In this document: positions 1-64,000 of the stretch, one piece after another
Layout of the letters: the number at the start of each line of letters is the position of its first letter
Position numbering within the stretch: the stretch's first letter is position 1
NCBI GenBank assembly: GCA_017961515.1
Contig: JAGCXC010000092.1
Coordinates: forward strand, 15,626-79,625
Direction of reading: 5' to 3'
Length of the DNA stretch: 64,000 nucleotides
Origin: Clostridiales bacterium
GTDB lineage: Bacteria > Bacillota > Clostridia > Acetivibrionales > RGIG10202
Made by a program: the position numbers and the translations under genes
Notes under the pieces: generated by a model
Seen by the model: only the letters and a program-made list of their open reading frames with translations
Databases searched by the model: none
What the model was told of the DNA's origin: nothing

Positions 1-1389
1 TAACAAAGTATCTTTTATATACTCTGTTCCTCTCCTATGATGATCTATTATAACAATTCTGCTCGTATATTTCAATAAATCTTCACATTCTGTTATACTT
101 TGTTTATTTGTGTCTACTATAACTAACAAAGTATTAGACTCTATCCTCTCTAACGCTTCTTCCGCATTTACAAAAGTATCTCCAAATCTTTCTTTTCCAG
201 ATAGTTTGGTTATCATATTATTTATATTCACATTTGAATTATTAAGCACAATATTCGCTTGTTTATTCAAATTTTTACATATGCTCCACACGCCCAAAGC
301 TGCACCTAATGCATCCATATCACAATTTTTATGACCCATTATTAGCACATTCTCAGATTGCTCTATTAGATCTTTTAGGGCATACGCTACAACTCTAGCT
401 TTTACTTTTGTTCTCTTCTCTGCCTGTATTGTATTTCCTCCATAAAAATACGTTTCCTCTTTATCTTTTATTACTACCTGGTCTCCGCCTCTACCTAAAG
501 CTATATCTAATGCATCCTTAGCACAATTTAAATTGTCTATGTAAGTATCATGGTCCATACCAAATCCAAGACTTACTGTAAGTGGTATAGTATTACCCAT
601 ACGTATTTTTTTCACCATCTCTAATATTTTAAAGTCTTCTTTCTCAAGCTTACTCATCCACTGCGCCTCTAGAATTAATATATATTTATCTCTTTCTACT
701 TTCCTTGCAATAGCTCCCGTTTCATCTAACCAGTTTTGTATCGTCTTGTCCAATTCTAATAACATTTCTTGCCTTTTCTCATCATCAATAGACAAAATTA
801 AATCTTCATAACAATCTATATACAATATACCCACAACAAACTTTTCATTACTATATCTTTCTCGAAGTTCTATTATCTCTGTCCTATCTAGCAGATAGTA
901 CAACAAAATAAAATTATCTTCGCTAATCGCCTTTCCTATCTTTCTATATTCGCATTTTACTGTATATTTCCTGTCTCCTAATACAATTGTACTGTTATAG
1001 TCTTCTTTTGTGGCTAAAAACTCCTTAGGATCCAACTCACGCGAAATATTTTGTATTTTTGTAGAAAAAGTTTGCACTCCCTCTAATATTTCTTGAAATT
1101 TTTTGTTCTTCCACACTATCCTACCATCAATCTCAACAGCAACCATAGGTATAGGCACATCTATCGCTACAGCCTCTTTCTCTAATTTTATTCCCTCTAG
1201 CTTCTTTATAACCTCTTTCTTTCTATCTCTTGCAAAATTAATTTCACAATACACAATTAACGCAATAATCATAAGCCCTATAATAAGGCTCTTCCAATCT
1301 TTGCCACTGCACAATTTTATCAAAATCAATATAGCAATTATATACACTCTCTTTGATACACTAAGCTTTGGCTTAAATATCATAATCAT
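1..1389 (-). CDS. gdpP: cyclic-di-AMP phosphodiesterase GdpP, N-terminal 463 codons (3' end lies beyond the window edge)
   Basis: Absent from the ORF track because the frame is open to position 1. My own translation from ATG 1389 (ATG 1383 also possible, GGAG just upstream) has no stop in 463 codons. It shows two N-terminal TM helices, a degenerate GGDEF-like segment (SLGFG...LGRGGDQVV), then DHH motifs LIMGHKNCDMDALGAA, LLVIVDTN and VIIDHHRRG. Confidence 0.8.
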   Translation of the reverse strand, partial: MIMIFKPKLSVSKRVYIIAILILIKLCSGKDWKSLIIGLMIIALIVYCEINFARDRKKEVIKKLEGIKLEKEAVAIDVPIPMVAVEIDGRIVWKNKKFQEILEGVQTFSTKIQNISRELDPKEFLATKEDYNSTIVLGDRKYTVKCEYRKIGKAISEDNFILLYYLLDRTEIIELRERYSNEKFVVGILYIDCYEDLILSIDDEKRQEMLLELDKTIQNWLDETGAIARKVERDKYILILEAQWMSKLEKEDFKILEMVKKIRMGNTIPLTVSLGFGMDHDTYIDNLNCAKDALDIALGRGGDQVVIKDKEETYFYGGNTIQAEKRTKVKARVVAYALKDLIEQSENVLIMGHKNCDMDALGAALGVWSICKNLNKQANIVLNNSNVNINNMITKLSGKERFGDTFVNAEEALERIESNTLLVIVDTNKQSITECEDLLKYTSRIVIIDHHRRGTEYIKDTLL

Positions 1390-1401
1390 CTCCGTCCATT
1401 C

Positions 1402-1731
1402 TTATTTGTTTTGAATCCTACACAAGTTCATATGTCTTGATAGCTCTGTTAAATCCCCATAGTATTTTTCAACATCATTTTTTTCTAACAATCCTATCTT
1501 TATCTTCTTTTCAATCTTTAGCTCGATCGAGTTATAACTTATACCCAATCTTTTTCCAAGTAAATACGCTATCAAAATAACATTCGCAAGCACATTAGCA
1601 ATAGAATCATGCACCTCTTCCTTCATTCCATGCGCCAATATTTTAAAAAGATTCGCAACCTCTAACAATAGTTCTCCCTTAAGCCACTCTATTACCTTTA
1701 TGTTCCTTGTTATGTCTATCTCTTTATCCAT
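1402..1731 (-). CDS. small MazG-like (all-alpha NTP pyrophosphohydrolase-like) family protein
   Basis: 109-aa ORF ending 12 nt upstream of the gdpP start. It is helical, and the segment EEVHDSIANVLANVILIAYLLGKRLGISY resembles clostridial proteins I remember as annotated MazG-like. The assignment is from memory only. Confidence 0.45.
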   Translation of the reverse strand: MDKEIDITRNIKVIEWLKGELLLEVANLFKILAHGMKEEVHDSIANVLANVILIAYLLGKRLGISYNSIELKIEKKIKIGLLEKNDVEKYYGDLTELSRHMNLCRIQNK

Positions 1732-1804
1732 TTGTCACACAATTTCCTCTCTTTTTTTTTGCACCCCATATTATTGTACAACAAATGGCTTTTTTTTACA
1801 ATAG

Positions 1805-2278
1805 TTATTCAAAATTCCATTTACTATATGGATTTTTAATTAAGTTAACATTATAATATCTGTCATCATAAGTAACTTCATCTCCTACCCATTCTGGTAT
1901 ATCAAACAACTCTTCTTCATTTTCTAGTTCTATCTCGGCGATAATTAATCCTTCATTAGCTCCTATAAAACTATCAACTACCCACTCATGTCCATGATAA
2001 AAAATACTATACCTTTTTTTCTCAACTAACAATCCTTCACATAACCGATCCATCATCTCAACAGCGTGTTGCTTTGGTATGGAATACTCATACTCCAATC
2101 TTTTAATACCCTCGTTTTTACTCTTAACTGTAATGTATGCACTATCTCCTACAGTCCTTACCCTAACAACCGCATGGCTTGTGGCTGCGATATAGGCTTG
2201 TCTATATAGCGTGCCCTTTCGTCCATTTAAAATGGTTGCATCCAATACCAAAAATTTTCTTTCTATCTCATATGGCAC
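1805..2278 (-). CDS. CYTH-domain protein (triphosphate tunnel metalloenzyme / CyaB-ThTPase family)
   Basis: 157 aa. N-terminal EIERKFLV (ExExK signature), with size and acidic beta-strand pattern typical of CYTH. Confidence 0.8.
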   Translation of the reverse strand: MPYEIERKFLVLDATILNGRKGTLYRQAYIAATSHAVVRVRTVGDSAYITVKSKNEGIKRLEYEYSIPKQHAVEMMDRLCEGLLVEKKRYSIFYHGHEWVVDSFIGANEGLIIAEIELENEEELFDIPEWVGDEVTYDDRYYNVNLIKNPYSKWNFE

Positions 2279-2305
2279 AATACCTCAACTCCTATGTTTT
2301 TAGAC

Positions 2306-3163
2306 CTAATCCCCTATAAGTCTACAATAAATCTCATCTGCTAACTCTGCAAATTGATTTACACTAAGTGTTTCTCCTCTTTGATTTTCTTTTATACCTA
2401 ATCTATCCAATATTTCTCTAAATTCGTCCTTCGACATCCCAAATTCCCCAGATGTAGCTAGCGCATTTAAAAGGGTTTTCCTTCTCTTACCAAATGCAGA
2501 TCGTACTGTTTTTTTGAAAAATTCCTTACTAATAACAGGTACTTTAGGAACCTTATTTACATCCAATTTTACAACTGCAGAATCCACCTTAGGTTTTGGT
2601 AAAAAACAATTAGCAGATACAGCAAACAACATGTTTACTGTGGCATAAAAATTAGTCGTAACTGTTAATGCCCCATATTCCTTTGTTCCCTCTTTCGCAG
2701 TCATCCTCTGAGCAACTTCTTTTTGGACCATAAATACCATAGAATCAATATCTACTTCCTCCTCTAATAAACTCATTATTATAGGTGTAGTAATATAATA
2801 AGGCAAGTTACCTATTATCTTGATACTTTTGACATTCGACATCTCCGCTAATGCAACTACATCTACTTCGAGAAAATCTTCATTTATTACCTCAACATTA
2901 CCAAACTCACTTAAATTCGCTTGAAGTGGCTCAATCAATCTCTGATCTTTTTCCACTGCAATAACCTTACCGGCTCTTTTTGCTACCTCTCTTGTCATAT
3001 TCCCAATACCAGGTCCAACTTCAATAACAAGATCATCCTTGGTGATATTCCCTAAATCGACTATCTTTCTTAAGATATTACTATCTACAAGAAAATTTTG
3101 TCCCAAAGATTTTGTAAGTTTTAATCCATACTCTTCTATTATTTTTTTGGTGTCACTCATCAT
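2306..3163 (-). CDS. rsmA: 16S rRNA (adenine-N6,N6)-dimethyltransferase RsmA/KsgA
   Basis: 285 aa. Motifs LGQNFL, SAM-binding VIEVGPGIGNMT and GNLPYYITTPI. Confidence 0.92.
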   Translation of the reverse strand: MMSDTKKIIEEYGLKLTKSLGQNFLVDSNILRKIVDLGNITKDDLVIEVGPGIGNMTREVAKRAGKVIAVEKDQRLIEPLQANLSEFGNVEVINEDFLEVDVVALAEMSNVKSIKIIGNLPYYITTPIIMSLLEEEVDIDSMVFMVQKEVAQRMTAKEGTKEYGALTVTTNFYATVNMLFAVSANCFLPKPKVDSAVVKLDVNKVPKVPVISKEFFKKTVRSAFGKRRKTLLNALATSGEFGMSKDEFREILDRLGIKENQRGETLSVNQFAELADEIYCRLIGD

Positions 3164-3179
3164 GTTATATCATACACCC

Positions 3180-4232
3180 TCAGTCTAAAATATATACTCT
3201 TACATTTCTTCTACCCCAATTTAGGGCATCTACCTTATTTTCATAAAACAGGTCTACTACATTTCCTTTTATTGCCCCACCTGTATCTGCTGCAATTGCA
3301 AAACCATAATCAGGGCCTCTGCCAACTGTTTCTATATATAATCTAGTACCAAGAGGAATAACCCTAGGATCAACAGCTACAACACCTCTTTCTGCTTTCA
3401 TCCCACTAGCTGTTATACCATATCCTTTAGTGCCAGGTCTTTTCCCTGTCTCTTCATATGATGCCGTATAAGCTGATGCCTTCATAGGTATCATCTTTTT
3501 ATACCTAAATGACCTACCCCTTGAAATTTCTTTCCTAGGTGAAGTACCTACCTCTGTTATCTCATCCACTGGCTTCTTTGTAATAACATTTTTTTCAATA
3601 TCTCTTGAGACTTCCTTACCATCATGATATGTAATTTGATACGTTATCTCTCTCTCTCCTGGTACTCCCTTTTGTATTACTCGACTTATTAACCTGTCTA
3701 AATTAATGTTCTCTTTTTTTCTAGACTTGAATGGAACTTTTTCCATTTTAACTTCCTCTTTCTTAGTAACACGAACAAGATCTATATTAATTCCTTCAGT
3801 AATACAATCATTTAAACTATGCCCTCTTACAAAATCAAATTGTTCTAATTTAACATTATCTTCTTCTAATACTTCTTTTATTGTAGCTTTAGTTGTCATC
3901 AACGCGTGCGAATTACCATCCACTTTGATTAAAACAGGTAATGCTCGAGTTATTTTTATCTTACCCTCTGGCAATTTTCTAAGCTTAGTAGACGAATCAA
4001 AATCTAAAACATCATATTCCCCTAATTTTAAACCAATATCATCCATCAACTCTCCTACTGTCTTTATTTTAGTACTCACTTTAGTAACCTTATCATTATC
4101 TAAAATCGTTATCTCTCTTTCCGCATAAAACCCTGTAACCGTAATAGCCACAACCAACAATATCATTGATGTAAACACACTCAATCCATCTATTGAAATA
4201 TGTTTTCTAATATTTCTCCAAAATGGTCCCAT
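3180..4232 (-). CDS. YabE-like cell-wall protein (TM anchor, DUF348-like repeats, G5 domain, C-terminal 3D domain)
   Basis: 350 aa. One N-terminal TM, a G5-like segment (VIQKGVPGEREITYQITYHDGKEV) and a C-terminal 3D-like segment (GVVAVDPRVIPLGTRLYIE...GGAIKGNVVDLF). Confidence 0.7.
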   Translation of the reverse strand: MGPFWRNIRKHISIDGLSVFTSMILLVVAITVTGFYAEREITILDNDKVTKVSTKIKTVGELMDDIGLKLGEYDVLDFDSSTKLRKLPEGKIKITRALPVLIKVDGNSHALMTTKATIKEVLEEDNVKLEQFDFVRGHSLNDCITEGINIDLVRVTKKEEVKMEKVPFKSRKKENINLDRLISRVIQKGVPGEREITYQITYHDGKEVSRDIEKNVITKKPVDEITEVGTSPRKEISRGRSFRYKKMIPMKASAYTASYEETGKRPGTKGYGITASGMKAERGVVAVDPRVIPLGTRLYIETVGRGPDYGFAIAADTGGAIKGNVVDLFYENKVDALNWGRRNVRVYILD

Positions 4233-4305
4233 TAAAACTTTCCTCCTAATTTCTTTCGTTAACTGCTATTCTATAATACTATAATATACAGTATAATTTG
4301 TCAAA

Positions 4306-5259
4306 TCACTTATCAAAAAAATTTACTATGTTGATATTTCCATAATAATGTTTTAGTATATCGTCAAATTTTTTGCCTCGCTTAGCCATTTCATTAGCTC
4401 CCACTTGACAAAGACCCACTCCATGACCACTACCATATACTTTAATTTCTATCTTATTATTTCCTATGTTTACTAATTTAAAATTGGTAGATTTTAACGA
4501 AAATATCTCTCTAAACACCTCTCCTTTTATGATATTTTCTGAAATTTTTACATGTCTTACTCTATCACTTTCATTTCTCTCAATCTCTTTTATATCACTA
4601 AAAACATCAGAAGAAAATTTTATATTGGGATATTTATGTAAAATCTTTTTTTTGAATTCATCTACTGAAAGTCTAACATATGACACATCTTCTGTCCCAA
4701 AACTCTCAACACTTCTTAAGTAAGGTATATCTATAGAGGACCAAATTTCTTTTGAACTTTCAGTTAGGCCTGTACTATTTGAATGAAATAATGGTAGTAT
4801 CAACTCATTATCATAGCAAACAACTTTGCCTGTAGTTTCGTCTACTGCCTTGCTAATTTTATCCCAATTTTTTTCAGCATCATCTTCCCACCCTACTAAA
4901 ATAGCATCTTTTTCCGCATACGCCTGACAATGTGCAAAATCTGTGCACACTGTCGCACCTTTGTGTACTTTTGATTTTTCTTCACTCATCTTTTTATACA
5001 CAAAAGTTCTCACAGCTATAGCCTGTGCCTTTAAGGCCTCTATTTCAAAGAGTGCTGGCATTTCTTTTGCCACAACACACTTTATATATTCTTCCAAAGG
5101 CAAATATACAATTTTGTCATCTTTTTTATAATATACATCAATTTTTTTGCAATATCTACTTTTGATGACACAATCGCCGCTATAACCTTTCAAAATAATA
5201 GTTGGCACTAAAACAACTATACTAATTATAAATAAAATATGTGTAAGTATCTTTTTCAT
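4306..5259 (-). CDS. spoIID: stage II sporulation protein D (SpoIID/LytB family)
   Basis: 317 aa. N-terminal TM, plus EALKAQAIAVRTF, CTDFAHCQAY and GSGHGVGLCQVGANEMAKRG. Confidence 0.85.
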   Translation of the reverse strand: MKKILTHILFIISIVVLVPTIILKGYSGDCVIKSRYCKKIDVYYKKDDKIVYLPLEEYIKCVVAKEMPALFEIEALKAQAIAVRTFVYKKMSEEKSKVHKGATVCTDFAHCQAYAEKDAILVGWEDDAEKNWDKISKAVDETTGKVVCYDNELILPLFHSNSTGLTESSKEIWSSIDIPYLRSVESFGTEDVSYVRLSVDEFKKKILHKYPNIKFSSDVFSDIKEIERNESDRVRHVKISENIIKGEVFREIFSLKSTNFKLVNIGNNKIEIKVYGSGHGVGLCQVGANEMAKRGKKFDDILKHYYGNINIVNFFDK

Positions 5260-5307
5260 ATTACATTATATACTCACACACATGAAATATTCTTGCTAAA
5301 TATTAGA

Positions 5308-5344
5308 TAAAAAAATCCCTACACCCTGTTATTAGATGTAGGAA
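5308..5344 (-). terminator. rho-independent terminator after the 559-aa ankyrin gene
   Basis: Read on the minus strand: TTCCTACA-N13-TGTAGGGA (8-bp stem with one C-A mismatch) followed by a run of 8 T. It lies 24 nt past the stop codon. Confidence 0.7.
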
Positions 5345-5367
5345 TCTTAATTAGATTATTCTAACCA

Positions 5368-7047
5368 TTACGCTTTTTCTTTTCCCTTTGCAATACTTTT
5401 ATTTATTCTTCTTATCTCTTCCGAAAACTTCCCATCTTTATTGTTATCTTGTATAAATAATCTAATTTGAGTGAATAATTTTCTATCTTTTTTTACTCTT
5501 CTTAAACTCTTTTGATCATTTAACACAAACTTTATATTATTTATTGCTGTATTCTTCCACTTGTCTTTCTTAGCTGGTGTTGCGAAAAATTTTCTTATGT
5601 CTCTTATTTTGTTATTAGAGTAATTTTTCATAGTTGAGCTATTAATCTTCTTAACATTTTTCTTCAACTTAATAATATTTTCATCAGCTAACCTTTTTGT
5701 TGTACTAGTAAACATACTTTTACTAATGTCTGCAACTACATTCACTATTTTATTCTTACAGCCTTTCATTCTGTCTTCCAATTCGGATGTTACTTCATTT
5801 GCTACACAACTTGCATTCTTTTTTAGTAAATCTCTCTTAGACTCTGAATCTATATTTTCTAATGTTTCCTTTAGCAAACTATTCAATATTTTTATTGTAT
5901 TGACATTTTTTAAATCTTTGTTTATATTTTTCAAAAACTTATCTAGAGACTTAGCTGTAACTCTAACTGCAACATCGCTTATTCCTCTTTCTCCCTCTAC
6001 ATTGTTCAAAACTTTAATTGTGATATTTTTTACATCTTTCTCTATTAGCTGATAAGCTTTTTTAGCTCTTTTCATTACACTTGTAATTTCATCATACTCT
6101 TTAATCAATGCATTCGTAAATTTAACAATTGCATCAATATCCTTAGCTATTCTATCAATTATACTTAAAGGTGTATCAATCCATTTCTTTTCATCTTCTC
6201 CTAAAGAATCTGACTTTCTTACTCCATCTCTTAGAAAAGCGACGGCAACTCTAATTAGCTTCTTTTGCACTTCTGGCTTTAATAAATAAGACATCAAATA
6301 ATTCCATGACTTAACAAATATACGATCAGTAGTAACTATATCTGTGTTAGCTCCACATTCAATCAACACATCTTTCATAAAATCTTTTTTGTTTTCAATT
6401 GTGTATGTAAGTAATGAATAACCACGATTATCTCTCTTGTTTATATCTACCCCAACCTCAACTAATTTAGATATAATCATTTTCTTTTCTTCATCAGATT
6501 GTTGCCCATCCACAATTGTCCATAGTACAGTCTTTCCTTCATTATCTACAAAATTCAAATCTAAATCATTCTCTTTTAAAACATTTATTAATTCCAATTT
6601 ATCTTTAGCACTAAGCAAATTACTGTTTACTACTCTACATAATATGTTTTCTCCGTAGCTATATGAAAACTCTATTTTTGAACCACTATTTATTAATGTC
6701 TTTGCCAATTTAGCATAACCCTTTTCTATTACAAATTCCAATGGTTTACATAAATCCTTTTGAGACTCGCTCTCTAAGTTCACGTTGTACCTTTGTAACA
6801 ATTCAACCATTTCAACTTTTTTATCCTCGTTTATTGATTCGGAAAATAATACTGCCCAAAGAGGTGTCTTGCCATTTCCATCTAATTTGTTTACATTAAA
6901 TCCTACATTTAATAAAAATTTAGCCCATCTAGTATGGCCTTTCTCACATGCTCTTGTTAATAAAGTCTTTTTGCTTTCTATCTTAAACCAACTCCACACA
7001 TCGCCTAATATCCTTGATAAACTATCCGGATAAAATTTCATAAACAA
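5368..7047 (-). CDS. ankyrin-repeat protein with a lysine-rich helical C-terminal half of unknown function
   Basis: 559 aa. The N-terminal ~230 aa hold 5-6 degenerate ANK repeats (e.g. GKTPLWAV, GKTVLWTIV, GYSLLTYTIENKKDFMKDVLIECGANTD). No signal peptide or TM. The track start is TTG 7047; ATG 7041 is an alternative. Confidence 0.7.
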   Translation of the reverse strand: MFMKFYPDSLSRILGDVWSWFKIESKKTLLTRACEKGHTRWAKFLLNVGFNVNKLDGNGKTPLWAVLFSESINEDKKVEMVELLQRYNVNLESESQKDLCKPLEFVIEKGYAKLAKTLINSGSKIEFSYSYGENILCRVVNSNLLSAKDKLELINVLKENDLDLNFVDNEGKTVLWTIVDGQQSDEEKKMIISKLVEVGVDINKRDNRGYSLLTYTIENKKDFMKDVLIECGANTDIVTTDRIFVKSWNYLMSYLLKPEVQKKLIRVAVAFLRDGVRKSDSLGEDEKKWIDTPLSIIDRIAKDIDAIVKFTNALIKEYDEITSVMKRAKKAYQLIEKDVKNITIKVLNNVEGERGISDVAVRVTAKSLDKFLKNINKDLKNVNTIKILNSLLKETLENIDSESKRDLLKKNASCVANEVTSELEDRMKGCKNKIVNVVADISKSMFTSTTKRLADENIIKLKKNVKKINSSTMKNYSNNKIRDIRKFFATPAKKDKWKNTAINNIKFVLNDQKSLRRVKKDRKLFTQIRLFIQDNNKDGKFSEEIRRINKSIAKGKEKA

Positions 7048-7097
7048 TCAACTACCTTTCCTTAAAACCTCTACAATTCTAAAATTGCATTAATATA

Positions 7098-7126
7098 AGT
7101 TTACAACATGAATATAGAGTTGTCAA
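7098..7126 (-). promoter_or_regulatory. sigma-A-type promoter for the 559-aa ankyrin gene
   Basis: Minus strand TTGACA (7126-7121), 17-nt spacer, TAAACT (7103-7098). About 50 nt upstream of the start codon. Confidence 0.55.
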
Positions 7127-7227
7127 CCAATTGTATCGGTAGTAATTTAGGTATTTTTTTCTTGTAAAACGTAATGTTATGTTGCTCTATTTAACATTCG
7201 TGCGTTTACATGCGGCATGCCTATCAT

Positions 7228-7264
7228 AAAAAAAATAGTATCAATGTCATAAGACACTGATACT
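7228..7264 (-). terminator. rho-independent terminator after the 858-aa ankyrin gene
   Basis: Minus strand AGTATCAGTGTC-TTAT-GACATTGATACT (12-bp stem, one mismatch), then one A and a run of 8 T. Confidence 0.8.
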
Positions 7265-7374
7265 TTAATGCATACGCAAATAAGTCCGCGTAGATTGGCC
7301 ATACTTTGACCACTCCCCATGCTTAAAAGCAGGAGATTCACACTTGTTTGCTAGTTTACAAATATTAAACCCAT

Positions 7375-15722: not shown

Positions 15723-16890
15723 GTTTTCCACCCAGATTCCTATTATTTTTTCTTCCTCTCCTGCCAAAAAAATTACTCTCTATATCTATATTACCATATT
15801 GTCTCTTCTCTATATCCCCAATAATGCTATTCTCTATGCTAAGAAATTTTTCCTCTTCCCTTGCTGTAACAAAAGTTACTGCAACTCCGTCCTGTCCTTT
15901 TCTTCCTGTCCTTCCTATCCTATGGATATAAGAATCTACATTTTGTGGAACATCATAACTAAATACATGAGTAACCCCCTCAATATCAAGCCCCCTTGCA
16001 GCAATATCTGTTGATATCAAAATAGGTAAATCCGCCTTTTTAAAAATCTTCATTACTCTTTCTCTTTTTCTTTGCGTCATATCTCCTCTTAATTCATCAC
16101 ACTGATAGCCCAACTTACCCAACTCATCATTTAGAAAAATTACATTTTCTCTAGTCTTACAAAACACCATAGACATAAATGGATTCATCTTGTCTAATGC
16201 ATCACAAAGCGCATTTAGCTTTTCTTCCTCACTTGTACGAACCATTATCTGTTTTATATTTTCAAGCATAACCTCCTTAGGCTTTATTGTCACTCTTTCT
16301 GCTTCATTTAAAAATTTTTTAGCCAAAATTTTAACACCCTTTGATATGGTAGCAGAAAATAACATGGTCTGTCTCTTCTTAGGCACATGATTTATTATAT
16401 CTCGTACCTCGCTTAAAAACCCCATGTCTAACATAAGATCTGCCTCATCCAACACAAGAATATTTACTTTTTCTAAATCTATAGTCTTTCTCTTTATATG
16501 ATCTACCAATCTTCCTGGCGTTCCAACAACAATATGTATACCATTCTTTATTTTGGTTATTTGCTGTTCTATATCTTGTCCTCCGCATATCAATAAGATT
16601 GATGCATCCTTCATATACTTCTGCGCTTCATCTGTTATTTGTTTTGCCAACTCCCGCGTAGGTGTCACTATCAAGGCTTGTATATAATCTTTTTTAAAAT
16701 TAATTTTTTCTATCATAGGTAATATAAAGGCTAGTGTTTTTCCTGTTCCTGTTTGAGCTTGTGCAATTAAGTCTTTACCTTGCCTTAGTATAGGTATAGA
16801 CCTCTCTTGCACCATAGTTGGCTCTTTTATCCCATTCTTTTTTAATAACTCTAACACTTCTTGACATATCCCTAATTCTTCAAAATTCAT
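15634..16890 (-). CDS. DEAD-box ATP-dependent RNA helicase
   Basis: 418 aa. AQTGTGKT, PTRELA, DEAD (VLDEADLM), SAT and HRIGRTGR motifs, with a basic C-terminal tail. Confidence 0.92.
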   Translation of the reverse strand: MNFEELGICQEVLELLKKNGIKEPTMVQERSIPILRQGKDLIAQAQTGTGKTLAFILPMIEKINFKKDYIQALIVTPTRELAKQITDEAQKYMKDASILLICGGQDIEQQITKIKNGIHIVVGTPGRLVDHIKRKTIDLEKVNILVLDEADLMLDMGFLSEVRDIINHVPKKRQTMLFSATISKGVKILAKKFLNEAERVTIKPKEVMLENIKQIMVRTSEEEKLNALCDALDKMNPFMSMVFCKTRENVIFLNDELGKLGYQCDELRGDMTQRKRERVMKIFKKADLPILISTDIAARGLDIEGVTHVFSYDVPQNVDSYIHRIGRTGRKGQDGVAVTFVTAREEEKFLSIENSIIGDIEKRQYGNIDIESNFFGRRGRKNNRNLGGKHVAKRSKYKRRNANSETSTKNFRYGNRKG

Positions 16891-16915
16891 AACAAAAATT
16901 CCTTTCTTTTCTATC

Positions 16916-17836
16916 TTACAAAACTATACTATCTTTTATACCTTTAAACTTATTTTCTCCCATGCCAGATACATTCCTAAGCTCTTCTTTCTCATTAAAT
17001 TCTCCATTTTCTTCTCTATACTTTATAATTTTGTCCGCCATAGAAGATCCAATTCCAGGTAGTAACATAAGCTCATCTTTATTCGCTGTGTTTATATTAA
17101 CCTGTGAAACATTCTTTTTATCTGTTTCTTCTGCATATAACCCTCTTACTATTTTTATACCTGACTCTTGTTCTTTTACTTTTTCAGTTTTTTTATTACT
17201 AATTTTCTCAGTTTTTTTCTCAATCAAACGGCCAAAATCTTCCTTCGTTAATAAATCTTCTTTTGAGGAAGCTAAATCTTTTTGATTATCTTCATAATGC
17301 TTTTGTATACTTAAATTTTTTTCTCCTATATTCTCTTTCTCTTCATTAGTACAATTCTCTTTTAGGGACACATTCTCAGTTTCTACTCTACATTTTATTT
17401 TTTGGTTCTTATTTTTTGATTCTCTCTCCAAAGGCTTTTCTCTTTCGTATACAATAATCCTAGTCTCAAGCGGTTTTACTTCTTTTTCTCTGTCCTTTTT
17501 ATCTTTTATAAAAATCATCATATTATCTTTTATTTTATATACCAAATTTACTCTCTCTAAGTCCGCTCCTTCTGTAAATCCCCCTGCTTTTTTTGCAACT
17601 TTCTCCACTGTTGAATTTTTAGGCACCTCGTACGTCCCTGGATTTTTTACACATCCCAAAATATATACTTCTATTTTCTCTTCTTCTCTTTCTTCAGTAC
17701 CTTTATTATTTTGCTCTACTAAAACTTCACATTCATTCTTCTTGCCTAACGCTTCATATCCTATAACAATTGCTATCATACACAATATAATTATCACTAG
17801 CGTTATGTTTTTTTTATTCAATCCTTCTATGACCAT
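16916..17836 (-). CDS. comEA: ComEA-family protein (TM, SLBB-like domain, long K/E-rich linker, C-terminal helix-hairpin-helix)
   Basis: 306 aa. VYILGCVKNPGTYEV (SLBB-like) and C-terminal VNINTANKDELMLLPGIGSSMADKIIKYREENGEF. RBS AAAGGAG. Confidence 0.8.
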   Translation of the reverse strand: MVIEGLNKKNITLVIIILCMIAIVIGYEALGKKNECEVLVEQNNKGTEEREEEKIEVYILGCVKNPGTYEVPKNSTVEKVAKKAGGFTEGADLERVNLVYKIKDNMMIFIKDKKDREKEVKPLETRIIVYEREKPLERESKNKNQKIKCRVETENVSLKENCTNEEKENIGEKNLSIQKHYEDNQKDLASSKEDLLTKEDFGRLIEKKTEKISNKKTEKVKEQESGIKIVRGLYAEETDKKNVSQVNINTANKDELMLLPGIGSSMADKIIKYREENGEFNEKEELRNVSGMGENKFKGIKDSIVL

Positions 17837-17935
17837 CTACTCCTTTGTTCTAATTCTTTCCATTTATTATATAATATATAGATTAAAATTACAATATATA
17901 AATTGCCATAGAAGGAATTTTTTGTTATTTTTTAT

Positions 17936-20900
17936 CTATCTCCTAAATTCCAAACTAGCTCTTTTTCTATTATCAAGCTCTTCTAGATTTATGCGTTCTA
18001 GTTCTCTTCTTCTTCTATCTATTCGTTTCTTATTTTCAAGCTCTGTCCTAGTCTTATATGTATCTCTCACTTTTCTACCTGATTTTGAACCTTTTATCTT
18101 ATTTTTCATTTCAAGTTCCTTTTTTACACTCAGGGCATCAGCTAATACTACAGCAGTTCTACCTTCTACCCAAAGTTCATTATCATTTAGCTCATTGTCA
18201 CTTTTATCATGCTTTAACTTTAATTCCTTTAACTTGATATTTTTAACACATTCAAGCGTCGTTATATCTTCTTTTCGTCCATCTATAACCTTCGCCCACA
18301 CTCCATCAGGTAATGTTACTTTTACACTACCTGTATTGGCATTGAATATGACAACTATTTTATTGAATACATCACCATTTGCATTGTTATTTATTGTGTA
18401 GGCAACCACATTTGGAATATGCATATCAATAAAGGTTATATTTTTTTGTATATCCTCCGCCTTTGTCATTCTAAACGCAGGATGTCCCTTTCTAAGTCTT
18501 ATAAGCCTTTTATAGTAATTATTAACATCTATATATTTAGATTTTCTATACCAGTCAAATTTATTGACTTCATCTCCAGAATTATAACTATTATGTACTC
18601 CACCTTTTGTACGTAGAAATTCTTCTCCTCCATGGATAAACGGAATACCCTGACTTGTCAACACTATAGCCGCACTAAGCTTATCTATTTTTATTCTCTC
18701 CGACTCCATGTCTCCTCCATTGGTACAATTTATCTTATCCCACAATGTCAAGTTGTCGTGAGCTGATACATAGTTTATTGTCTTCACTGGACTATCTACT
18801 TTTGGTGGAATACCAACCTGTGGATGTTTTACAGCTGCCACAATAGATGTTTTTATCAATTCTTCTTTTCCAAAAGCTCCATTTGCAAAACCTGCTTCTC
18901 TTTCTGTAGATTCTGTATTGGCTCCTTTTATAGCATCCCTTAAAGTATCGTTAAATGTACCTATTCTATCTAGCTTCCAAGCATGTTCTCTCCTTGCTTG
19001 GAGCTCATAAGGCAAAGCTGATCCTTCATATCCTGTCCATCCCTCTCCATAGAGTATGACATTTTCCTTAATGGCATCCATTTCCTCTCTTATTTTATTC
19101 ATAAGATTAAAATCATGTAATCCCATAAGATCAAACCTAAACCCATCAATATGATATTCCTTCATCCAATATCTTAATGAATCTCTTATCATTTTCCCTG
19201 TCATTTCTCTCTCTGAGGACGTTTCATTACCACAACCTGACCCATTCGAGAATGTACCATTACTATTTTTTCTATGATAATAACCAGGCACTATCTTATT
19301 AAAATTCGAATCCTCCGTCTTTGCTGTGTGATTATAAACAACATCCATAATAACACCTATACCCTTATCGTGTAATGCCTTAATTGCTTTTTTACACTCC
19401 ATTATCCTTACCTCAGGGATTTCTGCATTGGTAGAATATGAGCCTTCTGGAACATTATAATTTTCTGGATTGTAACCCCAATTATATTTCCCATCATTAA
19501 CTCTTTCATTTACTCCACTAAAATCAAATATAGGCAACAAGTGCACATGCGTTACACCTAACTCTTCTATGTGCGAAAGACCTGTTTTTTCTCCTTCTTT
19601 GCTTTTAGTTCCCTTCTCTGTTAATCCTAAGAACTTACCTTTGTTAACAACTCCCGAATTTTTGTCTATTGTTAAATCTCTCACATGCACTTCATATATT
19701 ATAGCATCTTCAATGTTTTTTAGAACAGGGCCCTTATCCTTATCCCAACCTGAAGGATCTGTATCCTTTAAGTCTACAATTGCTCCCCTTTCTCCATTTA
19801 CGCCTACTGCTTTTGCATATATGTCTACAGCTTCTCTCTCTTTTCCATAATTATTTACTTTGTACGTGTAGAATAACCCCTTCAAATTTCCTTTTATTGT
19901 TTTTTCCCACGTCCCATTTTCAGATGGATCCATTTCTATCTCCTGTATTGCCTCTCCTTCTATTCCATCTGCATACAAACAAATTTTTATACTACTTGCT
20001 GTAGGTGCCCACACTTTAAATTTACTACGTTCCTCTCCATATGTAAGTCCCAAATCTTCTTTATCATAGACATACAAATCCTTAAACTCTTTACTATCAT
20101 ATCTATTTTCTAAAGATACTTGACTTTCTCCATATCCATCCCTTAATAAGGTATACCTTTTTGTAACTAACAATTCATCTTTTGTTAGTATTTCATAAAA
20201 CTTATACCCTATCTGATTAACTCCTTTAATCTCTACCTCTTCTTTTCCATCTTTTACTTTAAAATCGTTAATGGAAACTTCGCCTTCTATTGCGTAATTT
20301 AATACCGCACAAATTCTATTAGATCCATCTATATAGGATTTGAGTATCTTAGGTGACGCATCAACGTCTTCTCTCTTGTACACAATATTTTCCTCATCTT
20401 GTAACAAAAAGACCTCAAGTTCCCCTTTTTCATTAAGCCTAGTTACATCTATATAACGGTTTATATAGATATCCCTTTTCTCCCAATTATTCCTTTTTAT
20501 TATAATTCCTAATTGAGTTAATCCTTCACTCTTTCCTTTATAGAATTCAGCGTACTTACCATAGTCGTCTTCTCCAGTAAAATAGTACTCCCTGCCTTCT
20601 TTTTCAGAGCTTAATCTATCTTTTTCCCACAACCATATATTCCATCCATCATAATCTTTGTTATATCTACTATAATGAATCTTAATTTTTATTTTCTCCA
20701 CTGCCTCTTTTTCAGTAGGTAAAACTCTATCTACGCTGTTTAAATATCGATTTGCATCTTCTTTATTAAAGAAAAACTCTTTCTCATTATCTATAATGTA
20801 AACATTAACATTACTACCTTTTTTGATAGGTATAAACCTATCATCTCCATCTTTTTCTTTCCATCGATTTTCTCCTTGCGCCTTTTTTACTACAAATCCT

Positions 20901-21127
20901 ATTTTTTTTAATCTTCTCGTTTTGCTAAGTGACAAGGTAAGAACCCTACCAAATTCATCTTCCTTTGCATTTTTTTTATCAAATTCAACTTCTCTTGGAG
21001 AAAAGTCTTTGCCAAACTTATCTCTTTCCCATACCCAAAAACTCCAGTCTTTGTAGTCGTTATCTCTTCTCTTATAATGAAAATTAACTGTCACTTTGTC
21101 CTCTGGAAAATTAAGAAAATCTAACAA
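17936..21127 (-). CDS. pulA: type I pullulanase (2x CBM41/PUD-like, CBM48, GH13), cytoplasmic
   Basis: 1063 aa. TTG start with GGGGTG 7 nt upstream. Two HY(K/S)R..DY.GW..W.WE modules, YNWGYNP, GFRFDLMG, YGEGW and YVSAHDN. No signal peptide. A ~70-aa R/K/E-rich C-terminal tail. Confidence 0.9.
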   Translation of the reverse strand: MLDFLNFPEDKVTVNFHYKRRDNDYKDWSFWVWERDKFGKDFSPREVEFDKKNAKEDEFGRVLTLSLSKTRRLKKIGFVVKKAQGENRWKEKDGDDRFIPIKKGSNVNVYIIDNEKEFFFNKEDANRYLNSVDRVLPTEKEAVEKIKIKIHYSRYNKDYDGWNIWLWEKDRLSSEKEGREYYFTGEDDYGKYAEFYKGKSEGLTQLGIIIKRNNWEKRDIYINRYIDVTRLNEKGELEVFLLQDEENIVYKREDVDASPKILKSYIDGSNRICAVLNYAIEGEVSINDFKVKDGKEEVEIKGVNQIGYKFYEILTKDELLVTKRYTLLRDGYGESQVSLENRYDSKEFKDLYVYDKEDLGLTYGEERSKFKVWAPTASSIKICLYADGIEGEAIQEIEMDPSENGTWEKTIKGNLKGLFYTYKVNNYGKEREAVDIYAKAVGVNGERGAIVDLKDTDPSGWDKDKGPVLKNIEDAIIYEVHVRDLTIDKNSGVVNKGKFLGLTEKGTKSKEGEKTGLSHIEELGVTHVHLLPIFDFSGVNERVNDGKYNWGYNPENYNVPEGSYSTNAEIPEVRIMECKKAIKALHDKGIGVIMDVVYNHTAKTEDSNFNKIVPGYYHRKNSNGTFSNGSGCGNETSSEREMTGKMIRDSLRYWMKEYHIDGFRFDLMGLHDFNLMNKIREEMDAIKENVILYGEGWTGYEGSALPYELQARREHAWKLDRIGTFNDTLRDAIKGANTESTEREAGFANGAFGKEELIKTSIVAAVKHPQVGIPPKVDSPVKTINYVSAHDNLTLWDKINCTNGGDMESERIKIDKLSAAIVLTSQGIPFIHGGEEFLRTKGGVHNSYNSGDEVNKFDWYRKSKYIDVNNYYKRLIRLRKGHPAFRMTKAEDIQKNITFIDMHIPNVVAYTINNNANGDVFNKIVVIFNANTGSVKVTLPDGVWAKVIDGRKEDITTLECVKNIKLKELKLKHDKSDNELNDNELWVEGRTAVVLADALSVKKELEMKNKIKGSKSGRKVRDTYKTRTELENKKRIDRRRRELERINLEELDNRKRASLEFRR

Positions 21128-21159
21128 CTTAAATCACCCCTTATGTTATTGATCAAAGT

Positions 21160-21400
21160 ATGACATCCTCCCCTCGTCTACGCTTCAAATTTTTGCCATA
21201 AGCTTTTCCGCATAGAGGTGTGGGCTTCCTTTTGCTGCAACACGCAAACAGTCGGTTCTCGTTCGATAGCACAATTGTGCTAAGCATAAGCGAGCTAACC
21301 CCGTGTGTCCCACGGTTTTGTGCAACCACTACCCAAATATTGACAACACATAACATTGCCATGCATTTTCTTGCAACTCATTCCTTCAACCTCACGATTA
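21160..21400 (-). ncRNA. unclassified structured RNA candidate (5' leader of pulA or an independent sRNA)
   Basis: A locally GC-rich island in AT-rich intergenic DNA. It holds multiple nested hairpins (21301-21315; 21267-21282 inside 21254-21300; 21172-21183 with 21210-21218; 21342-21346 with 21356-21360). Two of these helices need G-U wobbles that exist only in the minus-strand transcript. Boundaries are approximate and no family was recognised. Confidence 0.45.
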
Positions 21401-21831
21401 AGAAAATCCTTACAAAGTTTTTATTTAAAATATACTTTGCGATCAATTTGTTTATAATTGTTCGCGGATTTGCAAAATACTATTTAATTTTAGTAGGATT
21501 TTTTTCTATGCCACCTTGCTCTTATATCACTTACAAACATAAACTCTACTTAGTCTGCAAATCTACTTCCAGGCCAAACTGACACTTATTTGCACAAGCA
21601 AATAATCCATTATCTTCTTACCTAAAATCTTTTTTTCACAAACTCCCGTGCAAAGTATATCACATCACATCTACTAATACAACCCTTATTTAAGTAATTT
21701 TATGTTAAATTACAATTATTTCATGCCATATATGCATTATATCATATATGGTAATTTAAAACCATATATTTTGTATTATTTTGGTTCTAACATAATAAGT
21801 CAAATTATCCTATGAATTGATATATAAAATA

Positions 21832-21860
21832 TTGACAAATATTTAATTTATTGTTATACT
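21832..21860 (+). promoter_or_regulatory. sigma-A promoter of hup
   Basis: TTGACA (21832-21837), 17-nt spacer, TATACT (21855-21860). This implies a leader of about 180 nt before ATG 22045. Confidence 0.7.
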
Positions 21861-22044
21861 GCACTTTAGTAGGTTATTTGGGACAGCCGAACTATATGCT
21901 TGTGACTATATTGATATATTTTTGTATATTAGTGTAGATTTCGCAAGAAACGCTCACTTTTTGTGATATTGCAAATGGTTGAGAGTGGTCCCATAGGTAA
22001 TATATTTTAGATGGAATTTTAAAAAAAATAGGGGGTTATTTTAA

Positions 22045-22320
22045 ATGAACAAAGCAGAATTAGTTAGTGCTATGGCTACAAAATCAGGACTAAGCAAGAA
22101 AGATTGTGAAGCTGCATTAAATGCTCTTGTTGACACAACACAGAGAACTCTAGCTAAGGGTGGCAAAGTTATCTTAGTTGGTTTTGGTACTTTTGAAGTT
22201 AGAAAAAGATCCGAAAGAAGAGGAAGAAATCCTAGAACTGGAGCAGAGATGATTATCCCTGCATCTAAGGTTCCATCATTCAAAGCGGGTAAAAAATTCA
22301 AAGTTTTAGTAAACAAATAA
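22045..22320 (+). CDS. hup: DNA-binding protein HU
   Basis: 91 aa. MNKAELV...GFGTFEVRKRSERRGRNPRTG...PSFKAGK. RBS AGGGGG. Confidence 0.95.
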   Translation: MNKAELVSAMATKSGLSKKDCEAALNALVDTTQRTLAKGGKVILVGFGTFEVRKRSERRGRNPRTGAEMIIPASKVPSFKAGKKFKVLVNK

Positions 22321-22372
22321 TTTGATCTGCTTTTTAAAAAAGCGGATTTTCAATTTTTTGTTTGTGGCATGG

Positions 22373-22407
22373 GCGCTTAATGTTGTCATTAAGCGCTTCT
22401 GTTTTTT
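22373..22407 (+). terminator. rho-independent terminator of hup
   Basis: GCGCTTAATG-TTGT-CATTAAGCGC (10-bp perfect stem) followed by TTCTGTTTTTT. Confidence 0.85.
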
Positions 22408-22504
22408 CCTGTACTTCTTGATAAATTTATATTATAATATTATTGATACCACTTTTGTAATTGTTCTTTTCGTTTTATACTTTTAACACAGGAGGTTATT
22501 TACT

Positions 22505-22819
22505 ATGCCAGTGGTTAAGCCAAAAGAGGTAAATATAGATATTCTTGCAAAACGAAAAGCAGTTAAACTTGTTATAACTCACTTGAAAAAAAAGTTAAAC
22601 TCATTTGGACAAATCAACAATGATCCATTAGATAAGTGGATTAACAAAGTTGAGGATCTTCTTGGTAAAGATGAATTTGTATTACGCGATTTTTTTGAAG
22701 TAAAAAAAGATTTAAATGATATTATTGAAAGAACTATGGATCCTGATTTAAGATTTAAATTACGTGATTCATGGGTTGGATTTGGGAAAGCTTTAGAGAA
22801 AAAAGCAAAGTTGTATTAG
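22505..22819 (+). CDS. hypothetical small helical protein
   Basis: 104 aa. RBS AGGAGG 8 nt upstream of the ATG. No recognisable motif. Confidence 0.55.
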   Translation: MPVVKPKEVNIDILAKRKAVKLVITHLKKKLNSFGQINNDPLDKWINKVEDLLGKDEFVLRDFFEVKKDLNDIIERTMDPDLRFKLRDSWVGFGKALEKKAKLY

Positions 22820-22845
22820 GCTTACTACAGCCATATTTAGCGCAT

Positions 22846-22893
22846 AAAGATAAATACGATAAATTTTTATCTTATTTATCTTTATTTTTTTTA
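22846..22893 (+). terminator. AT-rich hairpin plus T-run after the 104-aa gene
   Basis: AAAGATAAATA...TATTTATCTTT (outer 11 bp, with an inner GATAAA/TTTATC pairing) followed by ATTTTTTTT. Confidence 0.6.
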
Positions 22894-22984
22894 TTAATAA
22901 ATTTTATCTTTGTAGCGATAATTGTATCACACTAAAAAAATCATAACATAACCTTACTTATCTTTGATCAAGGGGGGATGTTTG

Positions 22985-24802
22985 ATGTTATATCTAGGGA
23001 AAAATAACTTCTTTGAATCTTTATCCCGTCCACTAGATAACAAAAAAATTTACTTTTACGATCAATACGACCAAAATATTTATATGAATATTGATGATTG
23101 GATAAAATTTATATTACCAATTGAAATAACTCAATCTAAAAGTTCTTCTCAAGACTTATTTAGATTGGCTAACTTCTGTTATAAAAATGGAATTGCGCGT
23201 TTCATCTTACAACACGCAAAAACTTTAGTTAACATAAAACCTTTAAACATTGACTATTGCATTTTATTAGTTGACATATATCTACAATGCAATATGCCAA
23301 ACGAAGCTCTACATCTTATAAATTTGGCATTAGTTAAGTATCCAAGAAATGGCAAGCTTATCACATACTTAGCTAAAGTATATTATCACTTGGGAAAAAA
23401 AGACATAGCTTTATCCTGTTTATTTGAAGGACTAATGCTAGATCCAAATCAAGCTGATGCATTATCAACATATTTTGACATAGCGTATTCAATAGATCCT
23501 ACGTCATGTATTGAAAACATAAAACTTTTCTCTAAATTACAGGGAAGCTTTATGCCAGATTTATTACTTGCATATCTTTCACTGAAGAAAAACGACGTTA
23601 ATACTGCAGTTGATATATATTCTAGACTATCAAAAAAAATTTCTTTCAATAATGATGTATTAATCTCTGTAGTAAAAACATTAAGTGCATTCAACAAATA
23701 TTCTGAATTAATTTCTTTAATTGAGCCAATATATGATTTTTACACAATGCCACATATTGTTGGGCTAAAACTCTTACACGCATATGCCTTTTGTAAAATG
23801 TACTCCCAAGGCGAGCTACTTTTACACAAATTTATGAATCTTAATAACCCTTGCTATCTAAATTATTTACTAAACATTTCAAACTTGCTAGATACTTTTA
23901 AAATTAGTCCTAGTAACGTTAAAGATTCATACAAATACACTATAACAATTTTTGATACTCCTATTTGGTATTACTCATTGGGAAATCCTAAATGGCTTTT
24001 GAATAATACAACAAAAATAGGAACTATTGGTCTTCTTCCTTTTATTCATTTAAACGGAAAAGACATTATAAATTCTAACATCTATTATGAAGACAACACA
24101 AGTAGACTCGCACGTAGTCTGCCTTTATATATTGGTGAAAAAATTCATTACGAAACAAATTTTAATTTTAATTATCTTTTGCCTATTGATATACCAAATG
24201 GACCTATTATTAAACGATATACTTATAATGAAAGTTATCTTCACAAAATCGCTACTAAAAAAAATATTCCTCTTTTGATATTTGGAACTGTCGACAAAGG
24301 ACGTAATAAATATTTGTTTAATATAAATATTTACGATTCTATAAACAGGAAATTTAAGGTATTCCCTTTTTCATCTAACTTTAAAAACTTTGACAAAAAT
24401 ATAAACTCAATGATAATAGAAACTCTATCTTGCATAAAAGGGATAAAATTTATAAAAACTGATATGTATAAATCACCTTCTGGAAACCAGCTTTATAACT
24501 ATTTACAACTTTTATCGTATTCACTAACTCAAACACTTATTTCAAATAAACTAATAAATATAAATTCTATTTTAGGTGAACGAAACATAATTAATTCTTA
24601 CTTTAACTATGCACTAAACTCAAACGACAATATAAGTAAACTTTTGTTATTATCTGGTTTATCTAAATCTAAAACTTACAACAAAGAAATTTATCTTGAG
24701 CCCAAACTTAAAGTAATGAAATTCTTTTCAAAAAATAAATCTATACTAAATAATGACTTATCTAATTTTCTAAATTCTCTTTACAACGAACAAAAAAAAT
24801 AA
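22985..24802 (+). CDS. TPR-like repeat protein, otherwise unknown
   Basis: The track start 22964 is TTG. ATG 22985 follows AAGGGGGGA by 6 nt. The N-terminal third has TPR-like helices (NEALHLINLALVKYPRNGKLITYLAKVYYHLGKKDIALSCLFEGLMLDPNQADAL). The remainder is N/K/I/Y-rich and unrecognised. Confidence 0.6.
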   Translation: MLYLGKNNFFESLSRPLDNKKIYFYDQYDQNIYMNIDDWIKFILPIEITQSKSSSQDLFRLANFCYKNGIARFILQHAKTLVNIKPLNIDYCILLVDIYLQCNMPNEALHLINLALVKYPRNGKLITYLAKVYYHLGKKDIALSCLFEGLMLDPNQADALSTYFDIAYSIDPTSCIENIKLFSKLQGSFMPDLLLAYLSLKKNDVNTAVDIYSRLSKKISFNNDVLISVVKTLSAFNKYSELISLIEPIYDFYTMPHIVGLKLLHAYAFCKMYSQGELLLHKFMNLNNPCYLNYLLNISNLLDTFKISPSNVKDSYKYTITIFDTPIWYYSLGNPKWLLNNTTKIGTIGLLPFIHLNGKDIINSNIYYEDNTSRLARSLPLYIGEKIHYETNFNFNYLLPIDIPNGPIIKRYTYNESYLHKIATKKNIPLLIFGTVDKGRNKYLFNINIYDSINRKFKVFPFSSNFKNFDKNINSMIIETLSCIKGIKFIKTDMYKSPSGNQLYNYLQLLSYSLTQTLISNKLININSILGERNIINSYFNYALNSNDNISKLLLLSGLSKSKTYNKEIYLEPKLKVMKFFSKNKSILNNDLSNFLNSLYNEQKK

Positions 24803-24836
24803 GCTACCCCAAGTTTTCTTAGGGTAGCTTATTTTT
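24792..24836. terminator. bidirectional terminator between convergent genes
   Basis: AAGCTACCC-N12-GGGTAGCTT (9-bp stem), flanked by an A-run upstream and a T-run downstream. Confidence 0.8.
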
Positions 24837-24843
24837 AATCTTA

Positions 24844-26718
24844 TTATTTTTTCACTACACATTGATTATCCAATGCATCATATACTGTAGCCATTGCTCC
24901 GTCTTCTTCTTTAAATTGTAATTCTACTGTCCGTGGCATATATTCATTAAACTCTACTCTTCTTCCATCACTGTAATCAATTCTATTTATACCAACTAGC
25001 GACCATACCTTATTTCCATCAACTGTCGGCTCTTCTATATAAGGAACTAATGTAAACTTAGCTGGCTGAATCTTTAATAAACCATCATCACCTTTTTCAA
25101 ATGTATAATTTACTCTTATCCCTACAGTACCTTTTGGAGTTTCATAACATCTTGCTAGTTCCGATACACCTTCCTCCTTAAATCTTTCTACCATTTTTAC
25201 TTCACCAGAACTATTTACTATTTCAATGTTCTTAATTGTGTTCTCTTGGCCATCTTCATATAACTTTATTGCGACCTTACTTCCATCTTCATTACTATAT
25301 GTATAAATTATAACACAATGTATATTACTAAGATCTAACTCTGCTACGTTACCTAATGCATCAGATACACATATTTTACTTACCCCTATAATAGTGTCTA
25401 ACTGGCTTTCATCTGTTGCAATATTTAAACCCGTTTTTGTTTCTTCGTTATTTACTTCACCATCAATTACTTCGCCAAACTTTCCACTTATTATATCCAT
25501 TGTATAACTTTTTTCATCTTGTGGATATGCAAGTTCTCTTTCTTCTCCTTCTTTTAAATCAGTGAATTTATACCCTTTTAGAGTTACTGCTTCCGTATCC
25601 CCACTTTTAATCAATAGCTCACCTAACCCTGATTGAAAATCTTGTATTATTATTTCATATTTACCTGGTACTACTTTTCCATCTTCTTTTACTTTTCTTA
25701 CTTTTACGCTTGGTCCAGTTTTATCTTCATTTACAGAAACTACATTTTCATGTCCCACTGCATCAATTAATTTTAATTCTGTAATTTTTTTGTCATACAA
25801 TTCAAATATATTCCTTTGTGTTGTTGTTATAGACACATTTTTACCATCTATTATAACTTGTTCTATACCTGATTCATTATCCTTTGCCTTCAATATAATT
25901 TTTTTGCTATTGTCATTCTTATATACTCTTTCTATTTCTGGCTCTTTCCAGTCTAGTAACAATTGCACTTCACAAGGCGTAGCCTCATCCTCCACATAAA
26001 CTAAAATACTTGTTGTTCCTGGCTCTATTGTATATCGCTTTACTTTATTAGTTGTATCGATTTCGTTCCCTTGGGCTATTACTTCCGCTGTATTAGACTT
26101 ATCCATATATGTAACTTTAGTTATTGTACTACCGTTGCACTTCATTGCCACAGCCATTACATCTCCATCCTCATTTTTATACGCTCTTGTTACCTCCAAT
26201 TTTATTTCATCTATATTTATCCATTGATAGTTACCAAGAGTATCTTTTACTTTAAATTTTTTATCTCCATCTTTTAGTTCATATCTTGCTATCGCCTCTG
26301 TTGTATTTTTTATAAATTTAACTCTTGTATTTTCCTTTTCATCTTCTATTTCATCAAGAAATACTTTTTTATCTTCCCCATAATATTCCTTATCATAATT
26401 GGTAAGTCCAGGGTGTTTTAATCCAATATATACACAATTTTCATCTGTATCTTTATACTTCCACAATATCATTCTTTTTTCTGTGCCTTCAGCTACTCCT
26501 TCCTGGCTTCCCATATAATCATCCAAATCCAATGATGGATGATCATATATAGAATTTGAATCATCAAGTGCAGTCATCATCAACCCCGAATTATTTCCTG
26601 GATTAACTTCCTCCGCCCAACTAAAGCTTGTTATCATACCAACAGACAATGTCACGGCCAACATGCCCGTCAAGATTTTTCTTACATTTTTATACTTTTG
26701 TAATTTAATAATATTCAT
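24844..26718 (-). CDS. secreted hypothetical protein (beta-rich, Ig-like repeats likely)
   Basis: The track ORF starts at TTG 26766. AGGAGGA sits 10 nt before ATG 26718, giving MNIIKLQKYKNVRKILTGMLAVTLSVGMITSFSWA, which reads as a signal peptide. No known domain recognised. Confidence 0.6.
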   Translation of the reverse strand: MNIIKLQKYKNVRKILTGMLAVTLSVGMITSFSWAEEVNPGNNSGLMMTALDDSNSIYDHPSLDLDDYMGSQEGVAEGTEKRMILWKYKDTDENCVYIGLKHPGLTNYDKEYYGEDKKVFLDEIEDEKENTRVKFIKNTTEAIARYELKDGDKKFKVKDTLGNYQWINIDEIKLEVTRAYKNEDGDVMAVAMKCNGSTITKVTYMDKSNTAEVIAQGNEIDTTNKVKRYTIEPGTTSILVYVEDEATPCEVQLLLDWKEPEIERVYKNDNSKKIILKAKDNESGIEQVIIDGKNVSITTTQRNIFELYDKKITELKLIDAVGHENVVSVNEDKTGPSVKVRKVKEDGKVVPGKYEIIIQDFQSGLGELLIKSGDTEAVTLKGYKFTDLKEGEERELAYPQDEKSYTMDIISGKFGEVIDGEVNNEETKTGLNIATDESQLDTIIGVSKICVSDALGNVAELDLSNIHCVIIYTYSNEDGSKVAIKLYEDGQENTIKNIEIVNSSGEVKMVERFKEEGVSELARCYETPKGTVGIRVNYTFEKGDDGLLKIQPAKFTLVPYIEEPTVDGNKVWSLVGINRIDYSDGRRVEFNEYMPRTVELQFKEEDGAMATVYDALDNQCVVKK

Positions 26719-26880
26719 GTTGTTCATTCCTCCTGTTGTAAAAATATTTTTATACCCGATAACCAAGTTCCCTTGTTTTACCTTACTTGACTATATTTCG
26801 TCACTTCGAAGTAAAAAATTAGTAATTATTAAAAGAAATATCTCTATATGTATTTTTTACAATAAGCTCTTACAAAAGCT

Positions 26881-26921
26881 AAAGGAATGATTGAGCCTAA
26901 TATAAGCTCAAGCATTCCTTT
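26881..26921 (-). terminator. long hairpin immediately after spoVM (terminator candidate, weak U-tract)
   Basis: AAAGGAATG-A-TTGAGC-N9-GCTCAA-G-CATTCCTTT (9+6 bp). On the minus strand it is followed by AGCTTTTGT. Confidence 0.55.
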
Positions 26922-26990
26922 CTACATTTTCAAGAACTTCTTTAATACACTTCCTAAAAATCTAGGCATCTTAAACACAACTATCTTCAT
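26922..26990 (-). CDS. spoVM: stage V sporulation protein M (22-aa amphipathic peptide)
   Basis: Not in the ORF track because it is too short. My translation is MKIVVFKMPRFLGSVLKKFLKM. It aligns without gaps to B. subtilis SpoVM MKFYTIKLPKFLGGIVRAMLGSFRKD (MK....K.P+FLG....). RBS AGGTGA lies 6 nt upstream, and the hairpin starts right after the stop. Confidence 0.85.
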   Translation of the reverse strand: MKIVVFKMPRFLGSVLKKFLKM

Positions 26991-27024
26991 ACTATATCAC
27001 CTAATCTCGTTATCCATCTAGTGT

Positions 27025-27032
27025 ATTATATG
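27025..27032 (-). promoter_or_regulatory. possible sigma-E-type -10 element upstream of spoVM
   Basis: Minus strand CATATAAT, against the sigma-E -10 consensus CATACAHT, 35 nt upstream of the ATG. The -35 region is poor. Confidence 0.3.
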
Positions 27033-27087
27033 CACACACGCCCTTTTTGTTCTATATATATTTGTAGGACACACACTCTCTATATCA

Positions 27088-27414
27088 CTAGCCAAGATAC
27101 GATTTCATTATTATAGACGTTCCCATGTATATTTTTCTTCTAGCAGCAACAGATGACGAACTTGGTATAACGTACACACCTGATTCATTCACCCCTTCTA
27201 CTTCATCTGCCATTATTCTTAAAATATCTATAAACAAAGTTCCTGTAGATATAAGCTTTAATTTCCGTGTCACATTAACTTTTATTCGATCTATTTTATT
27301 ATAAATATCTCTTTTGGTATTTCTCTTTAGCCCAACGATTATGTCATTTTCCCATATCATACGTCCTCTACCTCCCGTACAAGGATACATTACACTAATA
27401 TGTTTCTTGCACAT
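27088..27414 (-). CDS. hypothetical protein
   Basis: 108-aa ORF starting 19 nt after the aspartokinase-like gene. The start is uncertain (internal Met at residues 9 and 19). No motif recognised. Confidence 0.4.
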   Translation of the reverse strand: MCKKHISVMYPCTGGRGRMIWENDIIVGLKRNTKRDIYNKIDRIKVNVTRKLKLISTGTLFIDILRIMADEVEGVNESGVYVIPSSSSVAARRKIYMGTSIIMKSYLG

Positions 27415-27433
27415 ACTATTTTATTATAATCCT

Positions 27434-28516
27434 CTACATAGTTCCAATCGCAGGGTCTTTATATATCTGCTTGCCATCTCCATTAAAGGCTCTTGGAATT
27501 ACTATCTCATTATCTAATCCATAAAGCGAATGTATTGCACAAAGTGCAGTATCTAATTGCTCTGCCCAGCCTATCTCCACTGTAACACTCATATTGTCAA
27601 ATTCTGTCTTGACAACCTGTGCAAAAATCTTGTTTTTATTAAGCTTTTGTATAATCTTTTCTCCATCTCTAGCGCCAATTTTTCTTCCCACTACCGAAAT
27701 AGTAATCTCATTTGGGCTATGTTCATAATACGTTATCCCTGCAATATCCTTTTTAAAATCAGTATTTTTAATTAATGTTCCACTCTCGTCATCCAAAAAG
27801 TTCGGCAAAAGTCTCAAATTTATATTATAGTCCATAGCTGTGTTTATCGACACTGGATGCAATATTCTAGCACCTAGGCTTGATAACACATACATTTCTT
27901 CAAGCGACAACTCCTCTATTTTAGAAGCTTTAGGCACTCTACGCGGATTAGCTGAATAAACACCACGAACATCCTTATAAAAATAACAACAATCCGCCTT
28001 AAGATATCCTGCCACTGCCACTGCAGTTGTGTCAGATCCATCAAACCCAAGTGTAGTTATTCTTCCATCCTTAGTTATTCCCTGAAATCCTGCAATTATA
28101 GGTATAATATCATTTTCTAAACACTCTTCTATTTTTTTTGTATCTATGTATGTTATTTGTGCCATCCCATGCTCATCATTTGTCAAAATAGGTAGCTGCC
28201 ATCCCAAAAATGCTTTTGCTTTCTGATTAAATCTATCACTATTTAATAACTTACTTAAAAGTCCAGCTGATATTTGCTCACCTGCCGCCAACACAATGTC
28301 TTCTTCATCTAAGCGAGATTCCCTTGACATTAATTGTGACATTTCTTTTAAATTTCTTGTCTCACCCGCCATTGCTGATATCACCACTACAACTTGATTT
28401 CCTTCATCTTTTTTCCTTTTTATTGTATTTGCAACCCTTATCATATGGTTTTCATCAAAAAAATTTTCTCTATCCCCTACTGAAGATCCTCCAAATTTTA
28501 ATACTACCTTAGGCAT
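27434..28516 (-). CDS. aspartate kinase-like amino-acid kinase (short form)
   Basis: 360 aa. VVLKFGGSSVGD, VVVVISAMAGETRNL, AAGEQISAGLLSKLL and GFDGSDTTAVAVAG. The C-terminal regulatory region is shorter than in typical ~400-450-aa aspartokinases. Confidence 0.75.
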   Translation of the reverse strand: MPKVVLKFGGSSVGDRENFFDENHMIRVANTIKRKKDEGNQVVVVISAMAGETRNLKEMSQLMSRESRLDEEDIVLAAGEQISAGLLSKLLNSDRFNQKAKAFLGWQLPILTNDEHGMAQITYIDTKKIEECLENDIIPIIAGFQGITKDGRITTLGFDGSDTTAVAVAGYLKADCCYFYKDVRGVYSANPRRVPKASKIEELSLEEMYVLSSLGARILHPVSINTAMDYNINLRLLPNFLDDESGTLIKNTDFKKDIAGITYYEHSPNEITISVVGRKIGARDGEKIIQKLNKNKIFAQVVKTEFDNMSVTVEIGWAEQLDTALCAIHSLYGLDNEIVIPRAFNGDGKQIYKDPAIGTM

Positions 28517-28578
28517 CCTTCCATACCGCCTTTCTAATATTTTAGTATATTGTATAACAGCAAAGTCAACTAATATTC

Positions 28579-29046
28579 CTATATCTTTGAAATTAAATTT
28601 ACCATCTCTATCGCTGTCACCGCAGCATCAAATCCTTTATTCCCTGCCTTTGTTCCTGCTCTTTCTATCGCCTGCTCTATTGTATCTGTAGTAAGTACTC
28701 CAAACACAACTGGCATATCGCAATCTAAGCCTACTTTGGCCACTCCCTTTGACACCTCACTTGCTACACAGTCAAAATGTGGCGTCGATCCTCTTATCAC
28801 TGCACCAACGCATATTACTGCATCATATTTTTTAGTAGCCGCCATCCTTTTTGCTATAAGAGGTATCTCAAATGCACCTGGTACCCACGCAACCTCTATA
28901 TTTTCTTCTGACACACCATGCCTTTTTAAGGCATCTATTGCTCCACCCAAAAGCTTATTTGTGATAAGCTCATTGAATCTTGATGCAACTATCGCAAACC
29001 TTTTTCCCTTAGACACCAATTCACCCTGATACACTTTAATAGACAT
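28579..29046 (-). CDS. ribH: 6,7-dimethyl-8-ribityllumazine synthase
   Basis: Start moved from 29055 to ATG 29046, because AGGGGGA directly abuts the first [42 protein letters not shown]. Confidence 0.93.
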
Positions 29047-29059
29047 ATCAATCATCCCC

Positions 29060-30268
29060 CTATTGATTTTCTTCTAAATTTTCCAATAAATGCCCCATCT
29101 TTTCCTTTTTAGTCTTTAAATAAAATTTATTTACTTTATTCTCTTTTATCTGTATTGGAACTCGCTCCACTATTTCTAAACCATAACCTCCAAGCCCCAC
29201 TATCTTCTTAGGATTATTAGTAAGTAGTTTAATCTTTCTAACACCCATATCATACAATATCTGTGCACCTATACCATACTCTCTTAAATCTGCTGGAAAT
29301 CCTAGCATTATATTTGCCTCTACTGTATCCTTTCCCTGATCCTGAAGATTGTACGCTCGAACTTTATTTACTAGTCCTATTCCCCTCCCCTCTTGTCTCA
29401 TATATAATACTACACCTCTACCTTCTTTTTCTATCGCCTGCATTGATGCCTTCAATTGCTCACCGCAATCACATCTTAACGAATGAAATGCGTCACCAGT
29501 TAAACACTCTGAATGCACCCGCACAAGAACAGGCTCTTCTGTTGCAACATCTCCTTTAACCAACGCCACATGATGTTCTTTACTGATTTTATTCTCATAT
29601 GCAACTATAGTAAACTCGCCAAATTCCGTAGGTAACTTAGCACTAGATGCTTTTTTTATAAGTAGCTCTTGGTTTATTCTATATTTTATTAGATCCGCTA
29701 TTGTAATTAGCTTTAAATTATACTGATAGACAAATTTTTCTAAATCCGGCACTCTAGACATTGTTCCATCTTCATTCATTATTTCACATATTACTCCAAC
29801 TTCACTTAATCCTGCAAGTCTTAGCAAATCAACTGTGGCCTCTGTGTGTCCCGCTCTTTTTAAAACTCCTCCATCCACAGCTATTAATGGCGAAATATGT
29901 CCAGGTCGTACAAATGTTTTAGCTTTCGAATTTTTATCTGCTAAATCATTTATTGTCTTCGCTCTCTCTTTTGCAGATATTCCTGTAGTCGAAGTAGCAC
30001 TATCTACTGTAACTGTAAATGCCGTTCTTAAATTTTCTCTATTTTTCTCTACCATAAGTGGCAAAGAAAGTTTTTCTGCACGCTCCTTAGTTAGAGGAAC
30101 ACAGACTAATCCCCTACCATACTTTGTAATAAAATTAACATCACTTGCACGAACGAACTCAGCCGCCATCACTAGATCTCCTTCGTTCTCTCTATCTTCA
30201 TCATCAACTACCACTATCATTTTGCCTTGCTTTAAATCTTCCAGCGCCTCATCTATAGAATTGAACAA
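29060..30268 (-). CDS. ribBA: bifunctional 3,4-dihydroxy-2-butanone-4-phosphate synthase / GTP cyclohydrolase II
   Basis: 402 aa. [39 protein letters not shown] and EGRGIGL. Confidence 0.95.
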
Positions 30269-30288
30269 TTCAAACTCCCCTCCTTTGT

Positions 30289-30927
30289 TTAAGCAAATCC
30301 ATTCTCTTTCAAAAAATCATATGTAATCTTCGGACTGCTTTTGTTAATAAACTTTTCAATATATTTACCTATTATGTCACACTCTATATTTAAAATATCA
30401 CCTGTTTTTTTGTCTTTTAAACAAGTATTATCAATTGTATGCGGTATAATAGACACACTAAATTTATCACTACCAACACTCACAACTGTAAGACTTATTC
30501 CATCTAGTGAAACACTTCCCTTTGTTATAATATACTTCATAATATCATATGGTGCAAGCACACTAAATACCACTGCATTGCCACAAGGATTTTTATCCAA
30601 TATCCTTCCAACACCGTCAATATGACCTGTTAATATATGTCCGCCAAATCTTCCATTTATAGGCATGGCTCTTTCCAGATTAACTTTATCCCGAGTCTTT
30701 AGCGCACCAATCGAACTTCTATTTAAAGTCTCTGGCATAACATCAACACTAAATGAACTATCACAAATATCCACAACCGTAAGGCAAACTCCATTAACAC
30801 TTATGCTATCGCCAATACTTGTCCCTTTCAATACTCTTTGGCATTTTATACAAAGCTTGTTAGGAAAAGCACTTATCACTTCTCCGACTTCTTCTACTAT
30901 CCCTGTAAACAAACTACACTTCACCAT
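30289..30927 (-). CDS. ribE: riboflavin synthase alpha chain
   Basis: [10 protein letters not shown]..., with an internal lumazine-binding repeat. The start is ambiguous: ATG 30927 overlaps the ribD 3' end, and TTG 30912 would give the canonical MFTGIVEE N-terminus. Confidence 0.9.
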
Positions 30928-32026
30928 CCCTCAAGATTAGTCCCTCTATCATTATGTCATTACCTAGTTTTCGTGTACTTATGTCTTTCATCCTTATTGC
31001 ATCAATCAAAAAATCAACACCCTGTCCACCAACAGGCGTCTTTGCACATTCTCCTCCTACTATCTTGGGCGCAACTATTGTCACTACTTTATCAACTATA
31101 CCACTACCCAGTGCAGAAGCATTTAACGTACTTCCCCCTTCTAACAAAACACTGTCTATACCTAATTCATATAATTTATCCATGAGTAAATTCAAGTCGA
31201 CTTTACCATCCGGTCCATCTAACTTTAGCACTAGCACTCCTCTTTTCACGTACTCTTTTTCTTTTACTTTTGATGTAGTAGCTAAAATAACCTCATGCTC
31301 TTTCTTCATATTTTTTATTAGCTTACAATCTATAGGCAACCTTCCCTGGCTATCAACCACTATTTTATAAGGCTCCATCCCTTTTTGATCAACTAAACGC
31401 ACATTAAGCGCTGGATTATCAGATATAGCAGTATTTATTCCTATCATAACCGAAGCTACTCTATCCCTCAACTTGTGCACGTAACGCCTAGCTTTATCTG
31501 AAGTTATCCACTTGGTATCCCCAATACGTGTAGAAATTTTCCCGTCCATAGTCATTGCACTCTTTAGTATAACAAATGGCTTTTTCTTTGTGATATACTT
31601 TATAAATATCTCGTTTAACTTGGTACACTCATCTTCTAATACCCCAGATACCACATCTATTCCCGCATTTTTTAATATCTCAATTCCTTTTCCCGAAACC
31701 TTAGGATTTGGATCCTTCATTCCAATAACAACTCTTTTTAATCCTAGCTCGGTTAAACGATTAGCACATGGCGGTGTTTTCCCATAATGTGCACACGGCT
31801 CTAAATTGACATATAGCGTCGCTCCCTTTGCCTGTCTTAAATCTACTAAATTTTTAAGTACATTAATCTCTGCGTGTGCACCTCCTATTTTTTCATGATA
31901 CCCTCTAGCTAAAATTTTTCTGTCTTTTTCTATAACAGATCCAACCAAGGGATTAGGATTAGTCGCACCCCAACCTTTTTTCGCTTGTTTTATAGCCTCT
32001 GCCATATAAAATTCATGTTCCTTCAC
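30914..32026 (-). CDS. ribD: bifunctional diaminohydroxyphosphoribosylaminopyrimidine deaminase / 5-amino-6-(5-phosphoribosylamino)uracil reductase
   Basis: 370 aa. GTG start with AGAGGA upstream. HAEINVL, LEPCAHYGKTPPC and a C-terminal reductase domain. Confidence 0.93.
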   Translation of the reverse strand: MKEHEFYMAEAIKQAKKGWGATNPNPLVGSVIEKDRKILARGYHEKIGGAHAEINVLKNLVDLRQAKGATLYVNLEPCAHYGKTPPCANRLTELGLKRVVIGMKDPNPKVSGKGIEILKNAGIDVVSGVLEDECTKLNEIFIKYITKKKPFVILKSAMTMDGKISTRIGDTKWITSDKARRYVHKLRDRVASVMIGINTAISDNPALNVRLVDQKGMEPYKIVVDSQGRLPIDCKLIKNMKKEHEVILATTSKVKEKEYVKRGVLVLKLDGPDGKVDLNLLMDKLYELGIDSVLLEGGSTLNASALGSGIVDKVVTIVAPKIVGGECAKTPVGGQGVDFLIDAIRMKDISTRKLGNDIMIEGLILRDGEV

Positions 32027-32041
32027 AATAATCCTCTTCTC

Positions 32042-32923
32042 CTAATACTTTCTATTTAACAAATATTCTGCCATAGCAACTAAATCTTTTGCCTCATCTC
32101 CAAATATACGTAGGCTTGCTATTGCATCGTTTGTTGTATCTTCCAGATACAACATCGCTTGGTTTAATCCATATACACTAACATACGTAGTCTTGCTCTC
32201 TTCCTTATCTTTCCCCACTGACTTGCCTAAACTTTTTTTATCTCCAATAACGTCTAGTATATCATCCTTTATCTGAAACGCCAAGCCCAATTTTTGAGAA
32301 AACCGGTCAAGACTTGACTTTTCTTCATGTGTAGCATTAGCCAAATGTGCCGCCGCCATAACACTTGCTTTTATAAGACATCCTGTTTTTAGTTTATGCA
32401 CATATTCTAGTTCATCCGCTGATACTACCTTCCCTACAATTTCTAAATCTTTAACTTGGCCACCAATCATTCCATCCATTCCAGCGCTATTTGCAATTTC
32501 CTTAGCCGCAAGTATACTTTCTCTTCCACCGTTCAAACTTTCATCTAACATAATCTCGTACGCCTTATTTAAAAGAGCATCTCCCGAAAGTATCGCCATT
32601 GCTTCACCATACACTTTATGATTAGTCAAATGTCCTCTTCTATAGTCGTCATTGTCCATTGCAGGCAAATCATCATGTATCAATGAATATGTATGTATCA
32701 TCTCTAATGCACATGCAAACGGCATCAATTTATCCTTTGATACTCCAAACATCTCTCCTACAAGCAACATAAGCACTGGCCGTATTCTCTTTCCTCCAGA
32801 TATAAGACTATACTTCGCTACCTCGTATATCTTATCTACTTTAGAATCTTTCCCCTTCATATAAAACTTTAACATGTCATTTATCTTATCTCTATAGCAT
32901 TTGATTTTATCCTCTATCGCCAT
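32042..32923 (-). CDS. ispA: farnesyl/geranyl diphosphate synthase (polyprenyl synthetase family)
   Basis: 293 aa. LIHDDLPAMDNDDYRRG and FQIKDDILD aspartate-rich motifs. Confidence 0.9.
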   Translation of the reverse strand: MAIEDKIKCYRDKINDMLKFYMKGKDSKVDKIYEVAKYSLISGGKRIRPVLMLLVGEMFGVSKDKLMPFACALEMIHTYSLIHDDLPAMDNDDYRRGHLTNHKVYGEAMAILSGDALLNKAYEIMLDESLNGGRESILAAKEIANSAGMDGMIGGQVKDLEIVGKVVSADELEYVHKLKTGCLIKASVMAAAHLANATHEEKSSLDRFSQKLGLAFQIKDDILDVIGDKKSLGKSVGKDKEESKTTYVSVYGLNQAMLYLEDTTNDAIASLRIFGDEAKDLVAMAEYLLNRKY

Positions 32924-32926
32924 ATC

Positions 32927-33157
32927 TTACTCCCCTTTTACTTCAAACGGTTCCTCTGTTATATCGCCATTATCACCCTCTATTAGCAATGTCACCTCTT
33001 TCTCAACTTCATCTAATTTTTGAGTGCACAATCTGGACAACTCTATACCTTGCTTAAACATTTTTATAGACTCATCTATCGTTAAATCTCCTTTTTCTAG
33101 CTCATTCACAACCATTTGTAACTTTTCCATAGATTTTTCAAAATCAAACTTCCCCAT
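32927..33157 (-). CDS. xseB: exodeoxyribonuclease VII small subunit
   Basis: 76 aa. FEKSMEKLQMVVNELEKGDLTIDESIKMFKQGIEL. Overlaps the xseA 3' end. Confidence 0.9.
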   Translation of the reverse strand: MGKFDFEKSMEKLQMVVNELEKGDLTIDESIKMFKQGIELSRLCTQKLDEVEKEVTLLIEGDNGDITEEPFEVKGE

Positions 33158-34385
33158 TGCTATCCATCCCTTCTTTCGTTACCTTATCTACAACACACGA
33201 AACTTCTCCATCTTTTAGCTTCAGTAAAATGTCCTTTCCAACTTCAACATCCCTAACACTAGACACTATATTTTTACTAGCTTTATCAATAATAACTCCA
33301 TACCCTCTTTCCAATACTTTAAGCGGGCTTAACGCATCAAGGCTACATATAATCGTACGCAACTCATTTTTTTTGCCAGCAACACACGCATCTATCGCCC
33401 TCTTCATGTACTTGTTAAATACATCAAGCCTAAGCCTATCCTGATATATTCTTTCAAATGGTTTCTTTAATACCGATCTACTCTTTAACATGTCAAGCTT
33501 ATCTCTCTTCCTTGACACTTCATTTAAAAGAGCATTTCTAATACGTGTACCCAATTCATTTATTTTATCCAAAAGTTGCAACTTTTCTGGCATAACAATC
33601 TCCGCTGCAGCAGATGGAGTTGGTGCTCTTTTATCTGCAACAAAATCTGCTATAGTATAGTCTGTCTCATGCCCTATCGCTGATATTATAGGAATATTTG
33701 ACTTGTAGATACTATCCGCCACAATTTCTTCATTAAACGGCCATAATTCCTCAATTGATCCTCCACCTCTTGCTAATATAATAACATCCCCAAGTTTTTT
33801 TTCATTCGCAAAATCTATAGCCTTTGCTATCAATGGAGCTGCAGCAGGACCCTGCACCGGTATAGGCAATAGCTTTAGTCTAAAATTACTATATCTTCTA
33901 CCCAGCACATTTAGTATATCACGTATTACTGCACCCGTCTTAGATGTTAACACAACTATGCTTTGTGGCAAATACGGAATGTCCTTTTTGATGGATTTAT
34001 CGAAGTACCCCTTATCTTTTAATTTATTTTTAAGCTTCTCTAATTCCAGGTGAAGATTACCCTTGCCATACTTTAGTATATCTTTTACATAACACTGATA
34101 CTGACCATCTCTCTCAAATACAGATACAGTGGCCCTTATCATAACTTTTTCTCCATCCTCGGGAACAAAGTCTAATCTGACGTTCTGTCCTTTAAACATA
34201 ACACATTTTATACGGCTTTTCTCATCTTTCAAAGTAAAATACATATGCCCTGTATAATGGTGCTTAAAGTTTGATATCTCACCTTGTATCCATATATCCT
34301 CTAACGTCATATCACTATCTATTAGTAACTTTATATAATTGTTTACTGCACTTACTGATACTATATCCTGATTCGTAATACTCAC
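33144..34385 (-). CDS. xseA: exodeoxyribonuclease VII large subunit
   Basis: 413 aa. An N-terminal OB fold (IWIQGEISNFKHHYTGHMYFTLKD) and ARGGGSIEELWPFN, ISAIGHETDYTIADFVAD. Confidence 0.93.
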   Translation of the reverse strand: MSITNQDIVSVSAVNNYIKLLIDSDMTLEDIWIQGEISNFKHHYTGHMYFTLKDEKSRIKCVMFKGQNVRLDFVPEDGEKVMIRATVSVFERDGQYQCYVKDILKYGKGNLHLELEKLKNKLKDKGYFDKSIKKDIPYLPQSIVVLTSKTGAVIRDILNVLGRRYSNFRLKLLPIPVQGPAAAPLIAKAIDFANEKKLGDVIILARGGGSIEELWPFNEEIVADSIYKSNIPIISAIGHETDYTIADFVADKRAPTPSAAAEIVMPEKLQLLDKINELGTRIRNALLNEVSRKRDKLDMLKSRSVLKKPFERIYQDRLRLDVFNKYMKRAIDACVAGKKNELRTIICSLDALSPLKVLERGYGVIIDKASKNIVSSVRDVEVGKDILLKLKDGEVSCVVDKVTKEGMDSNGEV

Positions 34386-34415
34386 CCGCCAATAACTTTT
34401 GAATACATTTCCCTA

Positions 34416-34826
34416 CTAACCTACGTAGTTATCTTCATCAACATACGTGCCAAGAAGCCCGTTTATAAAAGATGTTTTATCTGGTCCAACATATTTTTTT
34501 GTAAGCTCAATCGCTTCATTAAATGTAACCTTAACCGGTATATCCTCTCTGTACTTTATCTCATATATGGCAAGCCGAAGTACTGCAAGCTCTAGTTTTG
34601 ATATTCTATCTATCATCCATCCCTTTAATGCTTTCTCTATCATACCATCAATTTCTTGTTCATGCTCATATACCCCGTCTACTACATCCAATATATAATT
34701 CTTGTCGTTACTACTAAAACTCCCATCTTCTAATACCAAATCAATCTGTTCTTGCCTGTTGCCCTTCTGCAATTCCAATTGGTACAAGAGCTTCATAACA
34801 ACTTCCCTTGATGCTCTCCTGCCCAT
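34416..34826 (-). CDS. nusB: transcription antitermination factor NusB
   Basis: 136 aa. RRASREVVMKLLYQ... and AVLRLAIYEIKY. Confidence 0.92.
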   Translation of the reverse strand: MGRRASREVVMKLLYQLELQKGNRQEQIDLVLEDGSFSSNDKNYILDVVDGVYEHEQEIDGMIEKALKGWMIDRISKLELAVLRLAIYEIKYREDIPVKVTFNEAIELTKKYVGPDKTSFINGLLGTYVDEDNYVG

Positions 34827-34854
34827 AAAACAATCCTCCTAAATATATTTTTTC

Positions 34855-35085
34855 TTATCTGTATGTTCCTGGTGGTAAAACTTTGTCCAAAAACTTTTTT
34901 ACATATTCCTTATCGCGAGACAATCTCTGTCCCATATAATATCCAATTACAACAAAAACTACAATAAACAACGTTTTAAATAATCCAATTGTTATTATAA
35001 GCACCGACATTATAAGCCCCAGTAACGCTCCAAACACAGATCCTATATTGTCTTTGCAAAACTCTACAACGATATCTTTTATCAT
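34855..35085 (-). CDS. small integral membrane protein (DUF2273-like)
   Basis: 76 aa with two TM helices. The position after asp23/amaP is the usual clostridial arrangement. Confidence 0.65.
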   Translation of the reverse strand: MIKDIVVEFCKDNIGSVFGALLGLIMSVLIITIGLFKTLFIVVFVVIGYYMGQRLSRDKEYVKKFLDKVLPPGTYR

Positions 35086-35100
35086 GTCTGCCTCCCCTTT

Positions 35101-35658
35101 TTACTCTACTCGAGCTTTAGATGCATTACTTATATTATCAACTATAACATGTATTCGATCTACCTCTATATCTGTATTGCTCTCAATTGCGCTCTTCGCT
35201 TTATTTTGAACTTCTTCTACTAAAACCGGAATATTTACATCCATCATTATAATAATTTTTATAACAATAAATACTTTGCCTTCTCTATTTTCAACGTAAA
35301 CCTTCGACTCTCTTACAACTTGCACCTTTCTTAACATACCAGAAACAATATTTTCGATTGTATCTAACGAAATCCTCACCTGGCCTAACGGTGTTTCCCT
35401 AACTATTGCACTCTTTCTCTTACTATTTTTCAACCCTGACAATAAAAATACTACGCTTGTGCAAAAGAAAAATAACTCAATAACGAAAAATAATACTTTA
35501 TATCTGCCACCACATACTACATCCTTTGCCAAAAAACAAACTATCTTATCAAACACAACTGGCCTTAGCGTAGCCACCATAGCTATCACTGACCAAACTG
35601 TGACAAAAAACGCATACACCGTTAATATAAATCTACTTAAAATATCCATAATCCGCAT
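35101..35658 (-). CDS. amaP: alkaline-shock response membrane anchor protein (AmaP-like)
   Basis: 185 aa with two N-terminal TM helices. It lies directly downstream of asp23. Confidence 0.6.
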   Translation of the reverse strand: MRIMDILSRFILTVYAFFVTVWSVIAMVATLRPVVFDKIVCFLAKDVVCGGRYKVLFFVIELFFFCTSVVFLLSGLKNSKRKSAIVRETPLGQVRISLDTIENIVSGMLRKVQVVRESKVYVENREGKVFIVIKIIIMMDVNIPVLVEEVQNKAKSAIESNTDIEVDRIHVIVDNISNASKARVE

Positions 35659-35725
35659 CTCCTATATTCTCTTTTGTTTTATAAACCAATTTTCAAATAA
35701 CCTATCGACGCTCTTTTGCACTTTA

Positions 35726-36097
35726 TTAAACTTTCTCAAAATTTATGCCCTGTATATGAATATTCACCTCAACAACGTTAAGACCTGTCATTGCCTCAAC
35801 TCGTTGCTTCACCTTCTCCTGCACATTCCAAGAAACCTCGGGAATTCTACTTCCGTACTCAATAATCACGTAAACATCTATCGCCGCCTCTTTTTCTCCA
35901 ACCTCTACCTTAACTCCTTTTGATAGATTCTTTCTACCAAGTATTTCAGCTATACCTCCTGCTATTCCACCACTCATACCTGCAACACCCTCTACTTCCA
36001 TGGCTGCAACGCTCGCTATTATTGCTACAACTTCTTCTGATATTCTTATATCTCCCATTTCCGTAGCGTTTGTTATCTCTACCAAAGAATTTTCCAC
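35726..36097 (-). CDS. asp23: Asp23/Gls24-family envelope stress protein
   Basis: 123 aa, GTG start. IRISEEVVAIIASVAAMEVEGVAGM and VNIHIQGI. Confidence 0.88.
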   Translation of the reverse strand: MENSLVEITNATEMGDIRISEEVVAIIASVAAMEVEGVAGMSGGIAGGIAEILGRKNLSKGVKVEVGEKEAAIDVYVIIEYGSRIPEVSWNVQEKVKQRVEAMTGLNVVEVNIHIQGINFEKV

Positions 36098-36156
36098 TTA
36101 ATCTACCTCCTCTTGTATTAACAAGAATCATCTTTTTTTCGAAAAGCTTACTATCC

Positions 36157-36184
36157 ATTATATCAAAATTGTACAATAATGCAA
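36157..36184 (-). promoter_or_regulatory. sigma-A promoter for the asp23-amaP-nusB-xse-ispA-rib transcription unit
   Basis: Minus strand TTGCAT (36184-36179), 16-nt spacer, TATAAT (36162-36157). Located just after the spoIIIAH stop. Confidence 0.65.
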
Positions 36185-36188
36185 CTAT

Positions 36189-36701
36189 TTAATTTTTGTT
36201 TTTTACACATATATTGTCTATGCTTACATTTGCGTACTCTTTTCCTATTGTTGCTATTTTTGTTGCAAGGTTCGATGTAAGCTTTGGAGACTTAACTATT
36301 ATGTCTAATGTATCATCCTTTAATATTGCCAAAACATTTTTTATTCCTATTTCCTCCACCATCATTTCCACTTTAGTTTCTTTTTCTTTGTTAGAAATTA
36401 ATTTCATCATTTCTTTATATGCATTATCCCTTATCTCTTCTGATGCATTTTGATCCTTACTTATATCCTCTAATGCCTCCTTGTTTCTATCCACCGAAAT
36501 ATCTCTTTCTAATTTTGCTCTAGCGAAAAAATCTTTTTTAGACTGTACTGAATTTGCACTAACGTACACCTTTTGTCCTGTTGTATCCTTTGTTGTCTCA
36601 ATATCTTCTCTTGATCTATTTTCATACTGTAAGTACCCTGCAACAACTATCATAGCAATTAAACTTAGTGAAATAATTTGTCTTTTTTTTAAAAGTATCA
36701 T
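36189..36701 (-). CDS. spoIIIAH: stage III sporulation protein AH
   Basis: 170 aa. N-terminal TM and a YscJ/FliF-like C-terminal region. It is the last gene of an eight-gene spoIIIA cluster. Confidence 0.8.
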   Translation of the reverse strand: MILLKKRQIISLSLIAMIVVAGYLQYENRSREDIETTKDTTGQKVYVSANSVQSKKDFFARAKLERDISVDRNKEALEDISKDQNASEEIRDNAYKEMMKLISNKEKETKVEMMVEEIGIKNVLAILKDDTLDIIVKSPKLTSNLATKIATIGKEYANVSIDNICVKNKN

Positions 36702-36720
36702 TTTTATTACCCCTTGTTCA

Positions 36721-37278
36721 TTATTTGTCCATTACAAATACAGAAATTTTATGTACTGGTATATCTGTTAATACTTTCGCTGCCATCTGTAAATTCCTTC
36801 TAACATCATCGTCATGCGCCCCCTCTGCCACAACCACAACTCCCTTTATCTCTGGTTCTATCTCTTTTCTAATAACTGCTTTTCTCCCCCCTCCATTTTC
36901 TTCAAACGTTATTGTATCTGATATTTCTCTTTGCTGTATTAACTTACTACCTCCTCCGCCATCATTTTCTTTTGTGTCATTTATAATTTCCTTTTTCTCA
37001 AACTCACGTATTACTTCTTTACTCGTTTTATATGTAATCATCACTCGTACTTTACCCGCACCTTCTATTTTCCCTAGTAACTCCTCCATTTCTTTTTCTA
37101 TACTATGACTTTGTAATGATGCTAAAATTTCTACTTCTTTTGGGTCTTCTTTCACATTGTTATCTGTACTAAAATCGCCTACTATCATCAATAAAATTCC
37201 TACTACAAGCACTATCAAAATTCTTTTTATAAAACTTTTCTTTGATATCTTATCCCTTATTTTTGTAAAATCCACCAT
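36721..37278 (-). CDS. spoIIIAG: stage III sporulation protein AG
   Basis: 185 aa. N-terminal TM and C-terminal IKGVVVVAEGAHDDDVRRNL. Consistent with operon position. Confidence 0.8.
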   Translation of the reverse strand: MVDFTKIRDKISKKSFIKRILIVLVVGILLMIVGDFSTDNNVKEDPKEVEILASLQSHSIEKEMEELLGKIEGAGKVRVMITYKTSKEVIREFEKKEIINDTKENDGGGGSKLIQQREISDTITFEENGGGRKAVIRKEIEPEIKGVVVVAEGAHDDDVRRNLQMAAKVLTDIPVHKISVFVMDK

Positions 37279-37300
37279 TACGGCTGTCCCTCATCTCTTG

Positions 37301-37828
37301 TCAGTCTTCTACCACTACGACTCTTATCTTTTTATCTCCAATATTTAAACCCTTTGATAATTTACTCACCACCTCATTCTCTAAATTATCCTTTTTACTA
37401 TGCCCCGTGCCTACAACTAAACTAAGTTTCTCAATTTCTCCAAAATCTTTACTTTCGTTGTCCTTATTTATATGTATATTTATCTTACGTACTTTTATGT
37501 CTATTTCTTTTAGCATCTCTAAAATTTTTCCCCTAACCTCTCTGTCGTACACATTTATTAATGTATCGCTATGACGAAGCATATCTTTTTTAGCAATCAA
37601 ATCCCTTCTGTCTAAAAATGACATATCGCTAAAATTAACCACACTTGGTGATACTCCTTTTGTTATCACTGTGACAATTGGGTTTAGCATAACACCAATA
37701 ATTACAAAACCCGCACACAAATTAAAATATTTCTTATATGTGTTTGCAGGTACAAGTAACTCCAAAAGTAATATAAACACACATGTATGTATCATTTTGT
37801 TTATGTACTCTCTAAAAATCACCAACAC
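37301..37828 (-). CDS. spoIIIAF: stage III sporulation protein AF
   Basis: 175 aa with two N-terminal TM helices. Consistent with operon position. Confidence 0.75.
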   Translation of the reverse strand: MLVIFREYINKMIHTCVFILLLELLVPANTYKKYFNLCAGFVIIGVMLNPIVTVITKGVSPSVVNFSDMSFLDRRDLIAKKDMLRHSDTLINVYDREVRGKILEMLKEIDIKVRKINIHINKDNESKDFGEIEKLSLVVGTGHSKKDNLENEVVSKLSKGLNIGDKKIRVVVVED

Positions 37829-37836
37829 GCTCCCTT

Positions 37837-38961
37837 CTACTTAATCAATACAGTTATAGACAGTATTATTATCACACTTGATAAAAATACCACTCCAATC
37901 ATGCTACTTATGGAAGATGTAACTTCACCAATTAATTGGGTAAATTTTTTATCCACAACAGGCTCAAGTGTCGCCTCCATTATTTTTAGGACAAATACCA
38001 CTGCAACTAATTTTAAAATAGGCATAACACACACTAAAACTATGCCTATCACACTTGCTATTCCAATCACACTTCTTATCAACATAAGTGATCCTACCAC
38101 ACTATCTGCTATATCCGATAAATATTTCCCAACAACGGGTATACATGCACCAAACATATATTTGGCGGTTTTTCCCGTTATTCCATCTATCAAATTTGCT
38201 GTTGATCCCTTTATTGTTACAACTCCTATAAACACTGTCAAAACAAATCCACCAACAAAATATGCTACACTTTTTATTAACTTGCTCATCTTAGATAACT
38301 CCACACGAGACGTAACACTATTTAAGACTTCAAGTACTGTTGATAAATATATTAGAGGAAGACTAACCTTTTTTATGACATACACTATTATAGATATGCC
38401 ATACAACACAAATGGCTTTACTGCACTTACCCTAACTATATCTCCACATGACACCATAAGACTTGTGGAAATTGGAACTACTACATGTGAAAATATATTA
38501 ACGTCATCTACAACATTTTGGGTTATAAGGACACAATTATTAAAACATTTAAGTAGAATAGTTATAGCAACCATATTGCACGCGTAAAATGAGACTCTGC
38601 CCAAATCATCTTTACAAAAAGAACTTTTAACATTTTGTAAAATCGCAGATAATATTGCAACTAAACTTAACTTGATTAATATTTTTACATTGTTCCTTAC
38701 TTCATTGAACAAAAGTTTTATTATACTACTTACAAAATTTTTTAGACTAAACTTAAATTGTCCACAAAGAAGTTCTTTTATCATTTCCTTTGGTGTTTTG
38801 TCTAATACATTGTAAAACACATCTTTATTCTTATCTAGAAGATTTTGTATTTCAGTAAGCTCTGGGCTTAAACTATGGTAATCCACTTTTTCACAGTAAC
38901 CAATATCGTTTTTTGCAATAATAACAAATATTATCACTACCACGTACATATATTTTCTCAT
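37837..38961 (-). CDS. spoIIIAE: stage III sporulation protein AE
   Basis: 374 aa. A signal-like N-terminus followed by a polytopic membrane domain. Overlaps the spoIIIAD stop by 4 nt. Confidence 0.85.
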   Translation of the reverse strand: MRKYMYVVVIIFVIIAKNDIGYCEKVDYHSLSPELTEIQNLLDKNKDVFYNVLDKTPKEMIKELLCGQFKFSLKNFVSSIIKLLFNEVRNNVKILIKLSLVAILSAILQNVKSSFCKDDLGRVSFYACNMVAITILLKCFNNCVLITQNVVDDVNIFSHVVVPISTSLMVSCGDIVRVSAVKPFVLYGISIIVYVIKKVSLPLIYLSTVLEVLNSVTSRVELSKMSKLIKSVAYFVGGFVLTVFIGVVTIKGSTANLIDGITGKTAKYMFGACIPVVGKYLSDIADSVVGSLMLIRSVIGIASVIGIVLVCVMPILKLVAVVFVLKIMEATLEPVVDKKFTQLIGEVTSSISSMIGVVFLSSVIIILSITVLIK

Positions 38962-39356
38962 ATTTTTCTACCTAGGCTTAATATTAATTCTATCAGCGAT
39001 GTGATTATAGGAATCGATAATGTCACTATTATCACTTTCCCGGATAATTCTATTTTACTTGCAATCGCACCAGCTCCAGCATCTTTACAAATATGGGAAC
39101 CAAATTCTGCTATGTACGATATGGCAATTATTTTAAGCAGTATACTAAAATAAAATGTGTTTATGCCTGCTACCCCCACATACTTCTCCACAATTTTTAT
39201 AACTCCCTCAACTTTTAATATCACAATAAAAAAAATTATAAGCCCTGTAATTATAGTAAGATTTATTGCCATATCCGGCCTTTGCGATTTTATCATCAAA
39301 ATAAGTATTGTCGAAATCACTCCAAGCCCTACTATCTGCAAAATTCCCATGCCCAT
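38958..39356 (-). CDS. spoIIIAD: stage III sporulation protein AD
   Basis: 132 aa with 4 TM helices. Consistent with operon position. Confidence 0.8.
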   Translation of the reverse strand: MGMGILQIVGLGVISTILILMIKSQRPDMAINLTIITGLIIFFIVILKVEGVIKIVEKYVGVAGINTFYFSILLKIIAISYIAEFGSHICKDAGAGAIASKIELSGKVIIVTLSIPIITSLIELILSLGRKI

Positions 39357-39368
39357 TTATCCTTTCTC

Positions 39369-39569
39369 CTAAAATTGGAATATCGTTTTTACAACACTAA
39401 AAAGCTTTGCTATTTGACCCACAACCATCATCAGCACAACTACTAATCCTACTATTGTTGTCATCATTGCTTGTTCTTCTCTCCCAGATTTGGTTAGTAA
39501 TATGTTTAATATGGAAACAAGTATACCTATTGTGGCTATTTTGAAAATTATATTTATATCCATAGTCAT
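39369..39569 (-). CDS. spoIIIAC: stage III sporulation protein AC
   Basis: 66 aa with 2 TM helices. Consistent with operon position. Confidence 0.8.
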   Translation of the reverse strand: MTMDINIIFKIATIGILVSILNILLTKSGREEQAMMTTIVGLVVVLMMVVGQIAKLFSVVKTIFQF

Positions 39570-39573
39570 CCTT

Positions 39574-40095
39574 TCATAATAATATTATAATTATTGTCAT
39601 ACCAATCAATATACTTAAATTCTTAAACAAAAGCTCATTTTTCTTTCTTTGATCTTCTGCTTTTCTCTCCTGATTTTTAAGCCTTCCAACAATATTTTTT
39701 ATATTGCAAACCTCGCCATCAACATCAGATGTCCCAAGTAAATTAGCTAACGATAAAAGTATCTTTATATCTTCATCCCAAAGATATGTATTTTTATAAT
39801 TCTTATCCAAAGCAATCGTCCATGCTTTTCTACTAGGATGAATTTTTAATTCTAAAGACATCGCTTTTAAAATACTTGACACTCTATCACTAGCACTAGC
39901 TGCAATTTTTAAAAATGCATCACCTAACACATTTGAATAAAATGCTATTTCATTTGAAAGTTCCTCTAATGCCTGCTCAAAACCGCGTATATCCTCTACC
40001 CTATTTTTTAATGTAGATGACCACCAAATACCAATAGCGTAACTTGACACCCCAATTAACGCGCTTCCCATAATCTTACACAACATTTTTTTCAT
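39574..40095 (-). CDS. spoIIIAB: stage III sporulation protein AB
   Basis: 173 aa with TM helices at both ends. Overlaps the spoIIIAA 3' end. Confidence 0.8.
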   Translation of the reverse strand: MKKMLCKIMGSALIGVSSYAIGIWWSSTLKNRVEDIRGFEQALEELSNEIAFYSNVLGDAFLKIAASASDRVSSILKAMSLELKIHPSRKAWTIALDKNYKNTYLWDEDIKILLSLANLLGTSDVDGEVCNIKNIVGRLKNQERKAEDQRKKNELLFKNLSILIGMTIIIILL

Positions 40096-41047
40096 CCTCT
40101 ATTCGCATTATATTATTGTAATTCTCATCCAAAATTTCTTTTACCTCACCAACTTTTTTGTCTTTGCCTAAAATAATAAAACGTTCAAATATTTTGTGTG
40201 ATAACCCTCTTTTTTGCGCATCTAAAATATCAAACCCATGCATAGTAGATATTATTCTTACACCGCAGTTTATAATTTTTAATAGAGCTTTAAAATCCTG
40301 TTCACTCCCAATTTCATCTGTAGCTATGACATCGGGAGACATGGTACGTAATGCAAGCATCATTCCATCATATTTGGGGCAAGCATCTAACACATCACTT
40401 CGTAATCCTATGTCATTTTGTGGAACACCATTGTACACCGCTGCAATTTCTGAACGCTCATCTATAATAGATACCTTCATCCCTCGGATATGTAAACTAG
40501 AACCCCCATCACTTATAATACGTAATATATCACGCAACATGGTCGTCTTGCCATATGATGGCGGTGATATAATAAGTGTATTATATATATCTTTACGGTC
40601 TCGCACAATGTAACTTATCACTTTTTGGCCTATGCCTTTCATTTCCCTTGCTACTCTTATATTTATAGAGGATATATCTTTTATATTTTTTATTGCACCA
40701 TTTTCAATTATCACCTTACCCATTATCCCAATTCTATGCCCACCCTTAACCGTTATAAAACCACTTCGTATGGTATTTAAATATGCATAAATAGAATTAT
40801 CACATATTCTATTTAATGTATCCCAAACATCCGTACGCGTTGCAACTAACGCCTGAGTTTGATTTTGGGTTATTGTTCCACTTTTTGTAATAAAAAAATC
40901 TTGATCACAACAAACCATAACTAGCGGCCTATTTACTCTTAATCTTATCTCACTTATTTGCGAAAGAATATAATCATTTGTTCTACACATCACACTTTCT
41001 AAACTTTTGGACATATATTTTTTTATAATTTCTCTTACAGTATTCAA
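40076..41047 (-). CDS. spoIIIAA: stage III sporulation protein AA (secretion-type ATPase)
   Basis: 323 aa. TTG start with GGAGG 8 nt upstream. Walker A ISPPSYGKTTMLRD and Walker B-like VIATDEIG. Confidence 0.88.
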   Translation of the reverse strand: MNTVREIIKKYMSKSLESVMCRTNDYILSQISEIRLRVNRPLVMVCCDQDFFITKSGTITQNQTQALVATRTDVWDTLNRICDNSIYAYLNTIRSGFITVKGGHRIGIMGKVIIENGAIKNIKDISSINIRVAREMKGIGQKVISYIVRDRKDIYNTLIISPPSYGKTTMLRDILRIISDGGSSLHIRGMKVSIIDERSEIAAVYNGVPQNDIGLRSDVLDACPKYDGMMLALRTMSPDVIATDEIGSEQDFKALLKIINCGVRIISTMHGFDILDAQKRGLSHKIFERFIILGKDKKVGEVKEILDENYNNIMRIEDEKNVV

Positions 41048-41080
41048 TATTCTCTCCTCCTTTTTTTGTGGCTACTCTTA

Positions 41081-41088
41081 ATATTATG
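41081..41088 (-). promoter_or_regulatory. possible sigma-E-type -10 element upstream of spoIIIAA
   Basis: Minus strand CATAATAT about 35 nt upstream of the start. Only a partial match to CATACAHT. Confidence 0.3.
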
Positions 41089-41135
41089 ATGCTTTGTCCA
41101 TTTATAGTACAATGATAAAAAATTAATTTTTCATC

Positions 41136-41163
41136 TTGATTTCTGCTCAATATGTTATATAAT
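41136..41163 (+). promoter_or_regulatory. sigma-A-type promoter for the ltaS-like/murL-like/murD2 operon
   Basis: TTGATT (41136-41141), 16-nt spacer, TATAAT (41158-41163). Confidence 0.55.
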
Positions 41164-41210
41164 TGTGTTTGGGGTTTTTGTTTTTAAAAAAAAAATAATT
41201 TTTATAAGGG

Positions 41211-42872
41211 TTGATTTTTTTGTTTAATTTCAGAAAGTTGAATTGGAGTTTAATTTTATTTCTTTTATTTAATACATTAAAACTTGTTTGTTTTAACGTC
41301 ATTATATCTGATAATATAGGCTTTATGCCAATTTTTATTGGTATGAAATTTATTCTAAATTCAGTTTTGGTATTTTGTCTGTTTGTACCTTTGTTAAAAA
41401 ATAAATTAATAAAAACTTGTTTGTTTGTATATTCGTTACAGTTTGTTTATTTAACCGCACATTTATGTTATTTTAAATATTTTCATAATTACTTACATAT
41501 AATGCAAACCTTCACATTATTTGCTGAAGGTACGAAGGCATTAGCTAATTTGTACTTCTTTTTAGATGGATCATTTTTATTTTTATTTATAGATTTACCA
41601 TTTTTTATTCATTTTATGAGAAATAAATCTAAAGATGTACATTGCCGTTTTCCCACTATAATATCCATGTTTGTGATAGCGGGGTTGTCGGCTTTTTGCT
41701 ATATTAACTTATTTGCACCATACATAAATGATCGCTCTTTATCACCTCTTTTGGTTGCACCTAACGAGACTGATATCGTGCGGAAATATGGTACATTAAC
41801 TAATGATGTGTTTTCTTTTTGCGCAAATAAAAGTGAAGTCGATATACTAAAAAGCTTTTCTTATGGAAAACCCGTTTCTGTATCAGATACACCTAATACG
41901 AAGAATAACATTGTTATTTTGCAGTTGGAATCTATCGATGCAAACGTTGTAAATAAAACTTATAATGGAAAGTATATTGCTCCATATCTACATGAACTAT
42001 CTAAAAAATGTGTTTATTATCCATATATGATGTCTTATCATATGGGAGGAGGAACTTCTGATTCTGAATTTTCTATTTTAAATAGTATTGAGCCTCTACA
42101 ACATTATCCTGCTATGAAACTTAAAAGTTATGACTATCCAAATTCGTTTTTAAAAAGCCTAAATGCAAATGACTATACGTGTCTTGCTTTTCACGGAAAT
42201 GTTGCAAAGTATTTTAATAGATTAAATGCCTTTCCTAAAATGGGCTTTTCAAAATTTTATGATATATTCAAGATGAGATTAAGTAATAAAGGTTGGGGCG
42301 CTTCTGATGGTGATGTATTAGATTTTACTTTCAACAAATTAACTAAAACTAAATCGCCTTTTTTGGCATACATTATAACAATGACCAGTCATGCATCTTT
42401 CACTAATGCTAGTCATTACTACAACAACAACTTATATGATGATATAGAAGACGAAGTTGTCAAAAACTATTTTAATTCTGTATCATACGTTGACATGGTA
42501 CTAAAAGATTTTATTACTTCTGTTAGAGAAACAATGCCTAACACTTATGTATTTGTCTGGGGCGATCATACCCCTGCAATAAATAAACCTTTATACTCAC
42601 AGGCATCTTTGTCGTACGATAAAAAATATTTTGAGTTTGTTCCTTTGTTGATCATAACTCCTGACAATAAAACTTATACTGAACGTTCAAAGGTAGCATC
42701 TTTCTTAGATATTGCTCTAACAGTGCTAAACGCATCTAATTCGGATTTCTCAATTAGCACAAACGGAATAGATTTGTTGGACTTTAGTAATACCGATGCT
42801 CCTGCTATACCTTTTAAAAACAGGTCTTATTCTAGAGAGACATTGTTTAGCGAATTAATCGCCAACAATTAG
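41211..42872 (+). CDS. LTA-synthase-family (sulfatase/phosphoglycerol-transferase-like) polytopic membrane protein
   Basis: 553 aa. About 5 N-terminal TM helices, then an extracytoplasmic sulfatase-like domain (IVILQLESIDANVV, GGGTSDSEFSILNS, WGDHTP). The start is uncertain: TTG 41211 abuts AAGGG, while TTG 41220 has better spacing. Confidence 0.75.
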   Translation: MIFLFNFRKLNWSLILFLLFNTLKLVCFNVIISDNIGFMPIFIGMKFILNSVLVFCLFVPLLKNKLIKTCLFVYSLQFVYLTAHLCYFKYFHNYLHIMQTFTLFAEGTKALANLYFFLDGSFLFLFIDLPFFIHFMRNKSKDVHCRFPTIISMFVIAGLSAFCYINLFAPYINDRSLSPLLVAPNETDIVRKYGTLTNDVFSFCANKSEVDILKSFSYGKPVSVSDTPNTKNNIVILQLESIDANVVNKTYNGKYIAPYLHELSKKCVYYPYMMSYHMGGGTSDSEFSILNSIEPLQHYPAMKLKSYDYPNSFLKSLNANDYTCLAFHGNVAKYFNRLNAFPKMGFSKFYDIFKMRLSNKGWGASDGDVLDFTFNKLTKTKSPFLAYIITMTSHASFTNASHYYNNNLYDDIEDEVVKNYFNSVSYVDMVLKDFITSVRETMPNTYVFVWGDHTPAINKPLYSQASLSYDKKYFEFVPLLIITPDNKTYTERSKVASFLDIALTVLNASNSDFSISTNGIDLLDFSNTDAPAIPFKNRSYSRETLFSELIANN

Positions 42873-42913
42873 GCATATACTTTAGAAACATTTTTTTACG
42901 AAAGGATTTTTTT

Positions 42914-44266
42914 ATGAAACAATATAACTACAAAAATTTTTATTATGAAAATTATACAATAGAAACTTTAGACAATATCATCAAAATATCTTTCGAATTC
43001 AGTATAGAAGGATTAACAAAATTTAATCCTTCACTAACTATAGATAAGAAAAAATTTAAATTTTTTAATAACTTAAATAATAGCACCGCTAAAAGAATCG
43101 TTTTTTGCATGGGGATGGTAGAACTTATAAGCTACTGGAAATGCGTTTGTCCACCAAATATATTTATAAATTGCGCTTATATTGATCAAGAAGAAATCCT
43201 TTGGTGGAAAAAGTTATATTTCCTAGGACTTGGGGAATTCTTTTACACAAATAGTATAACCCCCAAATTCGACTCATTTGTAAATATAATTTGCACTAGT
43301 AAGGACACTTTCGATATTAATGATTATTCCTTCAACAAAAATGATACTTATTCCAACTTAATTCCTGTTGGAGGTGGCAAAGACTCTATTGTGACATTGG
43401 AATTATTAAAGTCGCTAAAAGATAAAAACCTACCTCTTATTATTAATCCTCGTGGAGCTTCAATCGAGAGTGCACATATAGCTGGATATACAAACGACAA
43501 GATATTTACTATATCGAGAGCTATTGATCCTAATTTGCTTTCGTTAAATAAAAAAGGTTTCTTGAATGGGCACACTCCATTTTCTGCTATGTTAGGATTT
43601 ACATCTTTGTTGGTAGGCTATATTATGGGAATAACCAATATTGTCTTGTCAAATGAATCTAGTGCCAATGAGTCTAATATACAAGGTACTAATATAAATC
43701 ATCAATACTCTAAAAGTCTTGAGTTTGAGTTAGACTTTTCTAATTACATAAAAAAATATATCTCTTGTGATATAAATTACTTTAGTCTTTTACGTCCATT
43801 CTCTGAGATAAAAATTGCACAGCTTTTCTCAAAGCACAAGAAATACTATAGTGTATTTAAAAGCTGTAATGTTGGTAGTAAAAAAGATATTTGGTGCGGT
43901 AATTGTCCTAAATGTATGTTTGTTTATATTATCATGTTACCTTTTATGGAACTATCTGATTTGAAAACAATTTTTGGGAAAGATATGCTTGATGATTACA
44001 ACCTATTATCAATATTTCGTGGGCTAATTGGTATGGACCCAGTAAAACCTTTTGAATGTGTTGGAACTATTGAGGAAGTAAATCTTGCACTAAATCTTGC
44101 ATATGATAGACATTACAAAGATTCTAATCTTCCTATTTTGCTTGATTACTATATAAAAAATTACACTGGTAACAAATATATAAATAGTACTTCATTGATT
44201 AGTTTTAATGAAAATAACATACCAGATAATCTATTAAGAATTGTAGGTGACTTACAACATGATTAA
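42914..44266 (+). CDS. PP-loop ATPase-like protein, candidate UDP-MurNAc-L-Ala-L-Glu epimerase (MurL-like)
   Basis: 450 aa. RBS GAAAGGA. PP-loop-like LIPVGGGKDSIVTLELL. Its stop overlaps the start of a MurD2-type ligase as ATGATTAA. The size and pairing match the MurD2-MurL system described in Xanthomonas. The family assignment was not verified by any alignment. Confidence 0.5.
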   Translation: MKQYNYKNFYYENYTIETLDNIIKISFEFSIEGLTKFNPSLTIDKKKFKFFNNLNNSTAKRIVFCMGMVELISYWKCVCPPNIFINCAYIDQEEILWWKKLYFLGLGEFFYTNSITPKFDSFVNIICTSKDTFDINDYSFNKNDTYSNLIPVGGGKDSIVTLELLKSLKDKNLPLIINPRGASIESAHIAGYTNDKIFTISRAIDPNLLSLNKKGFLNGHTPFSAMLGFTSLLVGYIMGITNIVLSNESSANESNIQGTNINHQYSKSLEFELDFSNYIKKYISCDINYFSLLRPFSEIKIAQLFSKHKKYYSVFKSCNVGSKKDIWCGNCPKCMFVYIIMLPFMELSDLKTIFGKDMLDDYNLLSIFRGLIGMDPVKPFECVGTIEEVNLALNLAYDRHYKDSNLPILLDYYIKNYTGNKYINSTSLISFNENNIPDNLLRIVGDLQHD

Positions 44267-45614
44267 TGCCATTGTTTCACATTTGCAAAATAAAAAAATT
44301 TTGATTCTAGGTTTTGGTAGAGAAGGACGTTCATCTTTCTCTTTTATAAAGAAATATTTAAATACTGCAAACGTTTGTATTGCTGATAAAAATAAGGTTG
44401 ATATATCAACCGATGATAACGTACGTGTTATTAGTGATGAGGACTATCTTAACTCTTTAAATGAGTTTGACATAATACTAAAAAGTCCTGGCATATCTTT
44501 AAAAAATGTTGACGTTGACACAAGTAAAATATCTTCCCAGCTTGATCTTTTCTTGCGTTATAGTTCTATAACTACAATTGGAATTACAGGTACCAAAGGA
44601 AAAACTACAACATCTACGTTGATATACAATATTTTAAAAAAAGCAAACAAATCTTGCTTTTTACTTGGAAATATTGGTGTTCCAGTGTTTGAATGTCTTG
44701 AAAATATTACAAATGATTCTATCGCTGTTGTTGAAATGTCTTCACATCAACTTGAATTTATGACTCATTCACCCAATATAGCTATATTGACCAATTTATA
44801 TCCAGAGCACCTGGATCACTATCTTAGCTATCAACATTATATAAATGCTAAGCTAAATATTTTTAAGTTTCAGAAAAACAATGCTTATTCCATATTTGGA
44901 TTAGATCAACCTCAATATACTGCAAAGATAAAATCTTGTATATGCTCAAATGAAATAGCTATTAGCTTAAATCACGCAAAAAATGCTTCATTGTATCTAG
45001 ACAAGAATTTTGTTATAACTACTCCTACATACAAATCAAACATATGTGTAAAAAATTTAAATAAACATCTTTTGGGCAATCATCATTTTTATGATATTAT
45101 GTTTGCATTCGCTGCATGTAAAGCATTAAATATAGATGATAATTATATTATATTAAGCTTAAAAGAATTTGCAGGTATACCTCATCGTATGGAATACGTA
45201 GGGTGTTTTAATGGAATTCATTTTTATAATGATTCAATTGCTACAATACCTGCTGCAGTTATTAATGCTGTCAACACACTTAATAAAGTAAATACTTTAA
45301 TTATTGGTGGTATGGATCGAGGAATAAGTTACACGGATTTTGCGCAATTTCTTATAGATTCTAACATTGAACACATAATTTGTTTATATGAAACTGGTAA
45401 AAAAATTGCCAAAATGATACTAAATACAGATCCTACCTTATCCTCTAGAGTATTTATAGTAGAAACGTTGACCGATGCTGTAGATATGGCATTTGCCAAA
45501 ACAAAAAAAGATAGTATTTGTTTATTGTCTCCAGCAGCTGCGAGTTATGGATATTTTAAAAATTTTGAGGATAGAGGCAACACATTTAAAAAGTTAATAC
45601 ACGAACACATTTAA
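44259..45614 (+). CDS. murD2: MurD-family ligase, MurD2 subtype candidate (UDP-MurNAc-L-Ala--L-Glu ligase)
   Basis: Start set at ATG 44259, 9 nt after AGGTGA. ILILGFGREGRSS, where canonical MurD has GLG.SG. GITGTKGKTTTSTL P-loop. A C-terminal Mur ligase domain (IPHRMEYV, IIGGMDRG). Confidence 0.7.
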   Translation: MINAIVSHLQNKKILILGFGREGRSSFSFIKKYLNTANVCIADKNKVDISTDDNVRVISDEDYLNSLNEFDIILKSPGISLKNVDVDTSKISSQLDLFLRYSSITTIGITGTKGKTTTSTLIYNILKKANKSCFLLGNIGVPVFECLENITNDSIAVVEMSSHQLEFMTHSPNIAILTNLYPEHLDHYLSYQHYINAKLNIFKFQKNNAYSIFGLDQPQYTAKIKSCICSNEIAISLNHAKNASLYLDKNFVITTPTYKSNICVKNLNKHLLGNHHFYDIMFAFAACKALNIDDNYIILSLKEFAGIPHRMEYVGCFNGIHFYNDSIATIPAAVINAVNTLNKVNTLIIGGMDRGISYTDFAQFLIDSNIEHIICLYETGKKIAKMILNTDPTLSSRVFIVETLTDAVDMAFAKTKKDSICLLSPAAASYGYFKNFEDRGNTFKKLIHEHI

Positions 45615-45621
45615 ATCTAAT

Positions 45622-45660
45622 AAAAAGAGCATTTAAATTAATGTGCTCTTTTTTTATTTT
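45622..45660 (+). terminator. rho-independent terminator of the murD2 operon
   Basis: AAAAAGAGCA-N12-TGCTCTTTTTTT. Confidence 0.7.
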
Positions 45661-45696
45661 ATTATTTTTAAATCAAAATTAGGTTTACATCATCAT

Positions 45697-45741
45697 AAAA
45701 AAAATAAGCGCCCTCCCTTGACCTATGTCATTGCAGGGCGC
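45697..45741 (-). terminator. rho-independent terminator after the 459-aa secreted protein gene
   Basis: Minus strand GCGCCCT-N20-AGGGCGC followed by TTATTTTTTTT. Confidence 0.7.
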
Positions 45742-45756
45742 ATTAATATTTACTTT

Positions 45757-47136
45757 CTATCCTTTTAACCTAGCCAAAAAATCACTTGTAAATAAATTTT
45801 TATTTTTTTCAATATTTACTTTGTGTACAGCCTTACCTACTTCTGGATGTGACCCATCAAATACATCTAATACAAACACTAAATTTTCACCATCTACGTA
45901 AAAATTAACTTTGTTTAATATATCTGCATCTTTAAATTCTAAATTGGCACTAGTTGAACCAAAATCTGCTCTTACACTTTTGCTATCACCAGAATCATTT
46001 CTATAGCAAGCTACTACAAATTTTTGTATAACTCCATCTGGTCCTTTTAATATATCATTTAATGATAACTTCTCTCCTGTTGCCTTATTAAAAACTTCAG
46101 CACAAGCTTTGTATTGCATATTGCTTCCATTCATACCTTGTCTAGTAAGTACATTTCTTTCTCTTAACACCGATAGAATGTCATTCTTGTCACACTCAAC
46201 AACATAGTCACTAACTGCATGATAATAATTACAATTCTTAAGTAATTTTTCTAGCTCTTTATACTCATCATTCAAAACTTTTTTAAAATGCGTATTTATC
46301 TTAGCCTCTCCATTTGTTGGACATCCTATATGTGGCACTTCTACAGAAAAACCTTGATTAGATGATCCCATCTTTACATCTCTTTTTGTGTATTTCTTAG
46401 ATATGCCGTATAAACCACTTTTTTCCCAGCATATATTATCAAAAATCAAAAAGTATTTATCCCCAAGCTTTACTGTACTTAACTTATATCTGTAATTTAA
46501 CTTAGCACCTCTTTTTGATACTAATTGCACATATGCATTGTTATCTTGTCTTTCTACTACAAACTTTATTTCCTCTCCATTAACTCCAATCTTAAAACTA
46601 CCTGTGTAATCGTCATTTATTTTAAGAGTACTCAATCTTTTTATCAAATCCTCACTATAAATGCTACTAATGGAATTTCTATCTTCATATTTTATTATAT
46701 TCATATTTTTCTTTAAACGATACTCACCAATATATATATCATCTAAAGTTTTCTGCTTTGCTCCTTCTTCATTGCACTCATGTAGGCAAATATCTCCTTT
46801 TTCCATAACAACTTCTTCTACTGATTTAATAGCTGAACTTGATCCTACAGAGCTTCCTCTTCTTGATCTTTTTGTCTTTTTCTTATCTTCTTGAACCGCT
46901 ACATTTGATCCTGATTTATTTCCTTTTTTAGATTCTACATTATTAGTTTTTGCTGCATCCTGTGCCTTCTTAGCTTTCTTTGCTTCCCTAACGCTAGGAG
47001 AATAAAAATACTCCCATGGCTTCCAAGCAGTAATTCTAGACTTTAAAGACTCCTTACCTTCTGCAAATACATTTACTGATCCTATTGATACAATCGCAGC
47101 AACTACTACTGCAATCACTCTAAGATTTTTTTTCAT
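45757..47136 (-). CDS. secreted protein with a DUF4163/DUF3298-like C-terminal module
   Basis: 459 aa. Signal peptide MKKNLRVIAVVVAAIVSIGSVNVFAEG, a basic low-complexity linker, then VEVPHIG...GEAKINTHFKKVL...ATGEKLSLNDILKG. The domain naming is tentative. Confidence 0.6.
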   Translation of the reverse strand: MKKNLRVIAVVVAAIVSIGSVNVFAEGKESLKSRITAWKPWEYFYSPSVREAKKAKKAQDAAKTNNVESKKGNKSGSNVAVQEDKKKTKRSRRGSSVGSSSAIKSVEEVVMEKGDICLHECNEEGAKQKTLDDIYIGEYRLKKNMNIIKYEDRNSISSIYSEDLIKRLSTLKINDDYTGSFKIGVNGEEIKFVVERQDNNAYVQLVSKRGAKLNYRYKLSTVKLGDKYFLIFDNICWEKSGLYGISKKYTKRDVKMGSSNQGFSVEVPHIGCPTNGEAKINTHFKKVLNDEYKELEKLLKNCNYYHAVSDYVVECDKNDILSVLRERNVLTRQGMNGSNMQYKACAEVFNKATGEKLSLNDILKGPDGVIQKFVVACYRNDSGDSKSVRADFGSTSANLEFKDADILNKVNFYVDGENLVFVLDVFDGSHPEVGKAVHKVNIEKNKNLFTSDFLARLKG

Positions 47137-47157
47137 AATAATACACCCTTCCTTATC

Positions 47158-48981
47158 TTACTGTATTCCCTTACTATCTAGTAATTTAAATACACTATAT
47201 CCGTCTGTCACCATTCTCCAGCAGCTATTTCCTTTTTGAGCATCAACTATATTTTCATGCACACACAAATACTTATTTTGATTAGTTTCTTTTACCTCAA
47301 CTAAAAACTTTTCATTTTGCATCTCCATATAAGTCTTACCATCTTCATTAATTAATCTAAAAGGAACTTCTTTTCCTTTACCACAAGCCACGTAGTAAAT
47401 TCCAGTGCCATCCTTTCTTATTAACATCTTGCTTCCCAATTTACGACATACTCTTCCCCAATTACTAATATCAGTAACGTTGTCATCTATTTCAAAACAA
47501 CCTACTGCAGATACTGTACCGTCATTATTGGCCTTTAACTCACCTTGAACCTTACCTTTACACTTATATAAAGATCCATCTACTTTGCTCACCGCAATCT
47601 TATAATCAACTGTACCCTCTAAATCTTTAACATTAACCAAACTGTACACATGATCATTTTCATCATTTTTCATATATCCACACAAATCGTATGTATATTC
47701 TTCATTATTAACTGCAGATCTAACTTTGTTTAGTGCCATTCTATCACTTAGCACATCACTAACATTAGCTTTACTTAGCACTGTATACAATCTGTCTTTT
47801 CTGTTTAGCATATAAACTTTCTCAAGATTCTTGTCTACAGCAACTATTTCATTACCTGATCTTTCTTGGAAAACGTAACACTCGTCACCTTCGATAATCG
47901 ACTTATCTATAAATCTTATAGATTTTCCAACGTATTCTCTTGCAACTTCTTTTGTCAAAACTTCTTGGCCAAAATTGAAAACGTTCTGTAAGTTTTTCTT
48001 GAATTTACTTCTGTTCCCCGAAATATTAATTCTATGTTCCAAAACATCCGCATTCTTGTTCACTAATAGAACTACCCCTTTATCATCTACATAAAACTCA
48101 ATATCTTTTGAAGTAATATTTGTGTTTTTACAACATTTTCTCATTGTATCTACCTTGAATTTTTCTACTTCCTTTGGTGTTCCTTTTAAAATATTGTTTA
48201 AAACTAGTTTATCTCCTGTATTCATGTCAAATACATCACATTTTACAGTAACATTTGACTTGTTTCTATGTATTGTCGCTATTGATAATACATCATTTGC
48301 ATTATATGTCACAAAGAAACTATCTTCATACCTAACTTCCTTACCCATACGATTTAATAAATCCGATGGTAAAAGTTTTTTATATTCATCAAAAGATACT
48401 CTAGCGACATCTCTGTAATAATTATTTATTTTTTCTAAGCCTTCTTTATTTTGTGAATTTTCTACTTGAGGTACCTCTACACTGACACTTGCTAGAACTT
48501 TTCCTGAATTGTCTTTATGATTATAGACCTTTTTAATTGGAACTATTTTTAACCAATTCTCATTTTTGTAATTATCTCTTGTAAAAGTTAAACCATCCTT
48601 ACTATTATGTACTTTTAGGCCTAACCCCTTCTCTATTGCGTCTAACGAAACATATGTTTTTCCATCTAAAATTTTAGGTGCAACATTAATTTTTTTCAAA
48701 ACATTATCACTAATAACACTTTTTCTATCAATTTTGTAAACCGCACCTTTAAAATCCTTGGCAACTTTTATTTCCTTTGTTGATGCATACCATGACACAT
48801 CATAATCCATAAATTCTACCACTTCTCTTAATGGAACTAACACTATGCCATTCTCTACTCTCTTCAATACATTAAGTGATTTCGTTTCTGATAATACAGT
48901 TGCATCTGCTGCAAATGCACTACTAACTCCTGACAAAAACACTACCATTGCACACAACAAATTTCCAAAAATTCTTTTCAT
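47158..48981 (-). CDS. secreted protein: copper-amine-oxidase-N-terminal-like domain plus a DUF4163/DUF3298-like module plus an unknown C-terminus
   Basis: 607 aa. Signal peptide ...SGVSSAFA. VLVPLREVVEFMDYDVSWYASTKEIKV...DGKTYVSLDAIEKGLGLKV. Then VEVPQVEN...LEKINNYYRDVA...NTGDKLVLNNILKG, which is paralogous to the downstream gene. Confidence 0.6.
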   Translation of the reverse strand: MKRIFGNLLCAMVVFLSGVSSAFAADATVLSETKSLNVLKRVENGIVLVPLREVVEFMDYDVSWYASTKEIKVAKDFKGAVYKIDRKSVISDNVLKKINVAPKILDGKTYVSLDAIEKGLGLKVHNSKDGLTFTRDNYKNENWLKIVPIKKVYNHKDNSGKVLASVSVEVPQVENSQNKEGLEKINNYYRDVARVSFDEYKKLLPSDLLNRMGKEVRYEDSFFVTYNANDVLSIATIHRNKSNVTVKCDVFDMNTGDKLVLNNILKGTPKEVEKFKVDTMRKCCKNTNITSKDIEFYVDDKGVVLLVNKNADVLEHRINISGNRSKFKKNLQNVFNFGQEVLTKEVAREYVGKSIRFIDKSIIEGDECYVFQERSGNEIVAVDKNLEKVYMLNRKDRLYTVLSKANVSDVLSDRMALNKVRSAVNNEEYTYDLCGYMKNDENDHVYSLVNVKDLEGTVDYKIAVSKVDGSLYKCKGKVQGELKANNDGTVSAVGCFEIDDNVTDISNWGRVCRKLGSKMLIRKDGTGIYYVACGKGKEVPFRLINEDGKTYMEMQNEKFLVEVKETNQNKYLCVHENIVDAQKGNSCWRMVTDGYSVFKLLDSKGIQ

Positions 48982-49157
48982 AATCTTACCCCCTACTTAC
49001 TTACCATTCTGCAACAGCTATATTATCACACTTTATTTAAAAAGTAAATACGCATTTTTTAACAAAATTGCAAAACAGGTTCGCAAAAACCCTTCCATCA
49101 CATTTTTCATGTTCTTACCATCGAGAGTTTTTGCTAGTATGTAGTATAACTTTCTAT

Positions 49158-49805
49158 CTACTTCTTCTTAAATATATGATCCTTATCTCCGTACTTTAAA
49201 ATACCATTTATTTTATCTACTAACATAGAATAGGCCACATGGTTTAGCCCACCCTCTGGAATAATTATGTCTGCGTATTTTTTACTAGGTTCAACAAATG
49301 CTTCATGCATAGGTTTTACTGTACGCAAATACTGGTTTACAATACTGTCCACACTTCGTCCTCTTTGGTGAATATCCCTAGTGATTCTTCTCGCAAATCT
49401 AATATCAGAATCGGTATCAACGTAAACCTTTATATCCATAAGACTTAACAACTGCTTAAACTCAAATATCAAAATTCCTTCTAATATAATTACACTTCTT
49501 GGCTCTTCTAGTACAGTATCTTCTAATCTATTATTCTCAATAAAGGAGTATACTGGCCTTTGTATTGGTTTAAAATTTATCAAACTGTTTAGATGATCAG
49601 CCAAAAGATCAATATCGAACGCCGAAGGATGATCAAAATTTAGTTTTCTTCTCTCATCATGTGTCAAATGAGAAAACGACCTATAATAATGATCTTGGCA
49701 TAACAATGTAACATCATTATAAAAATGCTCTTTAAGTTTTTTCGCAAGCGTCGTCTTACCTGAGCCTGATCCACCAGATATACCTATTACTACTGCTTTT
49801 TTCAC
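49158..49805 (-). CDS. udk: uridine kinase
   Basis: The track ORF extends to 49874, but GGGAGG lies 8 nt before GTG 49805, giving (M)KKAVVIGISGGSGSGKTT. DHYY and DHPSAFD motifs. Confidence 0.88.
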   Translation of the reverse strand: MKKAVVIGISGGSGSGKTTLAKKLKEHFYNDVTLLCQDHYYRSFSHLTHDERRKLNFDHPSAFDIDLLADHLNSLINFKPIQRPVYSFIENNRLEDTVLEEPRSVIILEGILIFEFKQLLSLMDIKVYVDTDSDIRFARRITRDIHQRGRSVDSIVNQYLRTVKPMHEAFVEPSKKYADIIIPEGGLNHVAYSMLVDKINGILKYGDKDHIFKKK

Positions 49806-49899
49806 AAAAAATGCCTCCCATGTATTAACTTTTTTATATCGCAAACCTCTATCTCGTGTGCAAACGCACCACACTCTAACAATCCTTATATCAAATTAG

Positions 49900-49928
49900 A
49901 TTTTATCATATTATTAAGCTTAATTCAA
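49900..49928 (-). promoter_or_regulatory. sigma-A-type promoter of udk
   Basis: Minus strand TTGAAT (49928-49923), 17-nt spacer, TAAAAT (49905-49900). Confidence 0.55.
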
Positions 49929-49987
49929 CTTAATTTGAAGACTTATTTTCACTATTTTTTTGTCAATTAATCTGAGGAGGTATTTTT

Positions 49988-52537
49988 TTATATCTTCTTA
50001 TGTGCGCCACTAGTTTTAACAAACATACTTGATATACCTGCACTGACAGGGCCTAAAAGTGAGAATCCCAACACTATACACCAGTCACTTGCACTCATAT
50101 ATACCGTTTTAAATATACTCTGCAAATTAGGTATATAAACCACAATCAACATCATTGCCATAGATATAAATATTGATAAAAGTAAAAATTTATTATTCAA
50201 CAAATTTATTTTTATAAAGCTCTTTTTCTCTGATTTACACTCTAAAACATGTATTAGTTGAGTAATGACTAATGTCATAAATGCTCCAGTCCTTGCTCTG
50301 TCTATATCATTCGTAATTGTTACTATAGTATAAAAAACTGCAAGTGTTGTAACTCCTATAATTAATCCTCTAACAAAAATCATTTTTAACAACCCATCCG
50401 AAAATATGTTTCTGCTATCTTTCTTTGGCGGACTGTTCATTATCCCCATCTCCATTGGTTCTAACCCCAACGCAATAGCAGGTAATCCATCTGTCGCTAA
50501 ATTTACCCACAATATCTGTATTGGAACTAATGGAAATGGTAACCCTGCCAATATTGCAAGAAACATACTAAGTACTTCTCCAATATTACAAGCTAGCATG
50601 TATCGTATAAATTTTCGTATATTGCTATAAATCACTCTTCCTTCTTCTACTGCATGCACTATTGTAGAAAAATTGTCATCCATTAATATCATAGATGCTG
50701 CTTCCTTTGACACATCTGTCCCTGTTATACCCATTGATATGCCTATATCGGCCTCTTTTATTGCTGGAGCATCGTTTACTCCATCTCCCGTCATCGCAAC
50801 AATTTCTCCTTTATTTTTTAGTGCACCAACTATCCTTAATTTATGTTTTGATGTTACTCTGGCAAATACTGCTATATGCTCTATTTTATTATCTAGTTCT
50901 TGTTCTGTAAGAGCATCCAACTCTTTACCTGATATCGCCAAATCATCTTTACCTAATATATTTACCTCTTTTGCTATTGCTATTGCCGTCTCTTTATTAT
51001 CTCCAGTAATCATTATTGTTCGTATTCCAGCATTTCTACACTCATTCACCGCCTCAAGCACTCCTTCTCTTGGTGGATCCATCATTGCCATCAATGCTAC
51101 AAATGTTAGATTCTTCTCATCTACACTGCCATCATAAGACTTACCATATGCAACCGCTATCACCCTTAGCGCATTGTTGGCCATCTTTTTATTCTCCATT
51201 AAAACCCTCGCCTTTATACTAGAAGTCAATGCTACCTCCTCTCCTTCTAATAATATCTTACTACTCTTATCTAATATTACTTCTGGGGCACCTTTAGTAT
51301 ATATCACATTGTCGTCGTATAAGACTGACATACATTTTCTTTCTGAACTAAATGGGATCTCTTTTATCCTATTCTTACTATTAATAAACGTATCATAATC
51401 ATTTAAAAATTTTTGATACACTTTGATTAACGCAATCTCTGTTGCATCGCCTATTAATTCATTGTTGCTTATCCTTACATTATTGCACAACACTCCTATC
51501 TTTAGTGCTTTAGATAATTTATTTATATCTATCCCTTTTACGCCATCAACATTAATACTTTTATTGTTTATGTAAATACGTCTTACATCCATCATATTCT
51601 TTGTGATAGTCCCTGTCTTATCTGAACAAATAACCGTCGCACATCCTAACGTCTCAACTGATGGCAACTTTTTAACTAGTGCACTCTTTTTTACCATCCT
51701 AGATACACCTATTGCTAATGCTATTGTAACTACAGCTGGCAATCCTTCTGGCACTGCTGCAACTGCTAACGTTATACCTGATATTAACATATCCATCACT
51801 GGCTCTCCTCTTAGTATTCCTGTTAGCGCTACAACCAAACATATTCCTACGCATATTAACACTATAAATTTTCCTAAACTCTCTAGCCTCTTTTGTAATG
51901 GAGTAAAGTCATCTTCTACATTCTGTATCATATTTGCAATTTTACCCATACTAGTCTCCATTCCAACCTTGTCTACCACAACCTTACCACAACCATTTTT
52001 GACAAGTGTACCCATATATACCCTACATACATCCTTATTCTTGTCATTTTTAGCAACTATTTTTTGTACTGCACATGATTCTCCACTCAACAAAGATTCA
52101 TCTACTTTTAAATCTGTTTCATCAATTATATATCCGTCGGCGGGAACTCTATCTCCAGCCTCCAACAATATTACATCTCCAACTACTACGTCTTGTGCAT
52201 CAATAACAATAACTTTACCATCTCGTATAACTGTCCCGTGCGGTGATGCAAGCTTACCTAACTTTTCTATCGTTCGCTCAGTTCTAAATTCCTGTATAAA
52301 TCCTAATATAGCATTCACCACAACGATACTTATTATAGTAACCCCTTCTAGTATATCCCCCATGAACAATGATATAGCTGTACTGGCTAACAATATCAAT
52401 ACCATAAAATCACCAAACTGATCTAAAAATATTTTTATGGGCGAGATTTTCTTCTTCATTTCAATCTTGTTCGCTCCATATCTATTGTAAGACATATAAA
52501 CTTCTTTGCTCGTTAATCCGTCTATCTTATTTATCAC
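49988..52537 (-). CDS. Ca2+-transporting P-type ATPase (type IIA, SERCA/YloB-like)
   Basis: 849 aa. GTG start with AGAGGGTG 8 nt upstream. TGES, PEGLP in TM4, DKTGTITKN, MITGDN and TGDGVNDAPAIKEADIG. Confidence 0.9.
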   Translation of the reverse strand: MINKIDGLTSKEVYMSYNRYGANKIEMKKKISPIKIFLDQFGDFMVLILLASTAISLFMGDILEGVTIISIVVVNAILGFIQEFRTERTIEKLGKLASPHGTVIRDGKVIVIDAQDVVVGDVILLEAGDRVPADGYIIDETDLKVDESLLSGESCAVQKIVAKNDKNKDVCRVYMGTLVKNGCGKVVVDKVGMETSMGKIANMIQNVEDDFTPLQKRLESLGKFIVLICVGICLVVALTGILRGEPVMDMLISGITLAVAAVPEGLPAVVTIALAIGVSRMVKKSALVKKLPSVETLGCATVICSDKTGTITKNMMDVRRIYINNKSINVDGVKGIDINKLSKALKIGVLCNNVRISNNELIGDATEIALIKVYQKFLNDYDTFINSKNRIKEIPFSSERKCMSVLYDDNVIYTKGAPEVILDKSSKILLEGEEVALTSSIKARVLMENKKMANNALRVIAVAYGKSYDGSVDEKNLTFVALMAMMDPPREGVLEAVNECRNAGIRTIMITGDNKETAIAIAKEVNILGKDDLAISGKELDALTEQELDNKIEHIAVFARVTSKHKLRIVGALKNKGEIVAMTGDGVNDAPAIKEADIGISMGITGTDVSKEAASMILMDDNFSTIVHAVEEGRVIYSNIRKFIRYMLACNIGEVLSMFLAILAGLPFPLVPIQILWVNLATDGLPAIALGLEPMEMGIMNSPPKKDSRNIFSDGLLKMIFVRGLIIGVTTLAVFYTIVTITNDIDRARTGAFMTLVITQLIHVLECKSEKKSFIKINLLNNKFLLLSIFISMAMMLIVVYIPNLQSIFKTVYMSASDWCIVLGFSLLGPVSAGISSMFVKTSGAHKKI

Positions 52538-52697
52538 TTTAGCTACACCCTCTTTTGCTTTGTTTTTTTTGACCTTGTCTTAGTATTATTCTTGTCTAAC
52601 ATCATTTATGACTAATTTTTCATTTAAGTTATGTAAACAAAATCATGTTATTATCATATAATTACTATAGATACTTTAAAGCTTAAGAGGTTATTAT

Positions 52698-53264
52698 ATG
52701 ATTTTTAGTACATTACTTTTAGTTATTTCTCTAAACATTGATTCTTTAGGTGCAGGGCTTGTATACGGCATGCAAAGAAAATACATCCCTCGAATATATC
52801 AATACGCAATTTGCATATTGTCTATTATATACTCAGGTGCATCTTTGCTAGTCGGTCATTTTATGTCAAATAATTTAAGTTACAACTTTGGAAAATATTT
52901 AGGCATATGTATTCTTTTTTGTATGGGAATATATTCGCTGTTTCGAGCATTCGATACAAAAAACAACTCTTCTACAACAAAACTTAGCGAATCTAATAAC
53001 GCTACTTTAAGTGAATCTTTGATATTAGGATTCGCATTGTCTCTCGATTCAATTGGCGCAGGAATAAGCTTTTGTTTACTTGGATGCGGTATTATGTTAC
53101 TTCCCTTCGCTATAGGATTAGGTCAACTGCTTTTCTTAAATTGGGGACTTTTAATTGGCAATAAAATAAACAATAAAGATCAACCTAAATTGATTAATTC
53201 TAAAATTATGTCATCCATACCAGGAATAATATTGATTATATTAGCCTTACTACGATTAAAGTAG
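52698..53264 (+). CDS. ytaF: sporulation membrane protein YtaF (DUF204/MntP-like)
   Basis: 188 aa. SLNIDSLGAGLVYG and a second half-repeat LSLDSIGAGISF. RBS AAGAGG. Confidence 0.65.
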   Translation: MIFSTLLLVISLNIDSLGAGLVYGMQRKYIPRIYQYAICILSIIYSGASLLVGHFMSNNLSYNFGKYLGICILFCMGIYSLFRAFDTKNNSSTTKLSESNNATLSESLILGFALSLDSIGAGISFCLLGCGIMLLPFAIGLGQLLFLNWGLLIGNKINNKDQPKLINSKIMSSIPGIILIILALLRLK

Positions 53265-53291
53265 TGGCTTCCTAAATGGGCCACTACTTTA
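53260..53291. terminator. hairpin between convergent genes (bidirectional terminator candidate)
   Basis: AGTAGTGGC-N11-GCCACTACT (9-bp perfect stem) followed by TTT. It overlaps the ytaF stop codon. Confidence 0.6.
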
Positions 53292-53300
53292 ATCTCTTAT

Positions 53301-54134
53301 CTAAACAAACGCACTTCTTATGCCATACAAAATTATACTAATTAAAAATGAACATAATGAACAAAATACCGCTATAGTAAGCATAGCTATCAAATACGAA
53401 TTACACAAGAAATATACATTTGCTACACTAGTCATGTCTATATTAAACAATCTAATTACTATGTTTGCCAAAACTATAAGTATGTACATAGTTCCTATAC
53501 CACTGGATGCACCTCTTAAATCCGCTTTACTCAAGGCCATATGCGATGATATAGACACGGCTAAATAGATAAATATCCAAAAGCTCACACTTCTTATGTT
53601 TTCCGCCGTAAACAAAACACTAAACAACTGTTCTATACTCTCTCTCAATAAAATCACTGCATCTAATGATATTTCACTTGGCCAACTAAATGATCTTACG
53701 GTAGTAATCATTTGATTGCACTCATTGGGTAATAACAAAGCCATAAGCAACATTATAACACCCGTACCACTTAATATAGGAGCTATCCCTATAAAAAAAT
53801 TACCTATCTTTTGGTATACGCTACGTTTGTCGTATGAGTGGTTAACGTAACCCAATACGCCACTTTGTATATCAGGATTAAACAGACGCACCTCTCTTAC
53901 CTTATGATGAAATACATAACATAACAAGGCATGTCCTAATTCATGTATTGGTGTACCTATCCAAGCAGTGATTAAAACACCTCCAAACCCTAATGCATAC
54001 TGCATATACTGGCATATCCAACTTTTTAGTATACCTAATACCAATCCTACCACCACTATGCTTCCTATTAGACTTAACAATATCATAGCACAATCTACCA
54101 AAAAATCTCCTACAAACATAACTATATCAAACAT
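53301..54134 (-). CDS. polytopic membrane HExxH zinc-metalloprotease-like protein
   Basis: Start set at ATG 54134, 7 nt after AAGGAG; the track start 54206 would overlap the upstream gene. The HELGH motif (IGTPIHELGHALLCYVFHH) sits at a TM boundary, with 6-7 TM helices. Confidence 0.6.
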   Translation of the reverse strand: MFDIVMFVGDFLVDCAMILLSLIGSIVVVGLVLGILKSWICQYMQYALGFGGVLITAWIGTPIHELGHALLCYVFHHKVREVRLFNPDIQSGVLGYVNHSYDKRSVYQKIGNFFIGIAPILSGTGVIMLLMALLLPNECNQMITTVRSFSWPSEISLDAVILLRESIEQLFSVLFTAENIRSVSFWIFIYLAVSISSHMALSKADLRGASSGIGTMYILIVLANIVIRLFNIDMTSVANVYFLCNSYLIAMLTIAVFCSLCSFLISIILYGIRSAFV

Positions 54135-54156
54135 AATATTTCTCCTTAATCTCTCA

Positions 54157-54777
54157 TTACATTCTAATTTGAGGCCTGTGCATTGCAAAAAATAAACAAA
54201 CCACACTTACTAACACTGCTGCGTATATAATATACGGCAAATATACACTTGCCGAATCGTTTTTCCCTATCTTATCTACTAAACAATATGTGCTAAAATG
54301 ATTTGTTTTAAACACGCAATACTTCTGTCCGTCTATAGTAGTAAGCTCACTTTCATACATCACATCATCTCCAGAGATTACTCTTAAAACTGCCAAATCC
54401 TCCTGGTCAAAATCATCCTGTACAGGAATCATCACTGTAATATATCCATCAGGCTGTATTGGCTTAGAGTCGCCATCTAGCAGATCTACAATATATGCGT
54501 CTAATTTCTCTACTTGACTACGTACAGCCTCATCTAGATCCTCTAGTATTGCAGAAAACTCGGCATCTTCCTCTGCATGTATACCTGGTATAATCTGTCT
54601 AATTGCCATAACAGCATTTTCAGGAACTATACCCGCTTCTGCATGAAACCTAACTCCTGTTTCTTCATCAACAAAATTGAATTCTCCATTTGCCGCTATA
54701 ACTGTCTGCATAAGTGTCAAGCAAACAATTGCACACATTAACATTAAAATCATCTGCTTGAATTTTCTCTTGAACAT
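54157..54777 (-). CDS. hypothetical exported protein with a C-terminal membrane anchor
   Basis: 206 aa. RBS AGGGAGGA. Signal peptide ...LMQTVIAANG, an acidic middle, and a C-terminal TM YIIYAAVLVSVVCLFFAM. Confidence 0.55.
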   Translation of the reverse strand: MFKRKFKQMILMLMCAIVCLTLMQTVIAANGEFNFVDEETGVRFHAEAGIVPENAVMAIRQIIPGIHAEEDAEFSAILEDLDEAVRSQVEKLDAYIVDLLDGDSKPIQPDGYITVMIPVQDDFDQEDLAVLRVISGDDVMYESELTTIDGQKYCVFKTNHFSTYCLVDKIGKNDSASVYLPYIIYAAVLVSVVCLFFAMHRPQIRM

Positions 54778-54874
54778 GTGTGAATCCTCCCTTTGTAAAA
54801 ATTTATTTGCACAACTAAAATTTTACACATATCACCTACGTTAAATATTATCATATTTTGCACACATATACAAC

Positions 54875-56791
54875 CTAATTTTCGTTAACTTTAGTAAGAA
54901 CCTCTTCCCATTCTGTATATGTCGCATCCAATATTTTTCGTAGTTCTTGTTCCTTATCACTTAGTTTTTGAAGGCTTATATAATCTGACATAATATCAGG
55001 ATTTCCCATCTCTTGTTCTACTTCACAAATCTGTTGTTCAATCTCCTCTATCTTTTTCTCACACTCTTGTATTTTTCTTGTTAACTTTTGTTTAAGACGT
55101 TTTTCTTCTTTTGCCATATTGTAGTCCTCTTTCGCCTTTGACACTTTAGACACCGATTTATCCTCTACACTAAGTGACAAATTGTTCTTATATTCCTTAT
55201 AAAAAGAATAATTTCCCGAAACATCTATTACACCATTTTTAGTTAGTTCTATTACCCTTGTCGCAAGCTTATCTATAAAATATCTATCATGTGATACAAT
55301 AAAAAGCGTTCCATCGTAGTTTAAAAGTACTTTTTCTAACACTTCTTTCGAATTTATATCTAAGTGATTTGTAGGCTCATCCAATAACAAAAAATTTGCC
55401 CCATTCAACATAATCTTACACAACACAACTCTACCTTTTTCTCCCCCACTTAAACTTGCAATATCTCTTTTTACGCTATCACCCTTGAATAAAAAACTTG
55501 CCAGTGCATTTCTTATTTCAGTTTCAGAGAACCCTTCAGTATCGTACAACACCTCTTTGTATACCGTATTCGTATCATTAAGTCCCTCAAGCTCTTGCGA
55601 ATAATAGTCAACATCCACATTAGTTCCAATATTTATATCTCCTGATAACGGACTAACCTTGCCCAATATTATTTTAAACAATGTCGACTTACCTATGCCA
55701 TTCTCTCCTAAAAGAAATACACGCTCACCACGAATTATATCAAACGCTACCTCCCTAAACAAATCCACACCCGGATATGCCATACTAACATTATGCACAC
55801 TAAGTACTCTAGTACCACTAGTTCTCTTTGGTTTAAAACTAAAACCTACACTATCAGGTAGCCTGGATGGTTTATCTATTTTGACCATGCGATCTATAAC
55901 CTTTTGTCTACTTTCGGCCGCAACTATATTACGCTGTCTATTCCACTGCTTCTGTTGCCTAATAAACGCCTCCATCTTGGCTATCTCTTTTTGTTGATTA
56001 TCATGTTGTCTTTGTTGTATATCTCTATCTATTTCCTTCTTAGCTGCGTACGCACTATAATTCCCATCATATGTTATCACTGTAGAATTTTCTATCTCCA
56101 TTATCTTATTGACTGTCTGATCTAAGAAAAATCTATCGTGAGATATTAATATTATACATCCATTGTAACTATTTATGAAACGCTCAAGCCACTCTACTGA
56201 TTCTATATCTAGGTGGTTTGTCGGCTCATCTAACAGCAATATCCGAGGCTCTTGGTTTAACAATTTAGCAAGTCTTAACCTCGTTTTCTGTCCTCCACTT
56301 AATAGACTTACTTTTTTACTAAAATCATTTTCGCTAAAACCTAGCCCCTTTAGTATACCCTTAGCTCTACTAAAATACTCATAACCACCATCATCTTTAA
56401 ATTGATTACTAACACTTGCATGTTTTTTTATTAAAGCATGTAATTTATCTTCATTTTTCTCAATCAACATTTCTTGCTCTAATTCCGAAAGCTTTCTCTC
56501 CATACTTATTAAATCTGCAAAACTTTCTAACACTTCCTCCAAAATAGTCTTCGAAGAATCCGATACAATTATCTGATCTAGATGCAATATACTCGTATTA
56601 GAAGCTACATCTATCTTTCCTAAGTCCGGTACGTAATCCCCCACAATCAACTTAAATAATGTAGTCTTCCCTGCACCATTTACTCCAACTAACCCCACTT
56701 TATCTCTATCACCTATCGCAAAACTTGTATTATTTAATATATATCTATCTCCAAATGAGAAACTAACATCAGTTGCTCTTATTGATATCAC
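54875..56791 (-). CDS. ABC-F family ATPase (two ABC domains, C-terminal coiled coil; Uup/YdiF-like)
   Basis: Start set at GTG 56791, after AGAGGTGG, giving (M)ISIRATDVSF. Two Walker A motifs (GVNGAGKTT, GENGIGKST), two LSGG signatures and an inter-domain linker. Confidence 0.88.
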   Translation of the reverse strand: MISIRATDVSFSFGDRYILNNTSFAIGDRDKVGLVGVNGAGKTTLFKLIVGDYVPDLGKIDVASNTSILHLDQIIVSDSSKTILEEVLESFADLISMERKLSELEQEMLIEKNEDKLHALIKKHASVSNQFKDDGGYEYFSRAKGILKGLGFSENDFSKKVSLLSGGQKTRLRLAKLLNQEPRILLLDEPTNHLDIESVEWLERFINSYNGCIILISHDRFFLDQTVNKIMEIENSTVITYDGNYSAYAAKKEIDRDIQQRQHDNQQKEIAKMEAFIRQQKQWNRQRNIVAAESRQKVIDRMVKIDKPSRLPDSVGFSFKPKRTSGTRVLSVHNVSMAYPGVDLFREVAFDIIRGERVFLLGENGIGKSTLFKIILGKVSPLSGDINIGTNVDVDYYSQELEGLNDTNTVYKEVLYDTEGFSETEIRNALASFLFKGDSVKRDIASLSGGEKGRVVLCKIMLNGANFLLLDEPTNHLDINSKEVLEKVLLNYDGTLFIVSHDRYFIDKLATRVIELTKNGVIDVSGNYSFYKEYKNNLSLSVEDKSVSKVSKAKEDYNMAKEEKRLKQKLTRKIQECEKKIEEIEQQICEVEQEMGNPDIMSDYISLQKLSDKEQELRKILDATYTEWEEVLTKVNEN

Positions 56792-56863
56792 TACCCGCCA
56801 CCTCTTTCTTGGTCGAAACTCTGACATCAATAATATTACAATTATTAAACAAAGTCAAATTTA

Positions 56864-59800
56864 CTAAAAACCTAGTTGCGACATTAAATAACTCTTTTCT
56901 GTCTTTTTGTTTTGTGTATATTTTACCGGTACATATAAATGTATTGTTGCTTCTCCTGTATTGGCAACATCCTCCTCTGTTGCAATCTCTAAATATTGTA
57001 TTGTTTTTCCATTTTGTTTCGCTTTCACTTCTTTTACCAACATAACAGGAACTTCCATAATATCTCTATAACTTCTAGATACCACCGTGCTATCATTTTT
57101 TACTTTTGTAGCATTCCCTGAGTAATACCCATGATCAGTTATAACTAAATTCCGGCATTCACTCGTTTGATTATATTCATCACTTGATATATATTCTCCT
57201 ACACTGGCTTTACCCACTACCCCATTTGAACCAAACGCCATTTTAGTCCCTGCTAATGCCATAGCAACAGACTCTTCATTTTGATTAAACTTTACCTCTA
57301 TCTCCCTTGTTATAGTTCCTACTTTACTATCTACGTCCTTATAAGTCTTTATATTATCTCCTGATTTTTTCAATTTTACATTAGTTGTACCGGGTATACC
57401 TATATTACGAATAAGCTTTATGCCCACTAGCTTATCGTCTTTTTGTGAACTTACATCATATTCGTATACATATTCATAATTTATACCAAGTTTACTAAGT
57501 ATTGTACTTCCGCTACTGTCATATGCTCCAAACAAATCCACTAAGTATACATTTCTCTCTTCTGTATCATAATTTACATCATCACTTAAATCTGTTCCAT
57601 TGTTCTTTGATACACGCTCATCTTTGGTTTTTACTGCTATAAGCTTTTTAGTATCTTTAATAATTCCATTAAAAGTGCTATTTGTTGAATCAATTAAAAT
57701 TTCAAACTCATCTCTTTCGCCTAGTTTTTCTAATGTTATCTTTTCAATTATAACATTCTCATCTTCTTTTGCTTTTACAAATTCCCTTAGATCTTTTATA
57801 CTGTTATTACTCTCTATTTCTTCTTCGTTTCCTTTTAATTTCAATTTAATTTTATATTTTCCAAGAAGCGATCCACTTATCTTTATAGATCCTATATTAT
57901 CATTTTCTACCTCCATGGTAGCTTCATTTCCAACTATATCATTACTTTCAGTATCAATATTTTCTACATCTTTATTATCTTCTCCATCACCACCCTCTGT
58001 CTTTGTAGTAGCCACTTTATTCCGTAAATCTAAAACCTCGGAATCTCCTTTTATAAATTTTCCTGTATCTGCATCTACTCTAAAACATGACCATACATTC
58101 TCATGCGCTACTGCACCACTATTGTAGTTTATATCCTTATACAAAACTATACCATCAACGTTTTCAATACTTCGGCCCTTTGAATCTCTTTGCGTAGAAG
58201 CTCCGATTAATACTTTCATATCTTTATATTTTTCATAAAACTTAATTAATTTTTCAGTATCTTCAATTGTGTTATCATTGGTACTTTCTAATACTTTAGT
58301 CTCCTCTGCATTTAGTAAATCTGTCCTTATATTTTCAATCGGTCCTATTAATGTCTTAATTATTTTTCCTGTCGAATCATAAAATTTAGCAAAATATCTA
58401 CCCTTTATTGCTATAGACTGTGGATAATAATCTCCTAAACTAATTTTTTCCCCTAATTTATTAAACTCTTTAAAAGTTCCTACACCATTTGGCTTAATAT
58501 ATAATACAGCAAATGGATTATATTCTACTTTCGGCTCCACTACAAATGCCCTTGTATTATCTTCATATGTCCTTCTACATATAGCTTTATTGTCATCTTC
58601 TTTGCTCTCGGTATTCTCTTTACTCTTAGTACTATCTGTATCTTTTTCCTTCTCTATAACCACCTTATTATTCCCATCATCCTCTTCAGTCCAACTCGGA
58701 TCCAAATAGTACATATTCAAACTTTTCTCTAAATCCTCTACGACACACGGACCATCAATTACAATTCTCACGTCTCCTTTATCACTATATATTTTACCAT
58801 TATTTTCTTCTGATAGAATACAATCTTTAACATTCGAGAATATAATCCTAGCATTAGGAGCCACTTCTAAGGATTTTATCTTTTCTATATTTGCATATTC
58901 TCTATCATATACCTCTCCTCTATAAAACTTCATATAATTTCCTGTGAAATTTTTCCCTGTATAAACAGTAACAGCTGTGTCCTCTGTAATTTGGGGCAAT
59001 TCATGCACTTTAACTACATCTTCGTATCTTGCAATATAACCTTTTTCTTTACCTTTTTTGTACTCAAATTTAATTTTTCTAAATTCGTTATCGTCGTAAA
59101 ACTTTACACACCCCTCATAAAAACTACTATCTGTTTTTTCATCTCCTGTTTCTTCTAATATGCTAGTTATACTCAAGCTTGAAAAATCATTAGTCCCGTG
59201 TGCTCCTTCTTCTCCTTTATCATGTAATCTCCAAAAATCTACTACACTTACAATCTTATTTTTTCCTCCTTTTATGCATATACGTTGCTCAGATGTTCCT
59301 TTCCCTGTATTCTCTTTTTCCCTTTTTAATCTGACTTCATAATTACCTACAATCATTATACTATTTACCATTGATCCAGTTTTAAACTCATCGCTTGAAA
59401 CTAATGTTGGGGTTCTCCCATCTTTTTTATATTTTTCAAAATTTTCCTGAAAAACTAATGGATCTATATAACAATATGCGCCTTTTCCCATTCCATCTCT
59501 TCCTTTTGAATCATCTGGCCCATTAATTACGTTATATACATCTCTCATTAGATAAACTCCATCTCTTAAAGCTACTCTTTTTACTCGTATCTTTTTCATA
59601 TTATATATTTTCACATTTTTTCTCTCATACGGATCCCCATCTACTTCATTTCCAGGTGTAGACCAACAATCTGTCTCATTATAGTCCCACATTTTACTGT
59701 ACATACTATTAACGTTATAATCATCAACTATATACCCATCTGTAACTGCCGAATTAATTGAATATTTTCCTTTTGGATCCTCATCATAATTCTTACCTAC

Positions 59801-60226
59801 TAGCCTTAATGGGCCCAATATCCTTGTTTCATTGGTTCCATCAATTAATATCGCTTCATATCCTGGTGCCAAATCAAAAACTACTATGTCTTTAGAATTA
59901 AGATTATCAGCAACTTCATTATTTTTTCCTATGTTAATATATTCATCTATGTATAACCAAGATTTATCTTTATATACTAATTTAAGGCCTGTGTTATTAG
60001 GCTCTTTCCTGCTTATAGTCCTATTTGGAATATTATATTTATCTTCTAAAAAATCTAAAGTTATATTATCTTCTGATGCCGGTATATTATTTTTTATAAC
60101 CCCATTCTCCAACCAATCTGCATAGGATATTGTTCTTTTGTACACTTTAAATCCAACAATACCCAATAGGATGGTACAAACCGTTACCATACACACTTTT
60201 GCCATATAAGAAGATTTTTTTACCAT
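56864..60226 (-). CDS. very large membrane-anchored/exported hypothetical protein
   Basis: Start set at ATG 60226, 8 nt after GGAG, giving MVKKSSYMAKVCMVTVCTILLGIVGFKVY, an N-terminal anchor. About 1120 aa, beta-rich, with acidic low-complexity linkers. No domain confidently recognised. Confidence 0.6.
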   Translation of the reverse strand: MVKKSSYMAKVCMVTVCTILLGIVGFKVYKRTISYADWLENGVIKNNIPASEDNITLDFLEDKYNIPNRTISRKEPNNTGLKLVYKDKSWLYIDEYINIGKNNEVADNLNSKDIVVFDLAPGYEAILIDGTNETRILGPLRLVGKNYDEDPKGKYSINSAVTDGYIVDDYNVNSMYSKMWDYNETDCWSTPGNEVDGDPYERKNVKIYNMKKIRVKRVALRDGVYLMRDVYNVINGPDDSKGRDGMGKGAYCYIDPLVFQENFEKYKKDGRTPTLVSSDEFKTGSMVNSIMIVGNYEVRLKREKENTGKGTSEQRICIKGGKNKIVSVVDFWRLHDKGEEGAHGTNDFSSLSITSILEETGDEKTDSSFYEGCVKFYDDNEFRKIKFEYKKGKEKGYIARYEDVVKVHELPQITEDTAVTVYTGKNFTGNYMKFYRGEVYDREYANIEKIKSLEVAPNARIIFSNVKDCILSEENNGKIYSDKGDVRIVIDGPCVVEDLEKSLNMYYLDPSWTEEDDGNNKVVIEKEKDTDSTKSKENTESKEDDNKAICRRTYEDNTRAFVVEPKVEYNPFAVLYIKPNGVGTFKEFNKLGEKISLGDYYPQSIAIKGRYFAKFYDSTGKIIKTLIGPIENIRTDLLNAEETKVLESTNDNTIEDTEKLIKFYEKYKDMKVLIGASTQRDSKGRSIENVDGIVLYKDINYNSGAVAHENVWSCFRVDADTGKFIKGDSEVLDLRNKVATTKTEGGDGEDNKDVENIDTESNDIVGNEATMEVENDNIGSIKISGSLLGKYKIKLKLKGNEEEIESNNSIKDLREFVKAKEDENVIIEKITLEKLGERDEFEILIDSTNSTFNGIIKDTKKLIAVKTKDERVSKNNGTDLSDDVNYDTEERNVYLVDLFGAYDSSGSTILSKLGINYEYVYEYDVSSQKDDKLVGIKLIRNIGIPGTTNVKLKKSGDNIKTYKDVDSKVGTITREIEVKFNQNEESVAMALAGTKMAFGSNGVVGKASVGEYISSDEYNQTSECRNLVITDHGYYSGNATKVKNDSTVVSRSYRDIMEVPVMLVKEVKAKQNGKTIQYLEIATEEDVANTGEATIHLYVPVKYTQNKKTEKSYLMSQLGF

Positions 60227-60382
60227 TGAATTCACTCCTTCAACATAAAGCGACTTATTGGTTTTACGTTATTATACACATTTATCAAGTAAATTATCGG
60301 TATTATTATTATTTTTTTTTACAATTAAAGGCTGACACACCCATTATACATTGAGCGTGTCACAGGATAGGTATTGATTTTT

Positions 60383-61015
60383 TTACTTTAACAACATCTT
60401 TTCACAAAGATCTCTTATACTACAATTACTACACTTCGGATTCCTTGCCTTACACACTGCTCTTCCATGCGAAACCATCAAATGGCAAAAAAGTAATTGA
60501 TCTTTAGGTTCTATTATGTTTTTTAAGTCGCACTCTATTTTTGTTGCACTCGTTTTATCTGTAAGCCCCAACTTAGTCGTAATTCGCATACAATGTGTAT
60601 CCACTACGACCGCACTTTCATTGTACACTTCACCAAGTATTAGATTTGCGGTCTTTCTACCTACTCCTGGCAATGTCAATAAATCTTCCATATTATCGGG
60701 CACTTTTGCGTCAAAATCACTAATCATCTTGTTGCATGCATCAATAATATTTCTAGCTTTATTTCTGTAAAACCCAGTTGGTTTTATATCAATCTCTAAC
60801 TCCTTAACATCTGCTTTTGCAAAATCATATATATCTTTGTATTTTCTAAATAACTCTTTTGTAACTATGTTCACACGTGCGTCTGTGCACTGCGCTGCAA
60901 GACAAGTTGCAACCAAAAGCTCAAGCGGCGTATTATACTCCAATGTACACTTAGCATCTCCATACTCTTTTGTCAATACTTTAAGTATCTCTTTAACTTT
61001 TTCTTTTCTTTTCAC
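60383..61015 (-). CDS. nth: endonuclease III
   Basis: 210 aa. HhH LTLPGVGRKTANLILGE, a catalytic Asp region, and the 4Fe-4S motif CKARNPKCSNCSIRDLC. Confidence 0.92.
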   Translation of the reverse strand: MKRKEKVKEILKVLTKEYGDAKCTLEYNTPLELLVATCLAAQCTDARVNIVTKELFRKYKDIYDFAKADVKELEIDIKPTGFYRNKARNIIDACNKMISDFDAKVPDNMEDLLTLPGVGRKTANLILGEVYNESAVVVDTHCMRITTKLGLTDKTSATKIECDLKNIIEPKDQLLFCHLMVSHGRAVCKARNPKCSNCSIRDLCEKMLLK

Positions 61016-61062
61016 TTTTCTAACTACCCTTCTCTATAATTCTTTTTTCCTTCTATTCTTGG

Positions 61063-62562
61063 CTAAATTAAATTGATACTTTCTCTAAAATCTTGATGTA
61101 ATTCATTATCCATCTGCCTACAATCAGAAAAATTTATAGGCTTACGAACATCTTCAGCAAAAAGCTTATATATACCTTTATAACTAGCCGTGGTCTTAGT
61201 CCAAGAAAAATTTTTCTTTAGCGCACGAACCACCATAGAATACCATTTATCTTTATCTTCATAGTCAACAATTGCACTAGCTAATGCCTCCATCATATTA
61301 GATTTCGAAAATCTTTCAAAAATATACCCATACCCTTTTTCATCTTTTCTTACATCTACTATGACATCTCTTAGGCTACCAACACCCGTTGCTACTGGAA
61401 CCACTCCATACCTTAACGCTATTAATTCATTTTTGCCACAAGGATTCATTCTATATGGTGCTAAAAATATGTCACTTGCTGCAAATATTTGTCTTATTAA
61501 TTCATCGTCTTCCCCTATTAACGCAAAAATCTGATATTTATATTTGGACATAGCAAACTTTATTGAATATTCATACACCGCAGTCCCCACACCCACTATC
61601 ACTAATTGCACATCGTTTTTTAATATATCATCCATAGACTCTAGCAATATCTCTACACCTTTTTCTTCCGTTAAAGGCGCAATAAACGCTATCATAGGCA
61701 CATCTTTTCGCGGAAGGTTTAGCTTATCCTGCAAAAAATATTTATTAGCAAGCTTCGACCTACAACTAATATAGTCATAATTCTTGTGTAAAACCTTGTC
61801 TGTCCTTGGATTAAATTCTCTCTGATCTATTCCATTTAGCACACCCAAAACATCGGCTCCTCTAGATCTTAGCACTCCATCTAATCCATTGCCATATGCT
61901 CTCTCCTTTATTTCTTGCGCATATGTTTCGCTTACCGTAGTTACAATATCTGAATATGTAATACCCATTTTTGCATAATTTAACATATTATAATACTCAG
62001 CCTTATCAAAACTAAATGCAGTATCGTTAACGCCCATCAATCTCAAAAATCCTTTGGAGCAAATTCCCTGACACGTTAAATCATGTATCGTGTACACTAA
62101 TGCTATTTTTTTATAAAATGCATCATCTCTCTTATTCTCATTAATTATCATACTAACAGGCGCTGTACTCCAGTCATTTAGATGTATTACACAAGGCCTA
62201 AAATCTATATGTTTTATCATCTTGACAACTGCATTTGAAAAAAATGCAAATCTCTCGCAATCATCCTCATATGCATACATAAAGTCTCTACCGAAATATT
62301 GATAATTTTCTACAAAATAAACCTCTACTCGGCCTATAAGAGTCTTCTTTATAATACATGTCTCCTGTCTATTAGCCATGTCAACACTAAAATCACACAC
62401 ATATTGCAATTTTTTTATATCGGCGTTCTTATACTTAGGCATTACTACCCTAACCTCAACATCCTGATTAGCCAAATGCCTAGTTAGATCATACGAAAAA
62501 TTAGCCATATCCTTTGTCCTAACAAAGGGATACATCTCTGATGTCACAAATAAAATTTTCAT
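61063..62562 (-). CDS. glycogen/starch synthase homologue (GT5 fold) with substituted catalytic motifs
   Basis: 499 aa. Retains HLNDW, TIHDLTCQG, TVSETYAQEI and GVLNGID. It has RTKDM in place of K(T/S)GGL, APLT in place of SRLT, NPCG in place of EPCG, and VGSL in place of TGGL. Confidence 0.75.
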   Translation of the reverse strand: MKILFVTSEMYPFVRTKDMANFSYDLTRHLANQDVEVRVVMPKYKNADIKKLQYVCDFSVDMANRQETCIIKKTLIGRVEVYFVENYQYFGRDFMYAYEDDCERFAFFSNAVVKMIKHIDFRPCVIHLNDWSTAPVSMIINENKRDDAFYKKIALVYTIHDLTCQGICSKGFLRLMGVNDTAFSFDKAEYYNMLNYAKMGITYSDIVTTVSETYAQEIKERAYGNGLDGVLRSRGADVLGVLNGIDQREFNPRTDKVLHKNYDYISCRSKLANKYFLQDKLNLPRKDVPMIAFIAPLTEEKGVEILLESMDDILKNDVQLVIVGVGTAVYEYSIKFAMSKYKYQIFALIGEDDELIRQIFAASDIFLAPYRMNPCGKNELIALRYGVVPVATGVGSLRDVIVDVRKDEKGYGYIFERFSKSNMMEALASAIVDYEDKDKWYSMVVRALKKNFSWTKTTASYKGIYKLFAEDVRKPINFSDCRQMDNELHQDFRESINLI

Positions 62563-62596
62563 GTCTTCCCCTTTCGATACTCCATTATCTAGTTAG

Positions 62597-64000: not shown

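Follow-up and report, generated by a model that had tools for sequence, protein, structure and literature searches.

In AT-rich genomes, stretches of high G+C content between genes serve as predictors of structured RNAs, and one such island lies between pulA, encoding a type I pullulanase, and hup in the 64-kb stretch of Clostridiales DNA analysed here (referred to as the window). The initial annotation of this DNA described the island as a candidate for an unclassified structured RNA, oriented in the same direction as pulA. Here we ask which RNA, if any, the island encodes, whether it belongs to pullulanase expression and how it came to reside immediately in front of the gene.

Composition and folding of the island

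The island is as GC-rich as had been described. When G+C content was followed in 200-nt windows, the peak of the whole 64 kb was at 21135-21334, with 48% as opposed to a mean of 32.5%, and in 100-nt windows 21150-21349 contained 46-48% G+C with the remainder of the pulA-hup gap at 23-37%. The pairings listed in the initial annotation were also read in the sequence, specifically CCGTG-N5-CACGG at 21301-21315, the 16-nt palindrome TAGCACAATTGTGCTA at 21267-21282, its enclosure by GGTTCTCG and CGAGCTAACC at 21254-21300, and the pairing between 21172-21183 and 21210-21218. A further helix, 21342-21346 with 21356-21360, is likewise present in the sequence but is without comparative support. The end of the island was correctly placed, approximately 16-20 nt upstream of the pulA ribosome binding site (RBS).

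Single-sequence folding of 291 nt did not differ significantly from that of shuffled sequences on either strand (z = -0.42 and -0.71), and the 164-nt scaffold described below gave z = -0.10. As folding is no better than that of shuffles, the helix density of the island is not significant by itself; it is comparative data that show the helices at 21301-21315 and 21258-21294 to be real RNA helices. The search against Rfam that the initial annotation proposed was performed with release 15 and returned no match at gathering score in the 64 kb and none at E<=10 in the island. Neither tRNA nor tmRNA was found in the 64-kb window.

Homology to a non-coding module downstream of tnpB

A single segment of the gap, window 21252-21321, was matched in blastn searches, with 66-68 nt per match and 92-94% identity. 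The matches are located on the R. albus plasmid pRUMAL01 (NC_014824.1) and on the gut phage contigs MT835784 and MT835477, in each case just 3' of tnpB. On pRUMAL01 the match begins 13 nt past the stop codon of a gene that carries the annotation 'IS200/IS605 family element RNA-guided endonuclease TnpB', and in all three loci a TnpB ORF of ∼373 aa ends just upstream of the match. The three sequences have a terminal GGGGAGGATGTCAC in common and diverge beyond it. The protein encoded upstream of the module contains the Pfam domains HTH_OrfB_IS605, OrfB_IS605 and Cas12f1-like_TNB and aligns over its full length with ISDra2 TnpB (PDB 8BF8, 8EX9 and 8H1J; E=8e-81). WP_013483378 from R. albus is a representative TnpB of the family.

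Copies of the module were collected with a 25-26-nt pattern, giving 9 viral and at least 120 metagenome stretches. Window 21160-21323 is homologous, on the minus strand, to this non-coding module of ∼100-135 nt, which was found on over 130 contigs from gut, rumen and phages; a core of 64-68 nt is 92-95% identical between the window copy and module copies, and two relatives, L077 and L026, are 88-90% identical to the window copy over 105 nt. Context could be classified for 87 copies among the matches listed. A full tnpB lies directly upstream in 48, a partial or short piece in 15 and none in 24, and in the 48 the module starts ∼15-30 nt past the stop of an intact ISDra2-like tnpB. The end of the module is exactly the transposon right end (…GGATGTCAC), conservation stopping right after GTCAC, with 79 distinct 16-nt 3' flanks in the 110 copies listed. 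Left ends of the family are preceded on the 5' side by a TAM-like TTTA(T), and the predicted TAM is TTTAT.

Position after tnpB and architecture define a TnpB omega-RNA scaffold, and the module is therefore identified as such a scaffold. Its subfamily has no entry in Rfam 15, in which nothing relevant was found for one intact relative or six gene-less relatives of the module, and no Rfam intron match, as sought for the group I intron of an IStron, was obtained in the window or in the same six gene-less relatives. The window island thus belongs to a well-described class, the TnpB omega-RNAs, and is not a new regulatory RNA. Of the earlier designation, a structured RNA on the minus strand with no Rfam family stands, whereas neither unclassified nor pulA-specific applies to an IS605-family TnpB omega-RNA scaffold.

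Covariance model R1, constructed without the window copy, aligned that copy over 21323-21193 with 88.8 bits (E∼5e-25) and no non-standard pair in the modelled helices. This is the lowest score of the complete copies listed, the others scoring 92.5-138.6 bits as training members, which biases them upward.

Two open reading frames overlap the island, one of 69 aa (21153-21362, minus strand) and one of 120 aa (21220-21582, plus strand), the latter being called as a gene on ENA contigs. That either is a small protein gene is almost certainly incorrect. Neither has a Pfam match or a convincing RBS, in agreement with the earlier impression that they look non-protein-like, and elsewhere the homologous module resides in non-coding DNA after tnpB and contains indels that are not multiples of three.

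Architecture of the window copy

The window copy and its immediate surroundings consist of the following parts, all on the minus strand.

21160-21323: orphan copy of the omega-RNA scaffold and right end (RE) of an IS605-family TnpB element, ending with GGAUGUCAU at 21160 (blastn, 92-94%; covariance model R1)
21168-21160: terminal GGATGTCA(C/T), common to the family (sequence comparison)
21301-21315: stem 1, CCGUG-GGACA-CACGG (invariant among the copies collected, but within the search pattern)
21309-21306 and 21165-21162: candidate pseudoknot, loop GACA with UGUC near the 3' end (complementarity, ISDra2 analogy)
21258-21294: stem 2, long hairpin CUCG…UAGCAC-AAUU-GUGCUA…CGAG, holding the 16-nt palindrome (RNAalifold)
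21231-21248: stem 3, UUUGC-GUGUUGCA-GCAAA (closest-subfamily comparison)
21172-21218: terminal (subterminal RE) hairpin, degraded, CCUCUAUGC, a 26-nt AU-rich loop (21209-21184) and GCGUA-GAC-GAGG
21324-21397: left GC-rich part of the island (tnpB 3' ends, left ends and gene-less relatives gave no significant match)
21144-21159: the 16 nt directly 3' of the RE, ACUUUGAUCAAUAACA, would-be guide by position

Stem 2 provides the covariation that the initial annotation had suggested looking for in relatives, in this case within the TnpB-element family. RNAalifold, applied to the 81 distinct copies listed, recovered 12 pairs, 7 of which have changed on both sides with pairing kept. G-U wobbles in stem 2 of the related copies occur in the tnpB sense only, confirming the minus strand, the sense of pulA, as the strand of the RNA. 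Stem 3 reads UUCGC/GCGAA (L075, L116) or CUUGC/GCAAG (L086, L018) in the closest subfamily and the helix is kept in the window through two-sided changes.

The pseudoknot between GACA and UGUC is a candidate, proposed from complementarity and from analogy with ISDra2. Both strands are present in the window copy, UGUC at positions -6 to -3. In the 81 copies listed UGU is invariant and the C is present in at least 90%, while GACA belongs to the search pattern and is constant for that reason; with so little change in either strand, covariation is absent.

The terminal hairpin is the damaged part of the scaffold. In L100 and L074 it reads CCUCUAUGC-GCCA-GCAUAGG with a loop of 4 nt, relative to which the window loop is ∼22 nt longer. 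The window hairpin folds with -14.4 kcal/mol and z = -0.39, and the whole window scaffold with z = -0.10, compared with z = -1.5 to -4.5 for the whole scaffolds of intact copies. Nevertheless, the damage does not prove that guide-RNA function is lost, as L013, L045 and L124 have an intact tnpB yet no terminal hairpin at all. The right-end sequence GGATGTCAT stops at 21160, and ACUUUGAUCAAUAACA (21144-21159) would, by its position, act as the guide in the event of scaffold processing to an omega-RNA. Stem 1, stem 2, stem 3, terminal hairpin and the 3' tail GGAUGUCAU are all present, the window copy thereby keeping the whole non-coding scaffold.

The reference TnpB omega-RNA (reRNA) is reportedly that of ISDra2 from Deinococcus radiodurans, described by Karvelis in 2021. 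The functional scaffold of the ISDra2 omega-RNA has a length of 116 nt and is clear of the essential part of the tnpB ORF; it comprises four stems and one pseudoknot, formed between nucleotides -5 to -3 and nucleotides -103 to -105 (cryo-EM structure, PMC10097598). The module resembles it in its location in intact relatives, where it fills the interval from the tnpB stop to the right end and is followed by a variable flank (guide), in its several stems and candidate pseudoknot between the 5' hairpin loop and the 3' tail, and in the full-length ISDra2 TnpB homologue with which it is associated. It differs in that the subfamily lies outside Rfam 15, in that binding to TnpB and processing are putative for it, and in that the window copy is without tnpB, tnpA and left end and has a degraded terminal hairpin.

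Probable loss of the remainder of the element

No tblastn match to tnpB or tnpA was obtained in the 64-kb window and none is called in the ∼8 kb past its left edge. nhmmer detected neither a left end in the gap or window, using the family left-end profile, nor a tnpB remnant in 21324-21480, using a profile of tnpB 3' ends. Permissive blastn of 21324-21480 had a best E=0.078, and E=0.95 within 21324-21397, and Smith-Waterman comparison of 21324-21480 with 41 candidate sequences gave a best score equal to the shuffle mean. The best alignment of 21324-21397 is collinear with the last tnpB codons and is not significant; this part may be a decayed tnpB 3' tail. By eye, CVVNI…VVVA recalls the TnpB C-terminus AAVNI…LVVA, and GAGGTTGAAGGAATGAGTTGC recalls the left-end AAGGTGGGAGATGAATTGCG; as the similarity searches were null, neither resemblance is claimed.

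The island is a gene-less, 5'-truncated IS200/IS605 remnant of an element with a TnpB of the ISDra2-like clade. An omega-RNA gene is expected to lie directly downstream of, or to overlap, a tnpB 3' end, and the window copy does neither; with no tnpB adjoining, it is filed as an orphan remnant and not as a working omega-RNA gene. On its own, the remnant would neither move nor guide cleavage, given that the 64 kb and ∼8 kb of flank contain no cognate TnpB and that the search for a left end was negative.

Gene-less IS200/IS605 derivatives which carry omega-RNAs have been described as palindrome-associated transposable elements, PATEs (Meers et al. 2023, PMC10055086). The window copy is similarly a gene-less derivative retaining the omega-RNA region and, at ∼240-300 nt, the island is of a size typical of such elements. 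Miniature derivatives also exist in the family itself, one type (L046, L047, L089, L113, L125) having a left end and 33 tnpB codons fused to the scaffold and another gene-less group having 120 nt upstream of the scaffold in common and at least two different 3' flanks. These parallels would suit a mini-element that is still mobilisable, having both ends and being excised and re-inserted by TnpA from elsewhere. We nevertheless consider this very unlikely. A PATE has two ends and can be mobilised in trans, whereas here the right end is present and the left end undetected by the nhmmer profile, the left 74 nt are unlike the left end of any relative, and the subterminal RE hairpin, needed for recognition by Y1 transposase, is degraded. 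Furthermore, a single scaffold copy exists in the window and the same-species loci fetched (distinct sequence, ∼72 kb). ERZ27256983 k141_3642578 and ERZ28653446 scaffold_260 are contigs of this organism. Because no left end is detectable, the copy is better termed a solo right end or truncated relic than a PATE.

The pulA leader and its orthologues

Three features define the context in which the remnant resides, again on the minus strand.

17936-21127: pulA, type I pullulanase, 1063 aa from a TTG start (ORF, translation, Pfam)
21134-21142: pulA RBS AAGGGGUGA, 6 nt ahead of the TTG start at 21127 (sequence)
21654-21682: predicted pulA promoter, conserved (block aligns with the regions upstream of pulA in L007, L008 and L010)

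An identical pulA product contains the Pfam domains PUD, CBM_48, Alpha-amylase and pulA_all-beta. The block at 21654-21682 probably works as the pulA promoter, judging from a -35 TTGTAT (21682-21677), a 17-nt spacer and an extended -10 TGTGA-TATACT (hexamer 21659-21654). Its position implies a pulA 5' UTR of ∼520 nt with the island inside.

Orthologous leaders were gathered by protein search and contig look-ups; a scan of the genome collection with pulA yielded one locus only, 32% identical. The four closest orthologues, L007-L010, are 57-69% identical, with L007 at 69%, and promoter and RBS are kept, AAGGGGTGA of the latter in all four, with the island absent: neither the covariance model nor blastn produced a match in any of the four leaders. 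The L007 leader aligns collinearly to window 21683-21467 and then directly to 21157-21133, without intervening sequence, 24 of 25 positions being identical over 21133-21157, and the sequence from 21157 on is thus ancestral leader. In L007, L008 and L010, the three in which the promoter could be located, leaders are 90-180 nt long. The left boundary of the insertion lies somewhere at ∼21397-21466. Absence from the four closest pulA leaders indicates that the island is an insertion, not a conserved regulatory leader.

These observations bear directly on the reading, following from the initial annotation, of the island as an RNA belonging to pulA. A new RNA dedicated to pullulanase control, either a small RNA or a cis-acting regulator such as a riboswitch-like leader, would be consistent with the sense orientation of the island in the pulA 5' UTR and with its being outside any Rfam family. 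In addition, in the minimum free energy structure CACCUCUAUG, which belongs to the terminal hairpin, is base-paired to the pulA Shine-Dalgarno region, from which one might speculate that CACCUCU of this hairpin sequesters the Shine-Dalgarno sequence, a fold without statistical or comparative support, the leader having a z of -0.42, no better than shuffles. Such an RNA is highly improbable and contradicted by the comparative data, as all four of the closest orthologues lack the module in their leaders and as it occurs at over 130 sites, with 79 distinct flanks, either next to tnpB, as in dozens of unrelated contigs, or in other unrelated contexts.

Origin and possible function of the remnant

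Taken together, the island is most probably the right end of an IS605-family element, orphaned and partly decayed, with an omega-RNA scaffold in the pulA 5' UTR, and is carried as a passenger. An IS605-family element would have entered the pulA leader after the split from the L007-L010 lineages, presumably by TnpA-catalysed single-strand 'peel-and-paste' transposition, so that its right end came to adjoin sequence ∼16 nt upstream of the pulA Shine-Dalgarno. Left end and tnpB would have been lost later, by deletion or decay. The conserved pulA promoter probably drives passive transcription of the scaffold, which is sense-oriented in the ∼520-nt 5' UTR and would have no present function, being a likely neutral passenger.

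The condition of the scaffold could be read differently. Its core, stems 1-3 and the pseudoknot strands, is essentially intact while a possible tnpB is unrecognisable, which might be a sign of selection acting on the RNA and not of simple deletion. The island might then be a functional orphan omega-RNA, expressed from its own or the pulA promoter and guided by the 16-20 nt past 21160; a TnpB or nuclease-dead TldR-type protein encoded elsewhere would bind and process it in trans. This would be in keeping with the natural elements in which an intact tnpB is accompanied by a scaffold lacking the terminal hairpin, with the frequency of gene-less copies (24/87 of those listed) and with PATE elements, which often encode omega-RNAs needing use in trans (PMC10055086). 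The island is also identical in all same-species contigs covering it, from four samples, although identity within one species is uninformative with respect to selection. We regard a functional orphan as unlikely, given that tnpB is absent from the 64 kb and ∼8 kb of flank, that the would-be guide is the element's own flank with no TAM-like TTTA(T) beside it, and that the copy combines the lowest covariance model score of the complete copies listed with a weakened terminal hairpin. Less likely again, and deserving little credence, is that selection has kept the scaffold core and that the pulA leader doubles as an orphan omega-RNA source for a TnpB- or TldR-type protein elsewhere. If true, binding or processing of the leader by such a protein could couple pullulanase expression to a transposon-derived system.

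TldRs are TnpB-like nuclease-dead repressors, the guide RNAs of which are encoded beside tldR and target another locus. The window copy resembles TldR guide RNAs, and exapted TnpB-Cas12f regulators, in having an omega-RNA-type scaffold outside an active transposon and, in principle, promoter-proximal targeting; this is a resemblance only, and in contrast to TldR guide RNAs no TnpB-family gene is near the window copy and the would-be guide is local flank.

As a passenger, the remnant is a further case in which an IS605-family element, within the 5' UTR of a gene, has been eroded down to its guide-RNA module. It illustrates that a GC-rich island in an AT-rich genome can be a solo transposon right end instead of a host regulatory RNA. 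An abundant omega-RNA subfamily, with more than 130 copies and no Rfam model, will continue to be flagged by pipelines as 'unknown structured RNA', a gap which alignment A1 and model R1 would fill. The lack of tnpB in more than a quarter of the classifiable copies listed bears on the persistence of omega-RNAs without their nuclease.

Cas12 crRNA repeats have been proposed to descend from omega-RNA 3' ends. The terminal hairpin and tail of one intact relative, L011, align with CRISPR-DR9 (RF01322) with 24.9 bits and E=0.003, below the gathering score of 45; in contrast to a CRISPR repeat, the hairpin is present as a single copy and not in an array, and the window copy is unmatched. The L011 alignment fits the proposed descent of Cas12 crRNA repeats.

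A GC-rich island matching a TnpB-adjacent right end

The intergenic DNA between pulA and hup contains the island in which the initial annotation had seen an unclassified structured RNA. The features of this region are as follows.

17936-21127, minus strand: pulA
21160-21323, minus strand: omega-RNA-like scaffold
21682-21677 (-35) and 21659-21654 (-10), minus strand: putative pulA promoter
22045-22320, plus strand: hup

In 100-nt windows, GC content within the gap peaks at 46-48% between 21150 and 21349 versus 17-37% elsewhere in the gap, and in 200-nt windows 21135-21334 is the maximum of the entire 64 kb (0.48 versus a mean of 0.325), bearing out the GC-rich island. The helices originally listed are all readable in the sequence. 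Helix density alone, which had been taken as a sign of an RNA, is not evidence for one, because folding energy is unremarkable compared with shuffled sequences, for both 291 nt (z = -0.42 and -0.71 on the minus and plus strands, respectively) and the 164-nt core (z = -0.10). Rfam 15 gave no match at the gathering score in the window and none at E<=10 in the island, in agreement with the absence of a known family in the initial reading, and ARAGORN detected no tRNA or tmRNA in the window. That the island encodes a small protein has no support, neither of its two ORFs having a Pfam match, as anticipated from their non-protein-like appearance.

When the gap was compared by blastn with plasmid and phage records, only 21252-21321 matched, with hits of 66-68 nt at 92-94% identity in Ruminococcus albus 7 plasmid pRUMAL01 and two human-gut phage contigs. 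A ~373-aa TnpB ORF ends shortly upstream of the match in all three loci, and in pRUMAL01 the match starts 13 nt past the stop of a gene annotated 'IS200/IS605 family element RNA-guided endonuclease TnpB'. The R. albus protein contains the Pfam domains HTH_OrfB_IS605, OrfB_IS605 and Cas12f1-like_TNB and aligns over its whole length with the ISDra2 TnpB structures 8BF8, 8EX9 and 8H1J (E=8e-81). Conservation among the three loci extends to a common …GGGGAGGATGTCAC, beyond which divergence is complete; the window has the same terminus, …GAGGGGAGGATGTCAT, finishing at 21160, exactly where the island had been proposed to start. The island is thus homologous to a TnpB-adjacent module up to an exact right-end boundary, and we regard it as almost certain that it represents an IS605-family right end with an omega-RNA scaffold.

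A mobile family of omega-RNA modules

A search pattern of 25-26 nt from the conserved core, within which stem 1 and GACA lie, matched 9 stretches in viral contigs and at least 120 in metagenome contigs; with the three BLAST hits the family comprises at least 134 copies, the window copy excluded. Among the matches listed, 87 copies had enough upstream sequence to be classified, the scaffold being preceded by a full tnpB (product sharing 41-100% identity with that of R. albus) in 48, a partial tnpB in 7, a short tnpB piece only in 8 and no tnpB in 24. Y1 (HUH) tnpA is also present in some tnpB-bearing elements. The module is mobile, since 79 different 16-nt 3' flanks occur among 110 copies (matches listed), and where the left end is recognisable the 5' flank ends in TAM-like TTTA(T). 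Repeats typically break assemblies, and many metagenomic copies are, as expected, situated at contig ends. A same-species Logan contig (L003, 1-36) breaks within the scaffold, the model matching positions 1-36 at the contig end.

For 81 distinct aligned copies, which do not include the window copy, RNAalifold gives stem 1 (CCGUG/CACGG) and a stem 2 of 12 bp. The former is invariant but belonged to the search pattern; in the latter, seven pairs have changes on both sides that preserve pairing. G-U wobbles are numerous and occur in the tnpB sense only, confirming the strand of the minus-strand RNA, in the pulA sense, that had been proposed. A third hairpin covaries in the closest subfamily (L077, L026, L075, L116, L086 and L018; UUCGC/GCGAA versus CUUGC/GCAAG) and reads UUUGC/GCAAA in the window, and a fourth, terminal hairpin, CCCCCACC…GGUGGGGG, lies ahead of the tail GGAUGUCAC; it is absent from some intact-tnpB elements (L013, L045, L124). 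Thus the description as a structured RNA outside Rfam stands, supported by family covariation, but the RNA is no longer unclassified, its identity being that of a TnpB omega-RNA right end.

The functional ISDra2 omega-RNA scaffold, 116 nt long, folds into four stems and has a pseudoknot formed by nucleotides -5 to -3 with -103 to -105; the 5' part overlapping the tnpB ORF is dispensable (PMC10097598). Similarly, the family module is non-coding, ~100-135 nt long and situated in the interval from the tnpB stop codon to the right end, with a candidate pseudoknot between the stem-1 loop GACA and UGUC at -6 to -3. This pairing is proposed by analogy rather than covariation, because UGUC is nearly fixed in the alignment and GACA belonged to the search pattern. 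The terminal hairpin and tail of one intact omega-RNA (L011, 4086-4121) give a sub-threshold alignment with the Rfam CRISPR repeat family CRISPR-DR9 (24.9 bits, E=0.003; gathering score 45), which fits the idea that Cas12 crRNA repeats descend from omega-RNA 3' ends.

The window copy is an incomplete element

The window copy scores 88.8 bits (E~5e-25) with the covariance model built from this alignment, has no non-standard pair in the modelled helices and is the sole match across the window, same-species contigs and orthologous pulA loci. This is the lowest score among complete copies, the others, at 92.5-138.6 bits, being training members. The model forces the 3' end to 21193; comparison with relatives L100 and L074 gives a better alignment, with the true scaffold end at 21160. 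The terminal hairpin is CCUCUAUGC-(26-nt AU-rich loop)-GCGUA-GAC-GAGGGGAGGAUGUCAU in the window and CCUCUAUGC-GCCA-GCAUAGGCGGUGGGAGUAUGUCAC in these relatives, and is weak in the window (-14.4 kcal/mol, z = -0.39) because the loop is ~22 nt longer. The whole scaffold is no more stable than shuffled sequences, versus z = -1.5 to -4.5 in intact relatives. All same-species contigs covering the island, from four samples, carry it without any difference. One same-species contig from another sample (L001, 5667-5682) has a tandem duplication of 16 nt, CATATATGCATTATAT, at 21727, in the AT-rich stretch ahead of the pulA promoter; this is the sole polymorphism in the 950-nt gap.

No other recognisable part of the element is present. 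Three TnpB and four TnpA proteins gave no tblastn match in the window, nhmmer with the family left-end profile gave none, and ~8 kb past the left edge of the window, on a same-species contig, contains housekeeping genes only. The 74 nt left of the scaffold (21324-21397) are still ~44% GC and match neither tnpB 3' ends, left ends nor upstream parts of gene-less relatives. Their best local alignment is collinear with the last tnpB codons at a score exactly equal to the shuffle mean, so that they could, at most, be a decayed tnpB tail. The missing left end and degradation of the subterminal hairpin argue against a mobilisable PATE, a gene-less palindrome-associated derivative retaining both ends. 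The scaffold derives from, and would work like, a TnpB omega-RNA, but it lacks the defining adjacency to tnpB and the copy is therefore filed as an orphan remnant of the family rather than a working member.

A 19-nt direct repeat on the minus strand (21397-21416 and 21110-21127) surrounds the island and RBS, with TTGTAAGGATTTTCTTAAT adjoining the island on its left and TTGTTA-GATTTTCTTAAT forming the pulA start. Its alignment score was reached in 3 of 2000 shuffles and by a single segment among 1408 others in the window; the repeat could be a trace of left-junction formation, or chance.

A probable insertion in the leader of pulA

Contigs were identified for the four closest PulA proteins, which are 57-69% identical (L007-L010). 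An RBS block, AAGGGGTGA, is common to the window and all four upstream regions, and a promoter block, TTGT-N17-(TGTGn)TATACT, to the window, L007, L008 and L010; in these three relatives the leaders measure just ~90-180 nt. Window 21683-21467 and then 21157-21133 (24/25) have collinear counterparts in L007, the DNA between them having none, and the weak alignments of L009 and L010 reach ~21398. These alignment limits define an inserted block of 21158-21397 at minimum and ~21158-21466 at maximum, within a predicted ~520-nt 5' UTR in the pulA sense. On this comparison the island appears to be an insertion into the pulA leader. A regulatory RNA specific to pulA is contradicted by the comparative data, the island being absent from the four closest orthologous leaders.

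We infer that an IS605-family element entered the ancestral leader through TnpA-mediated single-strand transposition, its right end coming to abut leader DNA 16 nt ahead of the Shine-Dalgarno sequence; tnpB and the left end would later have been deleted or decayed, and the remnant may now be passively transcribed along with pulA. The island is probably a non-functional passenger. That it acts in trans as a functional orphan guide RNA is improbable, even with an intact scaffold core, the abundance of gene-less copies in the family and the remark by Meers et al. (PMC10055086) that PATEs often encode omega-RNAs that have to act in trans. If the scaffold were processed to an omega-RNA, the guide would be ACUUUGAUCAAUAACA (21159-21144), merely local flank, beside which there is no TAM-like motif. 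The omega-RNA class, its right-end position and gene-less derivatives are already established; new are an abundant omega-RNA sequence subfamily with no Rfam model and an apparent omega-RNA relic located in the leader of a pullulanase gene from an uncultured low-GC bacterium.

Gene order across 17936-22320 agrees with L007 and L008 as far as the pulA promoter, where synteny ends. A ComEA-like SLBB/HHH gene and a DEAD-box helicase, downstream of pulA, are conserved, whereas the upstream position is taken by a radical-SAM gene in these relatives and by divergently transcribed hup in the window. The PulA C-terminus (17936-18200) is a highly charged Lys/Arg/Glu-rich tail, …KNKIKGSKSGRKVRDTYKTRTELENKKRIDRRRRELERINLEELDNRKRASLEFRR, and the closest homologues align over only 94-95% of the query.

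Variant elements in the family

Gene-less copies L023, L033, L043, L065, L072 (1295), L109, L112 and L140 have ~120 nt in common ahead of the scaffold, among them an extended -10-like TGGTATAAT, and the 3' flank of L140 differs from the rest. The group resembles a mobile derivative of the PATE type, which may have its own promoter for the omega-RNA. Another conserved upstream segment, …GATAAGGGATT…CCCGTAACCAGTCGGGATGTAAAATGTGCAAAGTCAGTTTTGCGGACA…, characterises gene-less L049, L106, L114, L131 (two copies) and L134; no Rfam family was found there at the gathering score, and hence no sign of a group I intron or IStron. Internally deleted mini-elements are of two kinds. L046, L047, L089, L113 and L125 have the left end and first 33 tnpB codons directly ahead of the scaffold, the left-end motif preceding it by ~310-325 nt, and L055, L123 and L141 have the last 46 tnpB codons only, the motif preceding the scaffold by ~715 nt. 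Viral contig L015 carries two tandem scaffolds, 11571-11692 and 11762-11864, with 70 nt between them.

Follow-up and report, generated by a model that had tools for sequence, protein, structure and literature searches.

A murL-murD2-type gene pair downstream of an LtaS-family gene in an uncultured Clostridiales bacterium from the ruminant gut

Gene organization and control elements of the locus

The window analysed here is a stretch of 64,000 nucleotides from the metagenome-assembled genome of an uncultured ruminant-gut Clostridiales bacterium, which is low-GC and spore-forming. Three co-oriented genes on the plus strand span positions 41220-45614 (Table 1). The first encodes a membrane enzyme of the LtaS family, the second a homologue of MurL and the third a ligase of the MurD family. 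The open reading frames of this three-gene block, which had been read from the sequence in an original prediction, were confirmed. The genes of the neighbourhood are nearly all on the minus strand, and the triad is the sole plus-strand block there. It adjoins the spoIIIA operon and is near spoIID; 163 bp separate spoIIIAA from the divergently oriented LtaS-family gene.

Table 1. Features of the LtaS-family, murL and murD2-type locus, with positions counted from the first nucleotide of the window
Feature	Coordinates	Strand	Basis
Candidate sigma-70-type promoter, TTGATT-16 nt-TATAAT	41136..41163	+	10/12 consensus positions; in divergent intergenic region
LtaS-family enzyme gene, 550 aa	41220..42872	+	Start TTG 41220, public gene call
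MurL homologue gene, 450 aa	42914..44266	+	NCBIfam and Pfam profiles
PP-loop GGGKDS, MurL residues 153-158	43370..43387	+	Invariant in 21 aligned homologues
Cys cluster C318, C328, C331, C334 in SCNVGSK...WCGNCPKC	43862..43915	+	Invariant alignment columns
Putative MurD2-type ligase gene	44259..45614	+	TIGR01087 murD profile; specificity residues
ATGATTAA start/stop overlap of murL and murD2, 8 bp	44259..44266	+	Read in sequence
Intrinsic terminator, 11-bp stem 45622-45653 and U-run	45622..45660	+	Folding compared with shuffles

The annotated start of the LtaS-family gene is 9 nt past a ribosome-binding site TAAGGG, whereas an ORF listing starts the gene at TTG 41211. The ligase gene most likely starts at ATG 44259, with AGGTG as ribosome-binding site 8 nt upstream. 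The predicted overlap between the stop of murL and the start of the ligase gene was found as ATGATTAA, and the two genes are translationally coupled through it.

A promoter and a terminator had been claimed to bracket the three genes. The terminator is well supported: its folding energy is -11.5 kcal/mol, a z-score of -3.97, and none of 200 shuffled sequences folded equally well. The promoter is only a candidate, because matches of the same 10/12 quality were not enriched (26 found, 33.1 expected from shuffled sequence), and the sole argument for it is its position in the divergent intergenic region. The LtaS-family gene is probably co-transcribed with murL-murD2. Rfam at E<=1 revealed no regulatory RNA in the leader or between the genes, giving just two chance-level matches, both inside the LtaS-family gene.

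The three genes had also been thought noticeably more AT-rich than their surroundings. The difference was marginal: GC was 0.288-0.295 in the three genes and averaged 0.329 (sd 0.027) over 32 genes of the window, and the three were no compositional outliers. Their GC3 was 0.247, 0.246 and 0.192, and that of the window genes was 0.249 (sd 0.030). An origin by horizontal transfer or as a compositional island is unsupported, since gene GC is within about 1.5 sd of the window genes.

Sequence features of the three proteins

The 450-aa protein is annotated by NCBI as 'hypothetical protein'. It was matched by the NCBIfam model MurL_Xanthmoales (NF041275) with an E-value of 1.8e-73 and 248 bits, residues 56-406 aligning with model positions 54-404 of 447, and it has the Pfam domains MurL_N and MurL_epimerase_C. 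This profile alignment to Xanthomonas MurL bears out the earlier reading of the protein as MurL-like. The score is far below the equivalog cutoff of 700 of this model, which was built for Xanthomonadales only; this limits the certainty of orthology, which is presumed and not certified, but does not contradict homology. The 450-aa protein is a MurL homologue. The activity that defines MurL, a one-way L-to-D epimerisation of the terminal Glu that needs ATP and Mg and yields AMP, is predicted for it, with indirect support from an invariant PP-loop and a QueC-like fold.

The wider motif P-x-GGGKDS is invariant in the MurL homologue alignment. In the AF2 model (pLDDT 87.7) the best PDB folds were QatC (1.8e-5) and QueC (7e-4), together with TtuA and Cap9, which supports the original prediction that GGGKDS is a PP-loop. 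No solved MurL structure was found by PDB sequence matching at E<=1. The Cys cluster seems similar to the metal site, rich in Cys, that QueC-type enzymes have. For published MurL, ATP-to-AMP stoichiometry was described and adenylation was proposed (PMC8788868), and the predicted QueC-like fold, belonging to a carboxylate-adenylating family, fits with both.

The ligase is annotated by NCBI as D-glutamate ligase, and it scored 317 bits with the TIGR01087 murD model (cutoff 212). It shares 27% identity with E. coli MurD (tblastn), and phmmer E-values against the structures 1UAG/2UAG, 3LK7 and 4BUC were 5e-49 to 6e-35. Of the residues examined for a role in catalysis or substrate contact, all are retained except E. 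coli D182, K319, K348 and L416, which are replaced by E183, I327, R354 and Y430, respectively, while K115, N138, E157, N178, H183, K198, T321, S415 and F422 are invariant in the ligases. Three of the replacements are typical of MurL-linked ligases, in which D182 is changed to Glu in 74 of 78, K348 to Arg in 76 of 76 and K319 to Ile in 76 of 76.

Using the published residue equivalences to Xanthomonas MurD2, E. coli D182 and K348 correspond to E197 and R358, the stereospecificity switch, and Glu and Arg are present at both positions in the Clostridiales ligase. The double mutation E197D/R358K makes X. oryzae MurD2 a ligase for D-Glu, and laboratory evolution singled out K319 of E. coli MurD, whose exchange in K319T let the enzyme accept L-Glu (PMC8788868). 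Arg at the K348 position alone is not diagnostic, because streptococcal canonical MurD likewise has Arg there. MurD2 Pro433 and Phe435 (E. coli A414 and L416) are Ala and Tyr in the Clostridiales ligase; this is not decisive, because the published mutants P433A and F435L of MurD2 retained L-Glu specificity (PMC8788868).

The loop GFGREGRS (residues 18-25), which had been taken as a MurD2 signature, is a genuine feature of MurL-linked ligases. Glu occupies the E. coli Thr16 position in all of them (78/78), and GxGxEG and the Glu occurred in 121 of 121 nearest homologues. The earlier call of a MurD2-type ligase agrees with the presence of the published L-Glu determinants, and the enzyme is probably specific for L-Glu, as judged from its residues.

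The three proteins have the accessions MBP5427549-51 (locus tags J6Y29_*), and the first one (MBP5427549.1) is named 'LTA synthase family protein' by NCBI. It has about five hydrophobic segments at residues 10-170, predicted as a polytopic N-terminus, followed by a Sulfatase/LtaS domain (Pfam Sulfatase, E 2.9e-29, residues 233-508), and its PDB sequence matches were the eLtaS domains 2W8D, 4UOP and 2W5Q (about 1e-22). It is in line with the polytopic LtaS/sulfatase-family enzyme that had been predicted. The motifs LES, GGTSD, FHGN, NR, SH and GDH were invariant in 18 homologues and align with B. subtilis LtaS2. The catalytic Thr nucleophile and the metal- and substrate-binding motifs are conserved; in S. 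aureus LtaS we take the corresponding catalytic, metal and substrate residues to be E255, T300, H347, R356, H416, D475 and H476. The NCBIfam LtaS equivalog model gave 107 bits, short of its cutoff of 970, so the equivalog level was not reached, and it cannot be assumed that the product of this enzyme is polyglycerolphosphate LTA.

Distribution of murL-murD2 and linkage with the LtaS-family gene

The proposed MurD2-MurL pairing proved to be widely conserved. In loci of Clostridia, Erysipelotrichales and Bacteroidota, murD2 was directly 3' of murL in 77 of 80 cases, and the two proteins were fused in one polypeptide in 37 of the best 150 cluster representatives, in both orders. Pairs or fusions gave at least 592 matching stretches in a genome set with one representative per species and about 1,200 clusters of 50% identity at E<=1e-30, many of them from gut Clostridia, Erysipelotrichales and Bacteroidota.

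In several lineages the pair is beside dcw/mur genes. The order in Bulleidia is rsmH-ftsL-pbp-mraY...murL-murD2, and no murD follows mraY in this dcw cluster. The pair is next to mraZ-rsmH-ftsI in one locus (L047) and next to murC in another (L006), and murF-ddl are near it in Pseudobutyrivibrio. Isolates that have the pair include Pseudobutyrivibrio xylanivorans DSM 14809. When three genes per side were clustered across the 80 loci, no recurrent third partner of murL-murD2 was found. The flanks showed just phylogenetically local synteny, for instance with a DUF179/YqgE-like gene among Bacteroidota.

In Xanthomonas oryzae, MurD2 is XOO_1320 and MurL is XOO_1319, and Micromonospora and Salinispora have orthologues that were tested too (Feng et al. 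2017, reviewed in PMC8788868, PMC5808125). The published distribution includes Gamma- and Alphaproteobacteria and rare actinobacteria, and the pathway was described as restricted to few genera, hence as a narrow-spectrum antibiotic target (PMC8788868, PMC5808125). A literature search for a wider distribution of MurL and MurD2 yielded just the two reviews by the discoverers, and the literature we found describes no assay of a Clostridial or Bacteroidotal MurL or MurD2. MurL-MurD2 is far commoner in gut bacteria than this literature describes.

Linkage of the pair to an LtaS-like gene had been pointed out as a combination not known to be described. It is real in a narrow clade only, where the triad is kept in three genomic contexts with gaps of 26-41 bp, and the gene order persists while sulfatase identity falls to 56%. 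Relatives keep the triad without the spoIIIA adjacency, being flanked by CNNM/ClpX or other genes. Outside this clade the co-occurrence survey was negative: no sulfatase gene was found within 8 kb on either side in 80 distant murL loci, even at E<1, and no sulfatase domain was nearby or fused in the 150 best cluster representatives. LtaS-like homologues at <=50% identity stand alone. The LtaS linkage is a lineage-specific operon arrangement and not a property of the MurL-MurD2 system. Conservation of the triad order through three rearranged contexts could be more than coincidence.

Proposed role of the locus and comparison with known systems

We think it likely that murL-murD2 is an alternative, housekeeping branch of peptidoglycan precursor synthesis, in which L-Glu is ligated and then epimerised, and that the LtaS-type neighbour is co-expressed with it without shared chemistry. 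Homology, specificity-determinant residues, gene pairing and fusion, the fold and the clade-limited LtaS synteny support this explanation. The MurD2-type ligase would add L-glutamate, not D-glutamate, to UDP-MurNAc-L-Ala. MurL, as a QueC-like PP-loop enzyme, would adenylate the alpha-carboxylate of the ligated L-Glu, converting ATP to AMP, and the L-Glu on the cell-wall precursor would then be flipped to D-glutamate. The first gene would encode an active LtaS-type phosphotransferase, working on a teichoic-acid-like polymer on the outside of the membrane. Sharing of a promoter in the small clade would lead to co-expression of two envelope functions with no common chemistry, and the LtaS-family gene is probably not coupled mechanistically to murL-murD2.

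No second Mur ligase was found in the 64-kb window. Neither a murI-type or aminotransferase domain nor a canonical murD was found among the genes scanned over about 85 kb (window and flanking contigs), and Pfam searches of ten window genes, eight of which encode 285-360 aa, gave no murI or canonical murD. In the characterised organisms murL-murD2 replaces murI/murD and does not supplement them (PMC8788868). The pair is most likely a housekeeping route as in Xanthomonas, not an accessory one, and it may be the sole D-Glu route of this organism.

It is rather unlikely that the triad is a second, specialised envelope module, which an organism that also has murI and canonical murD uses under particular conditions such as sporulation or cortex synthesis, D-Glu limitation or stress. 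The position next to spoIIIA and near spoIID and the status as only plus-strand block in the neighbourhood would suit such a module, and in one clade the joint inheritance with an LtaS paralogue is a hint of a dedicated unit. However, relatives that keep the triad lack the spoIIIA adjacency, and the ligase keeps all checked catalytic and substrate residues but the four named above. The Bulleidia pair, just downstream of a dcw cluster whose mraY is without a following murD, also argues against it, as does the replacement of murI/murD by the pair in characterised organisms (PMC8788868).

There is a small chance that the LtaS-family enzyme and MurL-MurD2 form a dedicated, co-regulated envelope module in this Clostridiales clade. 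For example, a growth-phase-specific wall programme might make precursor D-Glu and a teichoic-acid-type polymer together, or the LtaS-like enzyme might act on a product dependent on the precursor branch. It is very improbable that the LtaS-family enzyme is tied mechanistically to Glu chemistry, with the triad building or modifying a distinct wall polymer, e.g. a glycerophosphate-decorated or Glu-containing one attached to peptidoglycan. The order and the 26-41 bp spacing kept in three contexts, with sulfatase identity down to 56%, would agree with such coupling. But LtaS-type catalytic domains are outside the membrane and use lipid-linked substrates, whereas MurD2 and MurL use cytoplasmic UDP-sugars; moreover, no sulfatase was near or fused in the 80 other loci or the 150 best representatives, and the LtaS-like homologues at <=50% identity are solitary.

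An ordinary D-Glu MurD next to a QueC-like PP-loop enzyme that serves some unrelated purpose, e.g. nucleoside or tRNA modification, is hardly credible: the public annotation, the score above the murD equivalog cutoff and the QueC, QatC and TtuA folds would allow it, but the full-length homology to biochemically characterised MurL with its Pfam domains, the L-Glu determinant residues in the ligase and the near-universal adjacency and repeated fusion of both proteins speak against it, and TIGR01087, being older than MurD2, presumably cannot separate MurD from MurD2.

With the preferred explanation of L-Glu ligation followed by epimerisation, the locus is re-annotated from a 'hypothetical' protein and a D-glutamate ligase to a putative L-Glu-then-epimerise bypass. 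The bypass itself is already known, and the Clostridiales locus is a further instance in a group outside the published distribution. Glu16, Glu182, Ile319 and Arg348 (E. coli numbering) may serve as a simple annotation signature separating MurD2 from MurD, and the natural Ile at the laboratory-evolution position serves to test the published specificity model independently. If gut organisms depend on MurL-MurD2, inhibitors of the pathway would also strike common commensals.

The ligase has the three-domain Mur ligase architecture of canonical MurD (E. coli 1UAG/2UAG, S. agalactiae 3LK7, T. maritima 4BUC) and shares its ATP/Mg-binding residues and carbamylated lysine, but it differs in D182 to Glu, K319 to Ile and T16 to Glu. 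Canonical loops are GLGLTGLS, GLARSGEA and GFGKSNRS, in contrast with GFGREGRS. In the E. coli dcw cluster murD adjoins mraY and ftsW, whereas the Clostridiales ligase gene is paired with murL.

Like LtaS/LtaP (S. aureus LtaS 2W5Q, B. subtilis LtaS2 2W8D, Listeria LtaP 4UOP), the LtaS-family protein combines a five-TM N-terminus with a sulfatase-fold domain outside the cell, and it conserves the nucleophilic Thr together with the metal and substrate motifs, but with 550 aa it is shorter. In the literature found, an operon link of LtaS/LtaP with murL-murD2 was not mentioned.

The MurL core resembles QueC, QatC and Cap9 in predicted fold, in the SGGxDS-type PP-loop and in the C-terminal Cys cluster, and the chemistry of all would begin with ATP-dependent carboxylate activation. 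Sequence identity is just 10-20%, and TM-scores are 0.3-0.4 over the whole MurL. MurL differs in its extra N-terminal domain and its substrate, UDP-muramyl dipeptide, and its outcome would be epimerisation instead of amide, nitrile or conjugate formation.

The closest known system is MurD2/MurL of Xanthomonas. The Clostridiales host belongs to a group absent from the published distribution, its MurL is a distant subfamily (scored at about 248 bits by the Xanthomonadales model), its ligase has Ala and Tyr for Pro433 and Phe435 and Ile at the K319 position, and its operon has an upstream LtaS-family gene. Both systems consist of two adjacent genes for a MurD-family ligase and a MurL homologue of about 450 aa, both have Glu and Arg at the two positions that switch specificity, and the PP-loop of the Clostridiales MurL is consistent with an AMP-forming mechanism.

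The MurL homologue and the ligase encoded behind it

The 450-aa product of gene 2 is, judged by profile and motifs, a MurL homologue, as the original prediction had it. It matched the NCBIfam Xanthomonadales MurL model over residues 56-406 with an E value of 1.8e-73 (248 bits, under the cutoff of 700 of this narrow model), and its precomputed Pfam matches were MurL_N and MurL_epimerase_C. An alignment of 21 diverse homologues showed no variation in the PP-loop P-x-GGGKDS or in the Cys cluster C318, C328, C331 and C334. No solved structure matched this protein in a PDB sequence search. Its AlphaFold model was confident (pLDDT 87.7), and the nearest folds were QatC, QueC, Cap9 and TtuA, which are PP-loop enzymes, in agreement with the PP-loop reading of GGGKDS; catalysis in the QueC family starts with carboxylate adenylation. 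MurL was reported to use one ATP and release AMP in a unidirectional L-to-D conversion, with a proposed alpha-carboxyl adenylate (PMC8788868; PMC5808125), and the predicted QueC-like fold fits this chemistry. Because the same papers described MurL as having no recognisable domain, the PP-loop/QueC-like assignment is a small addition. The Cys cluster (SCN...WCGNCPKC) adjoins the PP-loop domain and looks like the metal site, rich in Cys, found in QueC-type enzymes; neither PMC8788868 nor PMC5808125 mentions a metal or Fe-S cofactor in MurL.

The product of gene 3 is a full three-domain MurD (TIGR01087, 317 bits), with S. agalactiae MurD as best PDB match (5e-49). In an alignment of 78 MurL-linked ligases to E. 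coli MurD, numbered as in the literature, the residues K115, N138, E157, N178, H183, K198, T321, S415 and F422, which serve catalysis or substrate contact, were invariant. Position 182 was Glu in 74/78 (E183 in the window protein), position 348 was Arg in 76/76 (R354), position 319 was Ile in 76/76 (I327) and position 416 was Tyr in 74/75. In X. oryzae MurD2, stereospecificity is determined by E197 and R358, which correspond to D182 and K348, and changing both (E197D/R358K) turns the enzyme into a D-Glu ligase; in E. coli MurD, the single change K319T was enough for L-Glu acceptance (PMC8788868). By its residues, the window ligase bears the L-Glu signature. The loop GFGREGRS, proposed as the mark of this ligase, held up as G[FY]G[RK]EGxS: Glu occupied the E. 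coli Thr16 position in 78/78 MurL-linked ligases and in 121/121 nearest database homologues, which were the sets compared.

At the E. coli K319 site all MurL-linked ligases examined have Ile (NDSIAT in place of NDSKAT). Random mutagenesis had yielded L-Glu acceptance by changing exactly this residue (K319T; K330T in S. mutans), and a natural substitution there is not mentioned in PMC8788868 or PMC5808125.

Operon structure and the LtaS-family gene

ORF positions confirmed three co-oriented + strand genes at 41.1-45.7 kb, while nearly all remaining window genes are on the - strand. The spoIIIAA-AH operon lies upstream and divergent, and two secreted-looking proteins are encoded downstream and convergent. 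Genes 2 and 3 overlap, stop codon with start codon, in ATGATTAA, in line with the predicted coupling, and the terminator was also borne out. The promoter hexamers proposed at 41136-41163, upstream of gene 1, are present with a 10/12 consensus match, but matches of such quality were not enriched over shuffles in the AT-rich window DNA. The marked AT-richness claimed for the three genes proved weak, with GC of 0.29 against 0.329 +/- 0.027 in the neighbours and ordinary GC3, and these values give no evidence of foreign origin. The source is a 'Clostridiales bacterium' genome assembled from metagenome data, and its locus tags are J6Y29_*.

Positions of features in the window and in other genomic stretches (L-handles)
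Feature	Position	Strand	Details
LtaS-family gene (gene 1)	41220-42872	+	550 aa; TTG start implied by public gene call, nine bases after TAAGGG
murL (gene 2)	42914-44266	+	450 aa
murD2-type ligase (gene 3)	44259-45614	+	best start ATG 44259, AGGTG before it
Terminator	45622-45653	+	hairpin, then U-run; -11.5 kcal/mol, z = -3.97
MurL Cys cluster	43862-43915		C318-C334
Ligase Ile327	45237-45239
PGA_cap gene	11576-12889	+	E 5e-58
Ankyrin-repeat proteins	5368-7047; 7375-9951	-	Pfam Ank_2 and related families
Ankyrin-repeat proteins, other stretches	L085 4336-8172; L084 3716-5227; L087 8311-9743
Very large ORFs	17936-21127; 56864-60235	-	1063 aa; 1123 aa
Homologue of 1123-aa ORF	L085 12337-15699
Second LtaS-family gene	L089 1871-3532; L090 1573-3234
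Fusion P0241	L096 2121-4892		called gene, 923 aa
Bulleidia sp. dcw cluster	L059 and L061, 1-10650

The gene 1 protein consists of about five hydrophobic segments at the N-terminus and a sulfatase-fold domain. At ~1e-22, this domain matched its extracellular counterparts in B. subtilis LtaS2, Listeria LtaP and S. aureus LtaS. The motifs LES, GGTSD, FHGN, NR, SH and GDH (LtaS nucleophile and ligands) were invariant in 18 homologues, and the protein is probably catalytically active. It scored 107 bits against the LtaS equivalog model, far under the threshold of 970, so its product need not be polyglycerolphosphate LTA. Many Bacillota have homologues at 40-47% identity.

The survey suggested for the co-occurrence of LtaS-like genes with murL-murD2 showed a real linkage in one clade. 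Relatives keep the gene order with gaps of 26-41 bp (MurL 68-72%, LtaS-like protein 56-67% identical), and the flanks differ: spoIIIA in the window, CNNM and ClpX in two relatives (L084, L087) and other genes in a third (L083). A sulfatase-family gene within 8 kb was found at 0/80 distant murL loci, even at E<1, and LtaS-like homologues at 47-50% identity occur without murL-murD2. Since it is kept in close relatives and absent from those distant loci, the linkage is genuine but, as an operon arrangement, limited to one clade. LtaS-type domains act outside the membrane on lipid-linked substrates, and the substrates of MurD2 and MurL are cytoplasmic UDP-sugars. Read most simply, the arrangement serves to co-express two envelope functions and reflects no common chemistry; the link is lineage-specific and probably not mechanistic.

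The two metagenome samples with the window genome also contain another LtaS-family protein, which shares 49% identity with that of gene 1; its gene adjoins recX and clpP, not murL. As the contigs of this gene have a lower GC (0.275 vs 0.32), it may stem from a related organism and not be a paralogue.

D-Glu supply and other genes of the window

No second Mur ligase was found within the 64-kb window. Pfam revealed no racemase or aminotransferase on ten window genes, eight of 285-360 aa, and there was none in the window-flanking regions on sister contigs (total coverage ~85 kb). We favour MurL-MurD2 as the likely housekeeping D-Glu route here, because characterised MurL-MurD2 systems are without murI. 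One of the few other + strand window genes is of the PGA_cap family (CapA-like, poly-gamma-glutamate capsule synthesis). Poly-gamma-glutamate often includes D-Glu, so D-Glu supply may matter here beyond peptidoglycan.

Several large ankyrin-repeat proteins are encoded: contigs identical to the window have ones of 557, 858 and 1278 aa, and relatives have ones of 503 and 1028 aa. Such a number is notable for a spore-forming Clostridiales MAG that looks free-living, and it might point to interaction with a host. The window also has two very large ORFs, and the homologue of the 1123-aa ORF carried no Pfam domain in precomputed annotation.

Distribution of the pair and comparison with the published pathway

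A pattern scan of species-representative genomes confirmed at least 592 stretches encoding relatives, and the 80 best were studied. They belonged to Oscillospiraceae, Acutalibacteraceae, Lachnospiraceae (including Pseudobutyrivibrio xylanivorans DSM 14809), Erysipelotrichales and many Bacteroidales/Marinilabiliales. The ligase gene was directly 3' of murL in 77 of these 80 loci, with no recurrent further gene beside the pair. In an exhaustive HMMER search, 2,659 clusters (50% identity) passed E<=1e-3, and 1,203 of them also passed E<=1e-30. Both enzymes were in one polypeptide in 37 of the 150 best cluster representatives (34 MurL-MurD, three in reverse order), such as P0241, which neighbours GldN on a Bacteroidota contig; P0252 (914 aa) is a further example. 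These fusions would be handy single-protein targets for biochemistry.

The pair adjoins wall-synthesis genes in several lineages: the Bulleidia order is rsmH-ftsL-pbp-mraY-secDF-HAD-murL-murD2, mraZ-rsmH-ftsI (L047) or murC (L006) lies just downstream in other loci, and murF-ddl is a few kb upstream in Pseudobutyrivibrio. In Bulleidia sp. no murD stands directly behind mraY in the dcw cluster, and this would be a good genome for asking whether MurD2 replaced MurD.

The murL-murD2 pair is a conserved, widespread unit. Homology, specificity residues, synteny, fusions and fold all agree, and the MurL-MurD2 interpretation of the original prediction is supported; most of its observations on the locus are also confirmed. 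The pathway is widespread in gut anaerobes and systematically mis-annotated.

In the three canonical MurDs of the PDB alignments, position 319 is Lys and position 182 is Asp or Thr; in MurL-linked ligases these positions are Ile and mostly Glu. Literature searches turned up no broader distribution of MurL/MurD2 than some Gamma- and Alphaproteobacteria and rare actinobacteria, for which the pathway was presented as narrowly distributed (PMC8788868; PMC5808125). The window pair is MurL-MurD2 in a phylum not given in either paper.
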